Made by a program: the position numbers and the translations under genes
Notes under the pieces: generated by a model
Database searches by the model: none
What the model was told of the DNA's origin: nothing
Seen by the model: the letters and a program-made list of their open reading frames with translations, nothing else
Shown: positions 1 through 64,000 of the stretch, piece after piece
Layout of the letters: each line of letters starts with the position of its first letter
How positions within the stretch are numbered: position 1 is the stretch's first letter
Assembly (NCBI GenBank): GCA_951406725.2
Contig: OX597814.1
Location: 25,358,001 to 25,422,000 of the forward strand
Reading direction: 5' to 3'
DNA: 64,000 bases
Origin: Octopus vulgaris
Lineage: Eukaryota

Positions 1-600
1 TCAGCGTTGAGCAATAATAAAAGAGGTGAGTTGAATGTGCCTAGAAACATCCTCTTCGGTCTTGAACTCATGCCATGAGATGTTTTGAGCATTCATCAGA
101 AATCTGGTGTATATATTATCAAAGAAAACTTGAAGCTCATTCTTCATACTTTGGGTTTCGGTTCCAAGGAAAAGAATGATATCTACACATGATCTGAAGA
201 AGGTCAGCCTTCTTGACTTTCAAATAGTTGATTGCCAGATGTTTTGAAGGTTGTTACAGTCACTTTAGGCTTGTCCCTCGCATGTCAAGAAGTCTTTTTT
301 ACTGTCAGTAACATAGAATCTAAGGCATGTGAAGTCACTGACTTCCTTGAAATTTGTGACATCATTGGAACACAATGGCATGTTTCTTTCATCATCATCC
401 TCATGGTATTGTGTTGAGTTTTTCTTCATATTTAGAAACAGAGAGACTTTAGATGTAGCATCATCAACTGATGTAAAAAGATGTGAAAATTTCATAGCTG
501 ATGAACAATGAAGACATCAGCAGCAGAGTCAAACAACACTAAAGAGGATGTTCTGTATCTCGTACGATTAAAGAGTCCTCTTTAATCTATGGTGAGTTCA
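1..600 (-). mobile_element. Degenerate RTE-clade LINE, RT C-terminal/thumb fragment
   Basis: Minus translation KVSLFLNMKK...FKEVSDFTCLRFYVTDSKKDFLTCEGQA*SDCNNLQNIWQS...RLTFFRSCVDIILFLGTETQSMKNELQ...YTRFLMNAQNISWHEFKT follows the RTE pattern (LNxKKT, DFxYLGS, ILLYGxETW); contains stops. Confidence 0.75.
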
Positions 601-1254
601 TTCACTTAAGATTAAATATCGAAGAATGTGAGTGAAAGAGGAAGTGATAGCTGTTGAAGCAGGATGAAAAGGGGACAAAGTCTGAAAGAATACGATAGAA
701 GAAACAATGTGTTTACAGGAAGTTAGCAGAGAGAGAGAAAGAAGGAGGGAGAGGGAGGGAGAGAGAAAGAGAATGCGAGGCTAGGAAGATGTGAGCAATG
801 GTAAGAGAGAATGACAAAGGCAAGTGCAAGTCGCTCGTGGAAGAGAGAGTAGAGACTAGCAATCATAATTGTGTGTGTATTTGTGTGTATGTGTGTGTGC
901 GCGTGCACGTGTACACACGTGCTCGCATGTATGTGTATATATGTATATTTATGTTAATATACACACATAAACTCTCAGTCTGACAAAAATAACGTAGGAT
1001 ATGAAGGATTTAACGAGTCATCTAAGACAGTGATTATAGTCTAGAGAGTTGTGATGGATCAAGCAAACTTGGAATTCCTTGTTAGCATTAATACAGTTTG
1101 TCCTCACGGCCAAGGAATAATGCTGTTGGTATGTGCCAAAAATTGCTGTAACCTCCAGTAAAGAGCTGATCAATGGTTGCTTTGTAGTGAAAGTCAAGTA
1201 TAAAATGATAATCATATAATTAAGAATAATAACTCTCACTCTCTCTACTATAAG

Positions 1255-1421
1255 CACCAGGCTTGAATTTTTTGTGGTGGGGGAAGTCTATTACAAAGAG
1301 CCCGGTACTTTCAGGGTACTTATTCTATCGACTCCTAAAGGATGAAGGGCAAAGGATAGCTCGGCAGCCTTTGAACTTCAAACGTGAAGCTAGAAGAAAT
1401 GCCGCTAAGCATTTTGCCCAC
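1255..1421 (-). mobile_element. tRNA-derived SINE family B, degenerate
   Basis: aaggatgaagggcaaa...tttgaacttcaaacg...ccgctaagcattttgccc matches the better copies at 39057 and 56777. Confidence 0.6.
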
Positions 1422-2006
1422 TCATCATGTTTTGAATAAAAATACCTTCTTTTATAATAATAATAATTAATATATGTGTATATTTATTTCATACGTATGT
1501 ATGAAAGTAAGTCTGGTGAAATCTTTGGTAACCAGTAACCTGCTAAGTACGTAAGCTCGTACAACTTGCAGATGCCAGTGTCATTGAGGACAAAACCAGC
1601 AACCTTTATCTTGCTTGGGGAAAAGAATGGCTTTGAACATTCTGTGGGATAAAAATCAAAACTTTTCAAAAAGTAGATGAACTCAAGATAGTCAAAACCC
1701 ATCTAGTATTGTGTATAGAATCGTCAAAACCCATCTAGTATTGTGTATATAATCATTTGATTTATGTTTGGACATTTACAAGTGTAAGTAAACCTACATT
1801 AAAGAAGGACATTATCACTTGAAACTTGCAATTTATTTTCAATCAAAGGCTATCTTGCCTGCTTTTGTGTGCTGCCATTTCAATGGTTTTAAAGATTTAG
1901 AGAGTGGCACACATATCACTCGAATATGCACATAGGGACTACATATGTAATTTTAGCGTCAAACGTTGTCATAATCGATAGCGAGTTGACAACCACCATG
2001 TATGTA

Positions 2007-2564
2007 CAGTAATGATTCGATATACAAGTTAACTTGTTCCCGGAGACCGCTCGTAAATTTGAAAACTCGTAAAACAGAGCAATAACTTCCCAAAGTAGTA
2101 ACGTTACAAATCCTAATTCGTTCCCAGAAAAATATTTTACCTATAAAATCTATAATACTCGTAAATAAATGGCAACAGCACAAAAGTAGAATGTAAAGAA
2201 TATTTTATGTAAAGTAAAAAGAATGTCAAGATCATTTATAGCAAAAAAATATTATCATTATAATCATTTTCTCAATCGTTTTCACTCGCAGACTTGCGCA
2301 CGCCATCACTTGTAGATGCGATCACTGATTCACAAGCACTTGCAGACGGACTTGTAGATTTCTTTTTCAAAACAAGTCTAGAGTTGTTTGCTTACAAAGA
2401 AGCTTTTCTCGCTCCCTGTAAATTTCTCGGTAACACGCAGAAGCATTTGATATGGTAGTAGAAACTTTTTCACTTCATTTAAAATTTGGATCCTGTGCTT
2501 GAAAAATAAAACTTGTATACCAAAGGTCTCGTAAAGAATGTCCTCGTAAAGTGAGGTATTATTG
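2007..2564. mobile_element. Tigger/pogo-type MITE (Tc1/mariner superfamily)
   Basis: Imperfect TIRs TA|CAGTAATGATTCGATATACAAG and CTCGTAAAGTGAGGTATTATTG|TA, TA on both flanks, several internal CTCGTAAA subterminal motifs. Confidence 0.55.
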
Positions 2565-3104
2565 TACGTATATGCGCTAAAATTACAGATGCAGTATGAG
2601 CCCATAGGTGCTTGACTCCTTGATAATAAAGTTATCAGATGCAGTGTTCCTTGGGCATTTTAGATCTGGTGGAGACTTCCTCTCTGACTCGGCCCACAGT
2701 CGATTGCTTTCAGACGGAGAAAATGAGTCAAACAGAAAAACAGGATTTGAAGAAAAGAGAAAAAACTACCTCGGTACAAAAATAGCGCTTTATTTGTCAG
2801 ACCTGACAAAATATGAGACAAAGCGGACTGTGATGGGATTTGAACTCAGAGCGCAGAGAGCTGAAATAATTACTGTGAAGCAATCAATATAACACTCTAT
2901 CTGTGCATTGGTCACCTTATAATGCACGCTTGTGCGCGTGTGTGTATCCGGTACGACGATGGCTTAATTCGCTGAAATTTTGAAGTCACTGTCAACAACA
3001 TCCTTGTTTATGAATGATAAATTTTTACACTACAACAGTATTGAGTACCCATAAGATTGATATAAAATTGGTTTTATTATAACTGAACATAAAAATAAAT
3101 ATTC

Positions 3105-3181
<77 letters not shown>

Positions 3182-3205
3182 TGTATGTATGTATATATAG
3201 ATAGA

Positions 3206-3509
3206 TAAGAAAATGGAGATATTTAATGGATATAAATTAATTTATTAACATTTGTAATAAAGCCTACAATTGTTTCAGTTCACATTCAATACAAATTATA
3301 AACCTTTAGAATAAAATAAGTTTGCATTTTGAATATTTAAAGTAAAATATCTTCAGGGCAATGGATATTTTACTCTAAATATGCAAAATGCAAACTTATT
3401 TTAGTCTATAGGTTTGTAATTTATATTGAGTGGGAACTGAAACAAGTGTAGGCTTTATTATAAATGTTAATAAATTAATTTATATCCATTAAATATCTCC
3501 ATTTTCTTA
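3206..3509. repeat. Long imperfect palindrome (about 146-bp arms, 12-nt loop)
   Basis: 3206-3351 is the reverse complement of 3364-3509 with scattered mismatches; termini TAAGAAAATGGAGA / TCTCCATTTTCTTA. Confidence 0.9.
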
Positions 3510-3642
3510 CTTAATAATACTTGATATTTATAGTACACCAATTTTTATATTGAAGAGATATTTCTCAACAATATAATATATTAAAATAGTGTAACTTGGA
3601 TAAAACTAGCCCTATAAGAGGTTTATATATTCACGTAGTGAC

Positions 3643-3689
<47 letters not shown>

Positions 3690-4029
3690 ACAAAATCATA
3701 TAAGACAGTGCAACTATATACGTATGTATATAGTTTCTATATGTATGTGTGTACGAATGTATATGTGTGTGTGCATGTATGTGTGCGCGTGTGCATGTAT
3801 GTATGAAATAACATAAATTCGGTGGTAATCCAGTATCTTAATATCTATTTGGGGATTCTGTTTCCAATGGAATATGACTGTCTCGGCTAGTCACAAAGAT
3901 TGCCATACTTTAATCAGATATATATTTCAAGCAAGTTCTGAAATATTCCTTATCGTGGATATGCACCTACATTCTAGGCTTGTATTTTCTGTATTAGCGA
4001 AATATTTTTTACTTAAGTTAATCTTTCTA

Positions 4030-4360
4030 GGTGATAGATTTGTAGATTTCTTTTTCATTGGCATCATACCTGTGAGTGAGATATTATCTCTTATGGGCAT
4101 CAGACACTGAGGGTGGTGATGATGATGTAACTGATACCATCTTCACTGTTGTGACCCAAATTATATCTTCTAACACAACCTTGTGTCTTGCATATTGATC
4201 TTATTATTTTTGCTTTCACGCATTCTCAAAGAACCTATTTCCTATTTCTTATTGAGAAATCATATACTTCTAAGAGATCTATCTCAGCTTGAGGATTAAC
4301 TATTTTGCAGCTCTCTGGCTTATTCAATAAACAAATATGTACTACGTAGAATGTAAAGTC
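4030..4360 (-). mobile_element. Possible highly decayed R4/Dong-type non-LTR fragment (region around the zinc knuckle)
   Basis: Fragmented minus translations (Q*EIGNRF; LRMRESKNNKINMQDTRLC; YLTHRYDANEKEIYK) resemble the QEQEI..CRLC..YLxxRHD region; lies next to (AAT)n. Confidence 0.3.
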
Positions 4361-4386
4361 TCAAAAGTAATACTACAAAACATTTT

Positions 4387-4401
4387 AATAATAATAATAT
4401 A

Positions 4402-4459
<58 letters not shown>

Positions 4460-4489
4460 TAAATAATAATAATAATAATAATGATAATA
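4387..4489. repeat. (AAT)n microsatellite
   Basis: Direct reading. Confidence 0.95.
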
Positions 4490-5031
4490 AATGCCCTGAT
4501 GCTGTTCCAGACAGTGGCTCTCGTGGCTTCTGATCTTAACTGATTGGAAGTGTTATCATGTATATTGTTTTGTCTTGGTATAAAAGATGGGCTACAGCAA
4601 ATGTTCTGCTCAATACCACAGATTTGCTTGTCAGTTGTTTGACCTTAACCAGTTGAGCATGTCTCTTAGTGGGTGACGATATGTGCATCTCTAATCACGA
4701 GCAGTAGTGGGGGAGCATCATAGCCATATGTTGAGAGGGATACTTTGGGGTTTGAATGATTCACCTCTTGAAACATGGGTGTTTCATTCAAAATCCTTAA
4801 ACAACCCTATTCAGGGACCTTTTGAACGGGATGGGTTACTCAACCAGAAGAAGATTCTAACTGGGCCCCATCTGCAAAGTCATGTGCTGTTTATCTTGAT
4901 ATGAGATCACTGTGTCGCACACATATGGTTGTGATGCATGTGCTTATCAGACGGGTAGTTATGATGGGTATACTGGGCTTCGTATACTTTACCCCAGTGT
5001 CACTTCGATGGCATGCACTGCTCTCTCACTC
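4490..5031. mobile_element. About 540-bp non-coding interspersed repeat inserted in (AAT)n, possibly a non-autonomous Dong/R4 derivative
   Basis: Complex sequence, GC-richer than the background, bounded on both sides by (AAT)n; I recognise it as a recurrent octopus repeat; family assignment is inferred. Confidence 0.45.
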
Positions 5032-5065
<34 letters not shown>

Positions 5066-5066
<1 letters not shown>

Positions 5067-5391
5067 TGGTTTCAAATTTTGCCACAAGGGCAGCAATTTT
5101 TGGAGGGAGGGGATGCGTCGATTACATCGACCTCAGTGTTCAACTGGTACTTTTTTTATCGACCCTGAAAGGATGACCGGTAATGTCAACCTCGAATAAT
5201 ACTAATAATCCTTTCTACTATAGACACAAAGTATGGAATTTGTGGGGAGGGTACTAACCAATTACATCGACCTCAAAAGGATGAAAGGCAAAGTTGACCT
5301 CGGCGGAATTTGAACTCAGAACGTAGCGGTAGGAGAAATACCGTTAAGCATTTTGTCCGACACATTAACGATTCTGCCAGCTCACTGCCTT
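5066..5391 (-). mobile_element. Two tandem partial SINE family B copies
   Basis: gattacatcgacctc...gaaaggatga (5066-5195), then a second copy with tRNA head (B box GAGTTCAAATTC on minus) ending at 5391. Confidence 0.8.
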
Positions 5392-5392
5392 C

Positions 5393-5393
<1 letters not shown>

Positions 5394-5463
<70 letters not shown>

Positions 5464-5498
5464 GTAACAACAACAACAACAACAACAATAACAATAAC
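5394..5498. repeat. (AAT)n/(AAC)n microsatellite
   Basis: Direct reading. Confidence 0.95.
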
Positions 5499-5499
5499 A

Positions 5500-5900
5500 T
5501 ATAGGATAAGCCACTATTTACAGACAAAAAAGCTGCTATATAATCAACCATATATCTCACTCCTACTGAAGGTGACTAAAGAATGGATCTGCATTGGCGT
5601 AGCTTTACTCACAAACCAATCCATTGTTAAGACAGAGGGCGAGAATATCAGGCAGTACAGAGAATTAGGATTGAAAGTGGAAAGTATCCATAGAGTCTCA
5701 AAAGTGAATGTGGTACCTTTTGTGATCGATGCACCTGGAACCATCTGAAAAAAAAGAATAATATTCTGGTATCAAAAGTTGCAGATACCAAACATCTTAG
5801 GGAGTACTCAGATGGCAGCAACACTTGGAGCAACTCCTGTGTTTGGGAAAGTGTCGCGTCTCTAAGCTGTGGGATAAAACTGAGATGTGACATAGACATT
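5500..5900 (+). mobile_element. R4/Dong-clade non-LTR 3' fragment (restriction-like endonuclease domain)
   Basis: YNQPYISLLLKVTKEWICIGVALLTNQSIVKTEGENIRQYRELGLKVESIHRVSKVNVVPFVIDAPGTI matches the HNxPDI...IDIAVP...EKxxKY...VIPxVIGALGTI RLE signature; starts immediately after (AAT)n. Confidence 0.7.
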
Positions 5901-6429
5901 GATAAATCAGTTAAGTGAATACAAATAATAATCCTTTCTACTAAATTTATGTATACGTTTAGGAATTTGTTTTGCAAGATACCTGATGTGAGATCGGTGA
6001 GTTGAAACAGATGTTATATTTCGGGAAGATCATTTTTTTCTTGCCAAATAAACACATGCACACTATATTCGTTATACACTCTTTTATTAGTGTTCTTATT
6101 TTATCTTATGTCCGTTGTCTGGAAAGCTTTCGTTACACACCTGTGACCTTTTCAGCGACTCTTTCATTCTACGTGTCTCCTCCTGTTCTGTTTAGACCAT
6201 TGGACTATATACAAAACAAACGATTTCAAATCATTGTTAGAGTATCCGCATAAGTGAAGTCTTAAGCGGTTAGTTTGTACTGGTATCAAGTCGTATAAGT
6301 CCAACCAAATAGTTTGGTGGTTTGGTTTGATGATTGACTTAGCTATTTGGAATATATACATATGTGTGTGTATATAAATTTGTGTGTGCGCGTGTGTGTA
6401 TGTATGCATTTGTATCATTTGTATCTATC

Positions 6430-6460
<31 letters not shown>

Positions 6461-6475
6461 TTTTCTCTGTGTATC

Positions 6476-6542
6476 TTTCTGTTGAAGAGCGTAGGCTCGA
6501 AACGTTAAAGACTTGTTTTATTTATATTTCCTGAGCGCCATA
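6476..6542 (+). ncRNA. Hammerhead-ribozyme-like motif (type I, variant core) in a Penelope-type pLTR remnant
   Basis: CTGTTGA-A-GAGC(GTAG)GCTC-GAAA-CGTT...AGCG-CC; A6 and the cleavage triplet are mutated, so probably inactive. Confidence 0.55.
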
Positions 6543-6607
6543 CTAATACAATTGTTTGTTTGTTTTCCACCTGCCTTCGTCTTTTGTCTATTTTCCTAAA
6601 GCTCCCC

Positions 6608-6664
<57 letters not shown>

Positions 6665-6837
6665 TACAAATTGAGATAGAGGTTGTAAATGCAACCCACC
6701 ATGGGATACCATATATCTAATATACTGCTAGTGAGGTACCCAACAAAGTTAATATATAAATGTTAAGAATTGCGATACAATTAATTCATTTATTGTATTA
6801 TATGGGCAAAGGTAAAATGTTTTACCACAAATTCATA

Positions 6838-6961
6838 ATACAAAATAAGAAAATGGAGAAATACATCGAAATCAAATATCAATTACCAGATAATACTCAA
6901 TCACCAGATCTGGTAATTGATATTTGATTTCGATGTATTTCTCCATTTTCTTATTTTGTAT
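6838..6961. repeat. Perfect inverted repeat (54-bp arms, 16-nt loop)
   Basis: ATACAAAATAAGAAAATGGAGA...TTACCAGAT (6838-6891) versus ATCTGGTAA...TCTCCATTTTCTTATTTTGTAT (6908-6961). Confidence 0.95.
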
Positions 6962-7449
6962 ATATATATATATATATATATATATACTTAGACTTCCTCT
7001 ATCCATTTTTGAAACATTGTTGAGTGTGTAGAGATATGTATATTTCGACTGTATATGAAAAAATGTCACACACACACAGACGCGAGGGCACACACACACA
7101 AATATTCTTAATTTAATATTCTTAATATCCTTGCTTTGCTAGTATGTATGTGCATACCAAGAATTCACAAGAGTAAACAAGACAGAGACAGTCACAAACA
7201 AGGAAAATACCACTTGTATTTGAACACTTTACAAATATTCTTTTAAAAAACTTTTCTTTTAATTTTTGCAAAATTTAATTGTTTTCCATATTTACAGTTG
7301 AAAAAATCTCAATGACTGAAATGTTTTTTATAAAATTATTTTAGCATTTTCTAATTTGACTTTTCTCCATATATATATGTGTGTGTGTGTGTGTTAGCCT
7401 TTGTATATGTTTGTGTATATATGTATGTAAGTATACCTTATGTGTATTA

Positions 7450-7720
7450 GCAGGTTCATAGGAGTTGGCATATCTGTTGGTGCAGCTTCATCATACAAGG
7501 AGGTCTCATTATCCTGTATCGGGGTTGATGTCAAACCTCTTCAATGAGGCTTTGAGTGTGTCCTTGACGCGCCTCTTCTGTCTGCATTGCATGTCGGTTG
7601 CCTTCTGCCAGTTTGCTGTAAAACAGTCTCTTGGGGAGTTACATGTCAGGCAATCGAACAAGGTAGTCAACCCACCTGACTTGCGCGCCTCTTCAGCTGT
7701 TTGTAAATGCTTGGCATATC
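7450..7720 (-). mobile_element. RTE/BovB-like LINE, inverted segment
   Basis: DMPSIYKQLKR..QVRWVDYLVRLPDM*LPKRLFYSKL...RQKRRVKDTLKASLKRFDINPDT matches RTE QLRWAGHVxRM..LPKxxFYGEL..GGQKKRFKDTLKASLK. Confidence 0.8.
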
Positions 7721-7925
7721 AGCAGGGGCACATAGAAAACGTGAAGTATACAAGCCCAGAGACAACTCCTTGGCTTCAGTTCCAACAAAACATCAGTGTC
7801 TGACCTGGGGAACAGCCTTTACAGCACGCATCGGACTAATTGGCCACAGCCGGACAAACCGTGCCTCGACTTGTTCTTCCACGTGATGTCCTTGGTCATC
7901 GTCGACAATGATGGACGAACTAAAT
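7721..7925 (+). mobile_element. RTE/BovB-like LINE 3' end (C-terminal C2H2-like motif and short UTR)
   Basis: HRKREVYKPRDNSLASVPTKHQCLTWGTAFTARIGLIGHSRT then ggtcatcgtcgacaatgatggacgaac, typical of an RTE terminus. Confidence 0.75.
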
Positions 7926-8067
7926 GACTAACATATAGATGTGTGAACGTATCTATTTGCGTGCATAGATATGTATGAAAATGTATGCACACATTTGTTC
8001 TATACACACACACACGCATTTGTACATTTACTTTTCTGTATATTTAGTTTTTTTATTCTTTCTCCTC

Positions 8068-8068
<1 letters not shown>

Positions 8069-8162
<94 letters not shown>
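8069..8162. repeat. (TC)n microsatellite
   Basis: Direct reading. Confidence 0.97.
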
Positions 8163-8164
<2 letters not shown>

Positions 8165-9859
8165 AACGTATTGAAAACAATAACTGTTTTCTGATTAACA
8201 AAATACATTTCTGATGATTCGCAATGAAGGGACTCTTAAATTAATTCAATTTAGATTAATTATTTATGCATTAAAATTCTGTAATCCTACATTTAATTAT
8301 GTGTATCTCAATGAAACAGCTGTTGAGCACAATCATTACATGAATTATATGTGAAATTTATGCTTTTCTGCTATATATATATGTGTGTATGTATTTGTGT
8401 ACTTGCTTGTGTTTGTGCGTGTATGTACACACAATTGTATGTATATATATAATACACAAAATATAAATATGCACTGTCGATATTGGAAAACTCTGGAATC
8501 AGAGATCAAGAAGACTAAACTCCAAAGAGAACTTAGTGTGATATTATATACGTGACTGTAGAGATAATACTCAAATTTTACAGATTTCTTGTCTTAGCAA
8601 AGCATGTCTTCTATCCTTAACACAAATAGATCTTCAATTTTTCTTCTAATTATGATTTTTATTGCAGTAAATTTCTTTGTGCCACACAGTTTCACTTTAG
8701 ACTGCACTCAAAACAGTTAAAATTCCCTACGTTTGAAGAATGAAACTGATTCTCCGTGAACGCTATGCGAAGAATCAGTGAAAAGAAAGTCGTTATATTT
8801 TTAGATAAAAACAAACAAAAAATGCATAAAAATGTTGATTCGGTCTTCCCAATCATGTGATGCTTAAATATATGTACACTGGCATATATTGAAATTTTTA
8901 AAAATTTAATGTGTCAAAATATATAAACATATATCCAATGAAATAAATCAAATACTGGACCATGCACTCGCACATATCCACACATATATGAATGAATGTG
9001 TGTATATTACATACACACACACATACACACACACACACATATATATATATATATTCTTTAAGTTCATCCCAGCAATACGGACTATGATCTTAAGAAACAT
9101 GCGGTTTGCGGAAACACGCGTAGCGAAGCATTAAAATATTCATAAATTCGATCCAAGGATTATTATTATTATCATTACTACTACTACTACTATATAAATA
9201 TATATATTGTTTTACCTACGGATTCCTCCTAGCTATAATCATCGTATCTATTACTATTCATTAATTTGGCTACATTCAAAAATGTAAAGTTTTGAAGGTG
9301 TTACGAGTTATGGAATAAGATCATTTTACAGCAATTTTGTTAACTATATAATATCTGTGCTCTAGAGAAAAATCTTTCCTGAGTAAAGAAAGAATATTAA
9401 AGTTCTAGGTGTAGTCACGTCCATATCAAATAAATGAATAGATCTATTTTCCTTACTCTATACTCACAGTAACTATCCTACGATTTCTTTCATAAACCAC
9501 TATGAACAAATGTTTTGTTAAGATGGCTTGAGTGAACCTTAAATACCTTTCTCTTGGTTGAAAAATGAAATAATATCAGTGTGATATTTCTAACTAAATA
9601 TTTTGTCATTAGAATGTATGAAAATGCATTGATATAATAACAAATGCCATTAGGTTTTTATTTAGGGGGAAAATTACTCATTAATGAAATAAGTGTTAAA
9701 TCGACTAAACTGGTAGGAGGATGAAGCTCTGCTATACTGGAGAGAGGTGGGATTGTCAGTTCCTGATACAGCTGAAGGTAGAAGCAAGCAGAGAGTATAA
9801 AACAATTTGTGCTCAGGTACTAAGTTCAACTCTCTCTTTGATCAATTTTATCAATTTTC

Positions 9860-10575
9860 AAGGTGTCGCCTACTTTCTGCAAATGCTCAACTCTTATGGA
9901 GACTGGACTGATGCCCTACCCGTGGCCAACATTGGTGGGCTACTTAGTCTGGATGAGCTCACCATCTCCATTGCATTCAGAGTGGGAGCTGACGTACGTG
10001 GGAGGGGGGCTGGGATGTATGTCGTTATGGTAGGTCACTCGTCTCCACAGATTTTCATGGTTTGCCTTGCTGCCTAAATGCTGATCGTTTCGCTCGTTAC
10101 ACCAAGCTAAGACTAGTCATTAAGCAGGCCCTGACTCGCGTTAATATCCCCCTCTCTAGAACTGGCAGGATTATCCAGAAGTGATGAGAAGAAACTAGTT
10201 GGTCTTATTCTTTGTCTCTGAGTAACGGTAATTGCCTCATCTAGGATGCCACAGTCAGTGACTCTTTTGCTCCACCCTACATCCTGGATGCTGCGGTAAA
10301 TGGGAGGATCTCTGCTTCCATAACAGAACGGAACAACATCCTTAAGTATCAGGATTTGTCAGTGAACAATTTCTTTCAGCATGTGTCATTTGAGACGTTG
10401 GGGGGGGGGGGGGCTGCGTCGCTAACAGCTAAGTTCTTATCATCGTTGGTGGCTCACCTTGCCGAGGTGTTAGTTGATGTTTGTGAGAATGCCTAGCTAT
10501 TCCATCGCCTTAGCCTCACCATCACTCGCGATAATGCCCCGAGCGTGTTGGCTTGCGTCAGTAGGTTCCGTTGAA
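9860..10575 (+). mobile_element. CRE-clade-like non-LTR 3' fragment (zinc knuckle remnant and restriction-like endonuclease)
   Basis: GDWTDALPVANIGGLLSLDELTISIAFRVGA...VIKQALTRVNIP...DATVSDSFAPPY...ILKYQDL...FQHVSFETLG...LFHRLSLTITRDNAPSVLA fits CRE RLE motifs (WDAT, KY, FETLG, QRLSxxIxRGNA); frameshifts and stops. Confidence 0.75.
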
Positions 10576-11252
10576 CTTTGTAGTGTGTGACCAATTGAAG
10601 CACTTAGTGTTGAATTGATATTCTTTCATTTCCTTTCTTTCTTCGCTCATGTTTGTGGTTTCTGGTTTGGGATTTGTATTTTAATGTGATTTTGTATGAT
10701 ATATGTATCATATGTATACGTGTTATATATGTAATTATTAAATATATATTAATATAAAATAAATTTGCTACAGATAGATATGCATCCAACGCTGTTGGAA
10801 GACTAAACACCTTTGAAAACGAAACCAGACCTTAAACTTATCTGTAGACCTGTATAAAGGTATCTGTTTGTGGCCAATAAGCCACCGTCTCTGAATAAAC
10901 GCCTTCCTATAATTAAATAGTAACATTAGACTGATAAGGTCTATGATCTCGGCCGAATGGTTCATCTCCATACTCATGGCAAATAACGTGCAATCAAACA
11001 TTTTTATGCAGATAAAATAATCAGATTTTATCAGTTTTATGAGCATGGATAATCGCATCGACCTCAAAATTTTTATAACTCAGTTATAGTGTCAGCAAAA
11101 TTGATATTACTAAATAATAACAGTGAAGAGACATGATATTTGTTTATAGAAATTTGAGAATTTGACAAAGCTCTGATGAAGGATACTTTTGAACTGGTCT
11201 ATCTTTGCACAGGAATTCCTTCATAATGCCAAAGGGGTACTACTCTTATCTT

Positions 11253-11314
11253 AAGTAATATTCTGGCTAATTTGAAGTAATATTCTGGCTAATTAAGTAA
11301 TATTCTGGCTAATT
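11253..11314. repeat. Tandem triplication of 20-mer AAGTAATATTCTGGCTAATT
   Basis: Three identical copies separated by 0-2 nt. Confidence 0.9.
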
Positions 11315-12149
11315 CGACTTATATCCAACTACGTAGGATTGACCAGCTTAATAGGTGGATTATTAACAAAATCAAATTTGTATATCTTCAGAGTAAAATG
11401 TAGAGTTAAAGGATCGAACGTTTCGGTACGATCCTAAGACTGTGGTTCAAAAGAAATCTTAAAGTTCAAATTCATAGCATTCTGACTACATTTGGGGAAA
11501 TGAATGAAATAAAAATTATAATAGCAACTTTTTCGAATTGTATTAAATAAATGAAAACATCTATGGTAAGAACACACGGCAAGATAATCACCAGTTTTAT
11601 CAGAATGGACATGGGCAGTATTAAAATCTCTTATGTTTGTTATCTTCTTTTAGAAATTCCTTCGAAAAGGGATTCTTCACAAATCCGTTCAGAAAAGGCT
11701 ATTTTTCTTACTAAATATAATACTTCGAAAAAGTGTCAATGATATCCTTTTAGAAAGATAACATATGGATTACTACAATCCTGAAAATTGATAGAAAAAG
11801 AAATAGGGATGAGAGTTTTAGGGGAGGGGTGTTTTCTTTTCGATTATTCTATAAAATACAAATTCTCTATGTTTGATATGGTGCTCACAAAAAAAAATAG
11901 AACGGTAAAATTGGAGTTTGAATCGTTATTATGCCCAAAATGTTTTACATAGCATTTCAATTTTATTTCCTTGGATTATTCATGCTCATTTGAATATTTT
12001 TGCTGTCATGTAGAGATGATATTTCTTTATGCACTAATATGAATGTATTTACGTATAATTTTGTACGTCAAGTATGTAAATGGTTCTATTTGTATTCATA
12101 CATGTGCCGGGATTTATATAGGCATATGAAAATGCGTACATATGTATTC

Positions 12150-12195
<46 letters not shown>

Positions 12196-12801
12196 GTATA
12201 TTTTGATGTCTATAGAGGTATGTACGTGCATGCATGTATTCTATACAAGTATATACGTACACACACACATATATATATATGTATAAAGCACTTGTAAATG
12301 AGGATATATATACATACGTACTCATACACTCACACAAACACATATATCATTACATACGACAATATGAATACATGTATATGTCTGTATGTATAATCTAGTA
12401 TATCATTTATTTGATTGGGTATCTAAGCATAATTTCTTTATGTTATAATTGTGTGTGCGTGTATCTAACTACTTATTTATTTATAGTTGCTGATTTAACG
12501 TTTTTATGTATATTCGTTTTCATCTAATATGTAATGACACCGTCTGGATTATTACCTTTCTATCACTGACTCTTTGGCGACACCTTTTCTCGTAAAACTA
12601 ATTTCTTTCTATTTCATATCTTTAACTCTTTTGAGTTAAGTTAGCATCAAACTTTTGAGTAGCTAAGAAATACTTTGATAAAAAAAAAGTTACTGCATTT
12701 ACAGATTCAAAATGAATTTCGTTTCTGAAGAGAAGTGCTTCTAATGGCAAAACCAAAATCACTCTACTAAATCAATAAATTTGTAAAATAAAATATAACG
12801 C

Positions 12802-12804
<3 letters not shown>

Positions 12805-12874
<70 letters not shown>
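12805..12874. repeat. (AC)n microsatellite
   Basis: Direct reading. Confidence 0.97.
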
Positions 12875-12878
<4 letters not shown>

Positions 12879-13393
12879 TCAGTTGATCATTTAAAAGAGA
12901 AACACACTCTAAAGCTTAGAGTAGTAATGTATTTACATGAAGTTAAATATATGCCCAGTCATAAAGTGGCCAATGGTTTCCCATCCATAAAGTGCTTAGC
13001 TTTATAGGCAGCTCTTCAGATAACAATACTTTTTATAGCCCTAATCGACGAACAGAGGATCCCACGCCTGCAACAGGTAGAGTTTAAAATAGGGGCAGAG
13101 GCTATAAATCTCGTGTCTTGGGTTCATGGGACACCTTGGATCCTTAAAGACTCACTGGAACCGGAGTCTATCTTAAACTCAAGAGAAGTCATATGGCCAC
13201 GGCCATTGTAGGCTGAGGAGTCGCCTATAAATCTAAGCGCTTTGTGGGTGCGAAACCATTGGTCACTCTTTGGTCGGACATATATTTAACTTCATTTATA
13301 TATATATATATACATATATATAAAATCATGCTTGTATTTACAGACAGACAGACAGGCAAGCAGACAGACAGACAGATATATATATATATATAT

Positions 13394-13447
<54 letters not shown>

Positions 13448-13665
13448 CAATTTAAAACTTAAATTGCATGATCTATAATCAGTATTTAGAACTTCTTGTG
13501 CATTCTCATTCGTGTTATACTTGTTTCATTTGATACGAAACTAAATGTTGTATACGTCACAGAGAGTACATTATAAAAGAAAACGTATACGTGTGTCTCC
13601 ATAACAAAATATGATTAATTACACTATGTTAATTACATAATTAAATGATCTTGTTTAATTTTCAG

Positions 13666-13721
13666 AGACTTGCACTTTTGTACCTTACGTTAATGGACAG
13701 TTGAATTGTTGTCATAAGTAA
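13666..13721 (+). CDS. Candidate terminal coding exon of an unknown gene (xTCTFVPYVNGQLNCCHK*)
   Basis: Acceptor ttgtttaattttcag, open phase-1 frame to TAA, AATAAA near 13880; no upstream exon identified. Confidence 0.25.
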
Positions 13722-15939
13722 ACGTTTATAGAGATAGCTACTGCCAACAGTCCAGTAATGTTCCATTGAGACGTTGCACATCTCTGAGGATTTGACAAGA
13801 TATTTTGATTATGTAATTTATATTATGTACGTAATAATCATTATTTGCTAATGAAACGTACGTTAGATGATTTGCTAAATAAATAAACGATCTTTCGTGT
13901 TATGTTCATTTTAGACATTTATGTGTATGAAAGTATTTGTGAAGATATATTTGTGAAGACATAGAGACACACACACGCACGCATACACACACACACACAT
14001 ATACACATAAATGCGCTTCTATCTTTGTACGTGGATATGTGTGTGTGCTTTGCATTATGTATGTATATATTCATAAGACGTTTTGTATGAAGACATTATA
14101 TACGCGTATATTTTAATAAATTTTGCCATCACAGTAATGTATATAGACGGCTAATTAAAATTTAATTTTTTTTTTTATATAATAGATAATTAATTTTTTG
14201 GGTCAGAACTATAAAAATATCGGTTGGTTTTTGTTTCTTAAACAGAATACACTAATTGTGTTTGAGCACTTTAACATATTAGTGTTGTCTTTAGATATGT
14301 GCTTAGGTATTTAAGTGTATGTGTGTCCGAGTGTTTGTGTATAAATGTGTTTATGTATACAGATTAAATAGAAAGATGTGAATTGAGATCCCCCCTCAAA
14401 ATTTGAGTTTCAAACTGTGAAACTTATAGATATGTGTAGCCTTAAAAGCACGTGAGTTTGTGAGTGAAATGCGTATGTTTGTTGAACGTGGACATTTGCA
14501 CAACTTTGTGTTTGATGAATACACAAAATGTGCTCGGTAGTTTGGGAAATAAAAGAATAGAACATAACTTTGAGCAGCCTAGGGGTATATGCGTAGTAGA
14601 AGTAAAAGCTCAAAAGTAAACGATGGAAGAATAACAGGCTGATAGAAGAAACACAGTATTAATGTTTCCTTAGAACAGCCTACTGTGGTTCTTGTGATGG
14701 AAAAGAATGATAAAGCAGTAACAGCCCACTGGTCTGAGGAATTGAGAATATTTGATCTGTTTGATGTAGAAGGAAACTGGAATCTCTTATGATACTTTGT
14801 CACTTCCAATTATGATTTTGTCTTCATATATCCCTGGAAATGTTGTCGTATGACCCCCAGAAGACATCTTACTGGAGATATATGAGTAGGAGGAATTTCA
14901 CTTGCAGAATAATCAAAGGTTTGTAAAGGCTAACGAATTCCCAGTTGTTGAAATTGTATCCTATTGTGATTAAAAGGCTTATGCTTTGATATATTTCTTT
15001 AGATAGGAACAACAAGAGAGATGGAGATAGAAAGGGACAAATAATCAGAATGCAAGAAAGAGACAGAAGGAACGACAGAAATGAGGGAGAGTGAGAGAAC
15101 TAGTGACCCTTGCAATCTCTCCCAACAGAAAAATGTTTGTAAAATCGATGATGGATACACGGAGATTTTATGTAATATTTATGAGATGTAATGCTGAAAA
15201 ATCATTTCGTTTTCTAACTCAAGTCAAAGAACAGAACAAATGCATATTATTATTATTTTTTGTTTTTGTTTTTGGCGTTTTTCTTTTCAGAAATGGTTCA
15301 TTTAAGAAATCTCAAATTCTTTTGATAAGAAATATTTTCTATTCAATTTCCTACATTTATTTTTTCTTGTTGATAAAAAAAAAGGAAAAGAATCAATAAC
15401 AGTATCATTATATAAAATAAAATATATGAGAAAGATTTATATTCCGATTTTATGCAGAGGTTGTAGTTATTCAAATATAAGATACAAGATGAAAAGATAT
15501 CCTTAAAATGTAACAGATTTTAATATCGATGCATGCTATTCATTTCATAACAAGACAGTTAATTTAATACACCTGTCCCTTTCAGAACATTGCTTGTTTA
15601 TCTGTAAATTTAATTAAAACGTTCCAATTTAGTATCTATATTTCTGCCTTGTTAAGGATTCCGATACATCAGTATCTTGATATGGATGCGTTATTATATG
15701 AATAACTGTGTCGTTATTAACATCAGTCAATATCTTATACAATATGAATGACATCTATTTTCTATCTAGATTAGACCACTATAAGGCATGTAATTTTAAC
15801 TGTAATGCAGTAATTATTTTTCTTATGCCTTAGGTTCAAATCTTATTGCTAGTATATCCTAATGTTCTAGAGCACGATGTAGAACACAACTGTTGTTAAT
15901 TTTGTTATTGCAATAAAGGAAAATAGGAACACATATACT

Positions 15940-16150
15940 ATATAAAGTTAATCCAAACAAGAAAGCACCAAAAAACACAACAACGCGAGGGCGTGGAACA
16001 AATATAGTATCATTGGACGCTCAAGAAAGAAGGAAAGAAGGAGGGTTTAACGTTTCGAGCGGAGCTCTTCGTCGGAAACATAGGAGAAGGAAAGATCCAG
16101 AGAAGGGAAGACAGAGGAAAAAAATCGCCAACGGTACACACGCGGTCACG
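15940..16150 (-). ncRNA. Penelope-type pLTR remnant containing a type I hammerhead-like fold (16012-16080)
   Basis: Minus strand: CCGACGA-A-GAGC(TCC)GCTC-GAAA-CGTT...AGCG-TC; flanks resemble 25290-25470. Confidence 0.6.
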
Positions 16151-17379
16151 TTATACTATATATATGAGCATGCATATATTACAATAGGAACATACATATA
16201 TATCAATAAGAATATACAGATATTACAATAGGGAGATACATATATTAATATTGTTGTTGTTGTGTAGTAATGATAGAATGCGATTTGAAAGACCTTTATT
16301 TACTACTTCTAGTAGGCCAATCAACTGGATAGATATTTATTTGCTAATTTGGTCTTTGCTCAAATTGTCTGAATAGGTAAAATGACATAACATCGAACCA
16401 TACAATATTAGTAAAAGAACTTAATCAGTTATTGATAAGAGAATCTATCTACTTGGGGAATAGTCAATGTCAGTATATTATGTCATTATGTGCTACAATA
16501 TTAACATATCCTTAAATAAGCAAAACAAATATATTCTATTTCAATCATAATGTGATATGAAGTTAAACCCCAGAATGTTTGAATTTTCATATCATTAAGC
16601 AAAATCTATTATTGACTACAAGGAGAAGGTAAATAAAACTACAGACAGTCATGCTTTTTGCTATGAAATTGACCATGTAAGTAAATTGAAATATGTGCAA
16701 TGAAGAAATGAAACCAGCTTGGGGATTTGGTCCTCTAAGATCTGACCTTTCACACATTGCTTGCCACCAATTTATAACAAATAAAGTGCTGTGTTTTCCA
16801 TTTCAAAATTGTTTATTTAAAATGTGGATTTTCTCAAAGATGTTAAATACAAAATGTACATCACACATGAATCAAAATGAATATATTCATATGTATGTGT
16901 GTTTTTGTTTATGTATGTTTATGAGGTAATCAGTTAAATTTGCCATCAAGCAAATAATAAACATTAGGAAAATTATACATAAAGCAAAAGAAATAAAATA
17001 AAAATGTTTATGCAGACTCAGATAATTGTTTATATATCATAGACTAATAATTGCTTTCATGCATGGAAAGGAATGCCAAATTTAATTAATACTAATTTAC
17101 CAAAGTCAGAGCTGAGTTAATAACAAACAATATCGATTGAAAAAGTGATGGTGATGAAAGATATATTTGTAATTCCTTTTAATAACATTTCTGTCATGAC
17201 TGACAGGTATATTGATATTGACCATTTAGTGCACTGTTTAGAGAGTAGCAATTGGCTGACTTCATAAGATATCAGGCTACCAACTGTATTGTCGACATTA
17301 ATGCATAGACATATGCACAGTCTATTCATCTGTAAATAGGTACCACTTTATTTTAGCATACTACATACAACTCAGTATG

Positions 17380-18720
17380 GCAAACGTCAAGAGACTGTAT
17401 AATTCATTAACGTCATGTCAGCTTACAATACTGAGTTTCAGAAGCTATCAGTATTATAATTTAGTCCATTAAAGAGAGAGTGTCCATCAAATAGTTGGCA
17501 CTTTAAACCACAGCATCCAGGATGTGGGAGGGAGCAAAGAGGTCACTGACTCTAGCTCCTAAGATGAGGGACAAAGGTAAGACCATCTGGCCTCTCTTCA
17601 TCACTTCAGGATAATCTCGCCGCTTCCTGAAATGGGAAGATATATATAGATATATATATAAATATACAAAAACTTCTCATGATGGAAGCAAATAAGAATC
17701 CCAAGAAGCAATATTTGCAATGAATATCATTCCATGGACTCTATGCTCTCACAGATTAATGACAGATTAATGTGAATGCATGAAGGAATAGCGAGAAAGG
17801 TGCTTAAACAATTGTTGAAATTTAAGGCAAGGTTAGTCAGTGGCTAATGTATTTCGGGAATGTATGAAGAGAATTAGTTAATTCTATCTTTGAGGTATTA
17901 AAAAATACTGATAAACACATTGATTTTAGTATTGTACACCCTGATAATACAGGGGCAATTCTACTACTTAACCTTGTGCTCGACATTTCAGAAGTAGATG
18001 TCATCAAACGATACCAAAGGAAAGCAGTCTGCAGAGATCTCTCTTTACACTTTAAATCATCTCTCTCAAAGCAACACAACTACATTTTTAAAAAATTACC
18101 AAGCATTTGTAACAGATGTAGCACAGTGAATGTCCAAGCCATTTATGACCCGAATTTTCAAAAGTATTGAAACTTAATGTATACTCCATTTCTTGTCCCC
18201 ATACCAAACAAGGTCCATGACATAAAAGTAACGAACACCACAATAATACTTGCTTCTTTAAACTATCATATATGTTGCAATTCAAAAATCCACGGGTTAG
18301 ACACATGTCTATCTTACTGTAAATCCTATTTACATTGAGTGCGTGCCACAAAACTATTCCCTGAGATCAACATGTGTGTCCTATCTGTGACACAAATATA
18401 TGTCTACGTACATATGTAGTCTACCAGCAATAAATGCAAATATATGTCTACGTACATATGTAGTCTACGTACATATGTAGTCTACCAGCAATAAATGCAA
18501 GGAATGCTATATCAGCTGCACAGTCTGAGAACTCCACACTCGGATAAAGGAATACCCATACACGTACTTTCTGGGTCCAAGAAATTGCTCGACAAATACC
18601 GCAACAATTATATAGAAATATTCATTTTAGCTACTGACCAAAATATTTGTTACTTCAGAATCAAGAAGTCTGTTCTTAAACGACAATAACCAGAAATCAA
18701 TAGAACCGAATTGTATGATG
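17380..18720 (+). mobile_element. Degenerate Penelope-like element (RT C-terminal half and GIY-YIG endonuclease)
   Basis: NVKRLYN (DVxSLYT-like); IFEVLKNTDKHIDFSIVHPDNTGAILLLNL...RYQRKAVCRDLSLHFKSS (thumb); CPICDTNICLRTYVVYQ..CKECYISCTV*ELHTRIKE...PEINR (GIY-YIG); many frameshifts. Confidence 0.7.
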
Positions 18721-19319
18721 CGAACTGACTTTTCAAACAAGCTCAATTCGCCTACCTTTAATTTACTCTTCTTCAGTCATCTTTCTAAATTATATCTAAC
18801 ACATTCACCACACCACTGCAATATATTTTACCCCATCAATTACTTAGTACAGTTTACCTTATGTGAACAAAGTAATTCTTGAAATACCTTACCTACTAAC
18901 TAACCTTACCTTAATATTCAGCAATTTTTCAATTACCTTTCTCATCATTACTTCAAAAATCCACACTAACTTGTACTACACCACATACTACTGCCACTGC
19001 TACCACACCACACCACACTTCCTGCAGTTACTAGCTACTGATATTACCTATCTTAACCAGCCATAACTAAAAGTACAGTAATAGCACATTACTCCAAACT
19101 CTTTGATTACTTTCTCTTATTTGAAAGGAATAATTTTTACCAAAATATTATAGGATCATTAAACAGTCCATTCATTGTCAATCTTCCACAGAAATATCTC
19201 CAGCTATTCTACTATTTGTGTTCAAGAGACTAAGAAAAATATTGCCTTGCTTGGAAAAATGTGAGAGTTGGTGACAGGAAGATCATCTGCTGTATAAAGT
19301 CTGCCTCAATGAATTAGAT

Positions 19320-19770
19320 TCTTCTAACCAATGCCATACCCTCAATGCTCACTATTTTCTTTGAACTCATCGTCCAAGATGATGTATTGCCATTTGTTGC
19401 TAAGGTAGTCTTCACGGAAGTTATATAGAATCGACCTTATTATTCTTCTGCCAGCTTTCATTGTAGATCATGTTCAGAGATGAATACAGCAAATGTATTA
19501 TCCAAGATTAGTCTTAGTTTACTTATGCTAAGACAGCTCTGCAACACTGACTATTTTACCTACCCATATCACTACCTACTCCACCCACAGCACAAGTGTT
19601 GCTCACCCAAAAGAACATGAGCTTTATTTTTTGCTCATATGGAGTTTGCATAAAGTTCAAGCTACCTTAGCTCTTGTACACAATATACATTCCTCTTCGT
19701 AAGAATCTCTGTGACTTCTTCAGACCTTCTTTCATCATGCCGACATTGAATTTGATAAGAAAAGAAGGGG
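19320..19770 (-). mobile_element. RTE LINE APE endonuclease fragment
   Basis: FNVGMM..RSEEVTEILTKRNVYCVQELR...FFWVSNTCAVGGVG..WVGKI matches NVGT.KGRSGEV..CVQE.RW...FFW.GN..GVGGVG. Confidence 0.7.
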
Positions 19771-20008
19771 ATGAGTAGTTTGCAATCTGTTTTCTGATTT
19801 GAAATATAAAGAGTTTGTGAAATCATTTGACAACAGTCAGTGGGCAATTGCACATGTCCAAATGTTTCCATGATGATTTAGTATTGCATCAACCATCAAA
19901 GTTATTAGTATTGAACGCATGCAGAAAGATGTTAGGCTTCAATAAGTCTCAAATGGGGACAAGAGAGAATACATAGCATTAGCCACAGAGAAATGTTGGC
20001 AATAAAGT

Positions 20009-20312
20009 CATCATCATCATCATCATCATCGTTTAACATCCGCTTTCCATGCTTGCATAATTTGGATGGTTTGACTGAGGACTGGTGAGCCAGATGGCTG
20101 CACTAGGCTCTAATCTGATCTGGAAGAGTTTCTACAGCTGGATGCCCTTCCTAATGCCAACCACTTAAAGAGTGTAGTGGGTGCTTTTACGTGCCACCAG
20201 AACGAGGGCCAGTCAGGCAGTACTGGCAACGGCCATGCTCAAATCATGTTTTTTACGTGCCACCTGCACAGGAGCCAGTCCAGCAGCACTGGCAATGACC
20301 TCGCTCAAATGT
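20009..20312 (-). mobile_element. Short interspersed repeat family D ((GAT)n tail, RTE-partner-like SINE)
   Basis: Reverse complement of 58460-58695 (ggatgcccttcctaatgccaaccac; (CAT)n end). Confidence 0.8.
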
Positions 20313-20431
20313 TCGACCTCGTTCATGGGACATTTCTTTTTAATTTGTGAATAACTACTGGAATTTTTTTTCCAGTTGTACACATTGTTATAATTAGCAC
20401 GAGGTGGATGAGGACTGAGCTGTGATAATTA

Positions 20432-22757
20432 CACTGGTCAACAAAATTAATTGCATTATAATCATTATGAATGCAAAGCAACGTTTGTAGACTAATTTTT
20501 CATGTTGATTTCAAAATTTAACTCCATTTGTATGCAACACGTATCAGCTTTTCAGTAGATACATGCAAATATTTACATATTTGCATATATGAAATCATCA
20601 ACGTAATAAATAAGGACATTTATTTTTTTAGAAAGTAAATGAGTTTATTGAGTTAAAAATCATCTCTATCATTGTACAACGAAATAATGCACAAAAATTG
20701 GGTCGGGCAAAACAAATAAAATTAGAACAGAGTTAGAAACATTGTGATTTGGATTTTCTGCGGTGTTCCTGATCTGGTTGATCATAGTAAAGTGTCCAGC
20801 AGTAGTCAGACAGCATACTATCATTCCAGAAGCCTTGGTACCGTTTCTCCATAGCACTAATGTCCTGGTGAAATCTTTCACCATGTTCATCAGACACTGC
20901 TCTAAGGTTATCTGTAAAGAAATACAGATGGGAGTCCAAGAAGTGAACTCTCAGTGACATGGAACAACCCATTGCTGAGTAACATTTCAAAAGATTCTTG
21001 ATGCCATCTTTGTAGTCCATTGCCTTCTTGTTACCCAAGAAATTCTCACAGATCCAATTGAAAGCATTCCAGGCAGGCAGTTCCAGTTCATCCTGTGTTG
21101 TCGTGAAATTGACACCTTTGCGTACTTCTCTAATTTGGGGTCCGACAAAGATATCCTCTTTCAACTTCACCTGTATGATTTGGGGTAACTTTTCTACAAT
21201 ATACTCAAACCCTTTGGCATTTCTTTTCCCTAGTGTCTTTACAAACTGTTTCATCAGTTCAAACTTCATGTGCAAAGGCGGCAGTAGGATATTCCATGGA
21301 TCTACAAGAGGTGTATTCTTCATGCTAGACAGTCCTGGCTGGTATGATGTACTTGTCTGCCAGTTTGATTCCAAATAATGCCTGTCAGTTGCCCGACTAT
21401 CCCATGAACACAAGATACAACTGCATTTCGTGAAACCTGACTGCATTCTCATTAACATTCCAATGACTTTTAAGTCTCCAGATCTTTTTCATGAGTATTT
21501 TTCATAGTCAATGGTATGAAGTGAAAGCTTCATATTCTCATATCATTCAAGAAGATGAATTGAGTGTGCAATAGGAATGGAGGGCTTCAAACTACCATTA
21601 TGGAGAAGTACAGCTTTTAAATTTCGTTTTGAAGAGTCAATAGACAAATGCCACTCTGCAGGATCATGATTTTGTGATAAACATTTGAAAAGTCCATCGA
21701 TTGCAAAAGCAAAGTGATCCTTCAACAGAATAACATGTTTGTAGACCCACATTTCTCTGTCAAAAATAAGTTATACAAACACTGTGCTCTAGCCGTTACT
21801 TCTCCTTCAGTCTTGATGCCAACAGATCTGCATTATCTTTTGAGAGGGATACATCTCTGACAAGGTCATTCAATTCAGCTTGAGAAAATTTCTGGAGTTC
21901 AAAGCTATCGTCATCAGCCACATAATATTCCTCAGCAGCGCTATCATAACAGTCAGCATCATGATCTGATGTTTTAATACCATTATTTGGTGGAACTGGA
22001 ATTGGCAGACTTCCATTGTGAGGCACAGATCTCATTGCAGAATCCAAATTGGAATACACAATTTTGTGTTTATTCTTCATAGAAAATCCTGTGACATTTA
22101 CTTTGCAAAAATAACAGTCATTAAAATGGTCTTTCAGCTGCCTCGATATTGGAATGTAAGCCATTTGAGCAAGCTGAGCAGATAAAATGTGGTGCCCATA
22201 ACTTGTCCTGATCTCCAAGAAGACAGTCAAAGTATAGCTTATAAATCTTCTTCTCTGGTGTTATTGTATATGTTTGGGCTTTCACAATAAATTGTCCACA
22301 GACATAGCATAACACATCAGAATGCTTTCTACACTGTCTTGGCATTGTTAATACTGTAAAACAAGTAAGGAAATAGATACAAACGGTTATACTTATATTG
22401 AATTTAAGATGATGAAATAGTTCACCAGACTGGACAATTTGAGATGTTAAAATACCTATTTCAGCAGACAAAATTTGATTGGCTAATTTAAGATGGTGAA
22501 CTATTGCCTCTGAACTATGCAGCAATGAATAATGTAGTTTATTTTAAAGGTATGTTTCATTGATGTAAATGAAATACATGCATACATGTCATTAACTGAA
22601 ATTTCTATATAGTGCATGGGCTAAAACTAAAAAAAATTCTCATCTTGAAAACTGTACGTGATGCCAAAAAAGCTAATTGTATATTTGAGATCAGCATTAA
22701 AAACTACACTAAGTACACCTTGACGTATGCTTCATGAAAAGTACTTGTTGACTAGTC
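20432..22757 (-). mobile_element. Full-length degenerate Chapaev3 (CMC superfamily) DNA transposon
   Basis: TTA|CACTGGTCAACAA ... TTGTTGACTAGTC|TTA: 3-bp TTA TSD and long imperfect TIRs (about 120 bp) enclosing a transposase pseudogene. Confidence 0.9.
20733..22345 (-). pseudogene. Chapaev3 transposase, frameshifted into at least 4 ORFs
   Basis: MPRQCRKHSDVLCYVCG..LGDQDKLWAPH; DHFNDCYFC; EWHLSIDSSKRNLKAVLLHNG; GFTKCSCILCSWDSRA; LLPPLHMK; IFVGPQIR; MSLRVHFLDSHL; AVSDEHGERFHQDISAMEKRYQG..MLSDYCW. Confidence 0.9.
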
Positions 22758-22760
22758 TTA

Positions 22761-22990
22761 CGCAAACACTAGATTCGTTGCTAAACTCATAGCTGACTCT
22801 CACCTTGCTGGTTCTCACCTTCTTCACTGCCCCTCTGCATATGGCATACATAGCTCTCACAAGCCACTCATTTACCCCTACATTCTTCATTGATCACCAT
22901 ATCACAGAGTATGACACTCTGACAAAGTCTTTCTCTATTGGATTTGGTCTCCCACAGACTACTTTGCAATACGAAAGACTCATACCCACA
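22761..22990 (-). mobile_element. RTE RT fragment interrupted by the Chapaev3 insertion
   Basis: IEKDFVRVSYSVIW*SMKNVGVNEWLVRA...SKVRVSYEFSNESSVCV matches LEKAFDRVPRSVIWWxMRKLGVxEWLVRA; resumes as SSVLIHLVLII (GSVLSPLLFII-like) at 20428-20390. Confidence 0.7.
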
Positions 22991-23999
22991 TAGATGTATA
23001 TATATATATTTAAAATCTGAAAAATCAGAAAAAATTTCAATACATGTGTATAGTTAGGGATAACCACTAGGTGGATAACCAATATGCTAGAAGAAGATCA
23101 CATACGATTTAACTACAAAGAAAAGAATGTTCTCTAGAGAAATTCAGCAAACATCAGAATATAAGTGGGCAAGACAGATGAAGATATATAAAAAATCAAG
23201 AATTAATCACAGACCGGTTTGGTCTATCACCGATAAATTACGTAATCTTTTCGTCCGCAGACTCGTACACACACACTCATATATACATACGCACACACAC
23301 ACATGTAAATACATACATACATGAATGCATGTAGACATATACGCATGCATACATATATACATAAGCATACACAAATTACGCACACGCAAACACACACATA
23401 TATGGTTGTATGTATGTACGTATGCATGTATCTATTTCCATAGATAGAGCCATAATGGATACAAGACCAACTCAGGAAGACTGGAAGAATGGAAGCAGCG
23501 AGGAGCAACATCAAGCTGCAGGATGAGAAGGTAGATGTTATGTATATTTAGCAAGAGGAGAAGCTGAAAGCCACAAGCTTGCTAATGTTCTAAGACATCA
23601 AGGTCATAGGTTTTGTATAATTTGAACTGCATGGCGGTATACGTGAAATAATGGAGATTCCGTCGGGGGAAAATGTGTGCAGAAGGTTATTGACATATTT
23701 GCTTTTGCAGACTAGCTTGGCTATCTGGTTTTAAAAAATCGTTTCATAAGCACGTGGCTTCAATCCCACTACGCAATATCTTGGCTAGGTGTTTTCTGCT
23801 ATACAGCGGGTTGACCAATAGTTGATAGACGGAAACTTTAGGAATTGATATATATATGTGTGAAATGTGAACATATAAAAAGCTGTTATATACGGTGCGA
23901 GCTTGTGGTTTACTTTGATTTTTTCTCGGGTATCTGTGGAATGCTCAACCACGCATATGAACGGAAATTCCATATCTTCGAAATTAATGCAAAATTCCA

Positions 24000-24802
24000 T
24001 CGAAACACCCCTGTCGCCTGCCATTTTCGCTAGCCGGCCACTCCACCTCATACCTCACCATCTCCGGCCTTGCCCTAAACCATGAATTCACCAACTATAG
24101 ACTCTGCCTGGAACAGCACTACATTTTCACTCTACATACTCAAGTACCTTTCGGACTAAACACAACCCCCACCTTTCTGTGACATTCCCCTCACATATTT
24201 TTAAAAAAACATTTTATTCTATTTTATTTGTTTATTTTTTTAATTTATTTCTGTTACTGATTTATATATATATATATAATCTTTTTCATTTTGCTATTAT
24301 ATTTAATTTTCATTTTTTTTTATTATTTCTTTTGTATTATTTTTTTATTTTTACATGCCTTTGTTTTTTCATGTTTTTATTTTTAAATTGTATTTTTAAT
24401 TATTTCACATACACACACCTTCATACGCACGCACTCACACTCATATATACACACACATCCACACATACCTCATACAAATGCACGGCCACAGCCACACACA
24501 CAAACATACACAGTAATAACAACACCAACATACACACACTTTTGTCATCCTGCCCCTTAGACCCTATCACACACCACATACACAACCCTTACACCTTATC
24601 AAACACCACACTCACACCCTACCACACACCATACGCAAATCTGTATGCCCCCCCCCACACAAACACATGCACGCACTCCCACACACACATACATGCTCAC
24701 CAACACGCATAATACCTACACCCTTACTTACACCAACGCGCACACACACACTCCTCTTCACCCTTCTCTCCTCGCACATGCACACACACACGCATGCACA
24801 CA

Positions 24803-24833
<31 letters not shown>

Positions 24834-25470
24834 TCACACACACGCGCACGCATGCACACACACACACACATAGCACATACACACAACACACATACATAGT
24901 ACACACACACTTGCAAATATATATACATGCACGTACATACACTTCCACATACACACCCCTTCACACATCTTTCAAACTGCCGCTCACTCACTATTAACCA
25001 CTCCGTCTACGCACACACAAACACACAAACACACCCACCCATTCACACACCTTTCACTATAGTTGACTTATGATTGACCTTTCAGAGCGGCATATACACC
25101 CACACATAGACACACACAAACACACACAGAGTTGCTACGGCACACACACAGTTACTACAACACGCGCACACACACGCTACCATACATACACATGCTACTA
25201 TACACACACACACACCAACCACTTTCACACTATCCTGTCCCAGAAACGGCTTCCTCTTTCTCTTTCCACTTCTGGTCACTTCAGAAATGTAACTGCACGT
25301 TGACTGATGGCGATTTTTCCTTCTTTCTCTTTGGACTCTCCGGTTTCTGACGAAGAGCTATGCTCGAAATGTTATCAACAACTCTCTCCCTTCATCAAGC
25401 GTCAAATTACTATATCTCTTGTTTTCTTTTTTCATTGTTTTTTAATTTGCTTGTTTACTTGAATTCATTA
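24000..25470 (+). mobile_element. Penelope-derived unit 1: GIY-YIG C-terminal remnant, (CA)-rich spacer, hammerhead pLTR
   Basis: NTPVACHFR..GHSTSYLTISGL at 24000-24080, an AT-rich stretch and about 0.8 kb of ACAC-rich DNA, then the ribozyme fold at 25342-25408. Confidence 0.55.
25342..25408 (+). ncRNA. Type I hammerhead ribozyme candidate (best-preserved copy)
   Basis: Stem I GGTTT/AAATT; core CTGACGA plus an extra A; stem II GAGC/GCTC; GAAA; stem III TGTT/AGCG with G.U pairs; GTC cleavage triplet at 25401-25403. Confidence 0.65.
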
Positions 25471-25519
25471 TACATGTGTGTCTGTGTGTATCTCTCTCTC
25501 TCTCTCTCTCCTTTCCTTC

Positions 25520-26670
25520 GGCCCACTAAATTTATGTTCACTTTTGATATCAAAAGTTTATATACAGTGATCCAAAGCAAAGAAGGACTTCTTGTTGTGC
25601 TCAAACACTTTCTATCACATCACCGACTCCATTACCTGCACTTCTAGTAATGTCGTTTACTGCATCTTCTGCTTTCTCTTTCCTTCCCCGTACAGCGGTC
25701 AAGCAGGACGCCGCTTGGCTGACCGGTTCGCGTAGCACTTCTGAGACACCAGACTTGACAATGATACCCCGGTCTCGCGCCATTTCTGCTCTATCGGTCA
25801 TTCACTGTTTGCGTTCGGACTGTCTTTGCACAAGGGCTATCCGGAATCCCGCCTTCGCTGTGAACAAGAATTAATCTTCTCTTCGCCCCTTTGAGTCACA
25901 TAGGCTCAAATCCTCTTTTCACCTGACACTAACCTCATCTCCTCTCTTCATTTAAAACCAACCCCACACCACACCACATACACTAGCACTGACCACCTCT
26001 CAGCACCCACACCACGCACCATCATCCATACACACACACACACAATCTTCGATAGCGTCAGCACACATACCACTATATGAGCAGCCAAACACACTGTTTA
26101 ACTCAGTACACACACCACACACCATCATGAACAGCCCCACACCAACACAAGTAGATAATACCTGAACACAGACAATATATACATACACATGCAAAATGCA
26201 TTAACACACGCAACGTAGATAGACAAAGATAACTTTCACCCACATACAGACACCATATACACACACTGTTTGGTCACAGACACGCGCGCGCATTACACAC
26301 GCACATATGTCACTTGCCCCTATTCACACGTACACACTCACTCACACCATTTTCACATACACACATACACATGACCACTTTCACTTGTTGCAATCACTAG
26401 CACTATCATTATCTCGTCTTCATTCAAACTCTTTTTTTATTATTATCTCCCTTTTTTCATCCTCTTATTCCAATCCCTTGCTATGTTGGACTGTTGAACT
26501 CTACACGTGTTTTTCATTCTCTCTCTGTTTATTTCCTCTTATTCCTTTCTGTTGAAGAGCATAGGCTCGAAACGTAAGAGACAATTACATTTTCTCAAGC
26601 GTCAAACTAATACACTTGCTTGTTGTTCATACACCTGTCTTCATCTTTTGAGTTTCTATAAATTTTAGCT
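25520..26670 (+). mobile_element. Penelope-derived unit 2: RT motif fused to GIY-YIG, (CA)-rich spacer, hammerhead pLTR
   Basis: FTFDIKSLYTVIQSKEGLLVVLKHFL (RT) joined to ITDSITCTSSNVVYCIFC..PYSGQAGRRLADRFA*H..NDTPVSRHF..GHS (GIY-YIG); fold at 26546-26606. Confidence 0.75.
26546..26606 (+). ncRNA. Type I hammerhead-like motif (CUGUUGA variant core)
   Basis: TTT-CTGTTGA-A-GAGC(ATAG)GCTC-GAAA-CGT...GCG-TC-AAA. Confidence 0.55.
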
Positions 26671-26747
26671 ATATATATATATATATTTACATAGTTATAT
26701 ATACATACCTGCTTGTATGTATGTATGTATGTATGTATGTATGTATG

Positions 26748-26791
<44 letters not shown>

Positions 26792-26948
26792 ATGATTCCT
26801 GTCAGTGTATATGTTTTCCTTCAAGTGCATTAGAGCGGTTTAGCTCTTATTTCTAGCAATGTAGTTATTTCCTAACACCCTAGACACATTTAGAGACATT
26901 TAAAATTCTCCTTTTTGGTAAAACCTTGCAGACTGCTGTTTATATTAA

Positions 26949-26979
<31 letters not shown>

Positions 26980-26984
<5 letters not shown>

Positions 26985-27137
26985 CGGGCTTCTTTCCTTT
27001 TCCGTCTGCCAAATCGATCCACAAGGCTTTGGTCGGCCCGTGGTTATAGTAGAAGACATTTACCCAAAGAGTGCAGTGATACTAAGCTCAGAACCATGTG
27101 TTTGGGAAGCAAGCTTCTTACTACACAACATGTGCCT
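26980..27137 (-). mobile_element. SINE family A, 5' part, diverged
   Basis: gacgggcttctttc...caaggctttggtcggccc...tatagtagaagaca. Confidence 0.7.
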
Positions 27138-28454
27138 ATACACACACACACACACACACACACCTGCGCACGTGCACACACATACATACATTAATTATTA
27201 ATCGATGACAAGGGAACAGGAAATTATGTAATGAACTTCACTAGCTTATAGCTATAAGATGCAAAGCACTCAGAACATAGAGCTGAGTGCTTTTGCATCA
27301 CGTAATAGCTTCATCGGAGCTCCTAAAATGCACTGCAAGTTTATTTGGGAAAGCATTTATATATATATAGGAAAGATCACTGTCGAAAATATAAAAGTAC
27401 AAAGAAATGGAGTATAGGGTTTGAGATATAGAAACCATTCCCATAAATATGTAGATTTAAATAATTTTGTGTGTGTGTGTGTATTTATGTATATACGTAT
27501 ATAATATATATATATGTATGTATGTAAGTGTGTATGTATATAGATAGGTGCAGGATGGAGCCCTCTCTAAATAACTTTTCATAGGCATACACAAAAGATG
27601 AGCAGAATACATATGTTAATACACATTGTACATATAACTGGCAGTAAAAACCCAGACAGAAAAAAAACCAGATAGATGGTGAAGGAAATTAAATTCAAGA
27701 GAGAGAAAAAAAGTAAGTAAGAAAGAGAAATAAAAAAAGAAATAAAGAAAAGGCCTGTTCAGGTCATAAAACTGTTCACAAGAATTAATTTCAAATAGAC
27801 ATTTAACAGAGTAGTATGACTGCGAACATATATATATGGTGATTAAAAGGTGTAACGTCGTGAAACATCAAATGGATGTACTAGGAAAGATCTAGGCTGC
27901 ATCTTAATGGAAGCAGGAGAAGCAGTCTCTGATTGGCAGAGCAGAGGTTCATTCTAAAAACAAATCATGTGATCAGGCACTTTCCTACATGCAAAAAGTT
28001 AAATTAGCAGATGTTGTGCCAATGAGTGCAAATTGTAGTCATATCCCACTTTTACCTAAAGAACGATGCTCACACAGCCAACATGCATAAAGAATAACCT
28101 TCCCATTCTTCTGATTTCACTCTAGTTCTGCATCCCACAAAACTAGACAAGAGTCTATGTGTTTCTAGAACCTAAATCGATTATATGCTGACTATCACCA
28201 TGTTTGAAGTGTTATCAATATGACTAGTAGTAATATTTGGTATTAAACTGACAATAACATTCCAACCAATTATATGACATAACCAGTAATGTATCATCTG
28301 ACAATATATAAATATACATATTACTATTACTTAAATCGAATGTACTTTTATTTCTGACTTATGGACAACTGATTATACATACATGCATACATACATACAT
28401 ACATACATACATACATACATACATACATACATACATACATACATACATACACAC

Positions 28455-28610
28455 ATGGTAGTTGTCTACTCCTTATGCAGAGTCTGACCACCTCGAGCAC
28501 TTACACCTTAGATCCGTCATGGCATCTGATGTGGCTTTTTAAACCAGACAATGTATTCAAAAGACACCCACATAGATTGCATATCTGATTTGGACCACCA
28601 AGAGCTGCAT
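28455..28610 (-). mobile_element. RTE 3' end (C2H2-like motif) inside (ATAC)n
   Basis: QICNLCGCLLNTLSGLKSHIRCH* followed by a short UTR; flanked by (TACA)n. Confidence 0.55.
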
Positions 28611-28649
28611 ACATACATACATGCATACATACACAAATACATATTGAGA

Positions 28650-28970
28650 CTGATATATCCAAACAATACTTGAAAATTAAATTAGCCATCAAGTTAAAAC
28701 ATAACCGACCAGATATTGTTGTGTGACACAACATGAAAAATATATCCTCTGTTACAGAAATCTGTTGCCCTCTAGACACCAATGTGATCAGAAAAATACA
28801 GAAGAGGACATCAGATGTTTGCAAATCCAGTACCCAAAATGCATCTTTAGCTTCATACTTATTATTATTGGAGCTACCAGCCCAACCAGAGTAAAGTTTG
28901 GAGAGAGAATGCAACCTCTTAATCCATACCTACAAATAAACAGTATCTGGGACTAAAAAGTCTGCAAGAT
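28650..28970 (+). mobile_element. R4/Dong/NeSL-type RLE domain fragment
   Basis: IKLKHNRPDIVV*..VTEICCPLDTNVIRKIQ..IRCLQIQYPKCIFSFILIIIGA matches HNRPDIVVW..EISCP.D.N..IIVGA. Confidence 0.7.
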
Positions 28971-30738
28971 CAAGAGGTTGATGAGCAAAAGATGCTTTCC
29001 TTCACAAATTTGCTACCAAGCAGATGGTAGGTCAAAATTAACTCTAAATTTAAAAAAAAATGTGTGTGTGCGTGTGTGTGTGTGGATGTGCACATTTGGG
29101 TGTTTGAGAAAGTGTATGAAGTTCTTACTTTCATGTAAGCTTACCTGAGTTAGAACTTACAAAGTGACTTATAGAACTAAAATACTGCAGATTTTAACTT
29201 CAGCCAGTATAATGTGGGTGGCAGTGAAGACTGTTTGATAATATCTACTACTTCAATTCTTTGGCCAGTATAGTTGATATTGTTTTTTACAGGACAAGCT
29301 ACAATCGGTAAATGATGACTCATATCTTTTTTACAACGCTGTGCACTGGAACAGAAAGTTAATTAATCATCTTGATGTTTATGTTTTCTTCAATTAATTG
29401 CTTTCCAAATGAAACACATTGTTCATTTTCTAACATTCAGCATTATAAAAGAAATTAGGAAGTGTTACAATAACTTTAATGTCAATATTTTCTGGTAGCG
29501 CCAAAAGAAAGAAAAAAACCAAACTACTCAAGAAACAATTGAAAGAACAAAAGGAGACCAATATTTTCTAGTTGGCACATGGTAGATAGTAGTAGAGTAA
29601 AAATGTATCATTTTACAATATCTTGTACAATTTTTTTCTATTGTAAATCCTACCAAAATCAAATAAATCTTTGCATCCCTACAGGGGATCTATAGAGTTA
29701 ACATTATTAATATACTAACAAAATGTCTACTTTCCTTATTAAATGGTTCAAACAATGAATAAAGGTTAAAAATACTATCAACTATTTTACTAATAAATGT
29801 AGGTATACGTATTGGCATAGCCTTTATCCCTGCACATATGTTATGTGCAGGAATAAGGTTATGATGTTTACTTCGAACTATGGGGTCCCGGTTTTGATCA
29901 CACTGCCCACTTTTTGTTGTGTGTGCATGTGCATGTGTATATATGCGTGTGTGTGTGTTTATGTGTGTATGGGTTGGTGTGTATATCTATATGTATATAA
30001 GTTCACAATCTAATGATTGAATAGGCAAAGATATTGCAAATAACTCAATGCATTATACAAATAAATACAAAGTACAATCTATGCACATGTGCACACACCT
30101 ATGCAAATATATAAGATACACACAGATATATTACATATATATATATATATATATACATATATTTTATGAGTGGCTAAGTCACAATTTTGCAACAGTGTAT
30201 ATATTTCTGCTTTTAGGTTGTAAAATTGCGAATTAGCCACCCATATTATTCATATACACACATATAACCCTTGGGTTTCATAGTCTTGTAAGCTGTATGT
30301 TGATCTCACTAGTACTGGTGTCTGAAAAAGCACCCAGTAAATGCTGTAAAGTGGTTGGAATTAAGAAAGACGTCCACCCCTACAACCATGCTAAGGTATA
30401 CACTAGAATATAATGCTGTTTTAGACCAATCAGATCCTGTTGATCTGTTCAACCCATGCCAGTATAGAACATGGATGTTTGATGGTGGTGGTGGTGGTGG
30501 TGGTGCTTCTGTATAGTGTTGTGACTTGGTATGTTGTCTTACTACCATTTATGCCAAAATGTAAAGTTTACTAATTTAATAAATATCAATAAAACAAGTG
30601 CCACACTTAAATGAATAGTTTATATGATCAACCAAAGTCCTTGATGACAGTGCTCAAAATGTTCAAAATCAGTAAAAGAATATAAGAATATTTCTAGCCC
30701 TCGAAACACAATGTCAGAAAGAGATATTTGCTGTTTAA

Positions 30739-30959
30739 CCCTTTAGTGTTTGCATTATTCTGCCAAAATTAATGCTTTTTTATCCACATTGTTTTGAACC
30801 AATCATGCATTATCTTGTAGCTATGAGATTTTGATGAGGTAGCTGTTAATTTTTAAGATGATATTGTAGGGTTGGTGTGAGAGACCAGATATGGCCAGTT
30901 TGAACATAAAACAAGCAAAATACTTTTGGCCGGATATGGCCGGTTTAAACGCTAAAGGG
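30739..30959. mobile_element. piggyBac-type MITE (221 bp)
   Basis: TTAA|CCCTTTAGTGTTT ... AAACGCTAAAGGG|TTAA: TTAA TSD and 13-bp TIR with one mismatch. Confidence 0.85.
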
Positions 30960-32573
30960 TTAAGGCTTATGAACTACTTTCTACTGTCTTCCCTTGATTT
31001 TGTAATTTGAAAACAGATCCCTTTCCCACCGTTATATAAAATCTTAGTAAGAGTAAAATGCTTCTTCCTCGCTGTCGCTTTTACATGTAATAAATATATA
31101 TAACATACAAAACACAACATGTCAAGTTAAGATGAAACAAATGTTTGCTGTGTATGTAACATAAATCTGACAGATTGTAATATTCTTCATTCCGAAATTA
31201 GTAATTATTAATTGTTCATACATTATTAATTTACTTCAAGTATCTCTAAAGCATCACTAATGATGCAAAATTACTTAAGCAGAACAAAAATAATGTCCAT
31301 CAGTGTAATATTATAGAAAATCCATCACGTGTCTATCCTTTATCATTGTAGCTGAAGTGGATAAAAATCAATTTAGATGTTATATTTTAACAACGATAAT
31401 GAATTATAAATTAAAATTGTTATTACTAATTAGAAAGAAAGAAAGCTATTAATATAGATCTGATATAGATCCATAATGGCAGATCTAGGTAGTTAGAAAT
31501 AAGTATAAATTCCAGTGAAAACAATTTAAGTATTTTACGTTAATATCTCTTAGTAACTGAAATGATGGAATTAAATGTTTTTTTTCTGATATCAAACTAT
31601 CAACCAAGGAAACCTCTCTTGTTATAAGGGTATACATTGAAAAGAAGCCTTATATATAACTCGCTCAGTATGATAGACTACAGTTTTAGAAAAACTAATG
31701 TCGGTGTTCCAGTCACTTAGCCCCACAGTTATTTTTACGTCTTTTTGCACAGAGTGCTTATTTATATTACAATGCAAGCTGTGAACATTAGCATCTGCAA
31801 TTACTGATTTCCAAGGGATCAATCACATATTCACACATTTTCAATAGTGAGAATAATCAAAGATCATTGGTTCAAACTCAGCAGCACAAATACCATGGGG
31901 GTATTTTTGCTTTGTAACATAGGTGTATTGTTTTCCTCATCACTGTTTTCTATTTTTTGCCAACATATATCATCAGCAGATAAACATGCATTCAGCACCA
32001 CAGTTCTCACAATGGCAGCAGACAATGTGACAACCATACTTCAGCTGATCAAGTTTAATGAAGCACAAGCAATCAGAGTTGTCTTCCTTGTTTTCTCGGC
32101 CACATCCTCATACTAAGTTACTGCTTACCTAGATTGGTTATGGACTACATCTTACATATATATATAAAATAAAATTCGAAACCTAGTTATGACCGTAAAA
32201 AAAAATAACAAGGTAAAAGTTTTTATTTTTCATTCCCTTTGAAATTGCACTTAAATGTGATTTTGGTCACAGAGTAGATAAAACAGGGGATAACTGATGA
32301 AGGGAATATTCTTTATGCTGCTTGTCTTGTTTCTCTGGTTGTTTTTTTGTTGTTCAAAAAATAGTTCGTCTTCTATGTTTTTGTTTTTTATATTCTAGTT
32401 TCTCATTGTGTCTACATTTTTTTGATGTCCTGCACCCATATGTACATGTATATATACATATATATGTAGGTATGTACATGTATGTAAGTATATATGCATA
32501 TATTTATATATTATTTATATTATTATATAATTAACTGCCATGCATCCTTTTCCAAGTAAGTTTTATCTATCTA

Positions 32574-32576
<3 letters not shown>

Positions 32577-32670
<94 letters not shown>
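32577..32670. repeat. (TA)n microsatellite
   Basis: Direct reading. Confidence 0.95.
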
Positions 32671-33917
32671 CACGAAGTAATATAAAATATGGATTCAGCA
32701 AATTGTACATCTATCACAATAAAATTCTTCTATGGATTTGGCTATTAGTCTTCGTAATAATCAATTACAAAGTTTTGCAATGTAAAGTGTCTGTGTAACT
32801 AAAAATCCAGAAAATCCAAATGATACATTATTCAGTGTGAACTTAACTGCACTGTATCAATCCTTGATGTATCTATCCCCAAATAATCATGTTCCTAAAA
32901 TCCCCTGCCTCCACCTATGTTCACTACACACTGCATTTCTCTTCTCTCTATCTCTCACTCTCCTGTTGCACTCTTGAGAAATTATCTGCTCTCTTACCCA
33001 GTCCAATCCTCTGTATTATTTCACTTATATTCATGTCCCTGTAACTTGAGGGTACACCTCAGAACATCTTTACCATCAACTTCTCTCTCTTTGCCTCTCG
33101 TTTTCTCTCTCTACTTCTCTCTCTTTTCCAAATGGAGAAGCCATGTGACTTCTCTGCAATAAGACAGTTGTTTCTGTTCTTTTATCATACTTTAACCTCT
33201 CATCACCTCAATTCTACTCCCCACTCAACTGAGAGCTCTTATCTAACTAGTTCCTAGGGGACATCACTGGCGTTGGTGCCACATAAAAAGCACCCAGTGC
33301 ATTCTGTAAAGTGGTCGACATTAGAAAGTGCATTCAACCATAGAAACCATACCAAAGTAGGATGTAGAGTTTGGCATAGTTTTCTGGCTTACTATTTTTT
33401 TGGCAAATTGTCCATCCCATGGCAACATTTAATGAACACTAAATGATAATGATGATGATGAGGAGAATGGTAATGATGATGGTAATGATGAGCTGTAAAA
33501 CTTCAACCTTAGTACTTTTCAAAACCAGTCGATCCTTCAGAATATGAACCTTGACAACTTTATCATCAAAGGTGTACTGTAAAAGATGAACTGATTATTA
33601 AAAAAAATTTCAATGATAGAAATCATAAAATACTTGACAATTCCATTATCAAGATATTTAATTGCTTTTCATAGAGGCATAGAGATTATTAATAAAAGAG
33701 TGATAATGTTATGATTACTGAGAGGATTCATATGTTTACTTTATGATTATTGTATAAAAGAGTCTAGCATTTGTCAGTACCAGCAGATGAAATTGAAATA
33801 TCAAACAAAATACTCTTGACCCAAATTCTACTAGTAATCTAATTAATAAAAGATTTCATGGAACTTTGTTTTATATGGGGAGAAATTGCTTTATTGTCAT
33901 TTCAGATTTAATTGATA

Positions 33918-33980
<63 letters not shown>

Positions 33981-34082
33981 AACAATAATGATGACGATGA
34001 TGATGATGATGGTGACGATGACAATGATGATAATAATAACAATAATAATAATAATAATGATGATAATGATGTTGATGATGAT
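33918..34082. repeat. Compound (AAT)n/(GAT)n microsatellite
   Basis: Direct reading. Confidence 0.95.
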
Positions 34083-35421
34083 ACAATAATTGTATAGTAC
34101 ATGCTGTGGAATTTTTTTTTAAATATCAATTCTGAAACAACTCTTAAAATTTATGCACTTTAATATAAACTACAGAAATTTAGACAACAATGAGAAATTA
34201 TTTTGTGTTCAAGTGCATTATGAGAAAAATAAAAAAATAAATACCAAAAAAGAATGAAAATGTTTATTTCTACCAGAATATTATCTTGTTAAGAAAATTT
34301 ACCTTTTTAGAGAATTGATAGAAAGGTATTTTTCCATTTTCTGAACAGTACTCATTTCTTTGAGGAGTATTTTTCTACTTACTGAGTCTTTAAATATGAT
34401 AATTATTTTCTATTGTATGGTAAAACTGTAAAGGCAAATCTAAACTAAAATAAAATTTCAAAAAGATCTTCTTACAATGTAAAGTTTAGAAAAATAGCTT
34501 CTATTCAATAGGAGTCTCAAGTTTCATTACAATAAATTTATTTTTATTGTTTAGAGAGAGAGAGAAACAGTCTAGAGAGCCATCTCAGTAATATTTGTAC
34601 TAAATCACTTTTAATAAAATATATCCAATAACAAAAGTACAATTCCAAAGACGATTGAATATATTTTCATTTAACACTAAATTGAAATAAATGTATTATT
34701 AAATGACAGTTAAGTTTATATCTAAATTTATAGTTAACAAGTAACATATTTCAGTTTGATTTTCCTTGTGGTTCTGAAGTCTGTTGAATGATATTAACCC
34801 TAAAATCTTTCCTAATATATACAATCTACTTCCTTCTAAATTCAAATTACTGGGAAACAGGTTTATAAAATCCTGAAGAAATTCTATTTGAATTAATGGA
34901 ATTGTTAGCTGATGACATGAACTCTTTAATTCGTGGCAATCTTTTCACTGAAACTAAGAAATATGAGTTGATGTGGAAATTCAGTGATGTTGTATAACTT
35001 GTAAATTGTTGTACTGCACTGACAGCCTAGTAACAAATGGCTCAGTGATAATCAATGAGAGCATAAGGCTGGGCTTCATGTTAAATCTGTGCATTGGTAG
35101 CTCTGAGAAAAATAATCTAAAGTGAAGAAAATCTATAAATACAAAATATAAACTGCTGAATAAAGCCTGTGAATATATTATCCTTTCATAATATGTGAGC
35201 GTTTCACAGTTTTCTTTATTCAGCATCAAGTATTTTCAGGTATTATTCTATATTATAAATGCTGCATTGAGTCATCACCCATTACTCAAGACCCTGGCAT
35301 TCTATTTGTAAATGGTGGCACATTCAACCAAAAAGTTGGTTTAGTGAATTGAATGAAATCAATGGAAATTCCTTATCTCTACAGCCTGTTGCAATGTGAT
35401 GGCATCCATGCAATCTGTTTG

Positions 35422-35522
35422 TCAACAGTTCTCAGCCTTTGCTTTTATTATCCTCATAGTACTATTTAAATGCTTCAAAATTGTGGTGACTCCTTTAATA
35501 ACAGCCTCCATGACCTCAGGCT
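35422..35522 (-). CDS. Candidate last coding exon of an unidentified host gene (xPEVMEAVIKGVTTILKHLNSTMRIIKAKAENC*)
   Basis: Strong acceptor cctttcgtttacctttttcttttcag, amphipathic-helix-like 33-aa frame ending TGA, unique TE-poor sequence downstream with AATAAA on minus (e.g. near 35215). Confidence 0.5.
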
Positions 35523-37529
35523 CTGAAAAGAAAAAGGTAAACGAAAGGAAATATAATATAATAAACTCACATGTACAAAAGAGAAAAAGCAAATTCATGG
35601 TTGGTTTATTTGTTGGATCAACTAACAGATTTTCTTTATCCTGAGCCATAACTAAACCACTTGGGAACTTAGACCATCAGTAATAGGATTCTACCCAGCA
35701 ATTGATAACCCATTTTATCATTCTTTAGTTTACAATTCTTTTCTGCATGTCATGCATAAAGTTCCTATGACCACAATAATTTCTCTGAAACTAACTGGCG
35801 ATAATGTGATAGTGATCTGACTGTAACCATGGTAACTAACTGACTATTGATGCTATTATAACAGAAAATGCTTCTGAATGGCTGAAGTGCAGAGAATTTA
35901 GATCAGGAGCAACAGGTGCACTAAAGAGGTTTAATATAACAGAAAAACTATATTGATTTCTTTCATAGACACCAATACCTGCGATTTGAAAGGATGAAGA
36001 AATTTTGTGGCCCTCATACTTTACTCAAAAGTAATCAGAGCCAGGAATCAAAACCAGGTAGTATACTTGATTCTCTCAGAAGTTTATTTAATCCTGAATG
36101 GGTAGACTGTTCTTGGTAGAACCAGTTGCAAATACAAATATATCAGTAGATCCCAGATTATTTCTCAGATTAAGTAATATAAAATTTACAAGCGACTTAT
36201 ATAAAGGATATTTTAAAAATTTAATTAGTAACCAGTCCTCTTATAGCCTAATTGACTCCATTACACACCATCTAAGTTTTCTCTGATTTTGCATTTTATT
36301 CTTTAAAATCACATCTTGTAAAAGTTCATTTAATGGATCAGTCCTTTAAATGTGGTAATAGCTTTAACTGCTTAGAGGACTTCCAAGACTGATGGGAGAA
36401 GGGAGGAAGATCCTGATATTCTTAGAACAGTATCTTGTTTCAAATGTTTGCAACAGACCAGATTCCACTAAAAGTCCCCAAAGATCAAGTGGTAGTATAA
36501 AGAGATTTAGAAAGATTGAGTAAATTCTGTTAGCACTTTATTGAATATTATTTCCTCTGCTTGATAAGTTATACATTTTCAAAGTGAACCTAGAATTGAA
36601 CTGCCCCCAGTAACATAAAATGCTCATATAAGTTTGTTCTTAGCTAGCTTCTACTAGCATCTATGGACATTTATAAACACATAAATTATAATTCTTTATT
36701 TGATAAATCCCAAGACTATCAGAGGTTGTATTCTGAGAAATTGTGCGACCTGTTCCAGATATCTAGTTGAACTGATATATGTGTAATTAGGTGAATTGCC
36801 CTAAATATCAACAGAATATTTGTAATTGATTCATATTGAAAACCTATAAGGTTGCAGTTCAATATTGTATTCCTTTTTCCATTTCATCTGTTTTATGATA
36901 GGCTAGATAGGAGGATACATATGTAACTGTCTGAACACTGATATGTATATGTGTGTGTACTCATGGCCACTTAACACTTAACTGTTTTTTTCATTACAAG
37001 TATAGTAAATACCATGGAAGACCTTGCAGAATACTTCTAAGAACTTGACAACGAGAACTCTGGCTCGGATGAGTTTAATAGAGCAATTTACATTCCATTA
37101 TTAAGTAATTCTAAGCTGAAAACATTGGGGAAAGGACAAATTCACAGAAGCTTCACAAATATCCACAGGGTAACTGGAAGTAGCAGCTAAGATCTACAAT
37201 ATGAGACAAAATGGCAAAAGTATAACAGGACTAATACTATCTGGATTCACAATACTAGTTCCCTGCAACAATAGAAGACAGTCTTTCTTCAAGATTTGGA
37301 TTACAAATGAAAAATAAAGCCAACTCGATTTTCAAAATTCAATGAAAACTCAGTGCGGTTTAGTAATGCATCAACAATGGAAAACAAAGAAGTGGCAATG
37401 AAAGAATTTACCTGCTTAGCAGGTGAATATGTGATTGGAGATTATGAGCCTCAAGTACTAGTAGGTGACTACCCAGTGCAAGTCCAGTTGACTTGAAGTG
37501 CTTTACAGTATGAGGGTGGGGGACATAGT

Positions 37530-38100
37530 GTGATATGTGGTGTGTAGTCATGATAAACTTGTAGTCAGTTGATCTGATAGGTGCTCGGGAAGAGGTAAGC
37601 TTTAAAATGAGAAAAAGATCACGGGTGTTTGGTGGAGTATTTTTATGTATGTCAGGATGCAGTTAGTGGATGAAACTAGTTGATGTAAGAAAGTTTAGGA
37701 TTGTAGAAAATTTGGGTTTATGCCATTGGAATCATTATCAAATGACTGAGAGCTGAGAAAGAGTTGTGAGTCTTGAAGAGCAATGATTTCAAGGAGGGGT
37801 GATATGTGAAGAGATATGATCAGTAAGTTTTTGTTGTGAGAAGTTAAGGACAGAGACTCTTAGCTACATTGCCTAATAATTTTTGTAGCCAAAATCCAGG
37901 TGAGAAATGAGATTAATGGAAAGATTAGAATCTCTATATGCATAGACAAAACAGTTTAGTTTGAAGTTTGACTAAACATTGAAATCTGGGCTGTAGCAAT
38001 GAACTATAAAATGTGATGTGAGAAATTTGTACTATTGTAAATAGGATGTGGTGTTTATATGGTAGTAAAAGTTTTGATTAGATATTTCTTAATTTAGAAT
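37530..38100 (-). mobile_element. CR1/L2-group LINE APE fragment, highly decayed
   Basis: LTTLSQLSVI***FQWH...PPNTRDLFL...PIRSTDYKFI resembles GDFNxH..NTLDLFL..PLGSSDH. Confidence 0.4.
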
Positions 38101-39056
38101 AGGTATACATAGCGACTAATAGGAATGGTGTTCGTACAACCGACTTAACTTATTGACAATGGGATTTAGTTTATATTTATATGATAAAATCATTGTAGTT
38201 GCTGACAGCAACTCTGAGCTTAAAATTGTTAAAGGTCAACTGGCACAAATCATTCTTATCATGAAGAACTTACTATTTCAAATAAAATTTGAAGAACTTT
38301 ACAGAATTATGAATATACCCTTATGAAAAACTTTAGTATTTCGAATAAAATTTCTAAACTGTAACACAATTATAAGTGTGCTAGCCATGATGACTTCTAG
38401 ATTTTGCATCAGATAGGTTATATTGATAAATTTCTAGACATTACATCTAATTACTTACAATATAAATTTAATAATACATTTACAATTTGATAATATAACA
38501 CACAAATGATAAATTTTTATTTCTTTTTTTCTTCTTTTTCTTTAACTATTCTGTTATCTTTTCTGATAAAAGGCACATGTCAAAACAATGACATTTCCCA
38601 AAAATATGAACTTTTGTGTGAAAATTATATTTTCAAACACCATGTAAGTCTTTAATGAATTCTTGTTTTGATTTTTAACATAGCTTTTCTTTTTTTTTAG
38701 GATCATTTTGAAAGTTGTAATGCTGTTTTCATTTAACTTCATGTTAAGTTGGACCGAACAAACATACAAAGATATTCCAACCATAACCACCCTATCTTAT
38801 TTTCCCTTCAGATATAATGCATCTGGAATCAAATTCCTCAATATAACCATTTTTTATAAGGTGGTAAAGGTTGATTTGATGGAGATAGTATCACTCTTTC
38901 AAGCAGGAACAATAACTGTGTTGAGGCTTCTTCATTAGCTCAAAACATAAAATGTCATCAGTATAAAAGAGAACAACCTAATGAACTGAAAGCCAAATGT
39001 CTCTTAATGCATCAATATTGTGTCAGGCTGCTCTTATGCACTACAAGTAACATATA

Positions 39057-39291
39057 TATTTCTTTACTACCCACAGGGGGCTAAACGCAGAGGGGACAAA
39101 CAAGGACAGACAAAGAGATTAAGTCAATTACATCGACCCCAGTGCGTAATTGGTACTTAATTTATCGACCTCGAAAGGATGAAAGGCAAAGTCGACCTCG
39201 GCGGAATTTGAACTGGGAACGTAACGACAGACAAAATACGGCTACGCATTTCGCTCGGCATGTTAACGTTTCTGCTAGCTCGCCACCTTCA
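39057..39291 (-). mobile_element. SINE family B, full length, with 22-bp TSD
   Basis: tRNA-like head; TATGCACTACAAGTAACATATA at both 39035-39056 and 39292-39313. Confidence 0.9.
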
Positions 39292-39875
39292 TATGCACTA
39301 CAAGTAACATATAACCCAGTACAACCTGTTGCATGGTTGAGTTTTCAGTAACTAAAGTGGTAACCCCCATCAAGATTGTGTGATGATGAAAGATTATCAG
39401 ACACCTTGTGGGATAAAAAAAAATACAACAAAGGGATGAAGGACTCAGGAGAGTCAATGGCTATCCAATATTACGTAAGAAATAAGAAGGGAAGAAAAGG
39501 CAGTGACTACCTTGTACGTGGGGAGATCAACAGATTGAAAGGAAGCTATGAGATGGTGACTCAGAAAAATCACCCAAGCCATGTTTTCGTATTCAGTGAT
39601 TGAATGAATAGTTTTACTGAATCAATCACCAGAGTTGGGTGTGGAAGTCGATTGAACTGTGAAACCTGACTGGTTAGGATTGGTTGTTCAACCGCGTTGA
39701 AGGATGATCATGATGATCAGGTAAAACATATTTCTATGCTTTCCAGGTACATGCTTTCACTTGTCTGACTACACATTTTTTTTTCTTTGCTTCAGATTAT
39801 ATTTGTGTAGCTTGTCTGATCTGCAGCTATACACACACACATATGAATATACACTTATATATTTTTTCATGTATG

Positions 39876-39909
<34 letters not shown>

Positions 39910-40010
39910 AGTGTGTATGAGTGTATGTATATTCATACGTATTTGTGCAATATATATGTATGAATATATATTATATATATAATATACAAACATGCACATA
40001 TGTATGTATG

Positions 40011-40043
<33 letters not shown>

Positions 40044-40978
40044 ATGTACATATGCATGCTTATGATGATGTGTGAAAGTTATAAGAGGATAAGAGAAAAA
40101 GAAAATTTGAAAATAAAAACTGTGTATTTTCTACTTAGAGAAAATAGGAGAGATTGAATTTTAGAAGGAAAAAAATATTGAAATTTAATAAAATGAATAA
40201 TGTATGCAGCTTTTAAAGCTACATGCAATGTGTAAAGATATTTAGATTATTATTATAGCCAGGTTACTAAACCAGATTTTTCTCTATCACTATGGTTTAT
40301 TATATTAAAGTTGTTCTCCCTTGATTTGCATCTTCAGCAACTAAATATGAAGAGATTAATGAAGAAATAAAAAAAATTTAATTTATATAAAATATTTTCC
40401 AAATTTTCAAAAACGTATTGTATAATGAAATATTCGTATAAGTTGATAGCATAAAAAATATTTTGGAGAAAATGGGTTTTATTTATTTCCTGTTTTTGAG
40501 AGGATTTTCTGTGCAGAGGGAATAAAAAAGGACATGTTAAAGTAAAAACTGATTGCTTACATAAGCACAAGATAAATTTTGTAGCATTCTTGCCTGTGGT
40601 CTAATAGAATTTGTGATACATATAGGGAAAAAAATAAGATTACAAGCTGTTAAAACCTTTATGTCATCATTTGACTTATCAAAATCTCCCTTAGGTCACA
40701 CTCAACCATCTTAAATTTTAAAAATCTGATGCATTTGACAATATTTTCTGTGATATACAAAAAGATGGGATGGTCAAGGATGGAATGTCTTTATTAATAA
40801 GAGTACTTGATCAAGGCTAACAAGAAGTTAAGTATCAAGAATCAACATCTAGGTTTTGCTGACTCATGAGTTGCACCTGTTGTCAATTTAAAACCAGTAA
40901 CATCCAGGTTTGTTTATGCTGCTTTTATTCTTTTAGGCTTTCAGTGCAGAAAGCCCTTAATGCTCCTATCATTTAAAG

Positions 40979-43703
40979 CAGGGGTTCCCAACCTCGTCCA
41001 TGTGGACCGCTAGGTGGTCCACAGGAAAATCCAGGTAATCCACAGGAAAATTCAGATGGTCCGAAGAAAATTTTCTGTAGTCCACCTGAAGAATTAAATT
41101 TTTCCGTACATGCACATGTCATGCAAACGAAATATTCCTCATCGCATATGCATGAGCACATCCGAGTGCACTCATTGCCTATTGGATGATTAGCTATCCA
41201 ATCATACAGACGTGTACAATTGGATCCACATTTGCGTACATTAAAAACGCAAAAAATTGTATATTCTCGGCCAGTCAATGCGATCGTGTTTTCTACCTGA
41301 CTTTTGAATTGAGGATTACTAACGAAACTGCAGTTCTTACAGCTTACCCAACATATAGTATTATCTCTCCATATACATACATTTTTACGCAAGCGTTAGT
41401 CTAATTGTAATCTGTAGATATTTTGCTGTCAGTGTTATAGAAAAACGTTCCCTTAATTCTTCCTCCACCGACACGGAAAAAAGATTCTGTAGCTGATATC
41501 ATGAAGATTATATTAAATATAGTTTTGTATCCAGTGTAGAAGATCCTTTTTTACCACAGCGTATTATCTACTCAAACGTATTAACTAACGACTCAATGGA
41601 ACCCTAGAAATTGTTGTATCATCTACAAAAAATCCATCCTGGTTTACTTGGCAAACCAAAGCATTACTTCGACGAATACCATCACAAAAAAAAAATGTCT
41701 CATCTCCATCATTCAAAAACTTCCTCGCCCATACTAACAACCGTTCTGGCCTGCAGGCGTCCTATGACATTTCGCTCATGATAGCAAAAGAGGGTAGCCT
41801 ACATACCATTGGCGAAGATCTGATTAGGCCCTCCATATTTGACACATATAAAGTCGCTAATGTGCCAAACGCTGCCTCAGTCTTAGTAAGTATTCCACTT
41901 TCAAACAACATTGTATCTTCCCGCATTTGTGAAATGGCCGAAGATGTCGAATCCATAGCTGTAGAAGACTTGCGACACTGCTGATTCTCGTTGACGGTGG
42001 ATGACAGCACTTTCGACAACAAATGTGTTGTCCTTGCCTTTACTCGCTATGTGAAAGGTACCACAGTTTGTGAAAACCTACTCTTTATGAAAACCGTACT
42101 GAAAAACATGGGAGAGACGATCTACAATGCAGTCATGGATTATCTTACTAAAAATGGCATTGATACCCTCAACCTCATATCAATATGCACTGACAGAACA
42201 CTGTCTATGTTTGGCAAATCCCAGAGTTTGTTGCCAGATGGATAGATTTTAATCCCGTCTTCACAATTCATTGCATTATCCATCGAGAAAGCCTGATAGC
42301 AAAAAGAACTGGAAATAATATATTTTCCGAAACCTAAGACTTAATTGCTTCCACAGTAAAAAAAAAATCAAAAGATCTGCTCATCAAAACAGGCATTTTC
42401 AAGAAGCATGTGAAAATGAAACGTTGGACCATCAGTTGTATTCGACAGATATACACTGGATATCAATGGGAAGGTGTCTCAGATGTTTTATGGCACTTTT
42501 CGATAAAGTCATCGAGTTTCTTCAACAGACTGATCAAGCTATGACAGCATCACTTTCTCAAAAGAAACCTGTAATTTTTTATTTACATAAAATCTTTCAA
42601 AAACTTAATGATCTCAATATTTCTTTACAAAAACAAAACATCAACATTGTACAAGCCAGACACTTGATAAGGGCGTTTGTGAATAAACTCGTTCTTTGGA
42701 AACTTCAAATTGAAGATCATAACTTTCTACAGTTCGCAAACTTAAAAAACTGTTGTAGTAGATAACGACTTGCCTAAATATATAATCGGGTATCTATCTT
42801 TCCTTCCCAAAAACTTCAATATTCGTTTTGAAGACCTTTTGGCTTTAAATATCCCAATTTTTGTGGACTCCCTTCACATAATGTCTATGAACGATATACT
42901 TGTTCAACTAGAATGCGTTCAGATGGAGCTATGTGAGGCGACGGTAGATGATAATCTGCGCAAATCATCTGAAAACAACTGGGTCGAGGCTTGGTTGAAT
43001 CATATTCTCACGAATATCTAATGCTGTTTGACCAAGTCGAGCCTTTTATTATAAATCTCCCAACATCCTACTTGGCTGAAAAGGGATTTTCCCTAGTCCC
43101 CCACTCGTTCACGAAGCAGCTGAGGCATTGGAACCTCGATAACAATGCTGATTAGAGAATTCGCTTGAGCCAAAAAGAGCCAAGGATTTCTCAGTTGTGG
43201 ATAAAAAGCAAGCCCAAGGGTCTCGCTGAAGGCTACTTGACGTTTTTCCCGACGACTTGTCGCTAAAATTTTTAAGTTAATTCAAATTGTTGTTACATTT
43301 CCACAAACGTTTTCACAACCTTTTGAACTGATCCCAACATCACTCCTAACATTTTTTGAGTTTACCCTTCACATTGTTACATTTTAACTGTACAGCCTTT
43401 TTTCCTGAATAAAAGGGGGTGTTTTCCTTGACTCAGTAACCTTTTCTATTCGATTCTATCAAATAAAGCTTTCTTGAGAATCATGTGCATTTGCAAGTTG
43501 GTTTTTGTTATTGATGTTCTCACTTATTTGTTCTCTGTGATGTCCCTTACAAGAACGAGAAGGGAACTTTCATTGCAAAGTGAAAATTATACTAATATTT
43601 ATGAGAAGCAGTTCTTTTATAATAAATTTAAAATTCGAGGTGGTTCACAGGAAAAAATTATCTATTTTAGTGGTCCACAGCTAAAAAAGGTTGGGAACCC
43701 CTG
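40979..43703 (+). mobile_element. Full-length degenerate hAT transposon, Buster/Charlie family
   Basis: Perfect 16-bp TIR CAGGGGTTCCCAACCT; 8-bp TSD ATTTAAAG / ATTTATAG; TCCACAG(GAAAA)-type subterminal repeats at both ends. Confidence 0.93.
41470..43229 (+). pseudogene. hAT Buster-type transposase pseudogene
   Basis: BED-like YHEDYIKY..LTNDSMEP*KL..HL..IHP; HTIGEDLI; IPLSNNIVSSRI; VDDST; ISICTD; IHCIIHRE; LPTSYLAEKGFS; many stops and frameshifts. Confidence 0.88.
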
Positions 43704-44000
43704 ATTTATAGCAGCTAGTTCATCAATTTTAGATGATGAATTTTTAATTCTTCCTCTCTGCATCTTCTATGTGACAAAATTCCAGTATTGTTTCATGGTC
43801 TTGTAGGATCATGAAAATTTTTATGCCCATAGACATTTCACTCAACCACATATCACCAAAAGTTGCCTCTGCAGAGACCAGTTGCCCATATTATGCTATG
43901 AAGGTTGCTCTAGGCAAGGGTTACCAGTATCCCTAATGGAGACGCTTGTGTTTCTCTTTCAAAATATTTTGAGCCCAGCTACTGAACAGGTGTGTTACAT

Positions 44001-44401
44001 ACTCATTTACTTGTTTCAGTCATTTGACTGCGGCCATGCTAGAGCACCGCCTTTAGTCGAGCAAATCGACCCCAGGACTTATTCTTTGGAAGCCTAGTAC
44101 TTATTCTATCAGTCTCTTTTGCCGAACCGCTAAGTTACGGGGACGTAAACACACCAACATCGGTTGTCAAGCGATGTTGGGGGGACAAACACAAACACAC
44201 AAACATATACACATACGTACATATATATATATATACATATATACGACGGGCTTCTTTCAGTTTCCGCCTACCAAATCCACTCACAAGGCATTGGTCGGCC
44301 TGAGGCTATAGTAGAAGACAGTTGCCCAAGGTGCCATGCAGTGGGACTGAACCTTGAACAATGTGGTTCGTAAGCAAGCTACTTACCACACAGCCGCTCC
44401 T
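44001..44401 (-). mobile_element. tRNA-derived SINE family A, full length
   Basis: Head GGAGCGGCTGTGTGGTAAG (A box), GGTTCAGTCCC (B box), internal (TA/TG)n, tail GAAACAAGTAAA. Confidence 0.9.
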
Positions 44402-44662
44402 ACATCTCTGTTCTAAAGGTTACATATATAGTTTCATATTTCCCTTCTCTCCCAATGAAGGATATTTCACTGAAACTATCAGCCAGAGCTGACTCCAATT
44501 CTTGCTTGGATGGAACAAGAAAGCTGGTTCTTGTTACTTTCCTCCTCTCACAGCACTTTATTTATTTGGAGTCAGCTCTGGCTGATAGTTTCAGTGAAAT
44601 ATCTTTCATTGGGAGAGAAGGGAAATATGAAACTATATATGTAACCTTTAGAACAGAGATGT

Positions 44663-44921
44663 GGGAGTGGCTGTGTGGTAAGTAGCTTCCTTACGAACCA
44701 CATGGTTCCAGGTTCAGTCCCACTGCGTGGCACCTTGGGCAAGTGTCTTCTACTATAGCCTCAGGCCGACCAATGCCTTGTGAGTGGATTTGGTAGACAG
44801 AAACTGAAAGAAGCCCATCCTATATATGTTTATATATATATGTACGTGTGTGTATATGTTTGTGTGTTTGTGTTTGCCCCCCCCCCCCCCAACATCGCTT
44901 GACAACCGATGTTGGTGTGTT
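44663..44921 (+). mobile_element. SINE family A, 3'-truncated
   Basis: ggagtggctgtgtggtaagtagc...ggttcagtcccactgcgtggcaccttgggcaag. Confidence 0.9.
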
Positions 44922-45180
44922 ATAGCAACCCAGCATCTACCCTGTCTTTAAATGTTTCAAGCATTTTATTTTCCTGTGAAAGCTTCCATATCAAATTGTT
45001 TTCTATGAAAGTTTGTAAAGGATGTCTTTTCTTTAGTCATGTTTACACTTGTTGTGTTGCATGCGTGCATATTGTTATTGTTCAGAAATACTTCTTAAAT
45101 ACAATAAATTATTAAGCCAGGCACTCTGTCATTCATAGTAATCCTTTTTCTGACACAGTCACATCACATCATTATACATT

Positions 45181-45406
45181 TACTCTTTTACTCTCTTACT
45201 CTTTTACTTGTTTCAATCATTTGACTGCGACGATGATGGAGCACCGCCTTTAGTCGAGCAAATCGACCCCAGGACTTATTCTTTGTAAGCCTAGTACTTA
45301 TTCTATCGATCTCTTTTGCCAAACTGCTAAGTAACGGGGATGTAAACACACCAGCATCGGTTGTCAAGCGATGTTGGGAGGACAAACACAGACACACCAA
45401 CATATG

Positions 45407-45480
<74 letters not shown>

Positions 45481-45643
45481 CATAGGGCTTCTTTCAGTTT
45501 CCGTCTACCAAATCCACTCACAAGGCATTGGTCGGCCCGAGGCTATAGTAGAAGACAGTTGCTCAAGGTGTCACACAGTGGGACTGAACCTGGAACCATG
45601 TGGTTCGTAAGCAAGCTACTTACCACACAGCCACTCCTACGCC
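45181..45643 (-). mobile_element. SINE family A, full length with expanded internal (TA)n
   Basis: Colinear with 44001-44401. Confidence 0.9.
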
Positions 45644-45661
45644 TTTGTGAAAAGAATGCAG

Positions 45662-45826
45662 TTGACGATATCGATCCCAGTCTTTGACAAATATTTATTT
45701 TACCAACTTCAAAAGAATGAAGGGCAAAGTTGACTTCAGCCGAATTTGAACTCAGGACATAAAGACAGACAAAATGCCACTAATCATTTTGTCTAGCATG
45801 CTGATGATTCTGCCAGCTCACTGCCT
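45662..45826 (-). mobile_element. SINE family B, partial
   Basis: gggcaaagttgacttcagccgaatttgaactcag...gattctgccagctcactgcc. Confidence 0.75.
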
Positions 45827-45932
45827 TTCCCTGTCATAATAATAATAGTGAGTCATTTTTAACCCATAAACAAAGTCAAAAATATATTGCAAGGGTAAAG
45901 ACAATTTTATCAGCCCCTGTTATTTAACCAAT

Positions 45933-46316
45933 ACTCTTTTATTTGTTTTAGTCATTTGACTGCGGCCATGCTGGAGCACTCTAGACGAACGAATCAACCC
46001 CAGGGCTTATTCTTTGTAAGCCTAACACTTATTCTATTGGTCTCTTTTGCCAAATCGCAAAGTTGTGGGGGTATAAACACACCAGCATTGGTTGTCAAGT
46101 GACGGTGGGAGGACAAATACAAAGGCACAAACACACACAGGCACACGCACACATATATGTATGATGGGCTTCTTTCAGTTTCCATCTACCAAATCCACTC
46201 ACAAGGCTTTGGTCAGCCTGAGGCTATAGTAGAAGACATCCAAGGTGCCACACAGTGGGACTGAACCTGGAACCATGTGGTTGGTAAGCAAGTTTCCACA
46301 CAGTCACTCCTGTGCC
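45933..46316 (-). mobile_element. SINE family A
   Basis: Colinear with the other family A copies. Confidence 0.88.
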
Positions 46317-46919
46317 TCTTCTTAATTATATCAATCCCTAGAAGGATGGAAAGTAAATTTGACATCAATGATTTATAAACTTATCCTGTAGAGTATCATG
46401 GATAAATACGGCTCTACCTGTCCTTTCAAAAAACCACTGTTAGTAATAATAATAATAATAATAATAATAATTATTATTATTATTATTTCTTGGATAAGCA
46501 AAAGGCTAGAAAATTTCAGTGAAAAGAACAATCAATTAAATTGACATCTTTTTGTTTTATTTTATCAATCTTGGAAGGTTGAAAGGCAAAGTTGACTTTG
46601 GCAGGATTTGAAATCAGAATGTAAAGTGCCAAAATAAATACAGCAAGGTATTTTATTAAATGCTATAATGATTCTTCCAGTTTTCTACCCTCATGTCATT
46701 ACACTAGTTTTTTCTAACATTTTCACAAGATGAAAGTTAGAAGAGAGGAATCAGTCAACTAAATCAAACCCACTACTGAACTGGTAATTCATTTTCTCAA
46801 ACCTAGAAACATAAAACCTGCAGCAGGATATGAACTCAAAATACCGAGTCAGAATAAATACAGGAAGGCAGTTTTTTTCTGATGCTTTAACGATTCTGCC
46901 AATCCGTTACCCTCGATTC

Positions 46920-46965
<46 letters not shown>

Positions 46966-49900
46966 AAAGTGAGAGAATTAGCAAGATTAGTATGACTATG
47001 TTCAACATGTATGCAAATTTTACCTACAAAAACGGTTGACTGAGCAGCAAAGTTAATAGTGTGCATAGTAAATGAGTCAATAAACCAATATTCCTACTGA
47101 GCTGGAACTTTTATGTTTGGTCTAGACTCTGTTTGCAAAGGAAATCTTCAATAGCTGGAAGCCTTCTGCATGGAATTAAGCAATATGCTTATAAATGTAG
47201 TTAGATAATAACATTAAGTTTAGAATTTAAACAAAGATATTTCATTTATATAAAGTTTCACTATTTAAAAAAAAAAAACATAATGTAATATAACTCATCA
47301 TTTTACACTATATTAAAAATTATGCCACCTACAATTTGAAGAATATCTAAGATTCTACTATTTTAAAAATGCATTTCCTTAATTTTTCTTTTTTATTTTT
47401 AGAAAATAGTAATAATCTTCTATTTTATACACATCAAAGGTTGTATATCAGTTGCAATGTAAGCATTATAAACTAAGGTATTCACATGAAAAGAGAAGCA
47501 TTATTTTTACCAAAATGATTCATTAGACATAAAAGGAGTGTTAAGCATCATTTTCTACAGTTAATGAAGTGGAAAGATTTCTAAGATTATTTCCACATCA
47601 TTTAATATAGGAAAAGAGAGATAGAGAAAAAAAAATAATTAAAGCTGTCATAGTATGAAAATGTTTGCCTTAAGTTGAGATAATGGATTTAGTTTTTATC
47701 TAAATGTCCATATATGTTCCTCTTTGTGTACGTATAAGCGTGTATGAATGTATGCATATGTGTGTATACTGAAGCATTTTTATCTGTTTTTGTGCATGTT
47801 TTTTTGTTCCTGTTGATGTAGTTTTTGTGTTTATTTATATATCTGTTGTCTTCGGTATCTAATGTTTGAATGCTTCTGTTTGTTTTACATAAGTGTATTG
47901 TGCATACTCTAATTACTGTTCAGGTACACTTAGATCAACAGGAGTGTTATCAAATATTTCTCTTTATTAAGGTAACAAGTGAAACTTACAAAATTATTCA
48001 GGATATTATAACCATCAAATTTTGTTAGTTTATATTAATGATTTTTATATTTGGTTTTTATGATGAGTAAGTGCCTGAGCTAACAGGATACCTGACAACT
48101 AAGTTAGCAGTTCAGAGTCTTCTTCCTGACATTGCACTGTAAATATGAGTGGCATTGCTCTCAGTAGTATGTTAGAGACATAAGTGACAGCAATGCTGTA
48201 GAGTTGAGAGGCATACTGGCTCATAGTATTCAGTCAAGTTTTTTTCTCACAAGTTGTATGTGATAAAATCTGAGTTTTCTCATGGGAAATATTTATCTCT
48301 CGTCTAGTCAGTACCTCATTAAACTGAAAATAATCAACAAGCATTATGGATGCTTTTATGACTTAACTCTCTCTCTCTCTCTTCAAGCATCCACATATTT
48401 TGTTTCTTGTATGATGAAGAATTCACTTAATACTCTTGATTTAAAAAGGCTAGACTTTATGACTAAAAATTTGCAAACTGTAAAAAATATGCAAATTGAA
48501 TATATTTTCTCCTTATTACTAGAAGATGATGGAGACTGGTCTGAGTGGTACAAAGTTTTAAAAATATAAAATCTTTCAATGTCAAGAAATGATGGTTATG
48601 AGGTTTGAAGTCCACAAATTGACACATGTGTGCGAGTATAAATGTGCATGTTTGTGGTTATTTACCTAATCCTATCAAAGTAGGTTTGTTAAGTTCAGAG
48701 GGTAGAAAGATTTATAGATGAATGTTCAACTAAAAGTGTTTTTCCAAAGTAGCCGAAGAATCTAGAATTTCTGTTCTTTGGGTAGAATAGATTCTTCCTT
48801 AGGCAAAAACCTAGGTTTGAAATCAATTACTATTGATTAGGTACACACAAAAATACACTAAACCTTATTCACTGATTAACTGGTGAAAATAAAATTTTCT
48901 CAAGTAAACCCTGTTGATTGAGATTGTGTTGTATTCGTTTTATTATGGTATAAAATCTATGCTTTTACACAAGATTTCCATTACAGGCCAAAGAAAAGAA
49001 TATGAATTTGTTTGCATGGCACTACTGTCAAAAGTCACTGAATTATCCATTAGGATAATGGCTAACTTTATAATTAAAAAAATCTCACTACATACCTACA
49101 AAATGTTCAAGACATTTTATCGAGACCTTTCACAATATTCCTTTGCTTTTTAGAATTGGTCTTTTTGCCTAATGAGCTGTAACAAACTTAGGTAAATATT
49201 TTTGCTGTACAACATAAAAACAATATCAGTTTTTCTTTCAACAAAATTACATTGAACATTTGGACCAAATGTTCCAAGCTTTAATCCCAGTGGTATCCTG
49301 GTAATACAGACAAAATGATCAGATAATTAAAAAAGTGTGAATAAATGAAAATGTTTAATTAATCATTATTTGCCAGGTGTGCTGCTTACAGAGTAACATT
49401 ACAAATAATTCTTAGAGAATATGGCTTCTTTGAAGGGTGAGTTATTACTCTTCACTTGGTGTTGGGGCTGATTACAGAGAATCTGTAAATGAAAGAATTT
49501 CCAAGGGAGGAACTGGCTTTATTAGTACCACATAGTCATTATCTTTATAACTATCTGTCATTCAATTGTGTGAACCACATTTCTCATGTCAGAATTTTGA
49601 TGTGTTTGAATTTATAGGCAAAAAATTTTAAACTATTATGGTTCATTGTTAGAGAGAATATGTGAACAATATAAATTCTATTCATGTATACAAAATCCAC
49701 TTAATGCATACAAATGCCATTTATTTAAACCAAACTTCATTTACCACCGCCTACTATTCCATTATCAAGCTGTGTCCTCTCTCTGTCTCTTCTATTTCTA
49801 CTATAATATCCCCTGCTTTTTTGGAATTGAAGAGTCTACACCTGTCTAAAGTAGCTCAATTTCACTCACTGACCCCAGTGTCTCCTGTCTCAGACTCTTG

Positions 49901-50231
49901 TCTAACCATTTCTATCTCCCCATTTACCCCCTACACATGAACTCTCTTCCTTCTTTTTAGTTTTCTCTCTTTATCTCATTCTTTGCCTTCTCTTTTTATG
50001 TCCTTCTTTCATTAACTCACTCTCCTTCTTTCATCTTTTATTCTTCTATACATACAAATACTCTCATCTCAGTATCTCCCCAGCCTCTCCTATCATCTTC
50101 ACTTCTCTCCTACTTTACCATGTCTGCTTCATTTTACCACACTCTTCACACACTCTAGAATATCATTTGTGCCCATTATAAATTTTCGATTCTGCACTCT
50201 CTCATTCTCTTTCTCTCTCTCTTTCTTTCTT

Positions 50232-50262
<31 letters not shown>

Positions 50263-50907
50263 TTTACATGCATACACATACACACGTGCATGTATAAACT
50301 AAAAACCTTATACTTCCTTTTTATTATATTATATTTATCATTAAATTATATTACATTTTTCCTTTGTTATTGTTGTTTATGCGTTATTTATATTTTTGCT
50401 CTTGTTTCTTATTTATTTATCATGGTCTTTAGTAAACACTTAGCTTTGTTTTTATTTAGCTGTCATTAAACAACATAGAAGAGATTTCAAGGAATCTTGT
50501 TATCTCTACTTCTATTCTGTGTATTTCCTTCCTGGAATGGCATATATCTGCTGATGAGACTAGATTGTTGAATAATGTAACATGTAGAGAGTTAGATAGA
50601 GAGGAAAGAAAGTGAGAAAGAGAGTTGAGAGAGAATATTTTGAAAGGAAGACTGTGAGAAGGTAGGAGAATTGAATCTTTTGAGACATAGCAATATTCAG
50701 ATAAAGAGAGCCAATATTGGGAGAGAAAGGAAGAGGATAAGTAAAAGGCAGAGAGGTAAAGAGACACAGATAGAAGAAAACAAAGCAACAGACAGCCAGA
50801 AGGAGAGAAAAGGGTGGTATGCTCACAGACACAGACAAATGCATGTAAATATATATATATATATGTGCATGTGTGTATGTGTATGTATGTATATGTATGT
50901 ATGCATG

Positions 50908-50908
50908 T

Positions 50909-50973
<65 letters not shown>

Positions 50974-51005
50974 CAGATGGATAGATAGACAGACAGACAG
51001 ACAGA
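50908..51005. repeat. (GATA)n/(GACA)n microsatellite
   Basis: Direct reading. Confidence 0.95.
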
Positions 51006-52684
51006 TCGATAGGGATATACATTTATCTACATAGATAGATATATACATCTATGCACACACACAAACATACACATATACACACACACATATATAGATATAT
51101 ACATATATATATGAGAGAGAAACAGGAAGAGAGGGGGAGACATAGATACACATAAACTGATAGAGGAGAGAGAAAAAGAGGAAGTTTTAATGTGTTGGTT
51201 CGTGTAAAGATGAGATGGGGAAGAGGAAAGAGGGAGGGAGGGAGGAAGTTTTTGTGAGAAGAACTTCATGAGTGAGAAACAGAAACAGAGAGAACACCCT
51301 AACATCAACAACAATAAGAAAAACAACAACAATTCTAGTGCTGCAACAGTAACAATAACAGTAATAACAACAACAAGTACCATAGAAAAAGAGCATAGAT
51401 ATCATTTTCTGAAAGGCTTTTATTATTCTCTTTAAAAATTCTTGACGAAGCACAAAAGATTAACAGGAAACACTCATCCTGGTCTTATTTTGCATTCCCA
51501 GAATTCCTCAAATAAATATGTTTTTGATTCTTAGTATCAAGCATGATTGATAATGTGAGAAATGTTGCCATCTTTAACATCTGATCAGGGCCTTGAGGTG
51601 TGATAGGGGCAGGCTGAAAACAACAACAAAGACAAAATATCAACATCAACAACTATAACAATAACAACAATCTATTTAGGAAGAAAATAACAAATCAAAA
51701 TAAAACAAAAGAATAGTAGAATAAAATGAACAAACAAAAACTAAACACACAGGCTCACACATACATACATACACACAAACAGTCATACATACACACACAT
51801 ACAGAGATTAAACAGTCATACATAGACTCACGCACTATCTTTCTTGCCAGTTCAAGTCATATCATAAGCATAATCGTTCAGCGAACATCTCCGAAGAATG
51901 ACGGATAATAACAATTCAGATAGAACTCCGTTTAGTTACAGGTTTAGGAAGTTGCAGACAAAGAAGAGAAATAAAGAAAAAAAACGAAAGAGGAGGAGGA
52001 GAGTACACAAGCAAGTAAGAGATTGAACAGTATGAGGGAGGAGGAGTAAGGATAAAGATAAAAATGAGAAGAAAACACCCTCATAGTATATTAAATATAA
52101 ACATAACTTAATGATAACTGTTTAAGGACTTATATGATATCAGCTAAGTTGTTGATTTTTGCAATTTTTATTTTGTTCTTTGTTTATTTTTTTCTTTCTT
52201 TCTATTTTTGTTTATCTTTAAAACCAATTCCATGAGGTACCAGAAGACTACAATTCCAAATCAATTACTGAGATGCTGATTGCATCTCAGTTTACTGTTG
52301 GAAACTGAAATTAGAGAAAGCAATTGTTTTAGCTACATTGTTTTGAATTTTGAGTTTATATTCATAGTTTCATAGTTTCCCGTTGCATTTGATCCATTCA
52401 ATGTCAATAAAATAAATACCAGTCATTACGGGGGTCGATATAAGCAACTATATCTCTTTAGAAACTGGTGCCCAGTTTAAATCATAAATATGATTGTTCT
52501 TGTTGCTGTTTTCAACCTGCATTTTTTACTACACCTCAAGTTCTAATCAGATTCATACTTACGACCAAAACATTTTACATTGTGTTTATCTTTAAAAAAA
52601 ACTCTCTTATTTGCTATATAACTTTAAACTCTGCTTACTAATAGCATTAAAAACATATTGTGCACCCATCCTTTAGTAATTAAT

Positions 52685-53273
52685 ATCGGTTTCAAATGTT
52701 GACACAATGCCAGCAATTTTGGGAGAGGGTCAGGTCAATTACATTGACCCTAATGTTTACTCTTTTACTCTTTTATTTGTTTCAGTCATTTGACTGCGGC
52801 CATGCTGGAGCACTGCCTTTATAGTCGAGCAAATCGACCCCAGGGTTTATTCTTTGTAAGCCTAGTATTTATTCTATCAGTCTCTTTTGCCGAACTGCTA
52901 AGTTACAGAGACTTAAACACACCAGTATCGGATGCCAAGCGATGTTGGGGGTGGACAAACACCACACAAACACACACACACATATATACATATACATATA
53001 TATACATATACGATGGGCTTCTTCCAGTTTTCGTCTACCAAATCCACTCACAAGGCTTTGGTCAGCCCAAGGCTATAGTAGAAGACAGTTGCCCAAGGTG
53101 CCACGCAGTGGGACTGAACCTGAGACCATGTGGTTGGTAAGCAAGCTACTCGGCCCCAAATGGATGAAAAGCAGAGTGGATCTCAGTGGAATTTAAACTC
53201 AGAATGTACATATAGATGAAATGTTGCTAAGCATTTTGCCCAGTGTGTTAATGATTCTTCCAGTTCACCACCT
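52685..53273 (-). mobile_element. SINE B interrupted by SINE A (52757-53150)
   Basis: B 3' part at 52685-52756 and B head at 53151-53273 flank a near-complete family A copy. Confidence 0.75.
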
Positions 53274-53304
53274 TAACCAAAGCTAATTGTAGAGAACCTG
53301 AAGT

Positions 53305-53520
53305 CAGCAAGCTGGCAGAATTGTTAGCATGCTAGGCAAAATACTAAATGGCATTTCTTTTATCTGTATATTCTGAGTTCAAATTCCTCTAAAGTTGACT
53401 TTATCTTTCATCCTTTCAGGGTTGATAAAATAAGTACCAGTTGAACACTGGGGATTGATGTAAATGACTTCCAACTCACACAAACTTATTGACCTTGTGC
53501 CAAAATTTGAAACCAATATT
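53305..53520 (+). mobile_element. SINE family B
   Basis: agctggcagaattgttagc (A box), gagttcaaattc (B box), tttcatcctttcagggttgataaaataagtaccag. Confidence 0.85.
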
Positions 53521-53564
53521 AGAGCACCTGAGCAGTTTGACATTAAATTGACTAATAAACACTC

Positions 53565-53597
<33 letters not shown>

Positions 53598-54049
53598 ACA
53601 CATAATGATTAAAAATCTGTTGGTGAAAGCAAAAGTGGCCAGTTAAGTAGTAAGTACTCAATGCATAGCCTATAATAGAGTAGATATGTTTGATATTAAA
53701 TACAAGCAGCAGTTACCTCATGATCATGATGTTCTATCTCCTCTTAATGTTGAGTTAATATAAAACAAAGATAGAATATGAACTGATTCAGATTCAAAAC
53801 AAAGTAATGCAAACCAATGTGGAAAAAAACATATTTGTGGATGCACAGATGTTGGGAATAGTGATTGAGAGTGAGAAATATTGAATTAATGAATGGATTG
53901 ACTAAAACATTATTGATGCATAAAGACAGATACAAACATATAGAAATATGGTTGTTTCTAGCAGAATCAGAAGATGATCAGCAGGGAAAATGTGTATATC
54001 TTGAATTTTGTAGGAATTCAAATGGGAAGCTCTTGTTAGTGGCATTTGA

Positions 54050-54447
54050 GCAAGGAGTGGCTGTGTGGTAAGTAGCTTGCTTACCAACCACATGGTTCCA
54101 GGTTCAGTCCCACTGCACGACACCTTGGGCAAGTATCTTCTACTATAGCCTAGGGCCGACCAAAGCCTTGTAAGTGGATTTGGTAGAAGGAAACTGAAAG
54201 AAGCCTGTCATATATATGTATATGTATATATATGTGTGTGTTTGTGTGTCTGTGTTTGTCCCTCCCTCTAACATTGCTTGATAACCGATGCTGGTGTGTT
54301 TACGTCCCTGTAACTTAGAGGTTCAGCAAAAGAGACCGATAGAATAAGTACTAGGTTTACAAAGAATAAGTCCTGGGGTCGATTTGCTCGACTAAAGGCG
54401 GTGCTCCAGCATGACCACAGTCAAATGACTGAAACAAGTAAAAAAAA
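54050..54447 (+). mobile_element. SINE family A, full length
   Basis: ggagtggctgtgtggtaag ... gactgaaacaagtaaaaa. Confidence 0.9.
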
Positions 54448-55629
54448 ACAATAGATTATGGTAGCCTGTTTGATGGATGGCTACCATAGCCAAATGAATT
54501 CAAAGGATATCGAATTCTATTTTAAAGACTATATGTATAAAACCAAAGAGGTTTAGCTACTTCTATTAACTATATATTGATACACTATATCAATTGCCAA
54601 ACAATTAGATTCTAGGGGGCAAATGTTAGCTGCAGTGAAGTTATAAGTCCATCATCCCAATAAAGGCCACTTCATTTTGAGTAGAATATATGAACCAACT
54701 AAGTAACTAGTTTCAACTGAGTCATGGGCAATTATTGTAATATCAAAGGAATCATAGAAATTCTTATTAATTCATGATATAATTGATTACCATTTTACAC
54801 CTGTGCAAAATAATACCTATTTTGGTATTTGTGTTATTTATGACAGACTTAGCAAAATAGATTACCTCTGTTAATATGGGCTAAACAAGTCAGTCATAAT
54901 AATCTCATATGTCAAAATAGGTAGAACATGATTCAGGTTTTTTTTTTTGGGGGGGGGGTTCTGGAAAAGATGTGAGTCAGCTAACTCATTGTATATTGGT
55001 TAAGGAAGGAAAATAGAATAGATTAGAGAATAAATTACTTAGAAATGAAATCTGCATGAAAAACAAAAGGGAAGTCAGTGTCAACATGGTTTGCACAGCT
55101 GTCTGGATTATAACAATGTTGGGTTCAATTTCCTTGGATGGTTCTATGTACATAATTTTGTTTCTTGCATCTAAGCTTGCAAAGTGACTAATTTAATTTA
55201 ATATTTATTTTATCATTGAAAATTTCATGTGTGTGTGTGCGTGTCTGCATAGACATATGTGTGTGTGTGTGCCTGCTCTTGTCTTGACCTTGTATGTATG
55301 ATGGTTGTAAATGATTGTCACTGTCATATAAGTGGTAGCCTTCATTTTCAAACTTCCATCAGAACATGCTCAGCCATGGAGAAATATTACTCTGCTTGGA
55401 AACAGGTAAGGGTTGGTGACAGGAAAGGTTTCGAACAGTAGGCAATCTTCCTCAGCAATTTTTGCTCAACTCCTGCATGCATAGTAAAACATGATGATAA
55501 TGATAATCTGTGGAATTACAATAAATGATAAGCCTGCATTTATGCTGATTATGTCTCGAGTTCAAATTGAAAGAAAACAGCAAAATATCATTTAACTGCA
55601 ACAAATGATGGTTTATGCATGATATATTC

Positions 55630-56362
55630 AGAGAAGATCGTGGGCATTATTCAATTACTCTACAAGGAGTTTTCTTGCCAGGTCATCCATGCTGGGAGAT
55701 TGTCAGAGGAATTCAGGGTCAGCATGGGAGTCAGACAGGGCTGTTTGTTGTCACCACTCCTGTTCCTCGTCATGCTGGACTGGGTCACCAGAATGGCCTA
55801 CGCTACCTCCGGGAAAGGTATTCAGTGGACACTGATGAACAAGCTGGAAGACTTGGATTATGCAGATGATCTTGCGCTACTGTCACATCGCTTGCAGGAC
55901 ATGCAAGATAAGGTAGACCACCTGATAGAAACTTCATGGTGAGTGGGCTTCAGGATCAGCCAGGAAAAGACAAAAGTGCTGCGTATCAACAACAAGCAGT
56001 AAGAGCCAATCACAATCGAGGGGGTACCTGTGGAGGACGTTAGTGAGTTTGTCTATCTTGGGAGCAAGATCAGCAAATCAGGTGGTTCAGACGAGGACAT
56101 CACGGCAAGAAGCAAGAAGGCTTGGTAAGCCTTCGCTATTCTTCGGCCAGTATGGAAGTCCACTGCCATCTCAACTCAAACTAAACTCTGCTTATTTAGT
56201 TCAAACGTAAAATCTGTGTTTTTGTATGGCTCTGAAACATGGAGAGCCACCTGCAGCAACTTCAAGAAGATCCGGACCGTCATCAACAAATGTCTTCAGC
56301 AGATCCTCCATCTGAAGTAGTTTGACAGAGTGCCAAACACCAACCTGTTGGAAAGGGGCAAC
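55630..56362 (+). mobile_element. RTE LINE reverse-transcriptase fragment
   Basis: GVRQGCLLSPLLF...LEDLDYADDLALLSH...EKTKVLR...FVYLGSKI...FSSNVKSVFLYGSETW; a single frame with four in-frame stops. Confidence 0.92.
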
Positions 56363-56669
56363 CTTTAATACTAAAATATAAGCAGAAATTAGTTGTAGTT
56401 ACATTTGTGAGTTAAACCATGTATATGTAAACACAGGTTTTCAGTTCTTTGTGTCAGTCTCTTTCAGCATTGCTTTGGAAACTGTGTGGAAGCTTGTTGT
56501 ATAGAGTAAAACTGTTATATTTATTTCTTTAAGTACCAAAATTTGTGTTGCACTTCTACAACCAGGTCATTAACATAATTAATATAATTTAATTGCAGTG
56601 GAAAAATATGTCAGTAACCAGGATTCAAAAAGTAAGTTAAAAATTTAGACAACTCAAGAAACAAATGGC

Positions 56670-57237
56670 ACTGTGTTGGTTACAACGACATGTGTTTCAG
56701 TTGATCTGATTAACAGAACAGCCTGCTGGTGAAATTATCATGCAAGCAGCAGAGCATTCTACAGACATGCATACCTATTTCTTTACTACCCACAAGGGGC
56801 TAAACACAGAGAGGACAAACAAGGACAGACAAACGGATTAAGTCGATTACATCAACCCCAGTGCGTAACTGGTTCTTAATTTATCGACCCCGCCCGAAAG
56901 GATGAAAGGCAAAGTCGACCTCAGCGGAATTTGAACTCAGAACGTAATGGCAGACGAAATACTGCTAAGCATTCCGCCCAGCATGCTAACGATTCTGCCA
57001 GCTCACCTACAGACATGCATACCTTTAACATAGTTCTCAGGGAGATTCAGTGTGACACAGAATGGAACAAGGCTGGTCTTTTGAATTACGGGTATGACTC
57101 ATTTTTGCCAGTTGAGTGAACTGGAGTAATGTGAAATAAAATGTATTGCTCAAGGGTACAGTGAGCTACAAAGCACTGAACTCTCGACTTTACTGTCAGG
57201 AGCCAAATATTCTAACCACTAAGCCACAGGCCTTCAC
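56670..57237 (-). mobile_element. SINE family C split by a SINE B insertion (56777-57006, 18-bp TSD)
   Basis: Family C head GTGAAGGCCTGTGGCTTAGTGGTTAG..GAGTTCAGTGC..CCCTTGAGCAA; TSD CTACAGACATGCATACCT at 56759-56776 and 57007-57024. Confidence 0.85.
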
Positions 57238-57488
57238 CAACTCAAAAAAATGAACAAAAGGTGACTATATCTTTTTGTGTGTTCTAAAATGGCTACAATG
57301 ACTTCTCTGCAATGGAAATTGTTTCATTTTCAACACAGTTTTCAGATCAAGTAATTTGCCAAATAAATGTTTAATTGTGAAATCTCTCTCCCATCCTCTC
57401 TCTCTCTCTCTCTCTCTCCCTTTCTCTCTCTCTTTCTATCTATCTATCTCATTCACTCTTTCTCTCTCTCTCTCTCTCTTCATATATA

Positions 57489-57521
<33 letters not shown>

Positions 57522-58256
57522 CAGATAGATAGATAGATAGATAAATAGGTGTGTGTGTGTGCATCATTTGCCAATATGTGTGTTTGTATATATATATATA
57601 TATACACACACATATATCTTACCGTTTTTACCAATATATAAATATATATATATATTGACAAAGAATGTAAACATCAGTGGGAAACCTCCCAATTCTATTG
57701 CTTTTGAATTAAAATACCCTGTGTGCTATTTGTTTTACCATAGTTTCATAGACAATGCAGTGAACTGGTGATTGACCTGTTGGAGACTTTTGTAACCAAT
57801 GACAATATTGTTTACCAAATGTGATATAAAATGAAAATAAATAAAATCCTTTGTTATAGAGTTTGTTGCAATTTCTGGTTAAAATACTGAAATGTCAACA
57901 ATGGCAACAATGTGCCAGCTGGAATCATTGAAAACATTATAAAACATTAAAATATCTCAAGGCTGTTAACTATCAGTATTTCATTTAATACTATCATTCC
58001 ATAAAACTGTTTACAAATATAACTTATGTGTAATATGAATAACATAGTGCGTTGGCTGAAATCTAATTCAAATCTCTTGACCAAAAGGTTCTAAGTGATT
58101 ATAGACATTTGTGACAAGATGTCTGGAGGTTAAATTTTAATTTGCCTTGCTTATTTGTTATCATGCTTTGAAACATTGGTTCTATAATGTTTAGTACTGT
58201 ATCTTCTTCTCTGACATTGTCTGCTTAATTTTGTCAATGGAATTAAATTAATCAAG

Positions 58257-58695
58257 TTAAAAGACACCATTCGAGTATGATCGTTACCAGCGTCGCCTTA
58301 CTGGCACTTGTGCCTGTGCTAGTAGGGTACCAAGAGCACCATCCGAGCATGATCATTGCCAGAGCGGCCAACTGGCTTCCATGCCGGTGGCACCTAAAAG
58401 GGCAACATTCGAGTGTGATCGTTACCAACTTCACCTTACTGGCACCTGTGCCAGTGGCATGTGTAAAAAGATTCAAGCGAGGTCATTGCCAGTACCGCCT
58501 GACTGGCCCCCATGCTGGTGGCACCTAAAAAGCACTCACTACACTCTCAGAGTGGTTGGCGTTAGGAAGGGCATCCAGCTGTAGAAACCGCCAGATCAAG
58601 ATTGGAGCTTGGTGCAGCCATCTGGTTCGCCAGCCCTCAGTCAAAATCGTCCAACCCATGCTAGCATGGAAAGCGGATGTTAAACGATGATGATG
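58257..58695 (+). mobile_element. Short interspersed repeat family D with internal tandem units and (GAT)n tail
   Basis: Homologous to 20009-20312; weaker copies near 19215, 30312, 33265 and 55255. Confidence 0.8.
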
Positions 58696-61600
58696 GTGAA
58701 GTTATTTTGAATACAACTTAATGACCCAATATAGTGCTCAGTGGGATAGTTTCAACATGGGTGCTGGACCTACTCTGTATAGCATCTTAAAGTTCCTTAT
58801 AATATTTCTAGATTATTTTTAAAATGGGAATCACATAAGTTAGAATGTAAATCTCTTGAATGTATACTCACTTTAGTTTATCACATTATCGTCATACATT
58901 TTAGAAGCTGCTTCTGCACCATAGGTTCTCACTTAAGTCTCAGTTTCTAATATTTACTCAGCAGAAATGGTAGTACAATGCCCATTGCTAGGTTTCACTA
59001 CCTGACAGAATGACAATGAGAATACAATATATATGCAAAGAGAACAAAAAAATAGGGCTTTGTAAACAATAACAAAACTACTTTATTGGGTACTATCTGT
59101 AATGGACAGAATTCAAAATCACAATAAGAGACTGACATGACCAACAGGAACTATAGAGGTGACACCTTCACCAAAATAAAACAATTTGAACATTGATCAA
59201 AAAAGTTTCTACACTGATCAAGGGAGTATCCTGCATAAACGATGGGAATGGGGGCCAAGTCTCCTACAAAACACACCAACATTGTATTAAAAATTGGTAA
59301 AAATACATAAAAATAAAGTAATTCTGTACATCCTCAGAGAATAACTCAGATACCATAGTGCCTGGAAAACAATTGTTAAGTTAGTCTTGAATTAAACATA
59401 AGGTTAATGTGACTCTAGCAGGATGCTAACATTGAGAATGACTTAATGAAACATTTATCTATGGAATCAAAATTTATCTCAATTGTTAATCATTTTCAGA
59501 AGTCTTAATATCTTTTATGATCAAAATGCATATTATCTTTCAGTCACTCAAGCTCTTCTTCTTGTATTTCTTCTTCAGACCCTTTCTCTTTCTCTCTTCT
59601 TTCCTCACTTCTTCTCATTCCTCCTTTTTGTCCATTTCTGTCGATATAGTTATATTAATCTTAACAAATTGGGTTTCATAGAATATTTCTTGGAAACACT
59701 AGATAATGTAGATGATAACTGCTTCAGACTGACTGAAAATATCCCGGTATTTGCCTGAGTCAACTGTCTGAATTCTATCGACTACAGTGCAATATACCCT
59801 TGATAAAAGCACTTCAATCCCACTAACTGCAATTAGGTATCATGTGAAAGATAAAACAGCATAATGAAAGCACATTATAACTGGTGATTACTTCATTAGC
59901 TTGTAATGTTGGATTGAAATCGCACTGAGTCCTGAGAAGACATAGATAAGAGACATACAGAGAGAGAGAGTGGGGGAGAAATAGAGACAAAGAGAGAGAA
60001 TGAGAGTCTGACCTAGGGTTATGTAGTTTTGTACATACAAGTAGTTGCTTAAAGGATTCACGTATAAGTTTCTAACTAAATTTATCATTCAGCCATATGG
60101 TGGAAGGGGACCTGTCATTCTCCTCAGGAGATAGAAGCAAATAAGATTTTCCTTAAAGAAGTCATATATTTCCTGGTGAAGTCCAAACAATAGAAAGCGT
60201 ATGAAATATAGCCAGCAGATTAATAAATGCATGTAAGGTATGGTGACCCCTTGTATGGCATAGAGATTTTCCAGGCTCAACTCACTAGAGTTATTCTTAA
60301 ACATTTACAATAAGCAAATTAGCAACATGTTAATTATAGCTTTCTAAACTCTATATGACTTACTAGTCTGAAGCATTGCAAAGATTGCATCGTAAAATTT
60401 AGGTATTTTCTTTGCTAAATATTTACATCAGCAGAATTGACTGCTACTTATTCAACAGTAGCAACAACAGCTACAAAGGACAGCCACCTTTAACTCTGCA
60501 GCTAAATAACATGAATATCCGCTGTCTTTCTTGATGAAAAATTAACAATTTTAGTCAGCATATTAAATTAGTCAATGAATTAAACCAACATATTAGAAAA
60601 CTTTAATCAGCATACTGAATAGTTCCTCTCCTGTCCATTAGATGCTTGGCACCTGTAGCTCTTCTCTAATGATTAGCTGTAAAAAATTTTTTTATTGCCT
60701 TTTCAGAATTGATCAGGCAAAAATGCTCAGAGATTTGTCAATGTCCCTGAACAAATGATGGCTTTGAACTAGGTTCCACATATAAATGACTTTCTTTTAT
60801 ATTTTTAGATATAATTTCTATTTTATGGTTCAGTTGATTAATATTTTATCAAAGCCATCAGTTTCAGAGGGAAAAAAGTGCAGGGAAAACTTTTTCAGTT
60901 TGTTTACAGAACAACCAACTGTTAGGTTAGTTAAAAATGTTCACTTGAAATAGAAAATTACTCAAGTATCAACAATACATCAGCCATTGCTTAAAATAAA
61001 AAAATAAAAAAACTTGAAGTACTTTCTGAACACAATCATTGACACTTATATGCCAGCACAAATTGACACACAAGTGCACGGTTACTTTACTGGGGAAAAT
61101 ATATTCTTATAATTACAAAATTATGTTCGTTGTTGAGTTAGTGATATGAGCATTGCCTAACCAGGTTAATTTAATAGAATCTGCCAATCAAAGAATTACT
61201 TGGTTAATATTTTTAGCTAATTCTATCCCAACTGAATGATTGTTATGAGACATTTCATGTCCACACTGGATAGGGTGAATGACTATGTAAAAGTTCCCTT
61301 ACTGGTTCATTGTGCACCATTATCATCATTTTCTTCATTTAAAATATGCAACCACCAAACAGTTTTGTCATCTCACTAATTAGCCACATTTGTTTGCTTA
61401 ATTGAATGATTGCATGTTTAATCTAGTATCTTAGAATCTACTGAAAATAGGAAGTTCAAAATTTTAGCAATAATTAACTAAGTGAAACAAGAAAGAAAAT
61501 TACTCTTTTGTTTTTGTTTTTAATTATTTTAAAACTAATTTTAGAATGTTAATTTATTGAAGCTATACTAAAACACCTCTCATAATGGTGTGAGGGCTAT

Positions 61601-63186
61601 GGGTTACACAAAATGTAGACCAGTTGCACCGAGAAAGAAATATTGTATAAATATGTTCATCTATACATTGGTATATATCAAGATAATTCATCTCCTTTGC
61701 TTGTGACTAATTAATATAGTAAAATACATTAAATACCAGCACCATACCTCAAACAGTATTTTTCTTTAGTCTTCTTGTGTAATACTTTTTAATACTATTG
61801 AGTTAAATGCTTAATTCAATAATGCAAAGAAATGTTGGAGCAATGCATATAGTGTTATTTGTGTAGAATTTATATAAATCTATATATAGATATATTTGTA
61901 AATCAATAAGGCGGTGAATATTTTATTTTATAAGTTAATGAAAAAAAGAAATGGAGAGGCATTGATTTTTCATAGGCTCTACTTTTCTGTGAGATTAATG
62001 TGACTGGTCAGCTGTAGCACAATGTGAGGAAAAGAAAACAGATGGACAAGAATTGAGAATTTGATCCAAATGAAATGAACATAGTTAAATATAGAGAAGA
62101 ACCGTGTTGTGGTGTTAAATTGTGCTGTATGTTAGATTTACCTTTTCCAGAAGATGAAGAAGACAGTCAATGTTTTTTTTTTTTATCATAACTCAAGAAA
62201 TTGACTCATAATCTATCTACTACAGGGAGATTGATTGTGATTTGAACTGATAAATACTCCTATGTAACTTGTCTTTACTTGCATTTCTAGGAGCCATGTT
62301 CCTCCTCAGAAGGTGCTCTGATAGTCAATTCAGTGTGTTACTAGAATGTGTCTTCAAGAATATAGAGAAAGAAAATGGAAGGAGTGATAAATGGAATACA
62401 GAAAAATAAATAATAGCAATATATAAAGAAAAAGAATCAGTAAATGAAAATAAAGTGAATGGAAAGACAAAAGGAAGAGAATTTGAAAGAAGACACACAT
62501 GCGTTAAATCAAGACTAAAGCAGGGTGGATCAAGATCAGAGTTAATGAATTAGCCATTAGGAATAAAAATAATAATGTACAATCTGGGGTCCTAAAATGA
62601 CAATTCCTCTTACTCTCTTGTCTTCACTTCAACGAGGAGCAAAGGTCTGAAATGTTAGACACTTCACTCTTCCTTGCAAACTTTCCAATGTAAAATTAAT
62701 AGTTTAGTTAAGAGACAAACAGATTGACCTTGTTTTTAGTTTATAGCAGGTTATATCCATTCATTCCTGTTTGGGTTTCTATCAGAGAACTCTGTACTGT
62801 TGTTTTTCATTGAGGCAAATGATACAACTTGTATATTGAGATATGTTTAAAGTAGATTACAATTTGGCATACAATAGCATCACTAGACATTGCTGTGGCT
62901 GTTATGTCATGCAGTTATGCAAACTCTAAATTTTATCCCATTATGCACCACAGTTTTATTGATTGATCTCGCATGTTTTACTAGAATTATTAGTTATTTC
63001 TTGGATAATATTACTACTGATGGTATCCATAATCTTTTAAGCAGTCTATGGAAAGATCTGAGCATTACAAGCTTACAAAACACTCAGGAGTCACAATACT
63101 AAGTTTCTACTACTTGTCCATTGTCTCTCTGCAGACAGACTTATCAGATTTTATAGATTTTTAATAATTTATTTATTTATTAATCT

Positions 63187-63193
63187 ATTATTA

Positions 63194-63236
<43 letters not shown>

Positions 63237-63276
63237 CATTACTATTATTATTATTATTATCATTATTATTATTATT
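63187..63276. repeat. (TTA)n microsatellite
   Basis: Direct reading. Confidence 0.95.
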
Positions 63277-64000
63277 GTTCATAAGTTTCTATGTTTATTT
63301 TACACCGTCACTACATAACCAAGCACAGATTTGTGTGTTTTGAGTACATGCAGTGCTTTGTGTGTGTGTGCAATTTGATATTATATTGAATGCACTTTTT
63401 GTAAAATAGTTTATTGTAGTGCAATTTTCCTAATGTTGAGCACATAATTAAGTCTTTGAGGTTGGATTATGCCTTTGTCTACGTATTTTTAACTATCCCA
63501 AACAAGGTATTATTGCAGGAGTTCTATTTCCTATTCCACTTTCTCATTAACTCTACTATTTCCAGATCCTTATTTTGATAATATTTCTATTTCCTTTTGA
63601 GATATATCATTCTCTGTTAGAATTGATACATCAGTTAAAAGACATTTCTTTGACTGGTTATTTTTGAGAATAGTAATCTGGTCTGTGTGAATTTTATTGT
63701 CTCAAAATAAGGTTGCTTTCCCTTTCTCTCAGACTTTTCTGTTCTATATTTTTACTATCTCTTTTCTGTCATTTTTCATTAAAGCTGGTATTCTTAGTAT
63801 ATGAAATTTCCAGTTTTGTCCTGTATATAAATGTTCTTTCACTTCTACTGGGTAAAAGTAAAGTACATGATGCATATTCTGTTTTATTATATTGTTTTGT
63901 CAGTTTCTATTGAAAGACTTTACTCTTAGTGTTGGTAGTAAAAATCTTTTGCTCTTAGCTTTTAAAGAATGTATTTTTCAGCCACCCACTATTTTTTTAT

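Follow-up and report, generated by a model that had tools for sequence, protein, structure and literature searches.

The window analysed here, a stretch of 64,000 nucleotides of Octopus vulgaris DNA taken at its full length, carries two adjacent units on its forward strand between positions 24000 and 26670. Each unit is a 5'-truncated copy of a transposable element that retains the CA-rich 3' untranslated region (UTR) and the standard 3' end of its own subfamily, and each is followed by a microsatellite of TA type. Their parts are as follows (RT, reverse transcriptase; the basis of each assignment in brackets):

24003-25470, + strand: unit 1, subfamily A
24003..24180, + strand: C-terminal part of the unit 1 GIY-YIG endonuclease, 5'-truncated and frameshifted (homology to other copies, tblastn)
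24181..25335, + strand: unit 1 3' UTR of subfamily A, T-rich and then CA-rich (alignment to subfamily loci)
25342..25377, + strand: HH1, hammerhead motif of subfamily A1 (motif and alignment)
25397..25408, + strand: distal YGAGCGY motif with GUC 25401-03, which in subfamily A1 alone might serve as an alternative substrate strand
25409..25470, + strand: standard 3' end of subfamily A (other copies stop at TTGAATTGACTA before a TA run)
25471..25494, no strand: TA/TG/TC microsatellite between the units, the presumed target of the second insertion (sequence)
25495-26670, + strand: unit 2, subfamily B
25495..25611, + strand: unit 2 RT fragment, 5'-truncated, motif A region, FTFDIKSLYTVI (70-85% identity to the RT of longer subfamily-B copies)
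25612..25900, + strand: remnant of the unit 2 GIY-YIG endonuclease, interrupted by stops (matches aa 861-953 of the intact ORF)
25901..26540, + strand: unit 2 CA-rich 3' UTR of subfamily B (alignment to subfamily loci)
26545..26580, + strand: HH2, minimal type I hammerhead motif (motif and alignment)
26581..26670, + strand: distal motif with GUC 26601-03, then the standard 3' end of subfamily B (other copies stop at AAATTTCAACTA before a TA run)
26670..26787, no strand: (TA)n/(TATG)n microsatellite next to the 3' end of unit 2 (sequence)

The Penelope origin of this DNA, proposed in a first-pass annotation, is borne out by tblastn with the ORF of an intact element as the query, since fragments of the window map onto amino acids (aa) 514-542, 861-953 and 918-967 of that ORF; taken alone, the coding fragments of the window matched no Pfam family. 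The GIY-YIG remnant of unit 1 (24024-24173, 42% identity over 50 aa) corresponds to aa 918-967, and its TPVxxHFxxxGHS motif, interrupted by a frameshift, begins at 24007. Homology to other copies starts at 24003-04, inside the endonuclease; an upstream continuation is present in 23 of 29 other subfamily-A copies, with variable 5' ends, and is absent from the copy in the window. In unit 2 the GIY-YIG remnant (25613-25882) is 68% identical over 93 aa and the same motif reads TPVSRHFCSIGHS from 25766; the RT remnant that had been noticed there is confirmed as motif A, at 25525-25614 (60% over 30 aa, aa 514-542). Unit 2 is an old relative of the intact family, with a DNA identity of about 74%.

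The CA-rich spacers lie where they had been placed, and they are the element's 3' UTR because each aligns only within its own subfamily: with a threshold of 150 bits, the unit 1 spacer aligns to 6 of 29 subfamily-A loci and to none of 29 subfamily-B loci, and the unit 2 spacer (77-84% identity) to 6 of 29 subfamily-B loci and to none of 29 subfamily-A loci. The 3' UTR of the intact family is CA-rich as well. The earlier suggestion that these elements spread CA-rich DNA therefore stands, the spacers being subfamily-specific 3' UTRs, and this spread is explained without any non-autonomous family. As judged from the other copies compared, both units end at the fixed 3' end of their subfamily, approximately 100 nt behind the hammerhead.

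Unit 2 also carries an internal deletion that is its own. It skips from RT aa 542 to endonuclease aa 861 of the intact ORF, with about 955 nt missing, and all 29 of its mates run upstream of 25612 through a CxxxxCxxC linker into the RT (reaching positions -51 to -1499). The junction so formed was spanned by none of the 39 other hits among the best 40 of 781 candidates scored, and a degenerate pattern of it, searched genome-wide with one mismatch allowed, matched the window alone. The two sides overlap by 2-3 nt at the junction, where hits stop at query position 109-110 and start at 105-108. A fixed 5' end for subfamily B, considered for hits that begin at query position 73, was rejected: the mates extend upstream, and what breaks the hits off is the deletion particular to the window copy.

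The parent of these copies could be examined in a young intact Penelope-like family (locus L220, G000:C2:34638600-34648599, with a monomer of 4478 bp, and loci L221-L239), which forms partial tandems with identical hammerheads of the A6U type described below. A protein search with the element returned many near-identical open frames. Of 20 loci chosen for their long ORFs, 11 form partial tandems in which about 4.5 kb separates two like hammerheads; these loci share 96-99% identity with one another, and the remaining ones are 5'-truncated at scattered points; the intact element is, from these sequences, apparently active. Its ORF matches Pfam RVT_1 above the cut-off (E 3e-7) and GIY-YIG below it (E 0.004-0.005), and carries DKG, YIDD and a CxxxxCxxC linker of the CX2-5CxxC type; the linker is present in both subfamilies, deleted in unit 2, and upstream of the 5' end of unit 1. 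Passages of Craig et al. 2021 (PMC8557442) describe elements of the Neptune/Nematis type as having a single ORF with RT and then GIY-YIG, DKG, a CX2-5CxxC linker and microsatellite targets, with partial tandems that form pseudo-LTRs, a hammerhead in the pseudo-LTR and 5' truncation. The octopus family resembles them in ORF layout, motifs, truncation, pseudo-LTR hammerheads and microsatellite targets, and has the ORF with RT and C-terminal GIY-YIG, the pseudo-LTR tandems, the 5' truncation and the pseudo-LTR hammerhead of an EN+ Penelope-like element (PLE). By the features given in those passages its sequence assigns the parent to the C-terminal EN+ PLEs of Neptune/Nematis type, of which the window, in contrast, holds only broken 3' parts of two subfamilies. 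The targeting of TA microsatellites fits Neptune as characterised there, and is not diagnostic against Nematis.

We conclude with considerable confidence that 24000..26670 consists of two old, broken, 5'-truncated copies of an autonomous Penelope-like retrotransposon, each from a different subfamily. They likely arrived in two separate insertions, and the later one probably hit the TA microsatellite behind unit 1. The stretch is ordinary transposon debris: a new locus of a known kind of element. In the mechanism that we envisage, the element's GIY-YIG enzyme would nick TA repeats, and reverse transcription would begin from the fixed 3' end, some 100 nt past the hammerhead, and break off early, such that most copies would comprise a 3' UTR and a hammerhead with variable coding remnants. 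Every insertion would leave a microsatellite open to another hit; unit 2 would have lost its approximately 955 nt at insertion or afterwards; and each unit would end in the pseudo-LTR hammerhead of its own subfamily, the subfamily B fold presumably being a minimal, dimer-type hammerhead with a predicted cut after GAAACGU-H.

Both hammerhead-like motifs reported at first pass exist (the hammerhead words start at 25347 and 26549, and GTC occurs at 25401-03 and 26601-03), as do both units, but the units are not repeats of one module, and the proposed cut at GUC 26601-03 and the supposed private lesion of the second core did not hold. Searched across the 2.8-Gb genome, the motif pattern TTTCYGWNGAAGAGC-N3,4-GCTCGAAACGT has 31,827 exact copies and a reversed control pattern none, which is well beyond what chance would give; 7 motifs were counted in 400 kb of arbitrary stretches, in rough agreement, five of the 7 being already in the profile's alignment. 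At gathering thresholds Rfam gave zero matches in the window. Folded as single strands, the sequences are no more stable than expected (z +0.4 to -1.2), and for both motifs the minimum-energy structure is something other than the hammerhead fold, the long folds of HH1 and HH2 standing at +0.4 and -1.0 kcal/mol versus -9.3 and -13.9.

HH1 consists of the core CUGACGA (25347-53), an extra A, stem II GAGC/GCUC, GAAA (25366-69) and the proximal triplet GUU (25371-73); in the minimal reading its stem I is down to 1 bp, and U15.2 is present. HH2 has the core CUGUUGA (26549-55), the same stem II GAGC/GCUC, GAAACG, the triplet GUA (26574-76) and a stem I of 4 bp. By minimal reading we mean that stem I forms right behind GAAACGU-H, and 86% of cells are paired in this way among 75 aligned copies. 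At pair 4 of this stem, C-G occurs in 29 and G-C in 22 of the 75 copies, a score reached by none of 500 shuffles; the swap amounts to essentially one or two evolutionary events counted many times, but it follows the subfamilies. The stem is at least 4 bp long in 31 of 36 subfamily-B copies, and of 3-5 bp, with compensatory change, also in A2 and C. The reading agrees with the consensus given in part of PMC4209133: an extra nucleotide after A9, G10.1-C11.1, GAAA, palindromic 15.2-16.2 and UH. A permuted hammerhead (types SGC and CSG, as outlined in part of PMC10085705) was considered and rejected, the block order here being CUGANGA block, GAAA block and substrate.

The first-pass annotation had drawn both motifs as type I folds with a long stem III and a cut at the distal GUC. 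For GUC 26601-03 this fails, as in subfamily B GAAACG is followed at once by the cut triplet and stem I, and the cut of HH2 is predicted from its sequence at 26576/26577 rather than at GUC 26603. The long stem III itself carries no covariation signal (its score was reached by 313 of 500 shuffles); the distal site is GCC in the intact family, and in subfamilies C and D a stem I at the distal site is impossible in 8 of 8 cases. In A1, the subfamily of HH1, minimal stem I is just 2 bp in 18 of 22 copies, and the distal reading has GTC in 18 of 22 and a stem I of at least 3 bp in 16 of 22, which keeps the long fold a candidate for HH1; its +0.4 kcal/mol, versus -9.3 for the best alternative, speaks against it. 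A cut at the distal GUC is accordingly possible for subfamily A1 and HH1 only, as far as sequence comparison can indicate.

The annotation had further taken the non-canonical second core for a sign that this copy may be a relic. The case is the reverse: CUGUUGA is the norm of its subfamily and HH2 keeps its stem I, and it is from the first fold that stem I is lost in the minimal reading. [quoted passage not shown] HH2 and its subfamily have CUGUNGA where the core of the minimal type I hammerhead is CUGANGA. The CUGACGA of HH1 occurs in 1 of 22 A1 copies, the majority having CCGAYGA, and this canonical core probably arose by CpG decay of the family core CCGACGA. The motifs are like the minimal type I hammerheads of metazoan PLEs, as these appear in the parts of Cervera and de la Pena 2014 (PMC4209133) used here, in their U-rich lead, short stem I, extra nucleotide after A9, G10.1-C11.1 and palindromic C15.2-G16.2, and likewise in being mostly single, dispersed and located in truncated copies. 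They differ in that stem II is only 4 bp here, a conserved YGAGCGY lies 25-35 nt downstream, and the core is CUGUNGA, or CCGANGA (U4C) in other subfamilies. Among natural core variants, sections of PMC3088659 describe an A6C of low activity (<0.1 per min) and a U4C that works in vivo, and those sections make no mention of A6U. In the literature that was searched, which did not extend to all work on PLE hammerhead variants, we found no A6U hammerhead.

Whether such a motif cuts is a separate matter from the composition of the locus. It is nearly an even call, falling slightly to the negative side, that the A6U hammerhead shape no longer cuts and is kept as a promoter, a priming site or a protein-binding site in the pseudo-LTR, an explanation that concerns the motif alone and is compatible with two truncated copies at the locus. 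Changes at A6 lower activity strongly (the A6C value above, PMC3088659, in part), and elements without canonical hammerheads spread well according to passages of PMC8557442, where it is also stated as open whether PLE hammerheads do anything. Nor do genomic 5' ends pile up at the predicted cut: in approximately 36 distinct loci, counted by eye from the first 100 of 951 overlapping matches, they are spread over the 30 nt tested, and the roughly 7 that start in the A-run behind the cut are explained equally well by TA microhomology. Against a loss of cutting, U6 is fixed while N7 takes all four letters and H17 varies among A, U and C between subfamilies, the pattern of working hammerheads, and stems I and II are kept.

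We put forward tentatively, and with rather low confidence, the proposal that this is a currently active autonomous Penelope-like lineage whose hammerhead, a natural A6U form (CUGUNGA), remains able to cut as a dimer. Such a lineage would have retained U6 as N7 and H17 drifted, and would have left at least 17,900 copies; in the sister subfamily A1 the cut may have shifted to a duplicate substrate strand downstream, so that a dimer-only hammerhead would have become a monomer with a long stem III. Here is a young intact family with a change at a core position thought to matter, and with sister families that carry other core changes. Should the A6U motif cut, natural hammerhead cores tolerate a wider range of changes, and over half of such motifs in this genome escape descriptor searches; should it fail to cut, a very successful element can do without cleavage and retains the fold for some other function. 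The intact 4.5-kb tandems would let the role of PLE hammerheads be tested directly.

Several further observations concern the hammerhead and its surroundings. In the window (25397-25403 and 26597-26603), YGAGCGY followed by TAATA lies 25-35 nt behind the hammerhead, and it is kept in every aligned subfamily. This motif could pair with the 3' strand of stem II, to which it is complementary, and may be an inhibitory switch or a DNA-level signal; 81% of cells are paired (a score reached by 4 of 500 shuffles), a figure confounded by CpG decay and by the near invariance of both sides, and in the 1.34 Mb examined no family combined a different stem II with the distal motif. Truncated Penelope 3' ends also lie elsewhere in the window, at 6467-6647 (+ strand; motif at 6479, nearly identical to the intact young A6U family) and at 15960-16087 (- strand; motif at 16075, CCGACGA, subfamily C). 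A different hammerhead-like family, with the canonical core CUGAUGA and a longer stem II (AGGCTGG...CAGCC), was seen on the minus strand of two other loci (L054, about 2700; L057, about 2600).

How the two units came to lie side by side was judged from their junction. It is bridged by contigs from two public runs with different species labels (3 and 6 differences per 300 nt), and the pair is therefore old and no assembly error. The order of insertion and the target site are inferred, and within the microsatellite a target duplication is unreadable. A single insertion, in which the RT switched template within a B RNA (across the 955 nt) and then to an A RNA, giving chimera and deletion at once, would account for units that abut within 25 nt and for the 2-3 nt overlap at the deletion junction, and complex tandem insertions are typical of these elements (passages of PMC8557442). 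We nevertheless consider it quite improbable: a microsatellite separates the units, as it does behind any independent 3' end, and unit 1 is more diverged from its mates than unit 2 (23%, 17 mates, versus 17%, 28 mates; the comparison sets differ).

According to part of PMC6765202, these elements tend to land in or next to copies already present. In this genome, motifs often lie close together, in no preferred orientation. For the first 100 exact motif matches, 13 of 99 intervals were 2.5 kb or shorter against 3.8 expected under a uniform null that ignores regional density; five of these close neighbours are on the same strand (3 of mixed subfamily) and eight on opposite strands. Within 1.5 kb, 11 of 29 subfamily-A loci have a second motif (4 same-strand, 7 opposite), as do 4 of 30 pattern-picked loci, all opposite and two of them one and the same pair. 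In the four same-strand pairs inspected, the DNA between the units is unrelated and the spacing differs. Elsewhere, two A6U motifs lie inverted 148 nt apart (L177/L178, G000:C1:1878302-1878479), an inverted-insertion structure typical of these elements.

The first-pass annotation was right about the Penelope origin, the hammerhead motifs and the RT and GIY-YIG remnants, but its larger proposal, a non-autonomous retrozyme-like family, is scarcely credible, also when spelled out as a 1.2-kb piece that is cut out, circularised and re-inserted by the Penelope enzyme: the RT-endonuclease junction is private, each unit belongs to a different subfamily, and every part can be placed on ordinary truncated copies of autonomous elements. 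Two hammerhead motifs do lie on the same strand 1.2 kb apart, a monomer with a long stem III can be drawn for HH1, and in tandems an upstream pseudo-LTR is able to drive the downstream unit (PMC6765202, in part). The units, however, are not repeats, and the hammerhead folds are less stable than the best alternatives (+0.4 and -1.0 versus -9.3 and -13.9 kcal/mol, as above). The architecture of the 1.2-kb unit, whose absence elsewhere the annotation had itself named as telling against the idea, recurs nowhere else in the genome, and the supposed monomer represents no family because the RT-to-endonuclease deletion of unit 2 is unique in the genome. Animal retrozymes are described in part of PMC7229834 as tandem repeats of one non-coding unit of 150-450 bp, and in part of a preprint (bioRxiv 10.64898/2026.07.22.740005) with units of up to 972 bp. 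The locus shares head-to-tail type I hammerheads and Penelope ancestry with the non-LTR retrozymes of animals (Cervera and de la Pena 2020, PMC7229834; Li, Clavereau and Pollet 2026; both in part), which are, by contrast, multi-copy tandem repeats of one short non-coding unit, where here a single-locus pair of unlike units retains coding remnants. By two tested criteria the locus is not a retrozyme: the units do not repeat each other, their best mutual alignment being 70 nt at 71% identity, and the putative monomer, rather than short, non-coding and multi-copy, is 1.2 kb long with RT and endonuclease remnants and a single-copy junction.

When two hammerheads act as a dimer, each stem I is built from the 5' arm of one partner and the 3' arm of its counterpart. 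On this published model and the sequences of the arms, a double cut that would free the 1.2-kb piece is unlikely, because the 5' arm of HH1 pairs over 3 bp with the 3' arm of HH2, and the 5' arm of HH2 over 1 bp with the 3' arm of HH1. The legend to Fig. 1 of PMC4209133 is consistent with this geometry. Among the 15 of 78 joints listed for assembled contigs from four runs, no back-joint fell at the locus, a result with no bearing on expression.

Remnants that look like other transposable elements also lie in the window. On the minus strand, 20736-22543 has broken reading frames that look like a DNA-transposon transposase (pieces of 251, 154 and 140 aa); on the plus strand, 41589-43018 has broken reading frames resembling a transposase that we take to be of hAT/SPIN type, and 55571-56207 is a fragment of a LINE-type reverse transcriptase with a YADD motif.
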